A stretch of DNA of 63,834 bases, counting the filler, from Reticulomyxa filosa (taxonomy: Eukaryota > Protista > Foraminifera): NCBI GenBank assembly GCA_000512085.1. It is 19 parts of 19 records of this genome, joined end to end, with 100 filler letters (N's around TTAATTAATTAA, not from the genome) between each part and the next. Parts side by side here need not be neighbours in the genome. Positions count along the whole stretch, not along the records: positions 6,904 to 12,672 come from ASPP01017786.1; 18 more parts are not named here. The stretch is one strand, 5' to 3'. Below are positions 1 to 63,834 of this stretch, in pieces (position 1 is the first letter of the stretch; the number at the start of each line of letters is the position of its first letter). The notes below the pieces were generated by a model. It saw nothing but the letters and a program-made list of their open reading frames with translations. It did no database searches and was not told the DNA's origin. The position numbers and the translations under genes are program-made.

Positions 1-50
1 CATTCATAGGTGGGGGGGGGGGGACACGTTCACAAAAAAAACTTTTCTAG

Positions 51-746
51 CAATCATCGAATAGTTTTCAATCCGCGCTTAGCCGCTTTAATAACGAATT
101 GAAAAGTCGTCAAAAACGCCATATTGGACACATTGACAAAAATTTGACAGAAGAAGAAATCGATAATTTAGTTAGTGATCCAACACGAGCAGAAACTTAT
201 ATCCAACAATCATTTCAATTGGTTGATGTTGGCGATGGTATGTAATGTGTAGTTTGTTTCGATCTTTGACATTTTATTTGTCGACTTTGTATAGTCTTAT
301 TCTTTTTTTTTTTTTTTTTTTTTTTGCCTTTTATTGTAGCAATGATGGACAGGTTGGTTGAAATCGAGTCACGAACGCAAGGAATGCAAAAAATTTATGA
401 CAGCTTGGAAGAGTTGCGGTCAATGTGGCACGAATTGCATTTTTTGGTCAGTGAACAACAAGAATACTTAGATTCAATCGAAAACAACGTTTCTCAGACC
501 AAGGAATACATTGCTCAAGCTACTGTCAATTTGGCAAAAGCCGAAAAAAGTCAAAAGACATCAAGAAAAGTTGAGAACAAACAGAAAAAAGATTGTATTT
601 AATGTTGATTCTATACCACGACCTATTCTTTTGTGATTGCAAAAATACAATAGCTTCAATTTTGCATGCTATGCATATGCTTGGTATTGTTAATAATCAT
701 ATTTGGAGCGTTAGGCGGTGCAAAAGTATTTTCCGGAAATGCTTAA
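51..746 (+). CDS. Syntaxin (Qa-SNARE), 5'-partial, 3 visible exons (~51-237, ~341-569, ~654-746)
   Basis: SNARE motif in ORF 324..602 (EIESRTQGMQKIYDSLEELRSMWHELHFLVSEQQEYLDSIENNV, central Q layer). A spliced last exon gives a C-terminal TM anchor LQFCMLCICLVLLIIIFGALGGAKVFSGNA*. GT-AG introns are visible. Confidence 0.9.
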
Positions 747-1279
747 CGAGTGTTTTTTTGTGTGCTATGTGAGCAAATGAAAAAAAAAGGGCAATTCGGG
801 AAGGGTAAGAAGAGCTCTTGTAATATATATTGCTGTGTCCTTTTTTATATTTTGTTGGTTTGGTTCTGCTTTACTGGAAAAAAAATCAAACACTTTGGGA
901 CTGAATTTGACAATACCCGAGATTTCTTATTGAGAAAGGGGAAAAAGTCTAATATGAGGTGTTTACTCATTTTTTTTGGGACATTTGTTGGAAATTGAGT
1001 GTATCAATTTAATTTGCTGGATGATATCGTTATTTTCTTTAATACCTTCAAAGTGGAAAGATCTTTTGAGGATGTTGTAAAAGTGTAAAAATAATGTGGC
1101 CAAGTGTTGAAGTAAAAATGATACCAGATGATCCTTCTAAACCTAAAGTAAGGTCTGGCTTGTATAATTTAATTTTAAACGTTTTGATTGTTTATTGGGT
1201 TACATTTAGTTTCATAAAAGTAATCAATGCATCCACATTCACTACCGAAGCTGTTTCGTTACAATCAACATAGAACCAA

Positions 1280-3129
1280 TCACAGCAAAAAAAAGAAGTT
1301 GAAGTAAGGAATGGGAAAAAAAAAAAAAAAAAAGAGAACAAAGAGAAACAAACGTGGTATAGAGGGTAAGGCAAGTAATTGAGTCTGGTGTGGAGCAGGC
1401 AAGAGTTGTAGTAATTCTCGAATGGCTTCAGGACAATTGATTTGATTTAACAAACGTTGCATTTCATCGTTAGAATCTAAGGTATCGATCTTTGAATTGT
1501 CATTATCATCAAGCCTTGTCAAAAAGCGAATCCCTGGACGGAAGGCAATGAGTTGAGTGACATCAGGATTGATAATGTGTTCCATTTTTTCTGATTTGCG
1601 TCGAATACCGATTTGTGTGGTTTCATTGGAAGTATTATTGCTCACATTTTGTAAAGCTCTTAATAAGGTCAATTTATAGGATTCACCAACAGGCAGCAAA
1701 TGTCCAAAAGAGTAGCGATCGATGCGATGTAATAATTTTTCGATTCGATTCGATCGTAGCTTTTCGTCTCGCAGTTGTTGGCTGCCTTCAATACTTCGCA
1801 GATTGAGTTCTCGCTGACGAAACTTTATGAACAAGTCATAAATTTGTGCGTGCAAAACTGTTTTCAAAGAATTTTCTGAGGACTGACTTTCCCTTTCATC
1901 GACAAGAGGGAGCACTTCTTCAAACACATGTTCAATTTCCTCTTTTTTCGCGTTTGGATATGCCAGCAAAAATTTTAAGTAGGCATAGCCATACTCCAGC
2001 ACACTCGAAAAGTCTTTCCATCCTCGGGTCAGTATTCGGTATGCCGCATCCTTATCATTGTTTATTGTTTCTTCGACCGAAGCTGTTACATATAATACAT
2101 TATGTTTGTGTTATGTAAATATTTGCAAAATATCTTTTTTTTTTTTTTTGAACAAGTCTCCCCTATCCCCCCCCCCCCCCCCCTCTTCTCCTCATCTGCC
2201 TCCAGACTTCAAAATCTCAAACGCCCTCCTCTCTCAGTGAGTTAACCAGCGACCATGTAGAGTGGATATAATTTCAATTTTACGCATCCAACAAAGAACT
2301 CTCTTGTCGCATCTTTGCCTTGAGTTCGTCGTAGAAATAAGAAATAATAGACAAAAGTCAATGGGTTAATCGATTGAACGTTTTTTGTTGTGTTCTGAAT
2401 CAACAGCTGTTTTGCTTTGGAAGATTGCTTACTCGTTTGATTCGGCGGTCCCGACGGTAATGGGCTACTTGCTATCAACCGTACATACACATTTTCCGCC
2501 TCCTATTCCATTCCATTCCATTCCCATCCCAACACAAAGTCAAATCGAACCAAAAAAAACAACTGCATTGTATATCTCTAAAACAGAATTTTTTTTTTTT
2601 TTTTTGTCTTTAAACTTCGGTAGATTTATTCAATTCTAAGAAATCAGCATACACCAAATGTAACAACACGCAATCTGGAATTGCTTGTAAGGCATGTTCA
2701 AACACCTTTTCTGTTCTTTCGATGCTGTTCCATGAATTCATTTCGAAGTCGACATACAAAAGCCTTTTTCCATTTCACAACGGTAACTGTGTGTCAATGA
2801 GCAGAGTTGAACAAAACAAGACAAAACAAAAACAAAAACAAAAAAAAAAAAAGGGACCAAATATCAGGATAGTTTCTTGTGGCCATCAACGCTTGTCTAA
2901 AGGTAAATTCAAGTCGAGACAACAATTCCTTTTGTTCCAAAGTTTGAGGATTACTTCTCTCGAATTCGACTAATCTCTCCCACAATTGAACTTGTTGATA
3001 ATTACGATCTTGTCGATGTGCTGTCTTTCCAGGTCTAATTCACACATGCATATGCACACATACATATGCACATATGCATATAAATATAAATGTACAAAAA
3101 TAAATGCATACATATACATATATATAAAC

Positions 3130-3161
<32 letters not shown>

Positions 3162-3523
3162 GTGTATAAAAGACCTTTTTGTGAACTAACCTAGCTAAAA
3201 ATGCAAAATAATGCCTCGACGATATCTCTTTCTATCTTTGTGCACTTGTTGAGCCAAATTATAAGCCTCGCGATGGACATCGATGAGAGCCTCGGCCAAA
3301 TCTTTGTTGGTGTTTTGTTCCCATAAAACGTAGCTGTCCCAAATCTGTTCTAAATTGTCCATGGGTATGCGCAAGGCCTTGTGATAAACCCGTCGAATCC
3401 TGTCGATTTCTTCTCCGCTTTTCGCGCCGACGCTCTTCTTCAAAAACGTGAGATAGCGTTTCCACAGGCGATCGGCATGAATATCTTGGCCAACGCATTT
3501 GATCACATAATCAAAGCATTCAC
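1280..3523 (-). CDS. CSTF3: Cleavage stimulation factor 77 kDa / RNA14 / Suppressor of forked (HAT-repeat protein), 5'-partial, multi-exon
   Basis: HAT-repeat exons: VGQDIHADRLWKRYLTFLK, IDRIRRVYHKALRIPMDNLEQIWDSYVLWEQ, QLWERLVEFERSNP...FTFRQALM...YPDIW, ATREFF, YGYAYLKFLL...IEHVFEEVL. The 3' end is uncertain. Confidence 0.85.
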
Positions 3524-3584
3524 CTTTTTTTTTTTTGGTAGTCCATATGCATATGTGTGTATGTTTTTTGAGTGAATAAAAAAA

Positions 3585-3684
3585 NNNNNNNNNNNNNNNN
3601 NNNNNNNNNNNNNNNNNNNNNNNNNNNNTTAATTAATTAANNNNNNNNNNNNNNNNNNNNNNNNNNNNNNNNNNNNNNNNNNNN
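3585..3684. other. Artificial contig spacer (first of 18; others at 5378, 6804, 12673, 14865, 23848, 25010, 26756, 29155, 33365, 35229, 40436, 43796, 45308, 49601, 58067, 59935, 62343; each 100 bp)
   Basis: The identical N-run + TTAATTAATTAA + N-run block, with stop codons in all six frames, recurs at every junction. Confidence 0.98.
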
Positions 3685-3912
3685 AATTCAAATGTGATAT
3701 GTTCTGGATCAGAAGATAATACAATTCGGTTTTGGGATATTCGATCAAATAAGGATCAATTGTATGTGATTGAAGTAGGTGAGGTAGTATCATGTCTTAA
3801 ATTTATAGAATTAAAAAAAAAAGTATATGTCAATAAAAAAAAATCAAATAGTGATAGTTGTGTTAATTTATTTTATGGTTCAAAAAATGGTTTAATTCGT
3901 GTTTGGGGATGA
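3685..3912 (+). CDS. WD40-repeat protein, C-terminal fragment (expanded family)
   Basis: NVICSGSEDNTIRFWDIRS...LFYGSKNGLIRVWG*; same C-terminus as the paralogs at 36086 and 48354. Confidence 0.8.
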   Translation, partial: NSNVICSGSEDNTIRFWDIRSNKDQLYVIEVGEVVSCLKFIELKKKVYVNKKKSNSDSCVNLFYGSKNGLIRVWG

Positions 3913-4797
3913 ATACATATGAATAAATTTTGTGAAATGAACAGTTATCAATAAATTTTATTTTGATTTTTCAATTCATTTATATTTAAACTTGATGTCT
4001 TTGAGTTTTTTTCTCATTAGTCATTTGTTCAAAAGGTGTTTCACAAAAGGAATGACACGCTTTTAAATGACCTTCAAAGTGATAATCATTTTTGTTAATA
4101 TAATAATGTTTGTACACACACACAAAAAAAAAGTTTATTTTGAACGTAAAACAATGTTAATTTGAGTTTAAACAAAGAAATATATATATACGTACTTCAT
4201 TCCACTTTAAATCAAAACTCTGCAGTCACACGTCCCAACTGATGTTTCAGCCTTTTTTTTATGTATGCAATCCAATAATGTTGACAACCTGAGCAGACAA
4301 ATAAAGATTAAGTCTTTTCTATTGTGTTCAGCTTTGCACGAGTGAGATTGTCCAAGTAATGAAAATACCCATAACATAATAACATTTTTTCGTTTTCTTA
4401 CAGAATTTCTGTTTTAATTTCGCACACAAGTTCATTGTTCTCTCCTTGTTCATAAAAAAAAACCTTAGCTTAAAATCAATAATCTCTGATCAAAACCTAT
4501 CTTCAAGAGAAAAACAATCTTCCACTTACATTTTTGACTTGCTTCGCTCTTCTAAACTACTTAAAATTTTCAGTGGACTTAAATAAAATCAATAAACTTG
4601 GTACAGAATTGAAGTAGGATTTTCTTTGTGTTTGAAAGATTGAAATAAAATTGATATTATAATTTACACTTTCAAAATGTTTTAGTTTTTTAGATTGAAC
4701 CTCAAAGCTGGTGCAATGTAGAACACCCTTTCATTGCTCTTTAAAAAAAGTTCAATCAATCATTTTACATTTTACATTAATAAAAGAAGTCAACGGA

Positions 4798-5270
4798 ATG
4801 TCAACTCTTAGCAATGAAAAACAGACTTCAACACAATTTAAAAGAAGTGGTAAGCCTTATTTCAAGTCTTTAGAAAGTTACATGTCTTTATGTTTTATTG
4901 AATGTAGTTTGTGATTGAAATAGTGAAAAGAAGAAGAAATTCAAGTAATCGTACAACATTGAATTCGAACATTAAATATTAAATTAGGATGGATCCATGA
5001 CTTTGACAAACTTGTTGTCAATACCTTATGCTTTTGTTGTTGTTTTTCATTCAAGTGATAACACATAATCGTAATTTGAACAACCGTTTTCTTATTTGGT
5101 TCGTTCGTTTATCATCGAAATTACTTAATACATTTACTGTTCACAGTATTGATTATTCAACATTTGATTATATGAATTCATTTGTTCTGAATCAGAAGAT
5201 AAAACCGTTCGTATATGGGATGTCAACAATAAACAAATTCAATTATTTAATATTTAAAAAATATAATTTT
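4798..5270 (+). pseudogene. Degenerate WD40-family paralog (N-terminal leader exons plus first WD repeat)
   Basis: MSTLSNEKQ leader and EEEIQVIVQH*IRTLNIKLGWIHDFDKLVV (in-frame stop where paralogs have W), followed by a frameshifted first repeat; truncated. Confidence 0.7.
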
Positions 5271-5527
5271 CATCAGCAACCATCCAGTGTACAGGGCAAA
5301 GTGTTTTTGAAGTGTAATCCACGTGTTTTTTTTAATTGAATATTTGTGTGCTGATTTTTAATAATGTTGAAATCTGANNNNNNNNNNNNNNNNNNNNNNN
5401 NNNNNNNNNNNNNNNNNNNNNTTAATTAATTAANNNNNNNNNNNNNNNNNNNNNNNNNNNNNNNNNNNNNNNNNNNNTTTTATTATTATTATTAAAAAAA
5501 AAAAAAAAAAGGATGTTATGTTATTGT

Positions 5528-6765
5528 TACAAGTTCGTTCATTCCTTGCACATAATCGATCCCTTTGTTCAAGCGAGCATAGACGCACAAGATGCGAATC
5601 ATGACTTGAGCATGAATTCCCAAGTCCTTTCCGGTCAAAGTGTAGCGTTCGTAGCGAAACTTTTTGATGCGTTGGGAGAGCATGCTTTTGTTGTGACGAT
5701 GACTGGTCGGAGACAAGTTGGAATTGGAATGGTTGGCCTCATCTCGACTGCCAATGGTGCTCGTCATGCTGGGTTCGTGTTCTTTCGCGTGTCTTTGCAA
5801 ATTGCTTGCGCTGCGATACTTGGGATTGGTATTGTGCTTGCGCGCCGTCTTGGAAGAGTTCTTTTCCTCATCGCCACCATCATTACCACCACCGTCGCCA
5901 CTTTGTGGCTTCGGTGGCAAAGGATCATCACAATCGTCAATTGTTATCGAATATCGATTCTTTGTGGTCGCCCCGTCACTCGGCGAAGTCGCCGCCCCAA
6001 CAGGCTTTGCTTCTTCGCCTAAGCTGTCCTGCTTTTCCATTGGTTGTATGTTCGACGCATTGTTTTCTTTGCTTTCTGTTCTCGTCATTGTAGTAGTAGT
6101 TGTTGTTGTTGTTGCTGTGGTCGCCGTGGTTACTCCTCTTGTTATAGTCGTGTTTCCGTCCATTCCTACAATTGGAGAGAGATTCGACGTCGTGGCTGTC
6201 ATTCCAGAAAGAGATGGACTTGCTGGTGTCACTTGCAATGAGTCTTCCTTTTCGTGCGTCACTGGCCTCTTTGGATTGCTCATCATCGGCAGGTTCGCTG
6301 CAATGTTCAACGCTGCTCTCGACGCCCCGTTTTGTCCCAATGCACTCAACACTTGTGCTGATGCTCCCAGTCCATTCGAACCGCTTGTTATGTTTATCAA
6401 TTTGATGTTGTGGATACTAAGTGCTGCTGTTGTCATCGTTGTCTCTGTTGTTACTGTTGTTGTTGTTGTTGCTGTTGTCGCGTTTTCTGATGTTCCTGTC
6501 GGCGCTGCTGTTGTTGGTACATCTTGCGACGAAGGCTCAAACGTTTGCTTGTCGCCTATGGTGTTTTCACGCTCGTCGTGGCCTTGCACGTGTCCACGTC
6601 TATGTCTATGTTCGTGGTCTTGGTCTTGAGGTGGCACAATCACCACGTGTTCACGTGAGTCCGATACACTGGCCTCACGAAGTCCGCTCTTGTCATTTGT
6701 TTCCTCCTTCTTTCGATCATGCGTGTCGTCGACATCGCTGTCCCCAGTTGGAGGTCGAAAGTTGG
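5528..6765 (-). CDS. TBC-domain Rab GTPase-activating protein (TBC1D13-like), internal exon with a long low-complexity insert
   Basis: HAQVMIRILCVYARLNKGIDYVQGMNELV is the TBC glutamine-finger motif YxQGMNE. It is preceded by ~370 aa of Thr/Ser-rich sequence. Confidence 0.8.
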
Positions 6766-6903
6766 CTGGAGAGTGTTTTTTTTTTTAAAAAAAAAGGGGG
6801 GGANNNNNNNNNNNNNNNNNNNNNNNNNNNNNNNNNNNNNNNNNNNNTTAATTAATTAANNNNNNNNNNNNNNNNNNNNNNNNNNNNNNNNNNNNNNNNN
6901 NNN

Positions 6904-7140
6904 GAAGAAGAAGAAGAAGAAGAAGAAGAAGAAGAGGAGGAGGAGGATGAAGAGGATGAAGAAGAAGATACCCCTAGACACGGCGATGAGGAAGACGAAG
7001 ATGATATTGCCGTTGGATATGATGATACTTTTGCTCAATTGACGCGGGATGATGTCCCTCTCGTCGTTCATCCAGCTGCAAGAAAAATCAATATTGTGCA
7101 AAGTCATAGCTTGCCACCAAAATACTTTCCAAAATCTTAA
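6904..7140 (+). CDS. 3' end of an unknown protein with a poly-Glu/Asp acidic tract
   Basis: Open frame from the contig edge: (E)n DEEDEEEDTPRHGDEEDEDDIAVGYDDDTFAQLTRDDVPLVVHPAARKINIVQSHSLPPKYFPKS*. Confidence 0.5.
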   Translation, partial: EEEEEEEEEEEEEEDEEDEEEDTPRHGDEEDEDDIAVGYDDTFAQLTRDDVPLVVHPAARKINIVQSHSLPPKYFPKS

Positions 7141-8334
7141 ATGCGTTCCATACCCTTTGGGTTCATCGATTATATCATTTCGTGCTCTGGCTCTTTTTAT
7201 TTAGTTTTTTGTGTGTTCTTTTTTTTTTCTTTAATCTTGTAAACAACCGATGGCGTTTTGTTTTTTTTTTATTATATCATAGATTTTGATATTGATTTCA
7301 CAAACAATAAAATATTCGTCTTTTTTTTCCTTTGTTTTTTTGTTCTTTTTCAATTGAATTTTGACTTTGGTTGTAGTTTTTCTTCTGTCTTAAACAATCT
7401 TTTTTTGCTATTCTCTTTTGTTTTCTTGCAGTGACTTAGCTTACACCATCATCAAAATTTTGTTTTTTATTTTTTGTTTGCATGCTCGAATGTTTCATCA
7501 TTTACTGGCGATAATGTTATTTTTTATTTGTAGTATTCACTGCACTATAGTAGCTTTTATCTAAGATAAATAAAGTATTAATTAATTTATCATACCATAT
7601 CAAAACAAAATAAAAATCCTTTTAAACTCTCATGAGTTAGTTCGATTTTTATTCAAAAGGTTAGGCAATTTTTTGCTTTCAGGAGCTTGTTTGTTGTTCA
7701 GTTAACAATTAATTTCATAATATTATTTTGAGTTTCAATAGCATACACTAATTCACTGACTCCATTTTATTGTTTTTGGCTTTGAATTGTTTTAACTTTT
7801 AAAGCGAAATAATGGATTGAAAAGTCGAACAAGGCAAATATTTGTAATTTGATGAATGATTCCATAAATCAAGCACAACGCAAGTTAGATTTTGACTTTT
7901 GCTTTAGATGAACTAAATTATAAAAAAAACTAAAAAATCAACATTACGAAAGACATCGCATTAATACAAACAACAGTTTTAAACGGAAAAATCGGTAATA
8001 AATTTTCAAAATTAAAAACTGTCCAAAAAACGTTACGTATCAAAACTAAATGAAGAAAACAACAATAAGACTAATTTTGTGTTTCATGAAGAAAATCGAT
8101 TATCCATAGACAGCACAACAGATTTGTATATTTTTTTTTCAAACTACTGCATAGTTTTTAATTATGGCAACAACTTCTTTAGTGACAGCATAAATGAAAA
8201 GTAAACGTTCAATGAAAAAGTGGATATTAAAAAAAATACACAGCTTAAAAATTTTTGCAAAAAAAAAATATCTATACAAAAAACATTTGCCAACTATCCA
8301 GATAAAGCGATTTAGTTTTTTTTTGTTTGTTTTC

Positions 8335-9445
8335 CTAATTGCCTACCATACGCGGCACAAACAAGACCCAATCTAAAGGTTCATTAATTCTTTTACACAA
8401 TTCAACACTTTCCATAATTAATTTACTCATCAGGGCTTCCTTTTCCAAGGCCTGCAATTTTTCTTGCCTCTTTCTCTCCTCTTCTTCTTGGTGTTTTCTC
8501 TCAGCCTCAATTTTGGCCAGTTCCTCTTCGCTGAGTTTAACTTCAATCACTGCCGGTATTTCATCAATTTGAACAGGTGGAGGAACTATAATTTCTTCTC
8601 TTTCTTCTTCTTCATCTGCACTAAGAATTGCCTTTTCTTCATCATCTTCTTCAGGCTCTTCTTCAATCGCAGCTATAAAGTCCTCTGCAGCATAACATCA
8701 ACCCATCAAACAAGCAAAAAAAAGGATGAGAAAAGAGGATTTTTGAACGCGAATGGACAATATATAAAAAATATCGTACTTGGTTCGTTTGAATCTATTT
8801 TCGTTAGTTGAGCTTTGTTGTACAGACTTCTTTGTCTCAATCGTTCCTCTCGTTCTTTGCGCTTTCTTTCTGCTTCCTTTTCTCTTCGGTGCTCTTCTTC
8901 CACTTGCATTTCATGTTGTAATCGTTTTGTCTCTTCGCTTTCCTTTTTCTTTATTTGTGCGAAATATGCCTTTTCCGCTTCCAACGCCTTCATGAATGCT
9001 TCTTCGCTGATTGTATCGCTTCCATCGACCACCACTGATTTTTTTACTCGCCCGATCCAATCTTGAATTGTGACCTTTGTTTAATCCGTCGCATTACAGG
9101 ACATCACAAAACAATACAAAATTTTTTGGGTTCTTTTTGTTATTGCATATTTCTCAAAGTTAAAAAACAACGCAACTTTTTCAAGGGTTTCAGAAACGAT
9201 AGTTACTCCGAAAGGCTTTAGCATATCTTGCATTTGTGGCTGCCACGAGACATGTTTCATGCGTTCGACATTTTTCTTGCTACGAATATTAGGAGGGGTG
9301 CTCGTCACCATAGTGTCCGGTGTCCATATAAAGAACACCCAATGGCTTCTTCGGAACCTCCCTTCTCCAAAAGACAGACGCATCAGGCCATACAGCACCT
9401 GGTCATACTTCAATTCGCTATCAATGTAGATGTACGTGTACATAC

Positions 9446-9480
<35 letters not shown>

Positions 9481-10372
9481 ATATGTATATATAAACATTG
9501 TAACTAAAATCTATTCCAAATGTAGGCAAGCAAACAAAATAAACAAAAAGACAAGATGCGTCACTCAACTCTCTCAGAGAAGACAAGTCTCCCAAGCCCC
9601 ATTTTCCAAAGGCTTCAGTTCTTTGGTGGAGGGGTAAAACAAGGCCCAGTTTACTGGCGATGTTTCGGCATGAATGGCAGCAACGACTCGTTCAGGAGTC
9701 CATGGTCGTTCATTGCTCCAATCGTCTTCTTTTCTTTTTTTTTTCTTTCCACCTTTCTTTCCTTTCTTTCCTATTTGTTTTAACTTTTTTTTTTTTTTTT
9801 TGTGGGTACATTGTGTGATGTATTGCAATGGACATTGTTGTTGTTGTGGTTTTTTTTGAATAGTTGTTATTTGAAAACAAACAAAATGACAATGAATCAA
9901 CTTGCGGCATCACTTGCACTAGCAGCCTTTTCTTTTTCTTGTCTCAGTTTCTCTTCTTCTTCTTCTTGCTTTTTTTTCGCGGCAATGAGCAACTCTCGCT
10001 CTCTGGCCAACTCCTCCTGTTGTCTGCGTTTTTCTTGCAACTCTGCTTCTTTTTGGCGACGCAGCTCCTCTTCACGCTCTTTCCTGCGCTTCTCCTCTTC
10101 ATCCGCAATCGCCTTTCTTCTCAGTTCTGCCTCCGCTTCGCGTTTCAGGCGGGCTTCCTCTTCCATGTTTGCTTGCATTTCTAGCAATCTTTTCTTATGC
10201 TGTTCCGCTTCTTTCATCGCTTCGGCCATCCTTCGAGAGTAGTCTTGTTTCATCTGCATTTTTTTATTTTTTATTTTTTTTTCTACGCGTGTCGGTGTTT
10301 GTCCTTTGTTACTATAATATTCAAATGCAGATAAATAATAAAACAATATATAAAATATTATTATTATTATTA

Positions 10373-10413
<41 letters not shown>

Positions 10414-11839
10414 TTATTGTTTATGATTTGTTATTCAAAGAACAAATGTGAAAAATAACTGTGTTCAAATCAGAAAGGTTCGCTTTTCCTTGTCCTTTGA
10501 TATTGTCCGTGACAAAAATACCGCGCAACTGTTCAAACACCCATTCCACGGTGAACAGATCTCTTTGTGTCACCACCAATGGCGCGTGACAATGTCCAAT
10601 CACTTCTTGTGCAATATGCAGTTTTTTATTTTCTTTCGCTCTTTGCAGCGGTTTGGGATGTTCTTTCGAAAGGCATTACATCAACAACAACAACAACAAC
10701 AAAAAGTGCATAATGCACATAACATGTGAATATACATTTTATTACTTATGCATATATATATATATATATGTATACATATATATTTATATATATGTGCATA
10801 TATAGTATGTACCAATTTGTAGACACACAAAAACAAATAACAATAAAAGTGCACATAAATATAATACTTTCGCCATTAAAATGGACAAAAATGTTTTTAT
10901 GTCGAGCAAATTGTCCCTCGCCCACTTCGATTTGGATCATTCCAAACATGACTTTTGAGTCGTCCAGATACTTTTGCATTTCATCGACACCGGCGGTTCC
11001 TCGGCCGACCAAATCGAAGGGACACAAGCCAATCAATTGTTCGTACGAGAAAGCTTGCATTTCGTCTGCAAATTGCTCATGAAACTTTTGCCCAGATTTG
11101 GTCTGGGCCAGAGAGGCATTCATGCCGGCCCCACTGCTGCCACTTCCTCCTCCTCCTCCTGTTGATGGTTTATCTTTATTCGTGAGGTTGCTGTTACTGT
11201 TGTCGTTACTATTGTTGTTGACTGCTTTGCTATTGCTATCCTTTTTGTCTAGTTTCAGTTCCTCTGTTTGCTCCTCTCCCAATATGTCTGTCAACGACCC
11301 GTTGTTCGCTTTCAAATGCTCGCTCAGATTCAGTGATTGCGATGACAATCGCTCTCGTCGTTTCGCTTTCTCAAAGTCTTTGTCGCGCATTATTCGACGG
11401 ATTGAATCTTGTCTTACAAATAACCCACGTTTGTCTTCGCACTGTTTTTTTTTAAAAAAAAAATGTAAAGAATTAAAAAGGGGAAAATTTTTTTAACAAG
11501 TGGATATTAAAATATGAATTCAACAAATTTTTTGTTTTAACGTATAATTTTCCTTTTTTTTTTCTTCCTTTCACTCTTATTATTAAACACACACACAAAA
11601 AAAAAGGTCCCTTTGTAACTAAAAAAAAAAAAAAAAATAGCCATTCATTGAACTTTAAAGTATGTCTTTCCATCGATTTCACCACTATGCTCTCCTACAG
11701 AAGTTCCGTCCGTTAGTTCAACGCCATACCACTTCCCTTCAGCAAAATGCACCGTACCATAATACTTCACCTCACCCTCACGATCTCGAGAAAGCAAGAC
11801 ATGAGAACCTAATGGATAGGTCGATTCTTCAGTTGACAT
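8335..11839 (-). CDS. CAP-Gly domain protein with two coactosin/ADF-H-like domains and charged coiled-coil/SAH segments (multi-exon)
   Basis: Exons 1-2 give a CAP-Gly domain (GEVKYYGTVHFAEGKWYGVEL...GEHSGEIDGKTYFK|CEDKRGLFVR). Two homologous blocks (GRGTAGVDEMQKYLDDSKVMFGMIQIEVGEGQFARHKNIFVHF and LKYDQVLYGLMRLSFGEGRFRRSHWVFFIW) resemble ADF-H/coactosin. E/K/R-rich helices separate them. Confidence 0.8.
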
Positions 11840-12143
11840 TTAGTTTCAATTATATTTCAACGTTCCACTTTTGAACTTTTCTCTGGTAACCCCAAAAAAA
11901 TTAGTTTTTGACTCAAATAAAAATAACTGCAATTTGAACACATTTCTCATTCTTTGATTTGATCATAAAACAAAAAATAACTAATAAGAATAAGATCTTG
12001 AACAAGACATCATGTATTCTTTGATTATTCCATAAATACTACAGTTAACTTTAAAGAGTTTGTTTTTAATTTTCCAATGAAAAGAACGTTGAAACAGTTT
12101 GAATTGAGTTAATTTTTTGTTGACAAACCCCGAGCGCTGAGTC
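11840..12143. promoter_or_regulatory. Putative short bidirectional promoter between the CAP-Gly gene and PNO1
   Basis: Divergent ATGs at 11839 (-) and 12144 (+), separated by about 300 bp of AT-rich DNA. Confidence 0.45.
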
Positions 12144-12608
12144 ATGTCTAAAGAGAATCCAAGTGTAATGGAAGAAAATTCAAATTTAGTTGCAGACAGT
12201 AAAATAGAAGAAATGACGGATTTACAAAATTATGAAAATGAAGAATTTGCGTTGAACGAGAACGACCAAGAAAAAGACAATGACAACAACAAAGAAGAAG
12301 AACCCACAAAAGAGAAAGAGGAGAGCAAAAAAAAGAAAACAAGTAAACCAAGCAAAGGGAATAACGCAGAAATAACAAAAAAATGGAAAAAAATCGCATC
12401 AATTCCGCTGCCTTCGGAACAGGTGACATTCAAACCGCTGAGTCACAAAAAGCTTGCCATTGGTGAGCGTAGTTATCGAAGCATCAAAGTACCGGGACAC
12501 AGGATGATGCATATGCAAAGACTTTGGAAAGAGATTTGTGACCCCATCATTACACAATTGAAATTACAAATCCGAATGAATTCCAGCAAAAATTTGATCG
12601 AAATTCGA
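12144..12608 (+). CDS. PNO1: Pre-rRNA processing KH-domain protein PNO1/Dim2, first exon (3'-partial)
   Basis: RSIKVPGHRMMHMQRLWKEICDPIITQLKLQIRMNSSKNLIEIR matches the PNO1 N-terminal KH-like motif (RKVxVPxHRxxPLKxxWxxIxxPIVExLKLQIRxN). A GT donor follows. Confidence 0.85.
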
Positions 12609-12849
12609 GTTAACACCAATCAATTAAAAAAATAAATAATAACGAAATTCCGTTAGAGTTTTTTTTTTTTTTNNNNNNNNNNNNNNNNNNNNNNNNNNNN
12701 NNNNNNNNNNNNNNNNTTAATTAATTAANNNNNNNNNNNNNNNNNNNNNNNNNNNNNNNNNNNNNNNNNNNNTATCTAGTTGTTCTGTGCTTGTCTTCTT
12801 TTAAAATACAATTTTTTTTATCTCGATGATGAATGATGTTAAATTAATT

Positions 12850-13915
12850 TTTTTTTTGAGGTTAAATCAGCACTCCAGCAATTACAATCCTTATTGCAAT
12901 CAATTAACCCGACGTTGATTCAGATATGAAATCAACATTGCGAATACCAATGTGCAAGCAGATCAATGATCAGCAGCTATTGGTATTCCAGAACAACATC
13001 AAAGAAAGACATCGATTATAATTTTAAGTATCTTTATGTTCATCACTGGAGTGACAGGAAGATCTGGAGTGTTATGTCGAAGATATTTACATTCATTATC
13101 ACGATCATTCAATATGAATCGTGTTGGGTGGAAATTTCATGTCCTGATCAAAAGAAATCGTTATTATTCTGCAGTTTCTATCGAAATTTGCAGTGTAAAA
13201 CATTCAATATTCGAGCAAGAATTACAATCTGCTATGAAAACGACTGAATACATTATCATTGGAGGAGATTGGAATGCTCATCTGCATGGTTGGATCATAA
13301 CATCGATGATGTGGGTTCAATATCAAAACCACGTGGTCATCACCACGAATCGAACGACAAAGATTGAAACTTGGAATCTGAGAAGTAATAAATGGGAACA
13401 ATTTAGATTGAGATTAAAAAGGAATATTGGTATCAAGACAATTTGTATAAACAACAAGCCATGGTGGAGTGATAAGTCGATTACGAAAGCGAGTTCAAAA
13501 ATCAAAGAACAGATTTTGTAAACAAAAGAACACAAGGAATTTGATGACGTATAAGAGAGTTGCCAAGCAATTACGAAGGAAATTGAATTAGAAAAGCATC
13601 AACATATGGTAGACAGCATTAATTCGCTGCATGAAGGAAACACAGAAATTTATTTACACAATTCAAGGCATTGAATACCAATAAGATATGCAGTATTGGT
13701 GAACAAGGAGACAAGTTCAGTTGCAAGATCAGATATTGATAAAGCATATTTATTGGCAGAGCCACCTCAGCCTCCAAAAGATGTGGATGAGAAGCATTAT
13801 GAACTGGTTGAAGATGATATCAGATTTAAAATGGTGATATCCAAACCATTGGAATTGAATGATTATTTCATTGGTGTGAGTGATATTCATCAAAATGATA
13901 TTACAAAAAGAAGAA
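12850..13915 (+). mobile_element. Degenerate non-LTR retrotransposon ORF2 fragment (APE endonuclease plus linker)
   Basis: Frameshifted pieces: YESCWVEISCP...LLFCSFYRN, EYIIIGGDWNAH (endonuclease GDxNAH motif) and NNKPWWSD (LINE linker PWW motif). Many stops. Confidence 0.75.
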
Positions 13916-13927
13916 GTTCTTTCTTTG

Positions 13928-14125
13928 TCAATTTAATACCAAGCTTTCTCTTGCTTTGCGAATCACATCACATTGCAATGAACCGCTTGGGTGTTGCTTT
14001 CGGCATAACACATTTGTGTTTGCTTGGGTCATTTTATATCGACATTTTGCCGCTTCGTGATTTTCCAATCCGCAATACTTGCATACGTTGCGCTTTTTTG
14101 AACAATATGGTAGCATTTCCTGCAT
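13928..14125 (-). mobile_element. Gag/ORF1-like zinc-knuckle remnant
   Basis: CKYCGLENHEAAKC (CX2CX4HX4C) followed by LCRKQHPSGSLQC, typical of tandem LINE ORF1 knuckles. Confidence 0.65.
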
Positions 14126-14414
14126 CGCTTGTTTTTTTTTTTTTTAGATGAAAAGAATGTAATTTGTTAAATTGACATATTGTAAAACAAGCACCTCACT
14201 CAAGATTGAATACAGTACTAAATAATACAATACGTTACAAAGAGTAACCAACAAATAACATCAATGCTTCAACATTGAAGCAATAATTTTACTTTAAAAT
14301 TTGTTTTGGTGAAAATAAAGCTTGTATCATTTATATCAATTAAATTAAAGTGCATGAAAGTCTAACAAACTTAAATTAAACTATTGCACCAACAAACAAA
14401 AATTTGTTGAAGTC

Positions 14415-14515
14415 TGAGCCTTTGGGGGCCTTTTCGTTGGTTTTCGGGCCTTTGGGGCCTTTTTGCTGCTTTCCTGGCCTTTCGGGGCCTTTTCGTTTCT
14501 TTCCGGGCCTTGTTC
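14415..14515. repeat. Degenerate ~30-bp tandem repeat (about 3 units)
   Basis: gcctttgggggccttttcgttggttttcgg / gcctttggggcctttttgctgctttcctg / gcctttcggggccttttcgtttctttccgg. Confidence 0.7.
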
Positions 14516-15178
14516 GTAGCCTCGCGTACTTTTGGCGGGTACGTGTTTGTGAAATGAGATGCCTAGCCTCGATGAGGGGAAGTATTTTGGCATTTCTGTC
14601 ACTCCCTTCCGCGCAGGCATTTACCCCTGCTGACTTTTAGTTGTCGAATGGTTCCACTTTCATCCAATATGAATATCATTGTCTTTCAGGATTAGTCACT
14701 GCTTCTTCACGCTTTCCTTTTGTTCAGCAGCGAATGTCTTTCGATAAGAATGCGTTGCCCAGAAAAGTATTAGCGCATACATTTTCTGGAAATTTCAGGA
14801 CATTATTTGTTCATTTTGCAGTTGAGTTAATGATCGACAACTAACTCAACTAGCTGGACAAATANNNNNNNNNNNNNNNNNNNNNNNNNNNNNNNNNNNN
14901 NNNNNNNNTTAATTAATTAANNNNNNNNNNNNNNNNNNNNNNNNNNNNNNNNNNNNNNNNNNNNTTTTTTTTTTTTTTTTTTTTTTTGCATATTACTTCA
15001 TACGTGTACGGCACTGATTAAAAAAAAATTCATAACAGTCTCTTTTAAAATTTATTTGTTTGTTTTATCCTCTCTTTCTCTCCCCTCTCCCCTCCCCCTT
15101 TTCTTACTCGGCACAAAGATTAAGAAATATAGTATACGTGTTTTTCCATTGATTATATACAGTTGGGCTTATGCATAC

Positions 15179-15348
15179 CTCAACGATAATGAAAAAGGAA
15201 TCACCGGCTTCACCTTCTTTCATCAATGTTTGACCGGTTTTGAATTGCACTTTCACCAAGTTCTCTCCCAGTGTCTTCTTTTGAGATTTACTCAAACTGG
15301 AGAGTAACGGAACACTATTCAGGACCTGGTTCACATCGAAACTCTCGC
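15179..15348 (-). CDS. Cyclic-nucleotide-binding domain exon (PKG / PKA-R-like), 3'-partial gene
   Basis: VLNSVPLLSSLSKSQKKTLGENLVKVQFKTGQTLMKEGEAGDSFFIIVE is the start of a cNMP-binding domain. It is bounded by an AG acceptor and a GTATGC donor. Confidence 0.8.
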
Positions 15349-16315
15349 CTGTATCGTGTCGGTTATATGGTTGTTTGTTTTTGTGTCAACCGCTTGACTC
15401 TTCTACTTTCTCAAACGTATGTTTTCCTCCCCACTGTTTCTAAACTCATGTCTCACGTTTTCTTCCAGGATCAATGAAAGAAAAACAATAGTGGAGATGT
15501 TTTTTATTATCACAATACAAAATAATTTTAAATTGATTCCTTTTAATACAAAAAAAAAAACAGAGCAACGAAGCAACACATCTCGCTTCTGTAGTGTAGT
15601 CACAGCTTTTTTAAATTCTACTTGAAATATAATCAGTATTTTGCTGGCTTTAACAAAATGTAAGATGCCAACTATAACAAACTCATAATTTTTTAATCAT
15701 TCATTCTGAAAAATAATTTTGAAGGATGTAATCCTACTTTGTTAGGGAGTCTGTAATAGAAAAAATTTCAATTAATTGATTGCCGCTTGATTGAAAAGAT
15801 ATTTTTCAAAAACTATGAAATCACAATTCTTTGGCAGATTTCAAAAGCTCTTTAGTGATTGCAGACTACTATACGGCAAGCCTATTTGTTCCAAGAGAAC
15901 TTCGAAGTTTCTTTCGCTAAACTTCTTAACTTTACTTTCTGTTCGTTTTCTGTGTTTTGACTAATGTTTTTATCATTTGATTATTCAGTTAAACTTTGTT
16001 TTTTTTGGTTTTAATCACAAGAGTATGCTTTCGTATTACAGTTACTGTTAGTAGCTCTGTCCTGTTGTGAGCATGCCTGCACTTTATTTTCTTACAAAGT
16101 GCTCTGCGTACCTCAAAAACTGTTTTATCAGCACATGCAAGTCTTCCTAAGCTGAATTTAGCAATGCGTACAAATATTGCTTTGTTTTCAAACACAGATT
16201 TACAATATTTGTGATTAAAGTTTGCTTTAAAAACTGAAGAGTTCACTGAAAAACAGGTTTGTTTAGTTTTGAGGATTTATCGTGTTTAACATTTTGGGCT
16301 TAGGAAAGAACAATT

Positions 16316-17905
16316 ATGGCGTTTGCAGATACAGAGGCCTATTTTTTGCTTAGCTATGTTCTCTACTGTCTGGGTGTGAGCATCATGCCTTTCAGTTTTT
16401 TTGCAGAGTTTGGAAACTCGTTCAAAAAATGGAGATCGTCCGCAGACACTCCAGCAAAGTTGATATGGGTGATAACACCCTTGTCCATTTTCTTTTATTG
16501 GCTGACCGCTTTTTTGGCATTAATGACGCGTGTAACCACCAAATCTGAAAAACAGCCACAACTGTTATGTGCGATTTTGTGTGACGGTGCTGCCGTATCG
16601 TATAACTTTGCAAAAGGTATGTTTCCTACGGCTTCAAAAAAAAAAACTTATAACACATTTTTTTTTTTTTGGAATAATCAAAAAAAAGAGGATTAAAAAA
16701 ATCCGAAAGAGAGGTGAGGAGGATTATATATACATAAATACATTATATATGTAACATGTGAGCCCCAATAAAGGATGCACAAACATACTGTAAAACCAAG
16801 AGAAACAGGGGGGGGGGTGTGGATTTCGAAAACATTGATGATATTTAATTGATAGCGCTAATGTATACAATAATGGTTTCAAGAATGTTCGTGGTATATA
16901 AAGAGAGTACATTTAAACTGAGTGTACGTTTTTTGGGTGGGATGATCTTGTACATTTGCGTCGTGATTATTGGAAACTTTGTCCACATCGTTGGATTTGC
17001 CAATGTGATTCAAGTGAAGCTTCATCTGGACCATACTATCAAATACACATGCACCGCAGAGTTTAATTTCTATGGGATTGTTTGGACCGCTGTCAATGAT
17101 TTGATCTTATTTGTCACGACAATATTTTTATTTATCCAAGTGTTTTGAACAACAAATTTCTATTCCTTTTACACACATAAATATATACATGTATGTATAT
17201 ATGTATATACATGTGTATCGTGTGTATATTTACCTAGTTTTTAAAATTTATGTCGATTTATGTTGTACATTTTCTTTGTTGAATTGCAAATCTACTAAGC
17301 GAGGATGACATAACTTTGAATAAATTTTTTTTTTTTTTTTTTAAAAAAAAATGACGAGAAAAAAAAAAAATAAAAAAATAAATAAAATAGAAATAATGTC
17401 ACAACATTTATATACGATACACGTGCATGATATTAAACAGCGTTTATGCAAGTTGAGCGCGATAACCGAACACGATAATGCTCGATTGAAAATGTATGAC
17501 TTGGCAGTGAAATACACGCTGCTGGGAGTGCTGACGGCGAGCATTTCTTTCATTACATTGGTATGTGTTGGACTGCTACGTATGGACTGTCTGTCGGCAG
17601 TGGATGGCATTGTTGCGTCGGTATGCTTGACGCTGATGAGCAAGAGTTACGATAGTTGCTATCGCCGAACTTGCTGTTGTTGTCTATATATGGTGTTTGG
17701 CAGAGACTTCAAATCCATTGAAGATATCATCTCCAACGATCCCGGCAAACACTTGCGACGTCTAGGTACCGCCACTGCCGCTCTGAGCACAAGTGGTATG
17801 AGTCCGAGGTCCCAAAAATCAACCTCGTTCAAAGGTCATCGTAGTGAGTCACGAACCAAATCTGGCGTGGAAGAAGTACAAGATATTGACACACAGACTG
17901 GTTAA
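16316..17905 (+). CDS. Multi-pass membrane protein, probably 7TM/GPCR-like (3 exons)
   Basis: About 7 hydrophobic segments across ORFs 16316, 16849 and 17351. Cys residues in extracellular-loop positions (LLCAIL; YTCTAEF), a CCCC cluster after the last TM and a Ser/Thr-rich tail. Confidence 0.6.
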
Positions 17906-18527
17906 AAATACTTGCAAAATCTAAAACTGACTACTCTTTTTTTTTTTTTTTTGGCTCTGTATGTGCTGTGTGTGTGCGTGGAATTATTTAATGTACAGGG
18001 GATACTACGAAAACTGGAAGTACTGGAAAACAACTCCGTGGTACTGGACATACCATGGATCATATTGATGCAGAAAGCCAAATCGAAATGCCAGCTTCAA
18101 GTGGAAATTAATTTCACAAATCTTTTTGTTTGTGTGCTTTTGTGGGACGAATTGAAGACATTGTTTTATGGCATGTTTAGTTTTTTTGATTTTTTTTTGT
18201 CTGGTGACATTGGAAAACATATTGTAAATCCTTTTGCTAAATATCTATAATATTTGTTTGTTTCTTTTGTTCCATTTGTTTGTTTTTTATTCCAATGTAA
18301 AATTAAGATATTCCATGATTTTCAAGTTTTTACTCGACATGTGTTTGAAAAACGATAAAAATGTGAATTTAAAAGTTTGTTGGTATTTTTTCATTAACAC
18401 GATATTGTAATGCATAATACGATTCGGACAGCGTAAGGACAACGCAAACAAAAGGGTCGCTCCAAAATTGGTTCAAAGAAAAAACTCTTATGCATTCTTT
18501 CTAGTTTGATTGTTTATTATACATAAA

Positions 18528-20123
18528 ATGGGCATTACGAATTATTTCAGCAGATGGAACTCACTATTGTTTTAGTGGTGATAATTTCATGTTACTCATT
18601 TTTTTGGGCGGACGGTTTGGGAGTCAGTTGGCTCAGGCAACAGTAACAAAAGTTGAGTTTGAGGAGAAGAGAGAGACCCATTTTGTGGATAGGATTGAAT
18701 TATCAGATCAAATAAAACGTATAAATGAAGTATATCGTAGTGCGTTTAATTGGACTTATCAATTGAATGCAGATTCAATTAGTCAGAAGAAAAAACGCAT
18801 AGCATTGCTGACTTGTGTAGTGTCGAAAGATCAGGCTTATGACTTACGTGCATTACAACTGTATTACAACAGTAAGTTAATGTATGCACATCACCATAAG
18901 TACGAGTTAATAATAGATACGTTTGATTACTTATCGAATTTCAATCAAAGCAGAACAGAGGTATTTTACGTGAGCGATCAAAATAAAAACACGTCACATT
19001 GTGAAATTATCAATTATTTTGAGCACGGATATGCATGTATACCAAGAGGATCAAGATTGAATTCCGATCCAAACTACAGAGCCAAAGCACAGGAGTACAA
19101 TTGGAGGATCACTTGGGACTGTGACAACGTGACTATTGCTATCACAAACCATTGGAATAAGGTCTTGTCTTTGATCTATTGGAGTAAGTACTTTGACACC
19201 GTTGTCTGGTTGGATGACGATGTTGTGATTGGAAATGTTATGAACACCCCAATTCATCATTGGTTTAACCAAATGAAGTTTCTCCTTTTTTTTTTTTTTT
19301 TTAAAAAAAAAAAAGGAAACTTGGGTAGCTAATGTTGTTTCATAAAAAAAAAAAAAAAAAAAATTATACGTATACACCAGAAATAATGGGACAAATGTAA
19401 CAAAGCCTTATTTATTCTTGCCATATGATCACACGGAGCATTTGACTTTTTCAAATTTTGCATTTATTGTCAACACAAGCACGGCTTCGGAGGGAAGAGG
19501 ATTCTTAATGCGTTGGTATGAAAACCGAAAATTACCGGGTGAGTTGATCGTATACATGTACATGGATGTATGTCTTTTGTTCAATAATAAATTGACTTGT
19601 GTGTGTGTTTTTTTTTTTTGGGTCCTTCTACATGCATGTTCGCGAACGGGTGAAACTAGCGACCTACTTTGATCAAGGGGTATTGTATGTTACAATTTTG
19701 GAATATGCGCGGGGCTATCTTATCCGTTTGGTAAATAGCAGCAATGTCAGTAGTCAAAAGAAAATTCTACTTCAAAATAGTGTTCGATGTATTGACTCTT
19801 GCGTTTATTGCTTTATGCATGATTGTATAACCACGTGCCTTCCCATGGCCTTGGTGGCAAGAACTATCCATTCTCAATACTTGCCCATTATCTTTCTTCC
19901 AATGCTCTCAGAGCGACCAAAATTTGATGTACAAGCCAATTGGGGATTATCCGATGATTTTAAAATTGAGAAAACGGTTAACGACACATTACTGATCCAT
20001 CTACGTGCACAAAATGATCCAATGTCTACCACAGCAAAAATCTACAATTTCTACAAATCTTTTATGCAGCCCACTATCGATCGTTATTTGCATATGAATA
20101 ATTTGATCGAAAAGTCTCAATAA
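18528..20123 (+). CDS. Putative type II membrane glycosyltransferase (GT34/MNN10-like GT-A fold)
   Basis: N-terminal TM segment (frameshift in poly-T at ~18600), KLMYAHHHKYEL, HWNKVLSL, FDTVVWLDDDVVI (DxD motif), FSNFAFIV, FLMRWY and YFDQGVL, in the order typical of GT34. Confidence 0.65.
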
Positions 20124-21834
20124 TAAACAAAAAAAAAATAAAAAAATTGATATAAAAGGAAATTCAACTTTGAAAAATATGTAAAAAAAAACCGAATAAA
20201 ATGATTATATTGCACAACACACAAAAAATACCTTTCAAAATAAATATTTTTGAAATTTCAATGCAACAACTTTTCAAAAAAAAAAATTTAATGAATTTAT
20301 TTTATCATATTTCCTTTTTTTCGCAATATTTCGCTAAATAAAAAAAACTTGATAATTATTTAATCACACCTGCATACTTTATTATACTTCAAAATTCTGA
20401 ATTGTTTTAATTTGAAATTTTTACTTTCATTAATATTATATACAAATCATACATATCATGTATATGCAATAAGCATTCCACTCTGGCACCACTCCATATC
20501 ATGTATCCAGCAATTTGGAATACTGTATTTATCAATTTAACATCAGTAATATCTTCATTTTTTCATCAAGTATATATTCTTAATATGTTAATAGTCGCAT
20601 TTAAAATTATAGTTAATCTTTACAATTCAAAACATTTTGTAGAAAAATCAGTAGATTAAAGTATGACACTGAGCAATCAAGTAAATCATACAAAATAAAA
20701 ATCGATAATTGATAGTAAATTAATTAATTAAAATTTGCTGATTAACGAAATGAATTTAGCTTGAAGAATATGATAAAGACATAATTGATTATAAAACTAC
20801 TTAAAACTTAATAATATATTTGATAAATAAATGTTGATTTGTTTTAGATTTCATTGAAGCAGAAAACAAAGATATATAATTAGTTAAATCATTGTGACAT
20901 TTGGTAAGTAATGACTAAATATAAAATACAAGTATAATATAACTTTATTATGTCAGTGTCAAAACATAATGAAAATTGATAAATATATTATATATTTAAT
21001 ACAAAATTTTGTTAATGAAATAAAAAATTGATAATTTAAATAATTTGAATGAAGAAATAATATATAAATTTTAAATTAATGTATTTATAATAAAAAAATT
21101 TATTATAGTGATTTAATCTTAGTACTGATTAACAACTAGTATCAGTTTAAGATTTAACACATAACAACAAATTAATATAATTACATATATGTAAATATAT
21201 ATAAACTTTATTGTTCAATTTAAACTGACATTATATTATTGACTATCATTTTCAATATACAATTATCTAAAATCAGCAATGCATTTTCATAAATATAATT
21301 ATATGATATAGTATTAAAGCAATATACATGTATATAATATGCATATATGTAATATTGTAGTTTAGAAAATATCACTAAATATATACATACAAAAGAAATT
21401 CTAGATCAAAGAACGACACATATATGTTTTTATAGCGTTGAATATGATTGAGATCTTCGACGTTAGCGATATGTATTATAAATATTTTTCAATATTTTTA
21501 TAAAATTTATTTCTTTTTCAATAATTCACAATATAAAGTCATAGTATTGGTAAAACTGCATATAATAGTATGTTCGATAAACATTTGGATATTGTGGAGA
21601 TAAGTTGAAATTTGATATTCACGTTACTATATTGATAAATACAAGTACTCTTTGATCAAATCTGCCACAAAGTATTCGTTGGAATTTCGTCTTTTGCCTA
21701 GGTCGCTGGAGCCAATGCTGATGTCACTATATATGTTCACATTCAAGTCTCCAAGTCATTTGTTATTCAGATTTTGATATTTTCATTGCTTAAGTCTATA
21801 GTATATACTTTTTCTAATCATTAATGAATTTGTT

Positions 21835-23141
21835 TTATTTAAAATTCAAATTGACAAACAATGTAGCCACATTCATTGTATATGTATTATAAATAAACAT
21901 ATATATGATATATGAAATATAACTGGAGTGTTCAAATTGACATATATTGGACATTGACTTGTGATAGAAGCTCGATTTCATGAATGAGTTGTTGTAGTTC
22001 ACCTTGTAGTTCTGAGCGGCCAATAGCACCACTTCATTGGATATTGTTTTCGTGGCCTCGACATATTCCGATATTTCATCTTGTGACACAAGCAAAGCAA
22101 TGATGATTTTAATACAAGATAAAGTATATATATGTACATATAAACTTGTTCTTGCAATTTTTTATAAGCCAATTCAAAGGCAGCCGATTCATCCAACTTT
22201 CATAAAATTGATTTTGTTCTTTCAATAAGTCGTCAGTCCGTTTCATTTCCTCTTCCAACTGCATTTTCAGTTCTTGTTCTATCTTCATCGCGTGCAGCGC
22301 ATTGTTCGGCGTGTCAGGCGCGCCGGGCACGTCCGATGCCTCTCGAGCTTCGTGCGTGTCACGTGCATCTCCTGGTGCGCATATTGTGTAATCCACGGGG
22401 TTGATATTCGCCAACATATCACTGTTGTTGTACTTGTGTTCAATCAAGCATTAAAGTGATTACATTTTGTTTTTTTTATAAAAAAAAAAGTAAACATATA
22501 ACACATATACATATACCAAAGCCTTTTCTTTGAGTTGTGATAAGTGCTGTTGCTCCGTCACTTGAGATGCCTTTTCTTTGATCATCAAGTCCTGTTGCAG
22601 TTGGATTACCATTTGTGTATGCTCTTCCAAACTCGATTGCAGTTGTTGGAAGTCCTTTTCATATCGGTCTTCGATCGTTGTCAACTTTGATCGTAACTCG
22701 TGACTCTCACTTTGTACCATTGATAAGTGGTCTTCCAAACTTGCACAATGGGTTTTCAACTTTTTTTTTTTTGGTGCTTGTCTCCTCCCCCTTTTTTTTT
22801 TTAATGATCTCAACTTTGGAATTGGCAATGTTCAATTGGTCTGTAATTTCCAATGCCGATTGAAACTGACTCTCTTTTTGCTGCACCAGCTTTTGTAACC
22901 GATCCAACTCTTTTTGTGCTCGCATGTCCACTGACACTCTTGTTAATTCGCCCATCGCTTGCGGGTTGTTTGCTGCCAATAGTGCCAGGCTTGACATCGT
23001 GTGGTGAGATGGCGTCCCGCTGTCCGTACGGATATGAGACGCACTTGCGCCATTTTTTGCTTCTTTTTTCTGACGTTTAAATTTTCTTGCTATTGCTGTT
23101 TTCTGAGGATTGCTTGTATCTTTCGAAGACCCGCTCATCAT
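21835..23141 (-). CDS. Hypothetical coiled-coil protein (multi-exon; 3' end uncertain)
   Basis: Consecutive minus-strand ORFs 22707-23141, 22460-22828, 22109-22447 and 21835-22095 with heptad Q/E/L-rich sequence, separated by typical introns. Confidence 0.55.
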
Positions 23142-23947
23142 TCACCACTACGTTCACTCTTTTTTAATTCCCCTCTTTTCTTCCTAGGAGGAGCAAAATC
23201 ATTCTGTTTCATGATTTACCTTGTTGGATCACAATATTTTTTACAAATATAAAAATAACATTACTAAACTACTTTTTACAAGTTGAGAATGTCTATTTTC
23301 TATTACACATAGTGCCAATTATCAGTTACAAAATTATGCATTAATCTCACACAAAAAAAATAAACAATTGAAAATTAGTAGAAAAACATTTTTTCTCTAT
23401 TTTATCCAATTTTTTGCTCTTTTTAGCACTAATTAAACTTATACTTATCAAAGTTTTTATTTTAATTTAAGCAATACTATCTTCATTTTTACGCGTCACT
23501 AAAACGTTATGACATCACTTCACGTAACGAGTGACATTTTATTTTTTAGTTCTGGAAGTTAACTTAGCCAGTTATCTTTATTTAAAAGAGAAAACCTTGG
23601 TCAGTAGTACAATTATCCAGTGTGATAAACTTTAACAATGGTATGAATAAAAAAAGTATCTGTTTACATTGTTATCGAGAAAGTGTACAATCAAATGCTG
23701 TAATTATAGCCTAAAGCTACCACTTGCAAGCAAGCACTTGAAAATTGGGTAAGATGCTTTTTATTAAACACAATCCTTTCACTCAAATTTTATTTTATTT
23801 TTGAATTGTTAAACAAATGTGAATACTTTTAAAAACAAAAAGAAAAANNNNNNNNNNNNNNNNNNNNNNNNNNNNNNNNNNNNNNNNNNNNTTAATTAAT
23901 TAANNNNNNNNNNNNNNNNNNNNNNNNNNNNNNNNNNNNNNNNNNNN

Positions 23948-24126
23948 TCGGCTTCGGCAAGGTTCTGTTCGGCCACCAGCACTTCGCGCTGGAGATGGGC
24001 CATGGCCAACAGGCCGCGATCACCGTTCACCAGATGGTACCCGAAATAACCGAATACCGTGGCGAAGATGACGGGAGCCAGAATCTGACGCGGTCTCAAC
24101 AACATATGCTGCGTTCCTGCAGGCAT
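23948..24126 (-). CDS. ftsB: Bacterial septum formation initiator FtsB/DivIC (3'-partial)
   Basis: RQILAPVIFATVFGYFGYHLVNGDRGLLAMAHLQREV..: TM helix, GDRG turn and start of a coiled coil, in alphaproteobacterial style. The contig is GC-rich. Confidence 0.8.
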
Positions 24127-24190
24127 ATGGCAACATATTGTGGCCTCGCGTCAAGAATTTTCCATCAAAAAGGCGCGGCGCGAAGCCGAG

Positions 24191-24905
24191 TTAGTTCTTC
24201 GCCAGAGCGATCCGCATTCGCCTGTTGTGACGGCCCTTGTTCTCGATCTTGAGGATGCGGACCGGCGGCGAATTGCCGGTCGACGCGAGATGTGTGCCGC
24301 CGCACGCCTGACGATCCAGCCCGACGATCTCGACAACCCGGATCTTGCCGTCCGGCGTCGGCGGCGGGGCACCGAACGGCTGCGGATCAGACCGTGCTCG
24401 GCGTGTGCCTCGTGCATCGGCACGTAGACGAAGTTCACCGCCAGATCCTGGCGGATCGCCTCGTTGATCGGGTCTTCCAACGCGCGCAGCCGGTCATTAT
24501 CGGCGTCGGCAGGTCGAAATCCATGCGGGCGCTGCCGTCCTCGGCCATCTGCACACCGGTCACCAGCGCACCGTCGAACGCCGTAAACACCAGTGCGTTC
24601 AGGATGTGCGTCGCGGTGTGGAGCTGCCGCATGGTCAGGCGAAAATCCGCATCGACGGCCGCTTCGAGCGCGCCGCTCACCTCGGTTTCGATGTCGAGCA
24701 GGTGCCACAGCTTGCCGGCCGAGGTTTCGAAACCCGTGACCTTCGCCTCGCCGCCCTGCCAGCGGACGACGCCGCGGTCGGCGAGCTGGCCCCCGCCGCC
24801 CGGATAGAACGGCGACCGGGCGAGAACAATCCTGCCCGGCCGTGCGTCGACGACCTCGGTCTCGATGGAGAGCGTTTCGGGCTGCTCGTGACAAAACAGA
24901 TGCAT
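24191..24905 (-). CDS. alaX: Bacterial alanyl-tRNA editing protein AlaX (AlaX-M), two apparent frameshifts (~24500, ~24370)
   Basis: SPFYPGGGGQLADRG, MRQLHTATHIL (HxxxH) and ARMDF. In other frames: DADNDRLRALEDPINEAI and IRVVEIVGLDRQACGGTH (CxxxH)...KIENKGRHNRRMRIALAKN*. Confidence 0.88.
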
Positions 24906-25219
24906 GACCGCATCGTAGGAAGATGCCTGTTGAGCGTATTGGCGAAAATTGCTTCAGGCCGCCGCGGCGCGGGCGAATTGCAGCGGCGTGATGCCATAGC
25001 AGCGCTTGANNNNNNNNNNNNNNNNNNNNNNNNNNNNNNNNNNNNNNNNNNNNTTAATTAATTAANNNNNNNNNNNNNNNNNNNNNNNNNNNNNNNNNNN
25101 NNNNNNNNNGTATTTGAAAAACAATAACACTTAACATCGCGTTTCTAAACTTTATTTGGCTCCTTTAGATTGACTTGGAGTCTTTTCAAAAAAAAACTAT
25201 AACTTCATTAAGAAAAGAA

Positions 25220-26720
25220 ATGTTGCATTTGAATGTCGGATGTGAAGAGAAAAAGTTAGAAAATCAAACAAAACCTTTTCCCGTTTCTGGATGCTTCAAG
25301 AAAGTATGGATTTTGTTAATTAACAAACCACAAAAATTAAACTCACTAATTTGCTGCATTTGTAATCAAATTGCAGATAATGCAATGGAATTACATTGTG
25401 ATGAACATAAAAATGTAGATCAAATTTATTTGGTTGGAGAGCAATGCTTACAAAATTATTTAAAAGAGAATAATGAAAAATATCCAATTCAACAACATGG
25501 TCATTGCGAATTTTCGCAAAGTAGAAGTATAAGGAAATTGGTGTATGAGTTATTAGTAATTTGTTCTCGATAATTTAATTTGAAAAAAGGACAACCAAAT
25601 GAAGGGGTAAAATTTGAAGAAGATGAAGGAAATTGCAATTTCAAAGGAAAAATGAAAGATTTGAAAGATCATTTGGATAAATCATACAATTGGATTTCTG
25701 TCAAACAAAGCATTCCATATGAAATTATAAATCAATTGAGTGCGAAAAATGGATAAATTAAAGAAGCATAAAATGTAGTTAAAGATTTACAATTGTAACT
25801 CAAAGATTTGAAAGATAATGACAATGAGAAAGATAAACAAATTGAACAGATTAATATATTCAACTTTATTTTTTGCGATCTATTTTTTAATTTAACTTTC
25901 ACTACTAAGATTTATCAAATAAAATTGTAGAAACAAATGAACTATTTAAAGAATCATTAAAAAAGATCAAGTAATTCAATAAATTGACAATTTAAAACAT
26001 GAATTACAAAAAAGAGATCAAATAATGACTATATTAAAAATGGATAATATTGAATTCAAAAAATTCGAAGCCAAAGTAGAAAATTAAACGACAAATATTC
26101 AACAACTTCAACTTCAAATAAAAACTCAATTTGAAGAAGAACAAAAAAATGAACAAAAGAATAAGACACCACCGAACTCAAATACAATAACAATTGTACT
26201 ATTTTAAACACACCCTTTTTCATACTGAAAAAAAAATCAAACCTTTGAATTTCTTTATGATATTTTTTCTTATTTATTCGACTTTTCATCAATTGCACTG
26301 ATTTATTTGCACAATTGTCGTTCTTACACTTTCGTTCACTCAAAAGCTCTATAATTCAATTTAAAGCTATTTGATGGTTTAGTTACTTCTTAAATTTATA
26401 TCTTAATTAATTATCAAATCAAATTTTCTTGCTAGAAAGTAGAATCTGTTGAATATTCACCATTTATAATAAAGTATAGTATTTGTAATTCAAATGTGAT
26501 GTGCTCTGGATCATTTGATAATACAATTCGTTTTTGGGGTATTCGATCAAATAAGAAGAAATTGTATATGATTAAAGGAGATGATGGAGATGGAGAAATA
26601 ATTTTTTCAAGCTTTATAATTAAAAAAGAATGAAAAGAAGAGAAAAATCAATAGTGATATTGGTTATGGTATTAATTTGTGTTACGGTTCACATGGTTTT
26701 ATCCGTATCTAGGGATGTGA
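25220..26720 (+). pseudogene. Decayed RING-like/TRAF zinc-finger + coiled-coil + WD40 gene
   Basis: CFKKVWILL..LICCICNQIADNAMELHCDEH..LVGEQCLQNYL..QQHGHCEF..LLVICSR* (premature stop), CNFKGKMKDLKDHLD, and a WD40 C-terminal remnant at ~26490-26720. Same layout as 36086-38161. Confidence 0.7.
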
Positions 26721-26855
26721 AGACATCTTGTTGGATGATAAGTATTTTCATTTACNNNNNNNNNNNNNNNNNNNNNNNNNNNNNNNNNNNNNNNNNNNNT
26801 TAATTAATTAANNNNNNNNNNNNNNNNNNNNNNNNNNNNNNNNNNNNNNNNNNNN

Positions 26856-29154
26856 GTGACCATAAACACTTTTTGAACGCACTCCAAGATTCACTCAAAC
26901 ATTGGCTAGATGGTACGGAGAAAAAGAAGGACGCTCCTGAAAATATACCATTTCACTCCAAAGTAATTGAGTTGGTATCTTCTAATGCATTTGCAAAGGC
27001 CAAGCCATTTCACCCATATCTTATAGAAAGCGCGGAAAAAGGGCGTCAAGAATTATGGTTAAACAATAGAAAATGGAAGTCGGAGGAAATTGGAATATAT
27101 TCAAACATCAATTGGGAATTGTGGCCACAAATACTGGAAAAAATCAACAACATTCCGAAAATAGAAGATTTGGATAAAAATGGTGTGAGGCCAGTAAGTA
27201 AAGCACTTTGTCTTAGTTTGAGATACTGCTTCGAATGTCGATTGTGGTTTAAACAAAAGAGCTCTGTGCAACCACAATTGTCCACTTTTTTCAATAAATT
27301 ATTGACACAGCTGATCGCAAAGAACAGACTTCTTTCTATTAGTGTGCACAAATATATAATGAGTTATTGGGAAGACATTAAGGATATTTCTTCTCATTGT
27401 TTAATGGATGTAAAGTCATTAGTACGAGAATTAGAGAAAAATGTGGACGAGTATCGACAATTTTCTGAACTGATTGACATGTTCAAAAAATTCAGAGTTA
27501 TTTGCTTGAAAATGATTTGTCTAACCGATTGAGGGAATTTGGAGAACAGAATAAGAGTTTGCGAAAGCAAAGATTTTTAAAAGTGAAAGAGGATTATAAA
27601 GATGAACTCCAACTATTGAAATCGTATGAACAAAAAATGAAAATTACATTGGAACGGAGTGAAAGTTTAATGTTTAATGAAATTTGGGAAAAGTGCAATG
27701 CACAATGTACATCAATCAGAGATCAGCCACCTCTTTTTATTTTTAACAAAGTATTTAATGATGTGAACCGCACATGGGAAGATTTTAAGCAGGTTCACAG
27801 CATTGCCTTTTTTATTTTGGCATTATTGAAAACAAACATATTTTGCCCTCAATTCAACTTGTGAATGTGTATAGAATCTTCAAAATGAATCCAGTTATAG
27901 AGATTTGAAGCGGATACTCATCAGCTATTCAAAAGATCCAAACGGAATTAAACAGTATTTGATAGATGAAATGAAGCATTTATTTCCAGAGCATAGCGAA
28001 GAACGGAGACAACAAATTGCAAGTGATTTGGAAGAGAAATTGAAAACTGAGATTGATTTGAGAGAGAAATTCCAGCCTTGGATAGAATTAAAGAAAGTGA
28101 CAGAGCAAATGAAAGAGTACCATCCTCGCAAAGATAAAATAAACGAAGATGAGAAATGGAAAGAATGTGTAAAAGTATTGGTACAAATGGAAGAATTAAC
28201 AAGAACAAATGAAGATATTTCGATTGAGCAGATATCCCAATGTTGCAATGCTTGTACTACATATATCGGTGAAGGTGCCAAATCCTGCATGGCCATTGGT
28301 CTTTTTGATGTCTTGAATCGTTGCAAAGATCAATTAAAAATATTGGCAGAAAATCAAAACTTCAATGATGAAACACACTTTGAGAACACATTAAATGTAT
28401 TAAGTAAAAGTAAACATCAAGACATTCAGGATTTAGTCACTTCCTTGAGACATGTGAATTCCACAATGCAAGAGACATTGTGGAAATGTCCATTAGAAGA
28501 TATGACTAGCTTGGCCAAGGCCATATTGAAATTGTATTCCAATGGTCAAGAATTTGTCAAAAAGATAAAAAAATGTTGTGATATGGACTTGAATACAATT
28601 TCTACTTTGGTCAAGGAAGCAGACAAACTTCGAACTGAAGAAAGTTTGAAACAATTGAAAAATGCAATGGGCGCTGGAGAATGGCAATTTGCAAGTTGTG
28701 AGGATGTATTGAAAGGAAAGAAAGAAAAACAACTGAATTTGAAAATTAATGATACCGTTTGGAGTTATGAGGAAATTGGAGAAAGTATTGATCGTGTATT
28801 GCTTGGAGTGGAAAAACAAGAGTTGAAAGAGATTGAATCTATCATCCAACAATTTGAAGGGTGCAAGGAGATTAGTTCATATCAAATTGCATTTTGGAAA
28901 AAGGGAGGAAGAATTGATATTGAAAATAATGAAAAAGGGGGAATTCAGAATGATGACAAGCCATTGAAATTACCTGTGCATTCGAAAATAGATGAGTTTG
29001 AAGATTGCAAAAAACTTTGGAAACAAAGATCAATGGAATGGAAAAAACAATGTTTCGAATTACGAGAAAAATTTCCAGCACTTAATTATTTCTGTTTCAA
29101 TCAAGTGCATTTTTTAATCCAAAAAATCAATCAATTGAATATGCCCAACTGTCC
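26856..29154 (+). CDS. Fragment of a very large helical protein, probably RNF213/mysterin-like (both ends missing)
   Basis: About 750 codons open across ORFs 26873, 27502 and 27905 (one frameshift in poly-A at ~27490, intron ~27793-27873). It ends in WKKQCFELREKFPALNYFCFNQVHFL, resembling the W..R...Y.LN.F...Q...L motif that precedes the AAA+ core of RNF213-type proteins. Confidence 0.55.
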
Positions 29155-30643
29155 NNNNNNNNNNNNNNNNNNNNNNNNNNNNNNNNNNNNNNNNNNNNTT
29201 AATTAATTAANNNNNNNNNNNNNNNNNNNNNNNNNNNNNNNNNNNNNNNNNNNNAACAAATAACATTAATAAGATTACGAACTATCATATTTGTGCAAAA
29301 AGTATGTCTGAAGACAAAATAAGCAAAATACTTTTTTGTCACCAAAGACATCGTCTGAAATATCGAAAATTCAACATTTAATGCAATTTTTTTAAAGAAA
29401 ATTTACAAATATAATTTTGCTTTTAATAATATTTCCCAAACTTTTTCAAAAATTGAATATTCGTTTGATTTTGTAATTATTGGCTACAATGTTACTTTCA
29501 ATATTTGACAACTAATCACAAGTGATACATTATCCTTAAAATAATGAAAAATCTTTTCAATTTCCATGTGATATTTTTGAAAATTTTTTACCTAATTCTG
29601 TTTTGTATTATTTTGTTTTTTCTAAAAAAATTGTTCAAGCTAAAGGTTTGATCTGCATCTGCTCCTCCTTTCTCAGCAGTGCCATACTTTACTTGTATTG
29701 ATTGAATAAAAATTCTCCATATGCTATATCCTAATTGACACTTACACTTGCAACAAAATAACCTCGATTGTAGGAGAGTACTATTTGTTTTTGTGATATT
29801 ATTTTCATTGAATAGAATAGGCAAAGCAAGTTTATATGTTTTCTTTTCGTATTGAATGCTTGTGCTTAGAAAATTCCTTCCACCAAAGAATAAGATGGTC
29901 ACTATTTTTTGTTGTTATTCATCTTTTTCGCATCTTACACTTTGTGTATAGAATTTTTCTGCCAACGATAAGGCACTATTTTTGCGTTTCAACAAAGTAG
30001 TCCTAATTGTGTCATATTTTTCATCACATCTTGTTTGCCATTTTGCTGAACGAAAGCATCCATTGTCTTCAAACCAATCTTCGTGGGAAAATCAAAACAA
30101 AATTTGCTTTATGAAAATTTATTCTAGTAATTTTTCTCAAAAATCAATTTATCTTAAAAGATGTTGATGTTTAAATAATATCAAAAGTATAACATAAATT
30201 GGACTTTATAAAATTTCTATTTGAAAGAATAATGCAATTAACAAAAAAATTATATATATTTTCAAAAGATTGTGAAAGAAATGCTGATTTTTCAACAATA
30301 CTTTGTCATGAATGTATATAATCAATAATCATTTTTTAAATATTATTTTTAGTTACTTTAAAAGTAAATTAATTATATCATAGAAAATTTTAATAAAGCA
30401 AAAGAAATAATGACAATTTTTTTAAGTTCAAAAAATTCATTTTTTTAAATAAATTTTCACTCATTTTTTAAATTAGTTCTGATGCAAGAAAGAAAAAACT
30501 AACTCAAGGTTTATTTAAATGAACTGATCTCCACATGTCTTTGCTAGCCGCATAACTAAAAATCTTTTGTTGGCTATTCGCAATATTTTTTCTTTTGACT
30601 GAGCTAAAGAAAATCAAAACCTCTTAGAGAGCCAAAAACCAGT

Positions 30644-31992
30644 GTGTACGACAGTTTGTTGGAAAGCGATGTTGCAGCATGGACACATAACAGCATGTAT
30701 GAAACATCAAACGATGAGCAAAAGAAGAGTTTTGAAAAGGCAGAGTCTGTAATAAGTTTTTCAAGAGCATCGTCATTAGGCGATCTATTACAAATCTATG
30801 ACCACAAGTCAACCCGACAATATATGGCCGGTTTACTAGCAATGGGAATTTCATGCATACTCAACGCTGTTGCGAACATGATCGTGCAATATGCACATAA
30901 ATATGGTTTCGAAAGTACAGAAATACTATTTGCCCGTGGCGTGACAACAACTGTGATGTTATTTTTATTTGATGTTTGTAATCACTTTATCTTTGGCGTG
31001 GATTTGGAATTGCCACACCTGTTCGTCCCGGCGTGGAAGTATCCGTTTTGGAGATCGTTGAGATGGATATTATTAAGCGGAGTTTTTTCGGGGTCAAGTA
31101 TAATGTGTTATTATTACGCATTGACCAAGCTTTCATTAGGTGTTTATTTTTTTGAATAGAAAGATCTTTTCAAAAAAAAAAAAGGTGTATATTTAAGTTT
31201 GTATACGTAAAGGATTTTTTTTTTTACGTGTTTGTTCACACCTTTCGTTCCCCCCTTTTTTTTTTCCCTCCGTGATCGGTCTCATTACTTTACGTTTCGG
31301 AAAAAAAAATAAAAGGTAACGCTGTATGTGTATATTGCACATATCCCGTGTTCAGTTTTATGGTCGGCTATTTGTTTAATAACGAACCTCTGTACCCACG
31401 TCACATTTCGGCAACGATCATTGTGCTATTGGGTGTGATGTTAGTGGCGGAGCCTTCGTTCATATTTGGGTCGAGTCTGACAGATAAAACAGAACAACCA
31501 ATATTCGGCTACGTAGTCGCATTGATGGGAGCTGTGTTGATGGCTTGCAAAATGGTGGCAGTTCGAAAATTGCATCACGAAAAAGAAGTATTGCTGATCT
31601 GTCTGTATTCACAGGCCATTATCGGCACTTTATTGCATGGTTTTGTATTCTCATATATCATTTATCAAAACTTTTTTCAAAATCTCAGTTCTCGTGTTTC
31701 TGCGGAACATCGACAATTGGCATGGGTTATCTTATGGACTGTCGGACTTCTGACTATTTGGGTCAACTTTGGCATCAATTTTGCATTACGACGGATCGTT
31801 GCTGGAGAAGCTGCACTTATTGGGTCCACCGAAGTCGGATACGCTTATTTATTGCAATTCATTATTTTGGAACAATCCAACAGTCCTTTGGAAAGTTCTG
31901 GAGTGGCTATGATGATGATAAGTCTAGTCGCATTGGCTTGCTACAATATTTATCTGCAAAGAGTCAAAAAAATTGAGTGTGACAGTCACTGA
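30644..31992 (+). CDS. EamA/DMT-family transporter (SLC35G-like), 2 exons
   Basis: STEILFARG, CYYYALTKLSLG|NAVCVYCTYPVFSFMVGYLFNNEP, LLGVMLVAEPSFIFG and ALRRIVAGEAALIGSTEVGYAYLLQFIILEQ form two EamA repeats. Confidence 0.85.
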
Positions 31993-32296
31993 TTTTTGTT
32001 TGCTTTTTTTTTTGTATTTACCAAGTTTACTTTTTTGCTTTGACGTGTTCATTTTGTCTATTGCAAATAAATAAATTAAATTAAACATTAATATATTGAC
32101 AATCGTGTTTTTTTTTTTTGTGTTGTGTCGACACTTTTGGCATAATCTTTTTAAGTTGAATTCGAAAATGTGTAATTTTTTTGGTCTGATAATCGAAATA
32201 ATACTTTTTATGAAAAAATACTACGTACCAATTTTATTAGTTTCTTTTATTGGAAACAGGAAAAATTTTTCGTTCTTGTGAACCAATTTTGTTCAG

Positions 32297-33364
32297 ATGT
32301 TTGACATGTCATCATTCTCGCTTCCTTCATTTTCTTCAACATGGGAAGTTGTGACGTCTCGTCGCTTTCTTGTCTGGAGTTTAGCGTCAGTGATGACGAT
32401 TGTAATTTCAAGTAAAATACTAAATCACTGCAAGTATCACGTAAACACGAATTGCGATAAAACGAACTGCACAATGAAAAAATTGACATGGCACATATTT
32501 GAATATATAAATCAAATGAGAAAAGAGCAACGAATGCGTTGTCGTCCGGAACGCATAATATTAATACGTCACGGAGAATCTGAAGGCAATCAAAATGCAG
32601 CTTTGTACTCTCAAGTACCCGATCATAAAATACAATTGACAGAGAAGGGAAAAAAACAGGCAAAAGAACTCGGTCGAAAGTTGAAGAACTTGATAGGAAA
32701 TGAACATTTGTATTTTTACTATTCACCCTTCTTACGATGCAAACAAACCACTGAGTATATTTGTCAAGGAATCGAAGATTTAGTTGAGTCAATGGATGAT
32801 GCAATACCAGTATTCACAAGAGAGCGAAGTGTCCCGAACTTTCCTTCAGTTTTTTTTACCTCATTTATATCATTCTCTGTGATCATAAAAATATATAAAA
32901 CAACAATAATAATAATAATAAAAAAAAAGGATGAAAGCAAGGAACAAATCAAAGATGAAAATGATCCATTGCAATCAATTAATTATCATCGACAACAATC
33001 AAATGGACAAATAGTTGCGTTGGTCGAAGATCCAAGATTACGAGAACAAGAATGGGGAAACTTACAAGTGATTGATAAAACAGGAGAAATGAAAAAGCTA
33101 CGTAATATGGTTGGTCGATTCTATTTTCGTTTTCCAACAGGTCCTGTTTTTTTTTTTGCTATTTCTCAATCTTTTTCTTTGACTCTAAAGTCATATATAA
33201 AAAAATAGGCGAAGCTGGTAGTGACGTCTTTGATCGAGTTAGCAATTTTTTACAGTCATTATATCGAAATTTTTCAGATGGACCTTTTGGTAATAAACCA
33301 GATATCAAATGGAATGTAGTAATCGTTTCGCACGGTCTGTTTATGAGACTTTTTTTACATCGCT
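32297..33364 (+). CDS. Histidine phosphatase / phosphoglycerate mutase-like protein (AT74/DET1-like), 3'-partial
   Basis: RPERIILIRHGESEGN (RHG motif), YSQVPDHKIQLTEKG, YYSPFLRCKQT, EDPRLREQEWGNLQ, GRFYFRFPTG|EAGSDVFDRV, VIVSHGLFMR. Confidence 0.9.
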
Positions 33365-33501
33365 NNNNNNNNNNNNNNNNNNNNNNNNNNNNNNNNNNNN
33401 NNNNNNNNTTAATTAATTAANNNNNNNNNNNNNNNNNNNNNNNNNNNNNNNNNNNNNNNNNNNNTATACATATATATGTATATGTAATGTATTTTTTTTT
33501 T

Positions 33502-35228
33502 TTAGACAAAAGCACAAAGCTGTGTCGAAAAGTTTGTGAGACTTACAATTGCCGGCTTCTTTTCACTACTCGCGTGTTTGGCACTATTGTTTTTGGCTCT
33601 GGACTTTTTTGTGGCGCTTTTGTTGGGCTGCGCAGTTGTCGTCGCCGTCGTGGCAGAGCTCGTCGTCGCCAGATTGTCGTTACCGTCATTGCCAGATGCA
33701 GCTGCTGTTGCTTGCTTTCCTTTGCGTTTCCTTGCGATTTTCTTTCCAAAGGGACCCACAAATCCTCCGACTCCTCCTTCTTTTTCTGGTGAATTCTTGT
33801 ATGTTTGTAATTCAATTATCATTATTATGTATTAATTATCATTATTATGTATTAGTTATTATTATTATTATTATTATTGCCAACACATGACAATATAAAC
33901 ATGTATGTATTGTGTATACGTATAAAAGTAACTGGTGAATGAGAATTTGTATTGTGTGCAAAAAAGTTATTGGTGGAGCGCAATTTGACAATGCGTCGAT
34001 TTTTCATGACATTGGAAGAGGAGGAAGAGGAGGTAGAGGCACGAGGAGACATGATGGAGGAATGAGGATCGAGAAGGAATTTGTGTGTGACACTTCGTCG
34101 ACGCGGAGTTTCGGGGACGATATTTGTCGGATCTTCTGCGTTGGACGTTTTGGCGTCGTCATTCGCCCCGCTCGCGAGTGCGGTGGTGGTGACTTGATCG
34201 GAGTCGATGCCGAGTCCTTTGTGCTTCAGCGACTCGGCTTTGGTAAAAGAGCCCATCGACAACGACGGAGGAGCATTATTATCCACAGTGACTGAAATAG
34301 GCGCAAGGCCAGAGGTTAGCGATGTAGTGGTTACTGCTGTTGTTGTTGTTGTTGTTGCTGTTGTTGCTGTTGTTGCTGTTGTTGTTGTTGTTGTTATTGT
34401 TGCTGTTGTTGTTGCTGTTGTTGTTGCTGTTGTTGTCGTTGTTATCGTGACACCGGTACTACCATTCGTATTACTGCCAGTTGTTGCCATTGCAGTGGTC
34501 GCACCAGAAGGACCGGCGAACATGGACGTAGATGAAACAGCAGGATCTGCAGCTGCGCTGGTCGTGGCCGTGGAGCCATTTGCAGAGTGCAGAGGCGGAC
34601 TGGAGGTCGGAGAAGGGGATAACTGGAACGTGACTTTCTTCGCTTGATGGTTGTCGATGTGAGACTCCATTTGCAGTTTGGAGTGCTGCTTGGTGGCCAG
34701 CATCTGCAACTCTCTTAAATGCGGCACAAGTTGTTCGGTCAGGGACACTTTGCGCTTGTGTTTCGTGTCGTCCGTCTTAACTCCTGTCGTCGCAGAACTT
34801 GTCTTTTCTGTCTCCGCGTGTTGGTGCTCCTTGTCCTTTTGATCTTTTTCTTCGTGTTTCACGTCCAATATATTTTCGATTGGAACCGATTGATAATGCA
34901 CAATCCTTCAAAAGAACATCACATACATGTATATGTATATATATATATATATATATTTGATTTGTTTAATTGTTATCAATCATACTTTGGCGCTTTGATA
35001 ATAATCTCATGTTCCTTTCCCTTTCCCTTTCCCTTTGGCTCTTCTTCATCGTCATCGTCATCATCACTATCGTTTTCAGTGATTAAAGACATGAGCCCCC
35101 ATTCTTCGATTTTCTCGAGTTCGGGCACTTTGGACGCCCTTCGAGAGAGCATTGGTTTGTTCAGGTCCAGGACAAAGTGGTCGATCATTTGCTTGACATC
35201 CTTGGGATTATTATTGTTGTTGTTGTTG
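33502..35228 (-). CDS. Hypothetical protein fragment dominated by Thr/Ser/Ala low-complexity regions (multi-exon, partial)
   Basis: Minus-strand ORFs 34976-35188, 33852-34901 and 33502-33822 separated by microsatellite introns. No recognisable domain. Confidence 0.55.
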
Positions 35229-35328
35229 NNNNNNNNNNNNNNNNNNNNNNNNNNNNNNNNNNNNNNNNNNNNTTAATTAATTAANNNNNNNNNNNNNNNN
35301 NNNNNNNNNNNNNNNNNNNNNNNNNNNN

Positions 35329-35490
35329 TCTTGTTCAAATGATAAAACAATTCGTCTTTGGGATGTAAAAACAGGAAATGAAATACAGCTATTGGAACAT
35401 CCTGACATGGTATCATGTTTGGATGTTTCATCAGATGGCAGTAAAATTGTATCAGGCTCTTGCGACAGTATAATTCGGATTTGGAAATGA
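35329..35490 (+). CDS. WD40-repeat C-terminal fragment
   Basis: SCSNDKTIRLWDVKTGNEIQLLEHPDMVSCLDVSSDGSKIVSGSCDSIIRIWK*. Confidence 0.7.
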   Translation, partial: SCSNDKTIRLWDVKTGNEIQLLEHPDMVSCLDVSSDGSKIVSGSCDSIIRIWK

Positions 35491-36085
35491 TACAACTTAC
35501 AAAAAAAAAAAAAAAATAAATTGGCCATATGCAGTTCAATACTTTTTATCAGTCTTGAGCTTTTTTAGATAAGAATCGACCGCATAGAAACAATTTGCAT
35601 TTTTAATTTTTTTTGAGTTTCATCAATTCCACCATTATTTGAATATGCAACATTTGTGTTCCATTGTGGAATTCAGGTCGTTTTTTACTTTTGATATGGT
35701 CCCAGTTTCGCATTCCGTAATTTCGAAATATTTTTATTTGAACATTTATTGAATATACACTAAAAAAAAAAGGATACCTCAACAATTTTGTCTCCATAAA
35801 ACTTAATTATCCTAATTAAGAGCGAATATGCTCATAAATGTTAATAGAGAAAGCTTGTCAATTGTAATATTGCAGTCTCCAGTAATATTTACCTCCTTTG
35901 TCGTGTGTTTCATAGAGAAAACAATTTAATTTTCAATAAATTGAAGTGTTGAGTTTGAGATAGGGAAAAAACGAAATAATTTTGTTTTCAATGTAATCAG
36001 TTCAAATTCAAAAAATATTACAAAATATTAATTTAAAAAAAGGTAAGAAGACAAAAAAATAATATTAAATACAGTTTCATCTATA

Positions 36086-38161
36086 TTATTCCCAAGCAAA
36101 AACTAAACCTTCGAATGAACCATAACACAAATTAAGCTTATGATCTTTGCTTTTTGCCTTTTTTTTCTTTTTCAATGGTAAGAATGTGAGGCAATATATA
36201 CCACTGCCACTTGCATCGATTACATGAAGTTCTTTATCTGATCGAATATCCCAAAAACGGATTGTACTATCAGACGAACCAGAGCATATTACATTTCCAC
36301 TACCACCAACTTCACTGTCATTTACTACAAATGGTGAATATTCAACGACGTTCACATCACTTGTATGGCCATCAAATATTTGAATTTTTTGATTGGATCG
36401 AATATCCCATAAACGAACACTACAATCACTTGATCCAGATAATATTGTGTTTGCACCACCAATTATTCCTAATTCATTTGATCCATATTTTACACTGTTT
36501 ATCGATTGTTCATGCCCTTCGAATACGATTGACTGTTTGGACGTTTCAATATCCCATATACGAATGGTATTATCATACGATCCAGAACAAATTGTATATC
36601 CATTACCACCAATCACACCCATGTTATTGCCTTTATTATTATCATTGTTGTTATAGCTTTGTAATGGCGAAAACTCAACACAGCAAACGCCACTTGTATG
36701 TCCATTGAAAACATGTAATGATTTGGATGTTTCAACATCCCATAAGCAAATAGTTCTGTCACCAGATCCAGAACACAAATATCGACCACAATTAAATCGT
36801 GAAAATCCAAAATTATAAATACGACCAGTATGACCATTAAGTTTTCGTAATTGTTTTTTTGTTTTGATATTCCAAAAACAAATTGTTTTGTTTATTGATG
36901 AGCAAATGGCTGTGCGATAATGATTATAGTAATGATATGACGAAAATTTTACACAGTCTATTGGAGTCGAACATTCACTGAAACTTTGAATTTGTGTAGT
37001 ATTTTCTACGTCCCATACACGGAACGTGTTATCATCTGATCCAGAACAAATGAATTGACCATTATTAAATGCTGAGCAATCAATACTGTTCACACAATCC
37101 GTATGGTCCTTTGAATGTTTGATATGATTTGGATGATAAACGCAAGTTATCAAAATTAAAATTCCACAATTGCTTCTTCTTCTTCTTTTTCTTGCACTTC
37201 AATAATATATCTTCGTCAACTTTGTTATTACTTTTTTCTAAATTTCTTTTCATTTCCTTGTACTTTTCCAATGTTTCGTCTTTCAATTTTATTTTTTGTT
37301 TCAAATTTTCAATTTTGTTCATAAGTATTCCCTATTGGAATATTATTTATTTATTATTGTAAAATGCACTTATGGAAAAAAGGAACATACTTGATAGCTT
37401 TTTTAAATCGGTAATTCTTTGTTCTAACATAGCATTATCATTAAGTTTCTTCAAAACTTCTTCACACAGTTTTTTATTATTTAATTCTATCTCTTCCTAT
37501 TTTTTTTTATTTTTGTTTGTTTGTTTGTTTGTTTGTTTGTTTGATAAGAAAAAAAAATGCACGTAACATGTTGTCGTCGAATGATTTCTTGCATAGATAA
37601 AATCTTCTTCATTACTAAATCAAAATGATATTTCATCTCCGAAATTAAGTGATTTTTCAAATCTTTTTTAATGCATAAATGATCACATCCAAATTGTTTA
37701 AACCAACACACTGACATTTGTAAAGAGCACAGATGCTCTTTGAAATCTTTTATTTTTCCTTTGAAATTACATATCGTTGTCATGCTTTCATGTTGAAATT
37801 GGTTTGGACATGCAACTTTTAAATCATCGATTTGCAGTTTTAGTGTTTTCCATTCATGATATTGACAACCATCATGAGGTTGTGCTGGGCATGTGTTATT
37901 GTTATTAAGAAGAAATTGTTTTAAACAATCTTTTCCTGCAATTAATGTCTTATCAATGTCTTTATGTTGAGCGCAATTAATTTCGACTGGATTGTTCGCA
38001 ACTTGCTTGCAAATTAAACAAATTAAATGGCAAATTTGTTCTTCTTGATTCAGTTGCAAAAGCCAGTTCTTGTTAAAACATGACTGTGGATCAACAGAAA
38101 CTGGAGCCACTCCGATTTGAAATTCTTCTTCCAGTTTTTCATTCTCAACTTTATTCATCAT
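36086..38161 (-). CDS. RING-like/TRAF zinc-finger + coiled-coil + WD40 propeller protein (frameshift near 37130)
   Basis: LICLICKQVANNPVEINCAQH..AGKDCLKQFL..CPAQPHDGC, CNFKGKIKDFKEHLC and CWFKQFGCDHLC..LKNHL (TRAF-type Zn fingers). A coiled-coil exon follows, then 7 WD repeats (GH...SGSxDxTIRxWD). Confidence 0.85.
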
Positions 38162-39129
38162 ATTTCGTTTATTTTTTTTTTACTCTTGTTTAATTGTGAT
38201 TTCACTTCAACAATTTCGCAGTTTTTTTCAATTAAGTGACGGGATTTTCTTTCACAAAAAACTTTGAACACCTACTTTCTAAACATATTCATCAGACCTA
38301 TTTCAGCTACTTCAATTACTATAAGCACTCGTTTAGTCTGAAGAAAGGATAAATTTAATAAAAAATTTTGTCAAAAATAATCTTGAAACTAGTATTATAA
38401 TCCTCAAATTTATAAATACAATCAAAAAGTACAAAGTCACCAGTGAAACTCTTGTTGAAACTTTGTCTCTTTTACTCATTCCATTGTTTCAAGGTCAATG
38501 TATATCACAACAAGAAATTTTTATTTATGAAAGAATAAAACTAATGCATGTCACTCTTTTCATATAATTCAATACAAATTTATTTGGAATGCAAAAGATT
38601 GGCGCATAAACAGACATTATATATTATGTCATATGCAAATGACAGCACAAAAGTATTTGTGTTTGGTTCCTTTTTTGTTTTAAAAAGAAATCAATTATGA
38701 ACATTTTCTCAGCTTAATTTATTTTTAGATGTAATAATATGTTACATCCGAAACGACAAGAAATTAAATAGTCGTTGTAATATTAAAGCAAAGAAATATG
38801 TATTGATTTGTTATTAAATAAGTAATATTCAATTCCCTTGAGAATTTTTTACAACTTCGAAAAGATATAACCAACAACTCGCAAATAGAAGATGGCTTAT
38901 CAAGTTTAATACTCAATCGAAATATGCTCAAATCTCAAATAAAAATCTGATGTAAGTGATATTATGCCATATATGATGTACAAAATTTTTTTAATGCTTA
39001 TTTTTTGATATTCATATAGATAAAATTATTTATATCTTTGTTGAATTTTAAACAACAAATAAAGACTTTCAAATAACATGTGTAAATACAAGGCTTAAAG
39101 AATTTTCTAAAACTTGCAGTTGGTTTCCA

Positions 39130-39545
39130 CATATTCGTATTGTTTATCTCCTGAATAGGATAAGATATTTAAACCATTTGGTGATAATTGAATTCCTTTT
39201 ACATCATTTGTATGTCCTTCCAATAATTGAAGCTGTTAATATTTGAATAGTGTTATCATGTGAGTATGATAATCTTTGATCCATTGAATATGAATTGTGC
39301 TCCATTTACAAAAGCTTCATGTCTTCTAATAATAGAAGTTGTGTTCCAGAAAATACATCCCATATTCGAATGGATGTATCATCTGAACATGAAAGAATTT
39401 TAGAATCATCTGATGAAAATTGTACCTTGTTCACTGGACTTGAATGTCCACTTAGTAATTGAATTTGTTTTCCAGATGATACATCACATATTCGAATAGT
39501 GTTGTCCGATGAACAAGATACAATCTTAGAATCATCTGATGAAAC
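39130..39545 (-). pseudogene. Degenerate WD40-repeat fragment
   Basis: SSDDSKIVSCSSDNTIRICDVSSGKQIQLLSGHSSPVNKVQFSSDDSKILSCSDDTSIRIWD, then frameshifts. Confidence 0.75.
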
Positions 39546-39549
39546 CAAT

Positions 39550-39870
39550 AACGTGAATAATTACGATGGTTTGATATTTATATGGTGCGATCATGGAAGT
39601 ACAACGATTGAGGGAGACATATTGATTACCTCAGATCAAGGTAATACACACAAATATCTTAATGACGTTGTGGATATATTTACCAATCAAACTAATGCAT
39701 TTGCAGATAAGCCCCATGATATTTATCAAAAATGTGTGTCGAACAGCGGAGATAATTTGAAATGGATTATCAAATTAATCAAAGAAAATGCACTTTCGGA
39801 ACGAATTGTTCAACATATGTCAAACTCTTCATCACAATGTCTATGTTTACAAACATATACGTAGATCATA
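39550..39870 (+). pseudogene. Caspase-like (peptidase C14) domain remnant
   Basis: NYDGLIFIWCDHG...GDILITSD....LNDVVDIFTNQTNAFADKP resembles caspase p20 (catalytic His motif and the KP of KPK). The segment carrying the catalytic Cys is not evident. Confidence 0.5.
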
Positions 39871-40535
39871 AATAAAGTCGAAACTCCAGGAATTGTGATG
39901 ATAGCATAATAACGGCTCGCTATCAGTCGCAACAAATAATGTATCATAAATTACTTACTATACTATACTCTTCGATTCTCCGGTTACAACAGGTAAAAGA
40001 AGAGATGACAAAATGGGTGCTTCTGCCTGGCCTTTACAAATAATCATTGTGTTATGAACTAATACTGATCCAAGGTTTTGATACTTCATCGATTGCAACC
40101 TATTATATGCATCCAGTGGAATAAATGAATACACGACAACGAAGACTGAACTGCCACGATCAAACCAGAATACTATCGATGCAATACCATCCATGACATA
40201 TTTCGAATCAAGATCCCAATTCCAATAATCTTGAAACAAAAAGTCGCTCCATAATAACTTTCGACGTCATTGATTATTGAGGCACTACAAAGTTTTGACA
40301 CAAAGAAAAAAGAAAGATGGTTGATTTACCCTTGCTTGGACGAAATTGTGGAAAGAATTGCGATATTTTCATCACCGAAAACTTCAAGCTTGACAAGCTT
40401 TCTAATAAAAGTTTATTTACATGACACACTTTAAANNNNNNNNNNNNNNNNNNNNNNNNNNNNNNNNNNNNNNNNNNNNTTAATTAATTAANNNNNNNNN
40501 NNNNNNNNNNNNNNNNNNNNNNNNNNNNNNNNNNN

Positions 40536-41249
40536 ACGAATTGTTTTGTCAAATGATCCAGAACACAAATATCTACCACCATTAAATTGTGAAAATTCAA
40601 TACCACAAACACCATTAGTGTGTCCATTAAATATTTGTAATTGTTGATTATTTTTAAAATCCCAAAAACGAATAGTATCATCAAATGATGAAGAACAAAT
40701 GACATTTTGACGATGGTTATAATAATGATATGGTGAAAATTTTACACAATTTACATCATCTGAATGTTCATTGAATGATTTAACTTGTTTAGCAATATAT
40801 ATATTACATACACGAACTGTTTTATCTTTTGATCCAGAACAAATAAATTGACAATCATTAAATGTTGAATAATCAATACTCCACACATTACTGGTATGCC
40901 CGGTGAATGTTTTAAGTAATTTAGATGATGAACGAAACGTGTCAAATATGAAGATAGTTGCCTGTGTCATGTTATGATTATGGATGATAATAACAAATAA
41001 ATATTGGAATCATTTGAACGAAAAAAAAAAAAAAAATCATAACATAATTGACAACAAGTTTGTCAAACTCATGAATCCATCCTAATTTAATATTTGATGT
41101 TCGAATCCAATGTTGTACAATTATTTGAATTTTTTCTTCTTCAGACTGTTTTAATCACAAATTACATACGATAAATAAAAAACTTTACGAAAGTTTGTAA
41201 GAACGCTTACCAATGTTGAACTTTGTTTCTCATTGTTAAGAGTTGTCAT
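40536..41249 (-). CDS. WD40-repeat protein (expanded family), 3'-partial
   Basis: Leader exon MTTLNNEKQ, exon SEEEKIQIIVQHWIRTSNIKLGWIHEFDKLVVNY, then FDTFRSSSKLLKTFTGH and WD repeats. Confidence 0.85.
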
Positions 41250-43309
41250 TTTTTGGACTTCTTTTGATGTAAAATGGAAAATGAGTTAGCTTTTTTCTCT
41301 CAAGAGCAATGAAAGGGATTGTCAAAAATGTGTTGAAAAACATGAAAAATGGGTTTTAAAAATATATGTGATTTTTTTAAAATTTGTCCAAAATTGGATA
41401 TGACATGTACATTACAAGTTATTTTTTTTCAAAAGATTTTCAATTTTTTTTTTTTTTCAGTTTTGAGAATGATATTGAAATAAAAAGTGTAATCTAAAAG
41501 AGTATTAAAAATACTACATATGAATTCATATACATAGAAAAAGCAAGAAATCAAGAAGCAACAGGAAGTATAAAAAAAGAAACTGAGTAAGATGGAAAAG
41601 AAAAAAGCAAAGAGGATGAGAAAACTGGCATAAAGTCAATTCTTCAACAATCTTGACAAAAATTGGATTTTACAACTGAATAATGAAAATATGAACGATT
41701 GGATTTGTCCGCGATAAGTTGAACAAGGACAAACGCATGAACTTGTGAAATGTGATTTTAAAGGAAAGATTAAGCATGTAGACAATTTTTGGAAAATTCT
41801 TGTTATTACAAGTACAGTAATTTACAAAAAAAACGCACATCTAAAAAAAAGGACTTTTTTAGTATTTGATTTGTATATCTTTATTGAAAAGAGCTAAAGT
41901 AAAAATAATTTTGTAGATACATAGAACAAATCACATAATATCTTTCATCAGGAGTTTGAAAAATTGAATGTTAAAAAAAACTATCTTACGAAACAAATAA
42001 TTTAATATTAGTCAGTATAATTAATTTTAAACTTTTAACGCAAAATAAACACAGAAGAAAGTAAAAAATATTATGGGGAAGCAACATAAATTTCATCAGG
42101 TGGTTCTAAAGTTATTTCATATTCAAATGACAACACTATTAAAATATGGGGTGTATTTTTAGAAAAAAAAAATGAAAGTACTGGAAGAAGATAATGGAGT
42201 TATTAATTACATTTATTTATCATCCGATGATTTAAAATCAGTGTCATGCTCTCGTAGATAGTGATAAAGAAAAAAATCATCGATTAATGATACAACCAAA
42301 AATAGAAACATCATTATTTGTTTACAAAGGATACAATCATTAATTAGCAATTGAGACAATCTATTTTATCTGATGTTATCCAAAATATTCTATAATTAAT
42401 TTCATTGTTGAACTATTTGGAAAATCATTATTGTTATGAACAAAACAATAAGTAGATTACTACTTAATATAACCAATTTGTATTTTATTACGTGTTGATT
42501 TAATTATTTTTTTTCTCCAAGTCTTTCAAATCTTTCAAATCAAAAACAGAAAGACAAACAAATTTCACTTCATTTTAGAAATTGTCTGCAAGTGGAAAGC
42601 TATGTTTTCTACTCTAATTTTATCCAAAAAAAAAAACTTAGATTAAAATTTACTATCGGAGTATAAATAATTTGTAGTTTCTATTTAAAAAATAATAACA
42701 AATTAAAATTAAAACAAAAGGTTATATATTTTAATAAATCCTCTTTGCAATGGTCTAAAGAAATATCAATTCATGCTTTGTGCATCAAATATCTTTTACG
42801 ATAAAGTAATCTAAAAAAGAAGTATATAACTTATTCAACTATTTCGAAGTAATTCATGAAAAACATATCATTTATGTAATTTATTGAATTTATGTTTCAA
42901 AGTTGGATAAACAAATTTTTACTTTTCAAGCTTACAAAGCAATAATCAATTTAAAAATAAGGAACAAATACATTTAAAGTTTATAAAAGCACTTTTTATC
43001 TCCATATTAAAATTATTTTTTGTCTTTAAACATTTTTTAGAACTACAAAAAAATTTAAAAAGCTGTCTTTAAAGTTTTTGTTGAAAATCTTTTGAAAAAA
43101 AACTTGTTGAAAACTGAGTATACACGTATAACACAAACTTAAAAAAAAATTTCTTGTCTTCATTGAAAAAAACTAACATGTTTGTTAAAATCATGTTTTT
43201 CATGTTGCCAAAATATTTTTGAAAACCACTTTCATTGCCCCTTAGAGGAAAAAAAGTTTAATATCTTCCATTTTACATCATCAAAAAACGAACTTAAGAA
43301 AAAAATAAA

Positions 43310-43795
43310 ATGACAACTCTTAGTAATGAGAAGCAAACTCCAACACAACTAGCGTTGGTAAGTTTTACTACAAGCTTTCAGAAAGTTTTCTGTTTTATTT
43401 ATCGTATGTAATTTGTGATTAAAACAGTCTGAAGAAGAAAAGATTCAAGTAATTATAAAACATTGGATTCGAATATTGAAAATTAAATTAGGATGGATTC
43501 ATGAGTTTGACAAAATGGTTGTCAATTATGTTAGTTAATTTATTCTTTTTTTAAAAAAAAATATTAATCAAAATATTCAAATGTTTATTTAATATAGACA
43601 TCTACTGCTATGTTTGACACATTTCGTTCATCAGCCAAATTAATCAAAACATTCAGTAGACATACAAACATTTGTGGGGTGTTGATTATTCAACATTTGA
43701 TGATTGTCAATTGATTTGTTCTGGATCACAAGATAAAACAATTCATGTATGGGATGTTGATAACAACAAACAAATTCAATCATTCAATGGATATT
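43310..43795 (+). pseudogene. WD40 family paralog, divergent to the 40536-41249 gene; frameshifted, 3'-partial
   Basis: MTTLSNEKQ leader, SEEEKIQVIIKHWIRILKIKLGWIHEFDKMVVNY, FDTFRSSAKLIKTF, a frameshift, then DYSTFDDCQLICSGSQDKTIHVWD. Confidence 0.65.
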
Positions 43796-45407
43796 NNNNN
43801 NNNNNNNNNNNNNNNNNNNNNNNNNNNNNNNNNNNNNNNTTAATTAATTAANNNNNNNNNNNNNNNNNNNNNNNNNNNNNNNNNNNNNNNNNNNNCTGCT
43901 TCATAAGAGCTCCAAGTTTAGTACTTTTAGTCTACAAAGATAAAAGCATCTTTGTTAAATTATGATATGTTACAATATACTATATTTTACAATTGCACAT
44001 ATACATATAAATGTATTGTAATTTTTTTAATGCAGCAACAAATACCACAGCACTTATTGCAAGACATAAAGAGATATGAATGGAAGATTATTGTCGTTTT
44101 CAACATATACCACTTCAGCCAGCATCGCCGTCTTCTACGAATACTTCAATCGTGAACAGTATTTGATTTCTGCGTTATTCAACACATATATGTGAAGCAT
44201 GCATTATTCCGTTGCTTTGAAAAGATTTAAAAAATGTATTATCAAAGAAAGATAAATTTATAGTTAAGTGTTATTTTTGTATATGCGTTGTTTGTAAACA
44301 GATACTCTAACAGCACAAGCGTGTGCTTCACATTAAATGACTGCTGAATGTTATTTGAAAAATTCGAAGAAGTGGTTAATGCAGTAAACCGTGATATGGG
44401 GCGCTGACATAAAGCGAACGATCGACGATAGTCAACCAAGAACTTCAGTTTGTTTAACCACAAGAACAAAATCAAATTGGCAGGTTTGCAATTACTTGCT
44501 ATCTATTAACTGTAATTCTTATTTTTTGCAGAAGTGTTGCAAATGTATTTGGATTTACGCAGCTCCAAAACATATGCGTGCTATACAAACATTGCTTTAC
44601 TTTACATACCCCAAAGTGATTGCCACGCACATACTGAATAGTATACAAGAGATTGCATCAAGAAAGAGACCGCAAAGTAACATTTTGTCTGAAGAAAGTA
44701 AGTAGATTTAAAGAATTGGCCAATGGAACTATCAATTCGGAATTATGCGTCTTGTTGGTGTGGCTTGATTGAATACAATGAAGGCCTTGTGGGAATCCTG
44801 AAAAGCACACAACAAGCATCGCATTCGCTACCTGTACACGTTAATGAGTGACAATAGCAAAGATCGGACCAAGGAAATGTTCACGAAAAAAGTAATATAC
44901 TGGTCCCTTCGATGCTGAAATCGCATCAAGAGATCAACATACCTTGGAGGAATCCGGCATTATAATGTCTTATTTCGTCTTTTTTACTCCGCAGGCCAAG
45001 TTTTTGGAGCTATCATTCGGCGGCAAGATCAATAATGACAGAAAAAAAAGAAAAAAAGAAAAGATTGAATACAAACACTAAAGCACCAATACAAAAAATC
45101 AAAACTACTAACATTTCCCGATAAAATCTGACATGAACCAGAGCAATTAATAAATAAATATAAAAAACATATTAGCATTGTAATGTGATATAAAGTCAAT
45201 TGAACAACAATATAAAACTAAATGACAAAATGACTCAATTGTATGTGACTATCTTGCAATAAGCTAATATTAAATTGTTTTTGTCATAGAAGAATTCTGA
45301 TTTCAGANNNNNNNNNNNNNNNNNNNNNNNNNNNNNNNNNNNNNNNNNNNNTTAATTAATTAANNNNNNNNNNNNNNNNNNNNNNNNNNNNNNNNNNNNN
45401 NNNNNNN

Positions 45408-47066
45408 CGAAGAACGGGTGTGACGATTCTCCAAGCCTCTCTGAGTTCATCATCACGAACGAAGAGAGATTGATCTCCCTCCATGCAATCCAAAAGCAGT
45501 CTCGTGTAAGCAGCAGGCAAGACAAAGTGATGTCCGAAGCGCGTCTGATATGTCAAATCCAAGTACGTAGGGTACGTAGATTGAAACCTAGCAAAGCCCG
45601 GAGTTTTGGTATTGAGTCGCAGCCAAATGGCCTCCGAGGGTTGCAATCGAATGACAAGTTCGTTGATGACGGCATCAGGATACAGTGACAGTTCATCATT
45701 TTTGAATTGGATGCGAATCTCTGCATTTTTATTATCTAACGCTTTGCCGCACTTGCAAATGAAGGGTACCCCATTCCATCTTCGATTTTGCACAAACAGC
45801 ACCATTTGCGCAAACGTGACTTGCTTGCTCGTTGGATTCAATTTCTTGATCGACGGGTCTTGTAAATACGACGGCAGCTTCCCATCGGCCGATGCTCCGT
45901 ATTGGCCAACAACAAAAAAAGGGGGTTGGCTGATGCTCCCATTTGCTTGACTTCCAACCGTTGTTGTTGTTGTTGTTGGCTGTTTTTGCTGTTTTTGTTG
46001 TGAGTTGCCGAATTTGCGGCGTGGCGATCGCTTTCAGCACTTTAACTTTTTCGGTTCGAATGTCATCCGCTTGCAAATGAACAGGAGCTTCCATGGCGAT
46101 CAAGCACAAGATTTGCAACAAATGGTTTTGGAATACGTCACGAATCACACCATACTCGTCGTAGTAGCCACCACGACCGTCCACTCCTTCCGTCTCCTTG
46201 ATCGATATCTTCACGCACTTGATCGACCTTCGATCCCATAAACTGTCCCACAATGTGTTGCTGAAACGTAACACCAACAGATTCTGCACCATTTCTTTGG
46301 CCAAGTAGTGGTCGATACGATAGATCTCGCTCTCTTCCAAATGCTCGCCCATTGCTGCTAATAACTTCTCACACGACTCGCTGTCTTCGCCAAACGGCTT
46401 TTCCACAATCACTCGTTTCCACCCTATTTCTGCTTCTTCTTCTTCTTTTTTTTTGGAGTGATCATCTCTGTTTTTGATTGGGTGGTGAGACAGGTGCTTC
46501 TTGATCTTTTCGCTGAGTTGGCCAAACACGTTTGGTGGCGTTGCCAAGTAAAACAACCGGTTCGCTGCTTTCGTTTTACACTTTAGCGATTCTTTCTTTA
46601 TCTTTTCGTTTTCCAACTCTTTCATATACTCTCCCAATTTTTTTAATGAGTCGTCGTTGTCATAGCCTTCACCCTTAATAATTTTTTTTTTTTTTTATAA
46701 AAATTGGTTGAGTCAGCAATTTTTATGAGGTTACAAAAATATTAAAACCTGAAAATAAGTGCAGTAAGATAAAAACTCTTGCAACCGATCTCCCAATTTC
46801 AAACTTTCGCTGATTTGCGCGTGAAACTCCTTCTGCGTCAATTTACTTCTTGCGTAGCCAATTATGTTCAGCGTTTTTGGAAGTACCTTTTCCTGGAATA
46901 AATCTGCTAAACTTGGGTAGGTTTTGGTACGCGCCAAATGACCACTTGCGCCAAATACCACTATTGTCAGAGGCGTTTTGCTCAAACGCACTCGCAAGCG
47001 CTCAATCACATGTTCATGCTCTTTTTCTGGCTCTTCTTGAATAGTGTCGGTTTTAAGAGAGGACAT
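45408..47066 (-). CDS. G6PD: Glucose-6-phosphate 1-dehydrogenase (intron ~46674-46750; homopolymer frameshift ~45920; 3'-partial)
   Basis: IVVFGASGHLARTKTYP, IIGYARS, RLFYLATPP, RVIVEKPFG, IYRIDHYLAKEMVQN, GRGGYYDEYGVIRDVFQNHLLQ, RWNGVPF..CGKAL, NELVIRLQPSEAI, AYTRLLLDC..G..SLFVRDDEL..AWRI. Confidence 0.95.
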
Positions 47067-48353
47067 TATCTTTTTTTTTTTTAAGAATACCCTTCGTTAT
47101 TTTAGGGGTTTTTCGAACGGTAAGGAGATAAATTCCTTGTTGTCAAGAGGAGGATTGTACGCATATCATAAAAAAAAAGATGATCCCACAACAGACGCTC
47201 ATTGCTTGTGAGGAGAACAAAAAAATGTAAATATATTTTGTTTCACAAACAAAGAATTTCTTTGAAATTTGTCCATGAGCAGCTGCCACTCACTAGTTGC
47301 ATCTCTCTATTATCACTTTATTGAACAGAAGAATGTCAAAAATGTTCCAAGCAAAACTAGTGTACTTTGTATTGTCTGTGCGTGTTTTTCTCTAAATTAC
47401 AAGAAATATAATACAAGAATTAGAGATGATCGAACTAAAATGAAGATGAGCAAAAATGTTGACACAAATACATTCAAATTCTGCATTGCCTAGCGAACAA
47501 GCCAATTCAAACAAATGCTATCAAAATGGAAAAAAACTGTTTGCGGAAACAGATGGTTCTGAAAGAATAGTTCCAGCTAACAATGCGAAGCTCAATCATT
47601 AAATGGCTTGATACAGGATAGAATGTGTTTAAATGAAACTTATTTATACGAGCCGTTATTATATGATCTTTTAATATACTTATTATATCATTACATTATA
47701 TAACCAACAAATTTGTCAATGCAATAAATTTTTTTTTAATTCAGTGAAAAAAAATGTGATGGAGTTGGTAATATGTAAACATATTTTACAATCACAAAAG
47801 TAACGTGTAAATGTTTATCTTGACTAACTGACGCAATTATTGTGCTGCGTTATTTTCAACAATTTTAGATAACAATCAATTCCTAACTCATTTGACAACA
47901 AGTTTGTTGAAATGTTAGATCCATCCTAATTTAATGTTTAATATTCGGATCCAATGAAGGGGTGCAAACTGAAAGAAAGTAATTATTCAAAATTAAGTAA
48001 TGGTAAAATTGTTGATGAACTGAAAAGTATGTAATAAAAGGCAATATATGCATCATTTTATTCTTTGGTAGATCAGATTTCTATATTATTAAAAATCAGT
48101 ACGCAAATATTCAATTAAAAAAAAAACGTGGATTATGTTTCAAAAACACTTTACCCGGTACATTGGGCGGTTGCGCTGCAATACTAAGATGTATAAATTT
48201 AACCATGCAATAGTTTTTGCATGACATTCATTTTTTTGCTTTAAAAAATCGCAATAAAGGTAATCAAAATTACATCTTTTATTCTTTGTACCAAAGCAAT
48301 GATTATTTATTTTAATGTTACGATAAAATACATATGTCAAATTTTTTTATCGA

Positions 48354-49600
48354 CTATACACAAATATGAATTGGGCCTCTATATGAACCATAACACAAAT
48401 TAGTACCACATCTATTATCATTATTGCTTTTTAATTGTATAAATTTAAGACATAATATTCCATAATCTTTATTATCTCCGTCAATAATATACAATTCACT
48501 CCTATTTGATCGAATATCCCAAAATCGAATTGTATTATCACTTGATCCAGAACATATTACATTTGAACTACCAACTTCGATATTATTTACTACAAATGGT
48601 GAATATTCAACAGTATATACTGAATATTTGTGTCCATTGAACACTTGGATTTGTTGACCAGATCGAATATCCCACAAACGAACACTTTTATCACTTGATC
48701 CAGATATTATTGTATTTGCACCATCAATATTTCTTAATTTATTTGATCCATATTTTACGCAATTTACATTATCTTCATGTCCTTTGAATACAGTTAATTG
48801 TTTTATTGTTTCAATATCCCATATTCGAATGGTTTTATCTATTGACCCAGAACAAATTGTATATCCATTTCCACCAATCGCACCAATATTATTACTTTTA
48901 TTATCATTGTCATTGTTGTTGTTTTGCAATGGTGAAATATCAACACACCAAACACCTTTCGTATGTCCATTGAAAATATGTAATGATTTATACGTTTCAA
49001 CATCCCATAAACGAATAGTGTCGTCATATGACACAGAACACAAATATCTACCACCACTAAATGATGAAAATTCAATTCTACAAACAGCGCTTGTGTGCTC
49101 ATTGAGTAATTTTAATTGTCGATTATTTTTGACATCCCAAAAACGAATAGTTTTGTCAAGAGATGCAGAACAAATAACACGACGGTTGTTTCTATAGTGA
49201 TGATATTGTGAAAATTTCACACAATATACAGAACCTGAATGACGATTGAATGATTGAATTTGTTGATTTGTCTCAATATCCCATAAACGAACTGTTTTAT
49301 CAGCTGATCCAGAACAAATGCACTGAGTATCATCGAGTGTTAAATAATCAATACTATTTGCACAATTTGTGTGTCCAGTAAAAGTTTTAAGTAGTTTGGA
49401 TGATGAAAAAAATATCTCAAGCATGAAGAAGTTAGTTGCCTGTATTCAATTATGAGCAAATAAATATTTTTATCGAATACAACAAACAACAAATAAACTT
49501 AACATATTTAACAACAAGTCGGTCGAAATCATGGATCCATCCTAATTTGATATCTAATATTCTGACCCAATATTTAATGATTACTTTGATTTCTTCTTCT
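48354..49600 (-). CDS. WD40-repeat protein (expanded family), 5'-partial
   Basis: ORF 48354..49424 with 7 WD repeats, plus the upstream family exon EEEIKVIIKYWVRILDIKLGWIHDFDRLVVKY at ~49505-49600. Confidence 0.9.
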
Positions 49601-49740
49601 NNNNNNNNNNNNNNNNNNNNNNNNNNNNNNNNNNNNNNNNNNNNTTAATTAATTAANNNNNNNNNNNNNNNNNNNNNNNNNNNNNNNNNNNNNNNNNNNN
49701 ATCATACCTAGTACATATTAATCATGACTGACGTATCATA

Positions 49741-49861
49741 TACATTATGTTGCAAAGAAAACTGAACGCCTAAAACGATAAATGTTGATTTTTCATTGAG
49801 AAAATCAATTATCATCATAAGATATGTTTTAGGCGTTCAGTTTTCTTTGCAACCTACTGTA
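49741..49861. mobile_element. MITE, Tc1/mariner (pogo-like) type: ~117 bp with ~34-bp TIRs and flanking TA
   Basis: TA|CATTATGTTGCAAAGAAAACTGAACGCCTAAAAC ... GTTTTAGGCGTTCAGTTTTCTTTGCAACCTACTG|TA. The inner 28 bp are a perfect inverted repeat (49749-49776 / 49826-49853). Confidence 0.7.
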
Positions 49862-50247
49862 GTTTGAGCTTATCTATTTACTTTTTTGGATTTTATTCCA
49901 TTAATTTTTGGTTATTACATTTATGTTGTATTAACAGGAATAACATTTTGTTTTCTTTTTGTTTTATGCTTTATGCTCTGTCTGAGACTAAGTGGCAAAC
50001 TTGCTTTGTAAGTGTCCTTGTTGCTCATTGCTTCTTTAAAAATTTTTTTAAAAAGAAAGCATGTAGTGATAAATCTGTGCAAACATAAGTTTTCAAATAT
50101 TTTTAGTTAATTATGTAGGAATCCAATAACTCTCACTCTCTTTGGCCGACCATAAATTCTACTATTTTTTTAACGATCAAGTAGCTTTTTATTTAATGTC
50201 TGACCGTTTACATTAAAAAAGGGTTTTTCCCAAGTGTAAGAAGGTTT

Positions 50248-51855
50248 ATGTGGGGCCTGCTTTGTCCGAACTTGGTGGAAAAAAACATCCATAAATCCCA
50301 ACAATGGTATCATTTGGAAGTGACTGTTCCGCAGGTATTGGATATTTTTTTAAATGTGCTGGGCCGATGCAGCTCTTGCCGGCTTTGCATTTTTGTTCGT
50401 GATGGTCGTTGCGGAACCGGTGTCTTATTTTTTTTGCAAGTAAGTTAGACGGAGCAGTGAAGGAGCAGTCCAAAAAAAAAAAAAGGGGATCGCAAATACA
50501 GTTAATGAAATGAACAAAACAGAGCATACCGTGGGTTATCCCCAGTAGAAAAACGTGACTGGAACCTAGAACTTAGCAAATTCGTATTGTCATTTGTATC
50601 TTTATACGGTTCACAATATATATTATTCAACCACAACTGGTATCTGGACCACCCAAAATCGCGAGAGACAGTGGCATATCCACCTGCCTTAGACTTTTTC
50701 TGTTTCGAGAACATCTATCCTTTTGGCGTTTTGTATTCGTCTATGCGTGTGTTGTGCTTTTTATTATGTATTCATTTATTTTTTTTTATTTGTTACTATT
50801 ATTATTTTTTTTTTTTAAATTATTTGCGTAGCGTTGCATGCAGAAAATGAGCAAAGGGGGAGGGAACCATAAAAGAGGGAGGGGACCATAAAAGAGGGAG
50901 GGAGAGTGGGTCGGGAGATATGCCGATCACGCAATTTCGGAAAGGATGAAATTTGCAAAAAAAAAAAAAAAAAAAGTGCCATGGATGGTAGGATATAACT
51001 TTGGGTGCGTTTTGTACGTTGTGGTGGGGGTGTGTCGACGTGATGCGGACGTGGTGATTCCGGACGCAACACCTCATGTTTTCAACATCATTTTTTACGC
51101 AACGTTGTTGGAAAGCAAGGCATTTGGAATGATGGGTGCCTTTCAAATCTTGCTCGAGTCTGGTCACATCTTCAATGCTCCGTTAGCGCTTTTGGGTCAT
51201 TTGCGTAAAATTGATACCACTTATTATTTTGTCTTAGAGTTTAGAGGGGTACAAGAAGGAGACCAAAAACGAAGAGAAACAGTTGTTTATTTATTTTTGA
51301 TGAGTCAGCATTTTTAAACTTTTTTTGTTTGTTTTTATTGTAAACTTTCAATAAATAAATAAATAAAATAGTTGGATAGCAACATTTTTTCGACCAATTT
51401 TGTTAGTGTTTAGTGGACCTTATTCGATGGCGATATTAATCTATCATTCGTATTTAATGAAGAAATATACTTGGTTTGTGTGGCTAGTGATATGGGGACA
51501 AATCGCAGTAAATGTGGCCTTTTTGGTGACGGAAATGTGGTGGTGGGGTTATAAAATCTATTGCTATTGGAAAAACAAAGACCCTGAGGATCTCAAAAGA
51601 TATTGGAAAGATATTGCAAACCAATGGGACACGAACAATCCAGTCACTGTCAAAGAGCGACAAAACAAAGGCTATCGCTTTCTCAAACAAATTGAAAGCT
51701 TGTCTGACAAGTCTGGCGAAAGCGGTTTAAAAAAAAGAAAAAATGCCAAAAAAAATAAAAATAACGAAGAAGTCAAATCTTTGAAAGAAGAGAGCAAGGA
51801 GAAGGTACCCGATGATGATGAATTTGATGACGTGGAATTAGAACCACCACAATAA
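50248..51855 (+). CDS. TLC (TRAM/LAG1/CLN8)-domain-like membrane protein, multi-exon
   Basis: YRGLSPVEKRDWN..SKFVLSFVSLYG, ILLESGHIFN and EMWWWGYKIY fit the layout of TLC domains. Lys/Glu-rich tail. The start and some frames are uncertain. Confidence 0.5.
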
Positions 51856-52516
51856 ACAAAACAACGAAATATTCTTCGAAAATCAAATATTGAAAATAAA
51901 ATAAAAATAATAAAAAAAAAGAGAAGGATTAAGAAAATTTAATTACAAATTTAAGAGCGTTGATCCCACAATGAAAATATAAACAAAAAATTGAAGGAAG
52001 CTTTCTTCTGTTATTCCACCTTTTTTTGTAGTAAAAATTTTGTTGGCTAATCCTTGTGACACATTGTTTTATTTTTTTTTATTTCAGTCATTTTTCTGCT
52101 TCTCTTTTCTGCTGGCTCATTTGCTGGCACCTTGAAAATTGAGCCGGCGAGTGACTGCAGTGAAGAACAAAATGTTCTCTTACTATCATCTTTCTGTTGG
52201 GTTTGTCCAACAACAAGTCCAAAAGCTCAGACAAATTGAACCTTTTTTTACAAGCGACAGTGGAAAAATATGTACGTATAACAAATGTGCTGGATGACAA
52301 AAACTAACGCACGTACATAATAATTAAACAAACTCATGCAAACATCAAATCACTTGGGACAATTGAATAAAATTAGAAATTTTTTTTTAAATGCCGATTA
52401 GAATGTTAGAAATTTTTTGCGTGCATTGATAGCATTTGATAAGTGAGAATGTTATACCAACAACATTATTACATATTTTTACAAAAAAAGGAAAGACTTT
52501 CCACTGACAGAAAAGT

Positions 52517-53968
52517 TTATTCAACTCCATACACTTCAAATGAGATGATAGAAAAGTTATCTGAAGTGAGTGGAGGACTAGCAAACGTATTACACTTTGT
52601 CGTCCGCCCTAAACAAAAATCTGCGTTAATGTACAGAGCAGGAGTACCCCCTTCGCCGATGATGATTCCATTGTAGTCCGAATGTGCGTAAAAGCGGTTA
52701 TAACCAGTCGACTTGTACACACAAAGTTTGTCTTGTTCATCGAAGTGCCACACAAAACAATCGACGGATCCTCCATATTCAGGCACATTTCTCCAAAAGG
52801 TATCAACAAAAGCTCCAAAGACATGGCCTTGTTCGTCTTTCACAAGGAGAATAGATTGGACTGTGTTTTTACAGTTTTCAAAAAAAGTGACAAGGCTACT
52901 CCCATCTTTTTGAAGAGAATAACACAATTTCCAATTCCACAACTCGGCATATCCAGGGCAGTTTGCGATCACTTGTGTCAGCTGCCGTGTTGTGCATATT
53001 GACGATATCGAAATATCCAAAGTGCAGCTGTTTCTACTTTGAATTTTTTTGGTATTTATTCGGATTGATTTCGCACCCGACTTTGTTGTCGTTTGTTTGC
53101 TTACGTTTGAGTCGTGACAACTTTTTGTGTTATTTTTATTCTTTTGCAAAAAATTATAAATTGCAATTAAATTTGCATTTTCTTCAATGCTTGTTGCTTC
53201 AAACAAATTCAAAGAGTTGTTGCTCACCAAAATTTTAAGTATATTCGTTTGGGAGCCTTCTTTTTTGTTTTCAAGACTAATATATTCTAACGCGAGTATG
53301 TCGCTTATATTATGTTCAACAGCAGAGTCAATTTTATTATCAGAATCATTTGGTTGAAAGTATAAATGGGTTGCTGATACTTTCAGTTGGCCAACGCTGT
53401 GCAGATATTTATCCACTCGAACTACGGAGGCCCTTTTTCCTGCTGGCTCTGATAAGTTAACGTCGGAAGAGGTACAAAACTGTTGTTTACAATATTTTCC
53501 AATCAATTGGTACGCGGTTTGCAATTCTTTGCTATACTGCTCACTTGGAATTTCGAATAAATAAACGACATCGTTTCGCATAAGCAATTTTAACATGTTT
53601 TTTTCTTGTGTATTTTTATGGCTCCCGGTACTTGCGTACTCACACATTATAATATCGTTGAGCATAGATTCAATAGCGACATTAATATGCTTTTCTTCCT
53701 CTGTGGCTCGATTTTTTTCATTCTTTAAGTCTCGAGTGAAAGTCAGTTGTGTGGGGGAAATGCTAAGTATCCCTGGTTCCTTCAAATAACTGTCAGCTCG
53801 AATAACTTTTATGCTTTTAGTATTGCATTCACGATCTGTTGTACAAGTCTCGGTTTCAAAATTTTGACTTTTATCTTGCAATTCATCGATAATCAGAAGT
53901 GATTTTACTTGCGTGTTCTTTTTAAACTCCATTATTTGTTTGTTTCTTATAATTTTAGGGCTGAACAC
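52517..53968 (-). CDS. TLDc-domain protein (OXR1/NCOA7-like) with two N-terminal PH/GRAM-like repeats; intronless
   Basis: C-terminal TLDc: WKLCYSLQKDGSSLVTFF..SILLVKDEQGHVFGAF..YGGSVDCFVW..IIIGEGG.PALYINADF..G.T.KCNTFASPPL..FEVYG. Confidence 0.9.
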   Translation of the reverse strand: MFSPKIIRNKQIMEFKKNTQVKSLLIIDELQDKSQNFETETCTTDRECNTKSIKVIRADSYLKEPGILSISPTQLTFTRDLKNEKNRATEEEKHINVAIESMLNDIIMCEYASTGSHKNTQEKNMLKLLMRNDVVYLFEIPSEQYSKELQTAYQLIGKYCKQQFCTSSDVNLSEPAGKRASVVRVDKYLHSVGQLKVSATHLYFQPNDSDNKIDSAVEHNISDILALEYISLENKKEGSQTNILKILVSNNSLNLFEATSIEENANLIAIYNFLQKNKNNTKSCHDSNVSKQTTTKSGAKSIRINTKKIQSRNSCTLDISISSICTTRQLTQVIANCPGYAELWNWKLCYSLQKDGSSLVTFFENCKNTVQSILLVKDEQGHVFGAFVDTFWRNVPEYGGSVDCFVWHFDEQDKLCVYKSTGYNRFYAHSDYNGIIIGEGGTPALYINADFCLGRTTKCNTFASPPLTSDNFSIISFEVYGVE

Positions 53969-54236
53969 GCCTTAAGATTGGAGAGCTCAGCATTAACTCT
54001 ATTTTGTAATAGTAGAACAAGCGACTGCCAAAAGAAAATAAAAAGTACGTTGTCAAGCAAATTTTTTAAAAGTAAATGTAGTTTGTGATATCAAACAACG
54101 TCTTTTGTATCATAACTAAGCAATTTTTTATTTTTTTCACTGTTTTTGGTACTTGAAAGAGATAAAACTGTTTTTCTTCAAGGAGGAGTTTTTAATATCG
54201 AACATTCTGTATTTCTTGGTGATCAATTTCGGAGTA

Positions 54237-55500
54237 ATGGAGGCGCTTAAAACAAAAAAACAAGAAGTGGAGCAAAAATATGACAAAACTCTCGATACTG
54301 GTAACAACATGACTACGAGTGGCCAAAAAAACCGAAAGGGTGAATTACCAGACCCTTTGGAAATGAACAAACAATTTCTTTTTAATCTATTGCAATCTGA
54401 TGTTAATTATTTTTTTATTTATTTGTGTACAAAAATGATTGAGGATCGAAAAAACATAGGCATATGATAGCATATACATATATACATATATGTGTGGATA
54501 CATGTGTACATATACAAATATGTAGAGATTAGGTTGGTATTACCACAAGAACCATAAGAACTGGGAAATTGTGTATTTGGTAGAAAAGTGGAAAAGTGAC
54601 GAAGGAAAATATATCGTATTGACACCTGAGAGTTACTATTTGATCGTTGATAGGAACGAAATATTGCATATGCCACCGGTGGACACTTTGACAGTTCACG
54701 AAAGTATTCAAAAATTGCTTCGCGCCTTGCTTTTGAAATTTCAAGAAACTGCAGTTTGTGATTCATTTATATTTTATTTTTTTTTTGTCGGAGGAGAGAG
54801 AGACAGCAAGGGGGCGCACACATATGCACATAATATAAATATATATATATGTACATATGTTTATATAAACACACAAAAAAAAAAAAAAAAAAAATTTGAT
54901 TGGTTTGTGTGATGAAATCAATAATGACCCCTTTGCGAACAAACGAACAAACGAACAAACAAACAAAAAATATCAAAATGCAATGGACGGTAAAAGCTAT
55001 ACAAAAACAAGGAAGTGATGTGTGAGTATCAATCCATGTCGTTCTTCGGATATCCTACGTGTCACTTCCAACTGTCTAAAATCGATGACTACCACATCAA
55101 TAATAACACCGTCGACGGAGTCTGGGTCAGTCCATTGGGAGAGACTTCCAACACCGACTCGCCATACAAAAAATTACAATATCAAAAAGTAATTGTTGCA
55201 TTGCAAACTTTTATGCATTGGCATAAGTGCTCGTGTCATAAACAACAAACAATATGAAAAGAACAAATAAATATAAATATATAATATATACATATATTAT
55301 ATATTTATATTTATTTATTTGTTTATTTTCATACTTTTTTTTTTTTTTTTTTTTTTGTGTGTAAAAAATATACGGTTAGAATGTGTTGGCATTTAGTTTA
55401 ACGATCGAACTGGTGAAGAAGTTGCATTTGAAGTGCCACTAAGAAGCAAAACATGGAAGTGCAAAAGCGGCAATGGTACCGTGAATTGAATCGTTTGCAA
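54237..55500 (+). CDS. Hypothetical protein (multi-exon; boundaries uncertain)
   Basis: Coding-like exons MEALKTKKQEVEQKY..., LVEKWKSDEGKYIVLTPESYYLI..., MSFFGYPTCHFQLSKIDDY..., separated by microsatellite introns. Confidence 0.4.
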
Positions 55501-55865
55501 TGGGTATGTATGTGTATGCGTTTGCTTGCTGTACCGATTGCGATTGTCTTTTTTTTTTAAAAAAAAAAACACTCGCCCTCTCTGATATTTCCTATGCACA
55601 CTTTTTTTTTTTTTTTTAAAACAAAAAACTACTATTGGCTCATTAGAAACAAAAAAAAAAAAAAAACTAAAAAATGATTTGAAATAAATGGATATAGGAA
55701 AACCAACAATTGCAAGAAAAATTAGGTCACACCTTCAGTTATATATATATATATATATCTTCTTACTAATGACCAACAAACAAAGAAAAAAAAGAGAGAG
55801 AAGATTTGCATCTTTGGGAATGATTTATTTGTTTGTTGAACTTTGTGCTTTTCAATGGAAAGAAC

Positions 55866-58000
55866 ATGGAATTAGAAAGACTACGTTCCAACGCAGCGCA
55901 GAAAGAAAAACTGGAGGCGTGGGTTCGCCACGCGGACGCGCGACTAGCGAACCAGGAGGCGGAGGTGGAGCGGCTGAACCAGCTGGACACGGTGCGCACG
56001 GAGGAGATCCAGCAACTGCGACAAGAAATGGAGGAATTGAAGAGTGGCATTAAAGCAAAGGACAAAAGCAAAGCAAAGGACGCCGACGCAGCCGCAGCCG
56101 CAGCCCAAAGCCAAAAGAAATTGGGCGCACCCACCGTCCACGGAACGAGTGAAGTAGGATCGCCGTTGAACAGCATCAAAGAGACCGGAGACACGGAAGA
56201 CGAAGAGTCGTCCAATGCACGTGAACAGCGCGCACCCAATGATAACGAAGAAGAAGTTTTGTATATTTTATGTAGAGCAATTTGTGCATGGGTTTAGACA
56301 ATAGAATTTCAAATATCAAAAATCAAACATTTATATATATACATATATATATATATATGTATATATATAAATGTTTGACTTATGCTCCAATGATATCCCT
56401 TCTACTCTCCTCCCATCTTTTTCAAAGCGACCCACGGTATCCAATTTGCAACGACGCCTGACTCGCACGCTGAGCAATTGCGAAACGCTCGAGGAATCCA
56501 TAGTTCGTTACGAGGCGCACATCGACGAAATGAAGGTGGTAATGAAGAAGCAACAGGAGGGAAATCGACGACTTTCGCAAGGAGGCCGACGTCGCGAAGG
56601 AACACGCGCGCAAAGTGTCGGTGTCGATGGACGAGTCGCAGACGGCGTTCACTCGGTCGGTGGTCAATGTGTCGCGGCTGAAAGAAGAGCTAAGCGAACT
56701 CAAACAGAAAAACTCATTACTGCAACAAAAACTAGCCGAGTTTGAAGCCCCGTTCGGTTCTCATCCTTCCAATGACCAAGAAGAAGACTCGCAGGCCAAA
56801 CAGGTCAAGAAACACATTCGGTCGATGACGAGACAGCAAATCGAAGAGGAAATCGAGCGCTACATTGCCAACAACTCCGAGATGCAACAGGAAATCAACA
56901 ACTACCAAGTGGACATGGAATGGTATCGTGTCCAATTGGCCGACAGCACACAAAACCTCGTTCAAAGGGAACACACCTTGGGAGAAAAGGAGCAAGAAAT
57001 GTACAACTTGCGTCGACAGTCGATGCAAGCTACCGAAAGCTTGTCCCAAATGCTCGCCATCGATTCGGAAAATGTCGAGTTGAAAAAAACCATTCAACAA
57101 TTGGAGCATAAACTCAAGTTCAAATATATACATATATGCATATACATAATATATATATGTATATATATATATGTATATGTATATGTGTTTATGTGTATAC
57201 ATATTTATTTGCATACATATTTATTTGCTTATACCTTTGAAATAGCTTCATTTCTCAAGGAACCCCAGAAGCCAAAGGTAATGTCGATTTCAAGAAAAAA
57301 TCACCCTCTGCCAATGACTACGAGGAAGACAACTATAACAATGATAATGATGTTGACAACATCAAAGCATTGAATGCGAAACTCAAAAGACTTGAAGAAG
57401 AAAATCAGGACCTCCAGGAGCAAGTTGAGTTCCAAAGCAAGGAAATCGAAAAATGGATCAAATGGAAAAGGAAATTACCATTCTGAAGGAACAACTCTCC
57501 ATGCTTCAAAGTGGACAAGCCACTTTGAACAAAAAAAGAGTATTTTATGTAAGTGAAACACACAACACATAACATATACATATACATATATATGTGTGTT
57601 GTATTCCAAATAAGTGAATGAATAAAAAAGATGGACAATGTTGTGTTTGTAATGTACGAACAACGATGACACAAGTGCAAGTAGGCGAAAACGAACTTTC
57701 GGAACAGCTTCGCAAAATGAGCCGACAAGAGTTGGAGACAGACTTGGTAGATCTCCGCGAACAAATTGAAGCGTACGAAGTCGACTTGAGCAACTTGCGA
57801 GTGGAGTTGGCGGATCACGTCCAGTTGTTGGACGAAGAGTCGAAAGAGCGAGTCCACGAAACCGAAAAATTGAAAAATTTGTCTGTCATGACCAACAGTA
57901 CCATCGATAAATATGCAATAGCTCAAAATGAAAATGAGCGGCTCAAACAGCAACTCGAGATGATCAAGTTTTTTTTTTTCTCTCTCTCTCTCTCTTTCAT
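55866..58000 (+). CDS. Long coiled-coil protein, multi-exon, 3'-partial
   Basis: ORFs 55833, 56371, 56615, 57374-region and 57618 encode E/Q/K/L heptad-rich sequence, in higher-GC exons separated by (TA)n introns. Confidence 0.65.
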
Positions 58001-58023
58001 TGAACAAATTAAGTAACTCAGCA

Positions 58024-58063
<40 letters not shown>

Positions 58064-60034
58064 AAANNNNNNNNNNNNNNNNNNNNNNNNNNNNNNNNNN
58101 NNNNNNNNNNTTAATTAATTAANNNNNNNNNNNNNNNNNNNNNNNNNNNNNNNNNNNNNNNNNNNNTTGCGTTTTAAGTGACGTACAATTTGAAAAAAAT
58201 TGAAGGTCCATATCGTGTAATATGATTCATAATGGATTGAAAGTGGTGAACTGATTATCGTGATTATGTGCGCAGCATACATTCCAAGTTATAATGTTTT
58301 CTTACAATGTCATTGGAAAATAGTTGAAACATGTACGATCAACACATGCATATAACATAGGTCTTCAAAAATACAACCATGTATATCAAGCAATTGGAAA
58401 GGGGGCTGAGTTGCTAGCAAGAAAAAGTAAAGTGGCTGAAACATTGCCAAATTGGTGGCATATTCGATTACAAGTATTTGATACTTGTCTAAAATTTTTT
58501 GATTGAAAAATTTTTTGTTGTGAATTGTATTTCTTTTGATTGCTTTTTAATAATAATTCCAATTCCTCCTCCAGCACTTGAAATTTTTTATCAAATTATA
58601 GTCATCGTAAAAAATTTTTGAACTTTAATATTTTTAATCTAAAAGAAAGCGTGTAAGACTGCAAAATATGAATTGATTTTGCCACTATTCCTGGTAAAAA
58701 AGACCTCGAGTAGTGTCCTCTTGCCGTCATGTAGGAGCAGACAGAAGAATAACGTACAACAGAAAGGAATGTATGCGATAAAAAGATATTCTTTTTTAAG
58801 TTTTATGATTAAAAAATAAAAAAAGAATCAAAAGCATGGTGAAAGTAGTAATGACATTAATCTGCATCGAACAATAATTTTTCAATTTGCAAATCCCAAT
58901 GTTTGGGAACTTCTTTTCGACAACAAAGTTTGTCATCCACCATTCCTAATCCGAATTACAGCGATTGCAAGCGTATTTAATGTATTCTTGACGTTTCCAT
59001 GTCACAATCGATATAAGAGGTCATGTTTTCATGTTGTGACAATTGATGGAGCAGCTCATTGACTTTTTTTTCATTTCCTTCAAAGGTTTCACTGCGATGA
59101 TGATTGACATATTTCACAATATCGATTTCAAAATTTTTCAGCCTTAAAAAAGCTGAGCAAAGAGGATGATAAGATCAAAGCATCCCAACTTCACAATTGT
59201 GTCAAGTGGTGCATGAAGACTCAATCAATTTTCTACAATAATCCAATTTTTGTTAAACCGATTTCTTTTCTTCCTGGTGTCACGTGATATATTCTTTGTT
59301 TTCGATACGCTTGAGATCAGAATCAGCACTTGTTTCATCACTCAGAATCCATGACATTATTTCTTAATTTTTTACAAACCTTTTTTTTTTTTTGTTTTCC
59401 CCCTTGCAATACATGATCAACGTTAACAGATTTTTAGTGTTGTATATGATCACAATGAAGAAAAATATATTATGCACTACTGACCGATATTGGCCTAATT
59501 CAATGAGCAATTCATCGATTTCATCATCACCAATATATATATAATTGGGGCACATTGTTAGTGAGAAGCTTGGTTGCATGTGCGGAGACAATGCATTGAC
59601 GTTAGAGCAGCAGGCGTAAATGTTATTTTGAATACATTTGTGCAAATCTGGGATTATTTCCAAAAATGTGTTCATCAGTTCACTTTTACCAACGCTTTTG
59701 AAGGTGTTGCGACGAGCTCAAACAGCCTTAACAATGGGGGACGTACACATCAATTTCAACTTCTAGCATCGCTCCAATCCCGAAAGGGTTCACCTTGCTG
59801 CACATAGCATTGTTCCGTACCGTACACATCGTGATGAATGACACTGTTATTATTTTTCTGCAGCTCATTCCATGACTCCAGCGTAAGGCACGCCTTAAAA
59901 GTCCTATACGTGCGATATTCATCTGACCGGGCAANNNNNNNNNNNNNNNNNNNNNNNNNNNNNNNNNNNNNNNNNNNNTTAATTAATTAANNNNNNNNNN
60001 NNNNNNNNNNNNNNNNNNNNNNNNNNNNNNNNNN

Positions 60035-61302
60035 CCATCAAAACTCCAAATATCATCCCAATTCATTCTATTCAATTCTATTCTTTTTTCTTCATCCCAT
60101 TCTTTCAATTTCTTTTCCAATGTTTCTATTTGTGTTTTCATCTTTTTCCATTCCTTTGGAATTTCTATTTTATCCTTATGTCCTTTTTCATCTTCAATCA
60201 TTCTCTCTTTTTCAAATGGAATTATGTATGGTCTTTCCAATTTTATTCTCTTCATTTCTTTTTTTAAATCATATATCTTTGGCATTTTCAATAATTCTGA
60301 TTTTCCAAATAGTTGATCTACATTTACAATCACATGCATTTTCTGTATTTCAGCTTTTGCATTTCGTCCACCAATGACATGAACATTTGTATCATCATTA
60401 CTCAAAATTGCAAAAGATTCATCTATTTCCATTGGCAATATGAATTTGCATTCATTCCATGTTTTCTCTTTCATTGAATATTTGTACATATTCTTTGTTC
60501 TTTGCGATGTGTTACCATTGTATCCTCCAAATAAAAATATAAAATCGTAAAGACACACAAATGAATAAAAAGCAAAACCATTTAAAGCAGGATAAATTGG
60601 TAATTTTTCATAATGAAATGTTTTGTTTTGTTCATCATATTTTATTAATAATCCTGTGTTTTGACAAAACAATATAAAATGATTTATCAATTTTTCATTA
60701 TTCATTGTCAATGGCACAAAACAATGATAAGAAATTCCAAGTATATGATTTCCTTTTGGGATAATATTATCTTTGATTCCAGTCAATGGTTTCATTGTTT
60801 TTAAATCAATTACTTCAATTTTTTTTGGAAAATGTGTAATGAACAATAAATCATTATTCATTCCACCAATCAATCCACGCACTCCTTCTAAATCATCTTC
60901 TAATTTTCCAATGTTAGTGTCTTGATTATGTTTTATCCAAGTATTAAATGATTGATATTCAGATTTGGAGTCACTACTTTCCCATACATTTTTATATTTC
61001 ATTGAAAATGTTTGTTTTATTTTATTTTTATTTTGTCCTCCAAATGATAATAAATGAATTTCATTGGAATTGGTTTGTGAATGAATCAATTGTACAATAC
61101 AGTGTCCGTTGAATTTAGCATCATTAGGATAAGAACAGATATATTTGTATTGTTTTTTCAGAGTATGATACGAGTAACAGTCGTTGAGTTGATAACCTCC
61201 ACAAACAAGGAGTTCATCCTTGAACAAAATACATTGTGGAGTTGTGAATGGCTTGGGTAATTCAGGCAAAGTTTGAAAGATGTTGTTGAGTTGAGTAGAC
61301 AT
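60035..61302 (-). CDS. Kelch-repeat (beta-propeller) protein with C-terminal coiled coil, 3'-partial, intronless in the visible part
   Basis: MSTQLNNIFQTLPELP..QCILFKDELLVCGG..CYSYH, IHLLSFGG, FIFLFGGYNG..MYKYSMKEKTW, VHVIGGRN: Kelch GG/Y/W pattern. Confidence 0.85.
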
Positions 61303-61589
61303 GTTAGATGTACTTTTTTTAAAAAAATGTCCTAATAACCCCTTTTTTTTAAGAACGAATATTTTGATACGATAAATTGACAATCCGCTCAGAAATGATT
61401 GAATGCTAAACAAAATTATAACGGTAAAGAAATAAAAGTATTGGTAGAAGATGAATTATTTTGTTGTGCTGAAGAAAAAAGAAAAAGGGAATTGATTATT
61501 GGAGTCAGGAAGGAGAAGATAAAATCAAACTCAACTGTTGAAATTTAAATGGCAAATGATTTCTTAGTATATTAATTGAAAAACAAAAG

Positions 61590-62300
61590 CAAAAGAAATC
61601 TTTGAAAATGTAAAATGTGTTTTTATGGGACTTATTCCGAGTTGACCAATTACAATCAATGGATTCCTTTCACAGATGATCACAATCATCCAATTCATAT
61701 TCGAAGATATAATGATATTTATCAAGGAGTGCGTGCAGTGATTACTTATTCAATTTATTATCAACTTATTATATTAAATCAGATAATGGAATGAAGAAAA
61801 AATAATAATAAATATGAAATGCTGTTTTGTTTTATTAATTGAATATGATGACGATAACAACGCTCTTCAATTTCGCCAATTATCTATTTTGATAATATTA
61901 CACCATTATCTGAATATGCACATGTATCAATGATGTCATCTTGTTCTTTGGTGAAGATAGTTGTAAAGATAATAAGAGTGTTATTTCAAAATCAGTGTAC
62001 AAATGGATGACATTACCTAATCCATTTTATTCGTGTGTTGTAATATTGAGTGAAGATAACACGTATGTGTATATTATTGGAGAATCGGATAGACTAATGT
62101 TGAGCATTGCTTTGTAATTGACAAATAAAATTCATTTTAGGTTTTTTAAACAAAAAATAGGAAAAAAACAACTGGAAAATCAAAGAGATAATTGAAATAT
62201 TTAAAACAATGTCAAATGAACAATTTGGGCATGATTATTGAACGAATGTAAACGGAAACAATGATAAATTATATCGAATTGATAATAAGTGCAAAATTGT
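61590..62300 (+). pseudogene. Decayed Kelch-family paralog, divergent to the 60035-61302 gene
   Basis: Fragments with stops, e.g. NQWIPFTDDHNHPIHIRRYNDIYQGVRAVI, LLIEYDDDNNALQFRQL, KWMTLPNPF and LSEDNTYVYIIG, which match blocks in the neighbouring Kelch gene. Confidence 0.6.
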
Positions 62301-62442
62301 TTTCTTTTTTTGGAAGAATAAAAAAAGGAATAAAACAATAAANNNNNNNNNNNNNNNNNNNNNNNNNNNNNNNNNNNNNNNNNNNNTTAATTAATTAANN
62401 NNNNNNNNNNNNNNNNNNNNNNNNNNNNNNNNNNNNNNNNNN

Positions 62443-62538
62443 AGGTGCCGTTTTAGGTGTCAGCTTTACTTTGCATTCTACTGTATATAAAAATTTTATA
62501 TTATACAGTAGAGTAAAGTTACACCTAAAACGGCACCT
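62443..62538. repeat. Back-to-back TIR ends of the same family as the 49741 MITE (long imperfect palindrome)
   Basis: AGGTGCCGTTTTAGGTGTCAGCTTTACTTTGCATTCTACTG|TA ... TA|CAGTAGAGTAAAGTTACACCTAAAACGGCACCT. The outer 18 bp are a perfect inverted repeat. Confidence 0.65.
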
Positions 62539-63729
62539 TATAGAGATTATTGGTTTTCTAATGAAAAAACAACATTCAGACTTCATTTTTTTTTTTGAAA
62601 ATTTTTCGAGAAAAGTTGACAATCGTGAATGTGTCGTAACCATGAAATTTGCCAACTTTTTTAAAGAATTTTCAGAAAGTGCTCAACGAGTAGATATTTG
62701 TAAAAAAAAAGATTAGTCTGATATGTTTCGTAGTTTTTGAGAAAACTCATTAAATTTTGCAAAAAAAAATTTTTTTGATAACAAAATATTGTTATTTTTA
62801 AAGTTTGTGCATTGTAAAGACATGATGATTTGACTACTCTTTGCTTGTCTACACTTATCATTGGTTTTTTTCCTTTTTTTGTCCAATACCAAATAAGTCA
62901 AGTTAATTCAAAAGCATAAGAACTAAAAGTTTTTTTTGGTAATTTTTTTTTAGTGAAAATTACCATTTGATTAAATCACCTTTTGCCTTGTATAATGTTC
63001 GTATTTGCTCTAGTATTGATTTTGTTAAGTTTGTGCATGTTCATTTATCATTTTTTTTACATTCTAATTCAATTCGTTTACAAAGTTCTTTTAATCATTT
63101 TTGTATATTTTGTTTTCAATATCCGTCACAGATTTTCGATCTTATTCAGGTCTGGAAAATTTAGAAGGAAATACAATACTTTGATATTATTTTGTTCAAA
63201 TTATCCTTTTACTTTGACTGTTATGTAGCTGTGGCATTATCTTGCTGAAATATCCAATCTTTATTATATTCTAAACATCAATTAATGCTTCTGAACATTT
63301 TAAATATATGCATTTACGCAACATCAATTTTACATTTTTAACCAGGTCATAACACTCCAAAGCAAGACCACACGAAATTCGCTCTGGTACTTTTAACGAA
63401 AGTCATTTTCTGGTTTCTTCTTAATAAGTTTTCAGTCTTTAACGTCAGCTTCCATTTTCGTGTATATTTATGACTTACACTAAATTTTTTTGCAACGTTG
63501 CGCAAATAACACGCCATCTGTTAATTTTCAAAAAAAATAAAAATGATTAAAAACTCAAATATCGAACTATACTTAGCTAAAAAAAAACATTTATTAATAC
63601 TAATACATTTATCATTAAATATTTTAATATTATAAAATTTTCTTCAGATTAAACTAAAATAGTTTTAGCATGTAATAATTGTACAATAAAAATTTGGGAT
63701 ATAACATTAAAAAACCAAAATAAATAAAA

Positions 63730-63834
63730 ATATTAAAAGGACATTCTAGTATTGCAGAATTTTCTTATATGATATTATCTTGTTCTAATGATAAAACAAT
63801 TAGATTATGGGATATAAAATCAAAAAAATATAAA
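63730..63834 (+). pseudogene. WD40 repeat remnant at the window end
   Basis: LKGHSS...ILSCSNDKTIRLWDIKSKK. Confidence 0.5.

What the first reader, a model, noticed from the sequence alone, without database searches (positions are those of the whole stretch)
8335..11839. CAP-Gly + tandem ADF-H/coactosin-like domains: candidate actin-microtubule linker
Seen: an N-terminal CAP-Gly domain, then two mutually homologous blocks (AFSYE..DLVGRGTAGVDEMQKYLDDSKVMFGMIQIEVGEGQFARHKNIFVHFNGE and VNWALFYP..LKPL..GLGDLSSLRDELKYDQVLYGLMRLSFGEGRFRRSHWVFFIWTPD), each followed by a long E/K/R-rich helix. Established: CAP-Gly domains bind tubulin/EB C-terminal tails. Coactosin/drebrin/Abp1-type ADF-H domains have the W.lF.Y...G.GG..EL...L.D..V.YG..R...KxVFI.W pattern and bind F-actin. 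Inference: one polypeptide could bridge microtubules and actin, with SAH/coiled-coil spacers. I do not know this architecture from model organisms, and it would suit the fast microtubule/actin-based reticulopodial transport of foraminifera. The CAP-Gly GKNDG motif is diverged to GEHSG, so tubulin binding is not guaranteed.
Basis: partly seen in the sequence, partly recalled or inferred. Interest (0 to 1): 0.8.

Follow-up and report, generated by a model that had tools for sequence, protein, structure and literature searches.

The report
CAP-Gly fused to stretched tandem ADF-H
A Reticulomyxa filosa gene, split into three nameless pieces in the public gene calls, encodes a microtubule-type CAP-Gly domain fused to two actin-binding ADF-H domains held apart by long charged helices; it is a plausible but unproven actin-microtubule coupler.

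Summary
One minus-strand gene of 8 exons (11839 to 8335, about 800 codons) encodes four things:
- a CAP-Gly domain (Pfam 54 bits on exon 1 alone);
- a low-complexity linker;
- two ADF-H domains of the drebrin/Abp1/coactosin class;
- three E/K/R-rich helices.

Exon 2 is one open frame. It carries the last part of the CAP-Gly domain, the linker and the start of ADF-H 1, so the fusion does not rest on a splice guess. A Tara ocean scaffold (L003) shows the same fusion with the intron at the same site.

1. The ADF-H part belongs to a large, unnamed protist family of tandem ADF-H proteins: 263 representatives, usually without CAP-Gly.
2. In that family domain 1 lacks its first helix and strand. A conserved helix-strand at the extreme C-terminus, present here too, is predicted to fill that slot.
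3. Exon 5 is one base short of frame in an A4 run, either an assembly error or a real break.

The function as an actin-microtubule linker is inferred. The CAP-Gly motif is GEHSG (GDNSG in the relative) instead of GKNDG. Domain 2 has lost the lysine that matches coactosin Lys75.

This is a new variant of known kinds, of moderate interest.

The parts
11654..11839 (-). Exon 1: start codon and N-terminal 62 residues, the CAP-Gly domain up to ...GKTYFK. Ligand motif GEHSG.
   Evidence: Pfam CAP_GLY 54.1 bits, profile positions 2-51 of 65. Nearest solved relative is CLIPR-59 1whh, E 1.2e-08, which has GKHDG at this place. GT donor at 11653-11652.
11400..11441 (-). First 14 codons of exon 2: the C-terminal part of the CAP-Gly domain (CEDKRGLFVRQDSI).
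   Evidence: Directly follows the acceptor ...acag, in phase 0. The same split (SYFE | CEANRGIF) is seen in L003.
11094..11399 (-). Exon 2, middle: low-complexity linker of about 100 residues with basic, Asn/Ser-rich and Gly-rich runs.
   Evidence: Translation and composition scan. Colinear with L003 at 41% identity over the whole exon.
10868..11093 (-). Exon 2, end: ADF-H domain 1, N-terminal part (helix, then PFDLVGRG...HFNGE). Ends in phase 1.
   Evidence: Pfam Cofilin_ADF 14.1 bits, profile positions 32-81. 75% identical to the uninterrupted paralogue P0007, which passes Pfam at 24.2 bits and folds as ADF-H.
10460..10662 (-). Exon 3 (boundary corrected): ADF-H domain 1, C-terminal part (HPKPLQRAKENKK...FVTDN...).
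   Evidence: Aligns to P0007 residues 127-184. Exactly one residue lies between the two exon matches, which is the split Lys codon. Conserved in L001 and L002.
9902..10253 (-). Exon 4: ER/K-type helix 1, 117 residues.
   Evidence: E+K+R 0.5-0.75, hydrophobic 0.07-0.25, no Gly or Pro, dense i/i+3,4 ion pairs. The equivalent stretch is continuous with the domains in L001, L002 and L003.
9570..9770 (-). Exon 5: poly-Lys patch (9768-9730), then helix 1, strand 1 and the G.G loop of ADF-H domain 2. One base short of frame in the A4 run 9605-9602.
   Evidence: Frame A reads ...NWALFYPSTKELKPLE and frame B reads KWGLGDLSSLR. L002 reads KPVKWGHGSISELR without a shift. The exon lengths sum to 2402, one short of a multiple of three.
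9177..9417 (-). Exon 6: core of ADF-H domain 2.
   Evidence: Pfam Cofilin_ADF 14.9 bits, profile positions 48-83. 54% identical to the uninterrupted domain in L001, which scores 46.5 bits.
8780..9074 (-). Exon 7: last strand and helix of ADF-H domain 2, then ER/K-type helix 2.
   Evidence: The junction ...TLEK | VTIQDWIGRVKK... matches the continuous L002 and L001 sequence. Composition.
8413..8684 (-). Exon 8, first part: acidic, proline-containing stretch and ER/K-type helix 3.
   Evidence: Translation and composition. Conserved in L001.
8335..8412 (-). Exon 8, end: C-terminal helix-strand element (ESVELCKRINEPLDWVLFVPR...) and the stop codon TAG.
   Evidence: A profile of 88 family C-termini hits it at 9.9 bits, E 3.6e-05 for a single target. 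The same profile hits domain 2's own first helix-strand at 23.8 bits. 98 of 132 two-domain relatives carry the element after domain 2.

Best explanation
This is one R. filosa gene of 8 exons and about 800 codons. It encodes an N-terminal CAP-Gly domain joined by a disordered linker to a lineage-specific, stretched member of a widespread protist family of tandem ADF-H proteins of the drebrin/Abp1/coactosin class.

Proposed mechanism (inferred):
- The two ADF-H domains bind the sides of actin filaments.
- ER/K-type single helices hold the two domains roughly 16 nm apart: about 105 helical residues on the way out, and about 65 plus 50 on the way back.
- The C-terminal helix-strand element returns to domain 1 and supplies the first helix and strand that this domain lacks. 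That would either close the molecule into a two-headed rod or chain molecules head to tail.
- The CAP-Gly domain adds a second attachment point. The simplest candidates are tubulin or EB-type C-terminal tails, which would couple actin to microtubules.

Shown here: gene structure, domain identities, family membership, and recurrence of the fusion. Inferred: all binding activities and the geometry.
For: Gene model:
- All eight exons have GT..AG borders and consistent phases.
- Junctions are confirmed by continuous sequence in relatives L001, L002, L003, L004 and P0007.

CAP-Gly domain: 54.1 bits on exon 1. A single exon bridges the end of the CAP-Gly domain and ADF-H 1.

Second instance of the fusion, on Tara scaffold L003:
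- Its CAP-Gly exon scores 42.6 bits.
- It is 52% and 41% identical to exons 1 and 2 here.
- The intron sits at the same site.

ADF-H identity:
- The L001 domain 2 scores 46.5 bits.
- Uninterrupted domain 1 in P0005 scores 29.2 bits and in P0007 24.2 bits.
- The AF2 model of P0007 domain 1 has pLDDT 90.6, and all 50 best Foldseek matches are ADF-H folds, coactosin first.
- Domain 2 of the family model matches coactosin-like protein at Z 14.5, rmsd 2.8, 127 residues aligned.
- The family profile hits drebrin-like 1x67 at 1e-14, Entamoeba coactosin 4liz at 1.5e-14 and drebrin at 8e-11. No twinfilin chain reaches 0.01.

Family: 263 representatives at E <= 0.001; 132 of 161 fetched proteins have two domains.

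C-terminal element:
- Conserved across the family.
- In the AF2 full-length model of P0042 its pLDDT is about 95.
- Complex prediction of domain 1 with the C-terminal 37 residues of P0042 scored 0.74, against 0.07 for the best of 3 controls. That mark was reached by 51 of 78 solved complexes and 2 of 108 mismatched pairs. The runs agree in at least 93% of contacts, and the partner's pLDDT is at least 66.
- The strand 354-359 lies between domain-1 strands 24-30 and 46-52.

ER/K composition.
Against: - No RNA evidence could be obtained, and the joined model was not searched or folded.
- Exon 5 is one base out of frame in the only available copy.
- The CAP-Gly motif is GEHSG here and GDNSG in L003. 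The canonical Lys is replaced by an acidic residue, and L003 also lacks the usual Phe/Trp pair. Binding of acidic EEY/F tails is therefore doubtful.
- Domain 2 has His (Trp in L001) at the nearly invariant Lys that aligns with coactosin Lys75, and Pro at a nearly invariant Gly (read directly).
- The window's exons taken singly stay under the Pfam cut-off for Cofilin_ADF.
- The complementation test was run on a distant family member cut into two chains. The tool's calibration does not cover peptides or predicted chains.
- Relatives L001 and L002 show no CAP-Gly domain upstream.
Confidence: 0.55

Rival explanations
1. It is an actin-only organiser. The protein crosslinks or rules actin filaments through its two ADF-H heads, and the divergent CAP-Gly domain binds something other than tubulin or EB tails, such as another cytoskeletal or membrane adaptor. 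No microtubule link exists.
For: GEHSG and GDNSG replace GKNDG in both known copies, and L003 lacks the aromatic pair. From established knowledge, some CAP-Gly domains, such as the third one of CYLD, bind other ligands. The base family works without any CAP-Gly domain.
Against: The domain still scores far above the Pfam cut-off, and here it keeps the F..G.W and YF.C....G.FVR elements. Two lineages have kept the fusion.
Confidence: 0.3
2. The gene is broken. The missing base in the A run of exon 5 is real, so the locus is a recent pseudogene or yields only a truncated protein with CAP-Gly, ADF-H 1 and helix 1.
For: The only available sequence is out of frame. The gene calls on record stop at 9574, the stop codon reached after the shift. 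A paralogue exists in the same genome (L004).
Against: Exons 6-8 downstream keep open frames, splice signals and 53-64% identity to relatives, including the C-terminal element. The shift lies in a homopolymer, a typical assembly error. No other defect was found.
Confidence: 0.12
3. These are separate genes: the CAP-Gly exon and the downstream blocks belong to different transcription units, as in the three gene calls on record.
For: The calls on record split the region into genes of 372, 209 and 286 residues and omit exon 1.
Against: Exon 2 is one open frame from the CAP-Gly end to ADF-H 1. L002 and L003 have helix 1 and the start of domain 2 in one open frame. L001 and L002 have domain 2 and helix 2 in one open frame. 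The splits on record coincide with the frame shift and with introns.
Confidence: 0.03

Closest known systems
Drebrin, mAbp1 (drebrin-like protein, HIP-55) and yeast Abp1
   Same: The ADF-H domain is of the same sequence class: the family profile hits 1x67 at 1e-14 and 5y1z at 8e-11. It is followed by a charged helical region. From established knowledge these proteins bind filament sides and do not sever, and drebrin couples actin to microtubule plus ends through EB3.
   Different: Those proteins have one ADF-H domain, SH3 or other tails, and no CAP-Gly domain. Here there are two ADF-H domains, a C-terminal complementing element, and a CAP-Gly domain in the same chain.
Coactosin and coactosin-like protein
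   Same: It is the best structural match for both domain types. The Lys aligned with Lys75 is kept in domain 1.
   Different: Coactosin is a single 140-residue domain. Domain 2 here has His at that Lys.
Twinfilin
   Same: Two ADF-H domains in one chain.
   Different: There is no sequence-level match: no twinfilin chain reaches 0.01 with the family profile. Twinfilin domains are each complete. The family here has a first domain without helix 1 and strand 1, plus a C-terminal replacement.
CLIP-170, CLIPR-59 and p150Glued CAP-Gly proteins
   Same: The CAP-Gly fold signature is present; the nearest solved relatives are CLIPR-59 and CLIP-4.
   Different: GEHSG stands in place of GKNDG/GKHDG, with a two-residue insertion before it. 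There is a single CAP-Gly domain, no zinc knuckles and no EEY/F tail.
Known actin-microtubule crosslinkers (spectraplakins, GAS2-like proteins, CLIP-170 with formin)
   Same: The proposed role is the same: one molecule or complex touching both polymers.
   Different: Those use CH, GAR and SxIP modules or separate partners. None combines CAP-Gly with ADF-H (my knowledge).

Membership tests
CAP-Gly domain (PF01302) | Profile score above the curated cut-off | tested here: met
   54.1 bits against a cut-off of 26.5, on exon 1 alone.
CAP-Gly domain (PF01302) | GKNDG ligand-binding motif | tested here: not met
   GEHSG aligns with GKHDG/GKNDG of CLIPR-59, CLIP-4 and CLIP-115. L003 has GDNSG.
CAP-Gly domain (PF01302) | C-terminal YF.C....G.FVR segment completing the fold | tested here: met
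   ...TYFK | CEDKRGLFVRQDSI reads across the exon 1/2 splice. Not scored as one piece, because the joined model was not searched.
CAP-Gly domain (PF01302) | Binding of EEY/F tails of tubulin or EB | not testable with these tools
   Needs a binding assay.
ADF-H domain (PF00241) | Profile score above the curated cut-off | tested here: inconclusive
   The window's exons taken singly score 14.1 and 14.9 bits, under the 22.4 cut-off. Uninterrupted relatives pass: L001 domain 2 at 46.5 bits, P0005 at 29.2, P0007 at 24.2, P0042 at 91.5 with two stretches.
ADF-H domain (PF00241) | ADF-H fold | tested here: met
   Tested on relatives. The P0007 domain 1 model has pLDDT 90.6 and only ADF-H folds among its 50 best matches. 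P0042 domain 2 matches coactosin-like protein at Z 14.5. The window's own domains could not be folded because they are split by introns.
Coactosin/drebrin/Abp1 class of ADF-H | Closest sequence relatives belong to this class rather than cofilin, twinfilin or GMF | tested here: met
   The profile of 91 domains hits 1x67, 4liz, 5y1z and coactosin-like at 1e-14 to 1e-09, and cofilins at 1e-06 or weaker. No twinfilin chain reaches 0.01.
Coactosin/drebrin/Abp1 class of ADF-H | Lys equivalent to coactosin Lys75 (F-actin binding; from memory of the coactosin literature) | tested here: inconclusive
   Domain 1 keeps it (FARHK). Domain 2 has His (FRRSH). The column is nearly invariant Lys in the family.
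Unnamed protist family of tandem ADF-H proteins | Two ADF-H domains in tandem, the first without helix 1 and strand 1 | tested here: met
   132 of 161 fetched proteins have two domains. The P0042 model shows four strands in domain 1 and five in domain 2. The window has no NW.LF segment before domain 1.
Unnamed protist family of tandem ADF-H proteins | C-terminal helix plus W-strand element close to the stop codon | tested here: met
   EPLDWVLFVPR lies 4 residues before the stop codon and is hit by the profile at E 3.6e-05. 98 of 132 relatives have the element.
ER/K single alpha-helix | High E+K+R, few hydrophobic residues, no helix breakers, i/i+4 ion pairs | tested here: met
   Tested by composition only. 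No structure was predicted for these stretches.
Twinfilin | Sequence membership in the twinfilin ADF-H classes | tested here: not met
   No twinfilin chain at E <= 0.01 with the family profile. Structural matches to twinfilin rank below coactosin, drebrin and cofilin.

The most novel reading that the evidence does not exclude
The tandem ADF-H family is a closed, effectively circularly permuted pair: the extreme C-terminus supplies helix 1 and strand 1 of the first domain. Foraminifera stretched both connecting arms with matched ER/K helices into a rod of about 16 nm with two actin-binding heads. They then added a CAP-Gly domain, which makes this a dedicated spacer that ties actin filaments to microtubules in reticulopodia.
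Probability: 0.3. Interest if true: 0.75.

Novelty: new variant of a known kind. Interest (0 to 1): 0.55.

Why it matters
Reticulopodia of foraminifera move organelles and membrane at high speed along microtubules, with actin closely associated. No molecule that joins the two systems is known there.

This gene gives a concrete candidate that can be expressed and tested. It also shows that the public annotation hides the candidate by splitting it into three unnamed genes.

Separately, the tandem ADF-H family behind it is large, spans distant protist groups (a prasinophyte alga, a diplonemid, foraminifera) and is unnamed. Its predicted C-terminal complementation of the first domain would be an unusual topology for the ADF-H fold, and it is directly testable.

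Tried and rejected
Splicing and the A-run could therefore not be checked with reads, and read laying was not used.
- Word search with the CAP-Gly exon found no candidates.
- A scan of metagenome contigs with the domain-1 alignment gave 306 pattern matches, none confirmed.
- Exact look-up of the exon 2 open frame: not on record.
- A third full ADF-H domain after the C-terminal W motif: three-frame reading of 6904-8352 shows no further coding sequence. Many relatives also end right after the motif, so I dropped this idea.
- Homology between the C-terminal halves of the two domains: BLASTP found nothing. hhalign gave only a colinear 12-column match at E 0.31. Not significant at this depth.
- The first MAFFT alignment of domain-2 fragments (A4) misplaced the N-terminal pieces and was replaced by a fragment-aware alignment.
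I replaced it with a local phmmer of the CAP-Gly exon against the 150 fetched proteins, which gave no hit at E <= 10.
- The ESM Atlas search gave only weak leads to Cofilin_ADF clusters, with scores 0.78-0.81.
- Rfam, tRNA: nothing.
- The joined spliced protein was not searched, folded or printed.
Full report
**Origin of the piece.** The piece 6904-12672 is the whole of Reticulomyxa filosa contig ASPP01017786.1 (assembly GCA_000512085.1, 5769 bases). This came from an exact look-up of the neighbouring open frame. The gene calls on record for this contig split the region studied here into three minus-strand genes. In window coordinates they are 8139-9443 (372 residues), 9574-10229 (209 residues) and 10321-11390 (286 residues). 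None has a Pfam hit on record and none includes the CAP-Gly exon.

**Gene model.** I read the minus strand and translated exon by exon. This gives eight exons with GT..AG borders and consistent phases:
- exon 1: 11839-11654
- exon 2: 11441-10868
- exon 3: 10662-10460
- exon 4: 10253-9902
- exon 5: 9770-9570
- exon 6: 9417-9177
- exon 7: 9074-8780
- exon 8: 8684-8335, ending in TAG

The exon lengths sum to 2402 bases, one short of a multiple of three. The missing base lies in exon 5.

Up to ...KELKPLE the protein is in one frame. From KWGLGDLSSLR on it is in the next frame, and the switch falls in the A4 run 9605-9602. Relatives read straight through this point (L002...KPVKWGHGSISELR). Everything downstream is intact and conserved.

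Every search used single exons by reference, or natural uninterrupted relatives.

**Junctions confirmed by relatives.** The word search with exon 2 found two exon-sized relatives. Their contigs, L001 (an ENA metagenome) and L002 (a Logan assembly), carry the same gene order. The profile search added three more:
- P0007, on R. filosa contig ASPP01009302.1 (L004). It is a paralogue in the same genome.
- P0003, on a Tara ocean scaffold (L003).
- Several relatives with domain 1 uninterrupted.

These settle the junctions as follows:
- Exons 2 and 3: the end of exon 2 aligns to P0007 residues 75-125 (75% identity) and exon 3 to residues 127-184. One residue lies between them, the split Lys codon. 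This moved the start of exon 3 from my first guess to 10662.
- Exons 4 and 5: helix 1 and the start of domain 2 are one open frame in L002 and L003.
- Exons 6 and 7: the junction is continuous in L001 and L002.

**CAP-Gly domain.** Exon 1 alone scores 54.1 bits against PF01302, whose cut-off is 26.5. The missing end of the domain (CEDKRGLFVRQDSI) is the first thing encoded by exon 2. That exon then runs without interruption through a linker of about 100 residues into ADF-H domain 1, so the fusion is visible in a single exon.

Scaffold L003 has the same arrangement, with the intron at the same codon:
- Its CAP-Gly exon scores 42.6 bits.
- It is 52% identical to exon 1 here and 41% identical over exon 2.
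- It continues through domain 1, an ER/K helix, a poly-Lys patch and the start of domain 2 before the scaffold ends.

The nearest solved relatives are CLIPR-59, CLIP-4 and CLIP-115. Where they have GKHDG or GKNDG, this protein has GEHSG and L003 has GDNSG. L003 also lacks the Phe/Trp pair upstream.

From established knowledge, the Lys and Asn of this motif contact the C-terminal EEY/F of tubulin and EB proteins. An acidic residue at the Lys position, kept in both copies, makes canonical tail binding doubtful.

**ADF-H domains.** Taken singly, the window's exons give Cofilin_ADF as their best Pfam family, at matching profile positions but under the cut-off: 14.1 and 14.9 bits against 22.4. The uninterrupted relatives decide the matter:
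- L001 domain 2 (54% identical to exon 6) scores 46.5 bits.
- Domain 1 scores 29.2 bits in P0005 and 24.2 bits in P0007.
- An AlphaFold2 model of P0007 domain 1, built with 91 aligned domains, has mean pLDDT 90.6. All 50 best Foldseek matches in the PDB are ADF-H folds, with coactosin-like protein first.
- The two blocks are homologous to each other.
- A profile of 91 domains hits drebrin-like protein 1x67 (1e-14), Entamoeba coactosin 4liz (1.5e-14), drebrin (8e-11) and coactosin-like protein (1e-09). Cofilins follow at 1e-06 or weaker, and no twinfilin chain reaches 0.01.

**Conserved residues.** The nine nearly invariant family residues are all present in domain 1. Domain 2 differs at two of them:
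- It has His where the family has Lys. That column aligns with Lys75 of coactosin-like protein, which from memory is critical for F-actin binding.
- It has Pro where the family has Gly.

L001, L002 and L004 share this variant (His, or Trp in L001).

**The family behind it.** The profile of the first part of domain 1 found 263 representatives at E <= 0.001 among 1.84 billion proteins, most with two matched stretches. Of the 161 fetched proteins matched by a local jackhmmer of P0007 domain 1, 132 have exactly two domains.
- Members come from a prasinophyte alga (Pyramimonas), a diplonemid (Lacrimia), MMETSP transcriptomes and many marine metagenomes. Where a name exists it is 'hypothetical protein'.
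- Some members carry PH, gelsolin or Calx-beta domains.
- None of the 150 best representatives has a CAP-Gly domain.
- L001 has no CAP-Gly exon in the 1.7 kb upstream, where other genes lie, and L002 has none in its 450 bases upstream.

The CAP-Gly domain is thus an addition seen so far only in the window and in L003. I found no paper that describes a CAP-Gly plus ADF-H protein.

**A conserved C-terminal element.** After domain 2 and its helix, 98 of 132 two-domain relatives have a short helix followed by an (N)W.L(F) strand. Many of them end 7-9 residues later. The window ends the same way...ESVELCKRINEPLDWVLFVPR, then four residues and the stop codon.

A profile of 88 such tails hits the window's tail at E 3.6e-05 for a single target. 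It hits the first helix-strand of the window's own domain 2 more strongly, at 23.8 bits. The element is therefore a copy of the N-terminal part of an ADF-H domain.

Domain 1 lacks exactly that part. In the AlphaFold2 model of a compact full-length member (P0042, 361 residues, pLDDT 89.9), domain 1 has four strands and domain 2 has five. The C-terminal helix 339-347 and strand 355-360 are modelled at pLDDT about 95.

I tested the obvious idea with complex prediction, using domain 1 (residues 12-125) and the last 37 residues of P0042:
- The score was 0.74, against 0.07 for the best of 3 controls.
- That mark was reached by 51 of 78 solved complexes and 2 of 108 mismatched pairs.
- The runs agree in at least 93% of contacts, and the partner's pLDDT is at least 66.
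- The strand 354-359 lies between domain-1 strands 24-30 and 46-52, that is, in the slot of strand 1.

This supports complementation of domain 1 by the C-terminus but does not prove it. The calibration does not cover peptides or cut chains, and the test was run on a distant member, not on the window's protein.

**Spacers.** Three stretches fit ER/K-type single helices better than coiled coils. They have E+K+R up to 0.75, hydrophobic residues at 0.07-0.14, no Gly or Pro, and dense i/i+3,4 ion pairs.
- Ordinary family members have about 50-60 residues between the two domains.
- The window, L001, L003 and L004 have 115-125 helical residues plus a poly-Lys patch.
- At 0.15 nm per residue, the outgoing helix is about 16 nm and the two returning helices together about 17 nm.

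That match fits a closed antiparallel rod with one ADF-H head at each end. This geometry is my inference and rests on no tool result.

**Verdict.** The architecture is real, has been kept in two organisms, is undescribed as far as I can find, and is hidden by the public annotation.

The proposed linker role is reasonable but unproven. It is weakened by the acidic substitution in the CAP-Gly motif and by the lost Lys in domain 2.

I rate the chances as follows:
- a single-gene CAP-Gly plus tandem ADF-H protein: about 0.9
- actin binding by at least domain 1: about 0.7
- a direct microtubule or EB link: about 0.35

Noticed in passing
window 12144-12635 (+): This is the first exon of a PNO1 (Dim2) homologue. 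It lies head to head with the CAP-Gly gene, 304 bases between the two start codons. phmmer against the PDB hits yeast and human PNO1 at about 4e-06. The KH domain would lie beyond the end of the contig.
   Followed up: partly
window 8139-11390 (L006 1236-4487): The gene calls on record for ASPP01017786.1 cut this gene into three genes of 372, 209 and 286 residues. None has a Pfam hit, and the CAP-Gly exon is left out. One cut coincides with the exon 5 frame shift.
   Followed up: yes
L004 1-3240 (R. filosa ASPP01009302.1): A paralogue in the same genome has ADF-H 1, an ER/K helix of about 115 residues, a poly-Lys patch, ADF-H 2 and the C-terminal W element. Its 5' end is cut by the start of the contig, so whether it has a CAP-Gly domain cannot be seen.
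   Followed up: partly
window 9442-9493, 10356-10418, 10752-10804, 6904-6968: (AT)n and (TAT)n microsatellites sit inside introns 5, 3 and 2. A (GAA)n run lies at the contig end.
   Followed up: no
P0002, P0004, P0005, P0006 (N-terminal 40-60 residues before domain 1): Relatives without a CAP-Gly domain share a conserved N-terminal motif (F[FW]ATG.DG.V[IL]KLH.R[IV]ASIPI) that the window's protein lacks. Its role is unknown.
   Followed up: no
P0070, P0086, P0089 and P0015: Other members of the tandem ADF-H family carry PH, gelsolin-repeat or Calx-beta domains. The family seems to accept added modules readily.
   Followed up: partly
L001 4093-4275: In L001 the open frame runs on for about 60 residues after the C-terminal W element, in DNA of 26% G+C where such a stop-free run is unlikely by chance. 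The window stops 4 residues after the element.
   Followed up: no
L001 746-997 (-): An open frame next to the L001 homologue has a precomputed Pfam hit to Peptidase_S74. The origin of this AT-rich contig is unknown.
   Followed up: no
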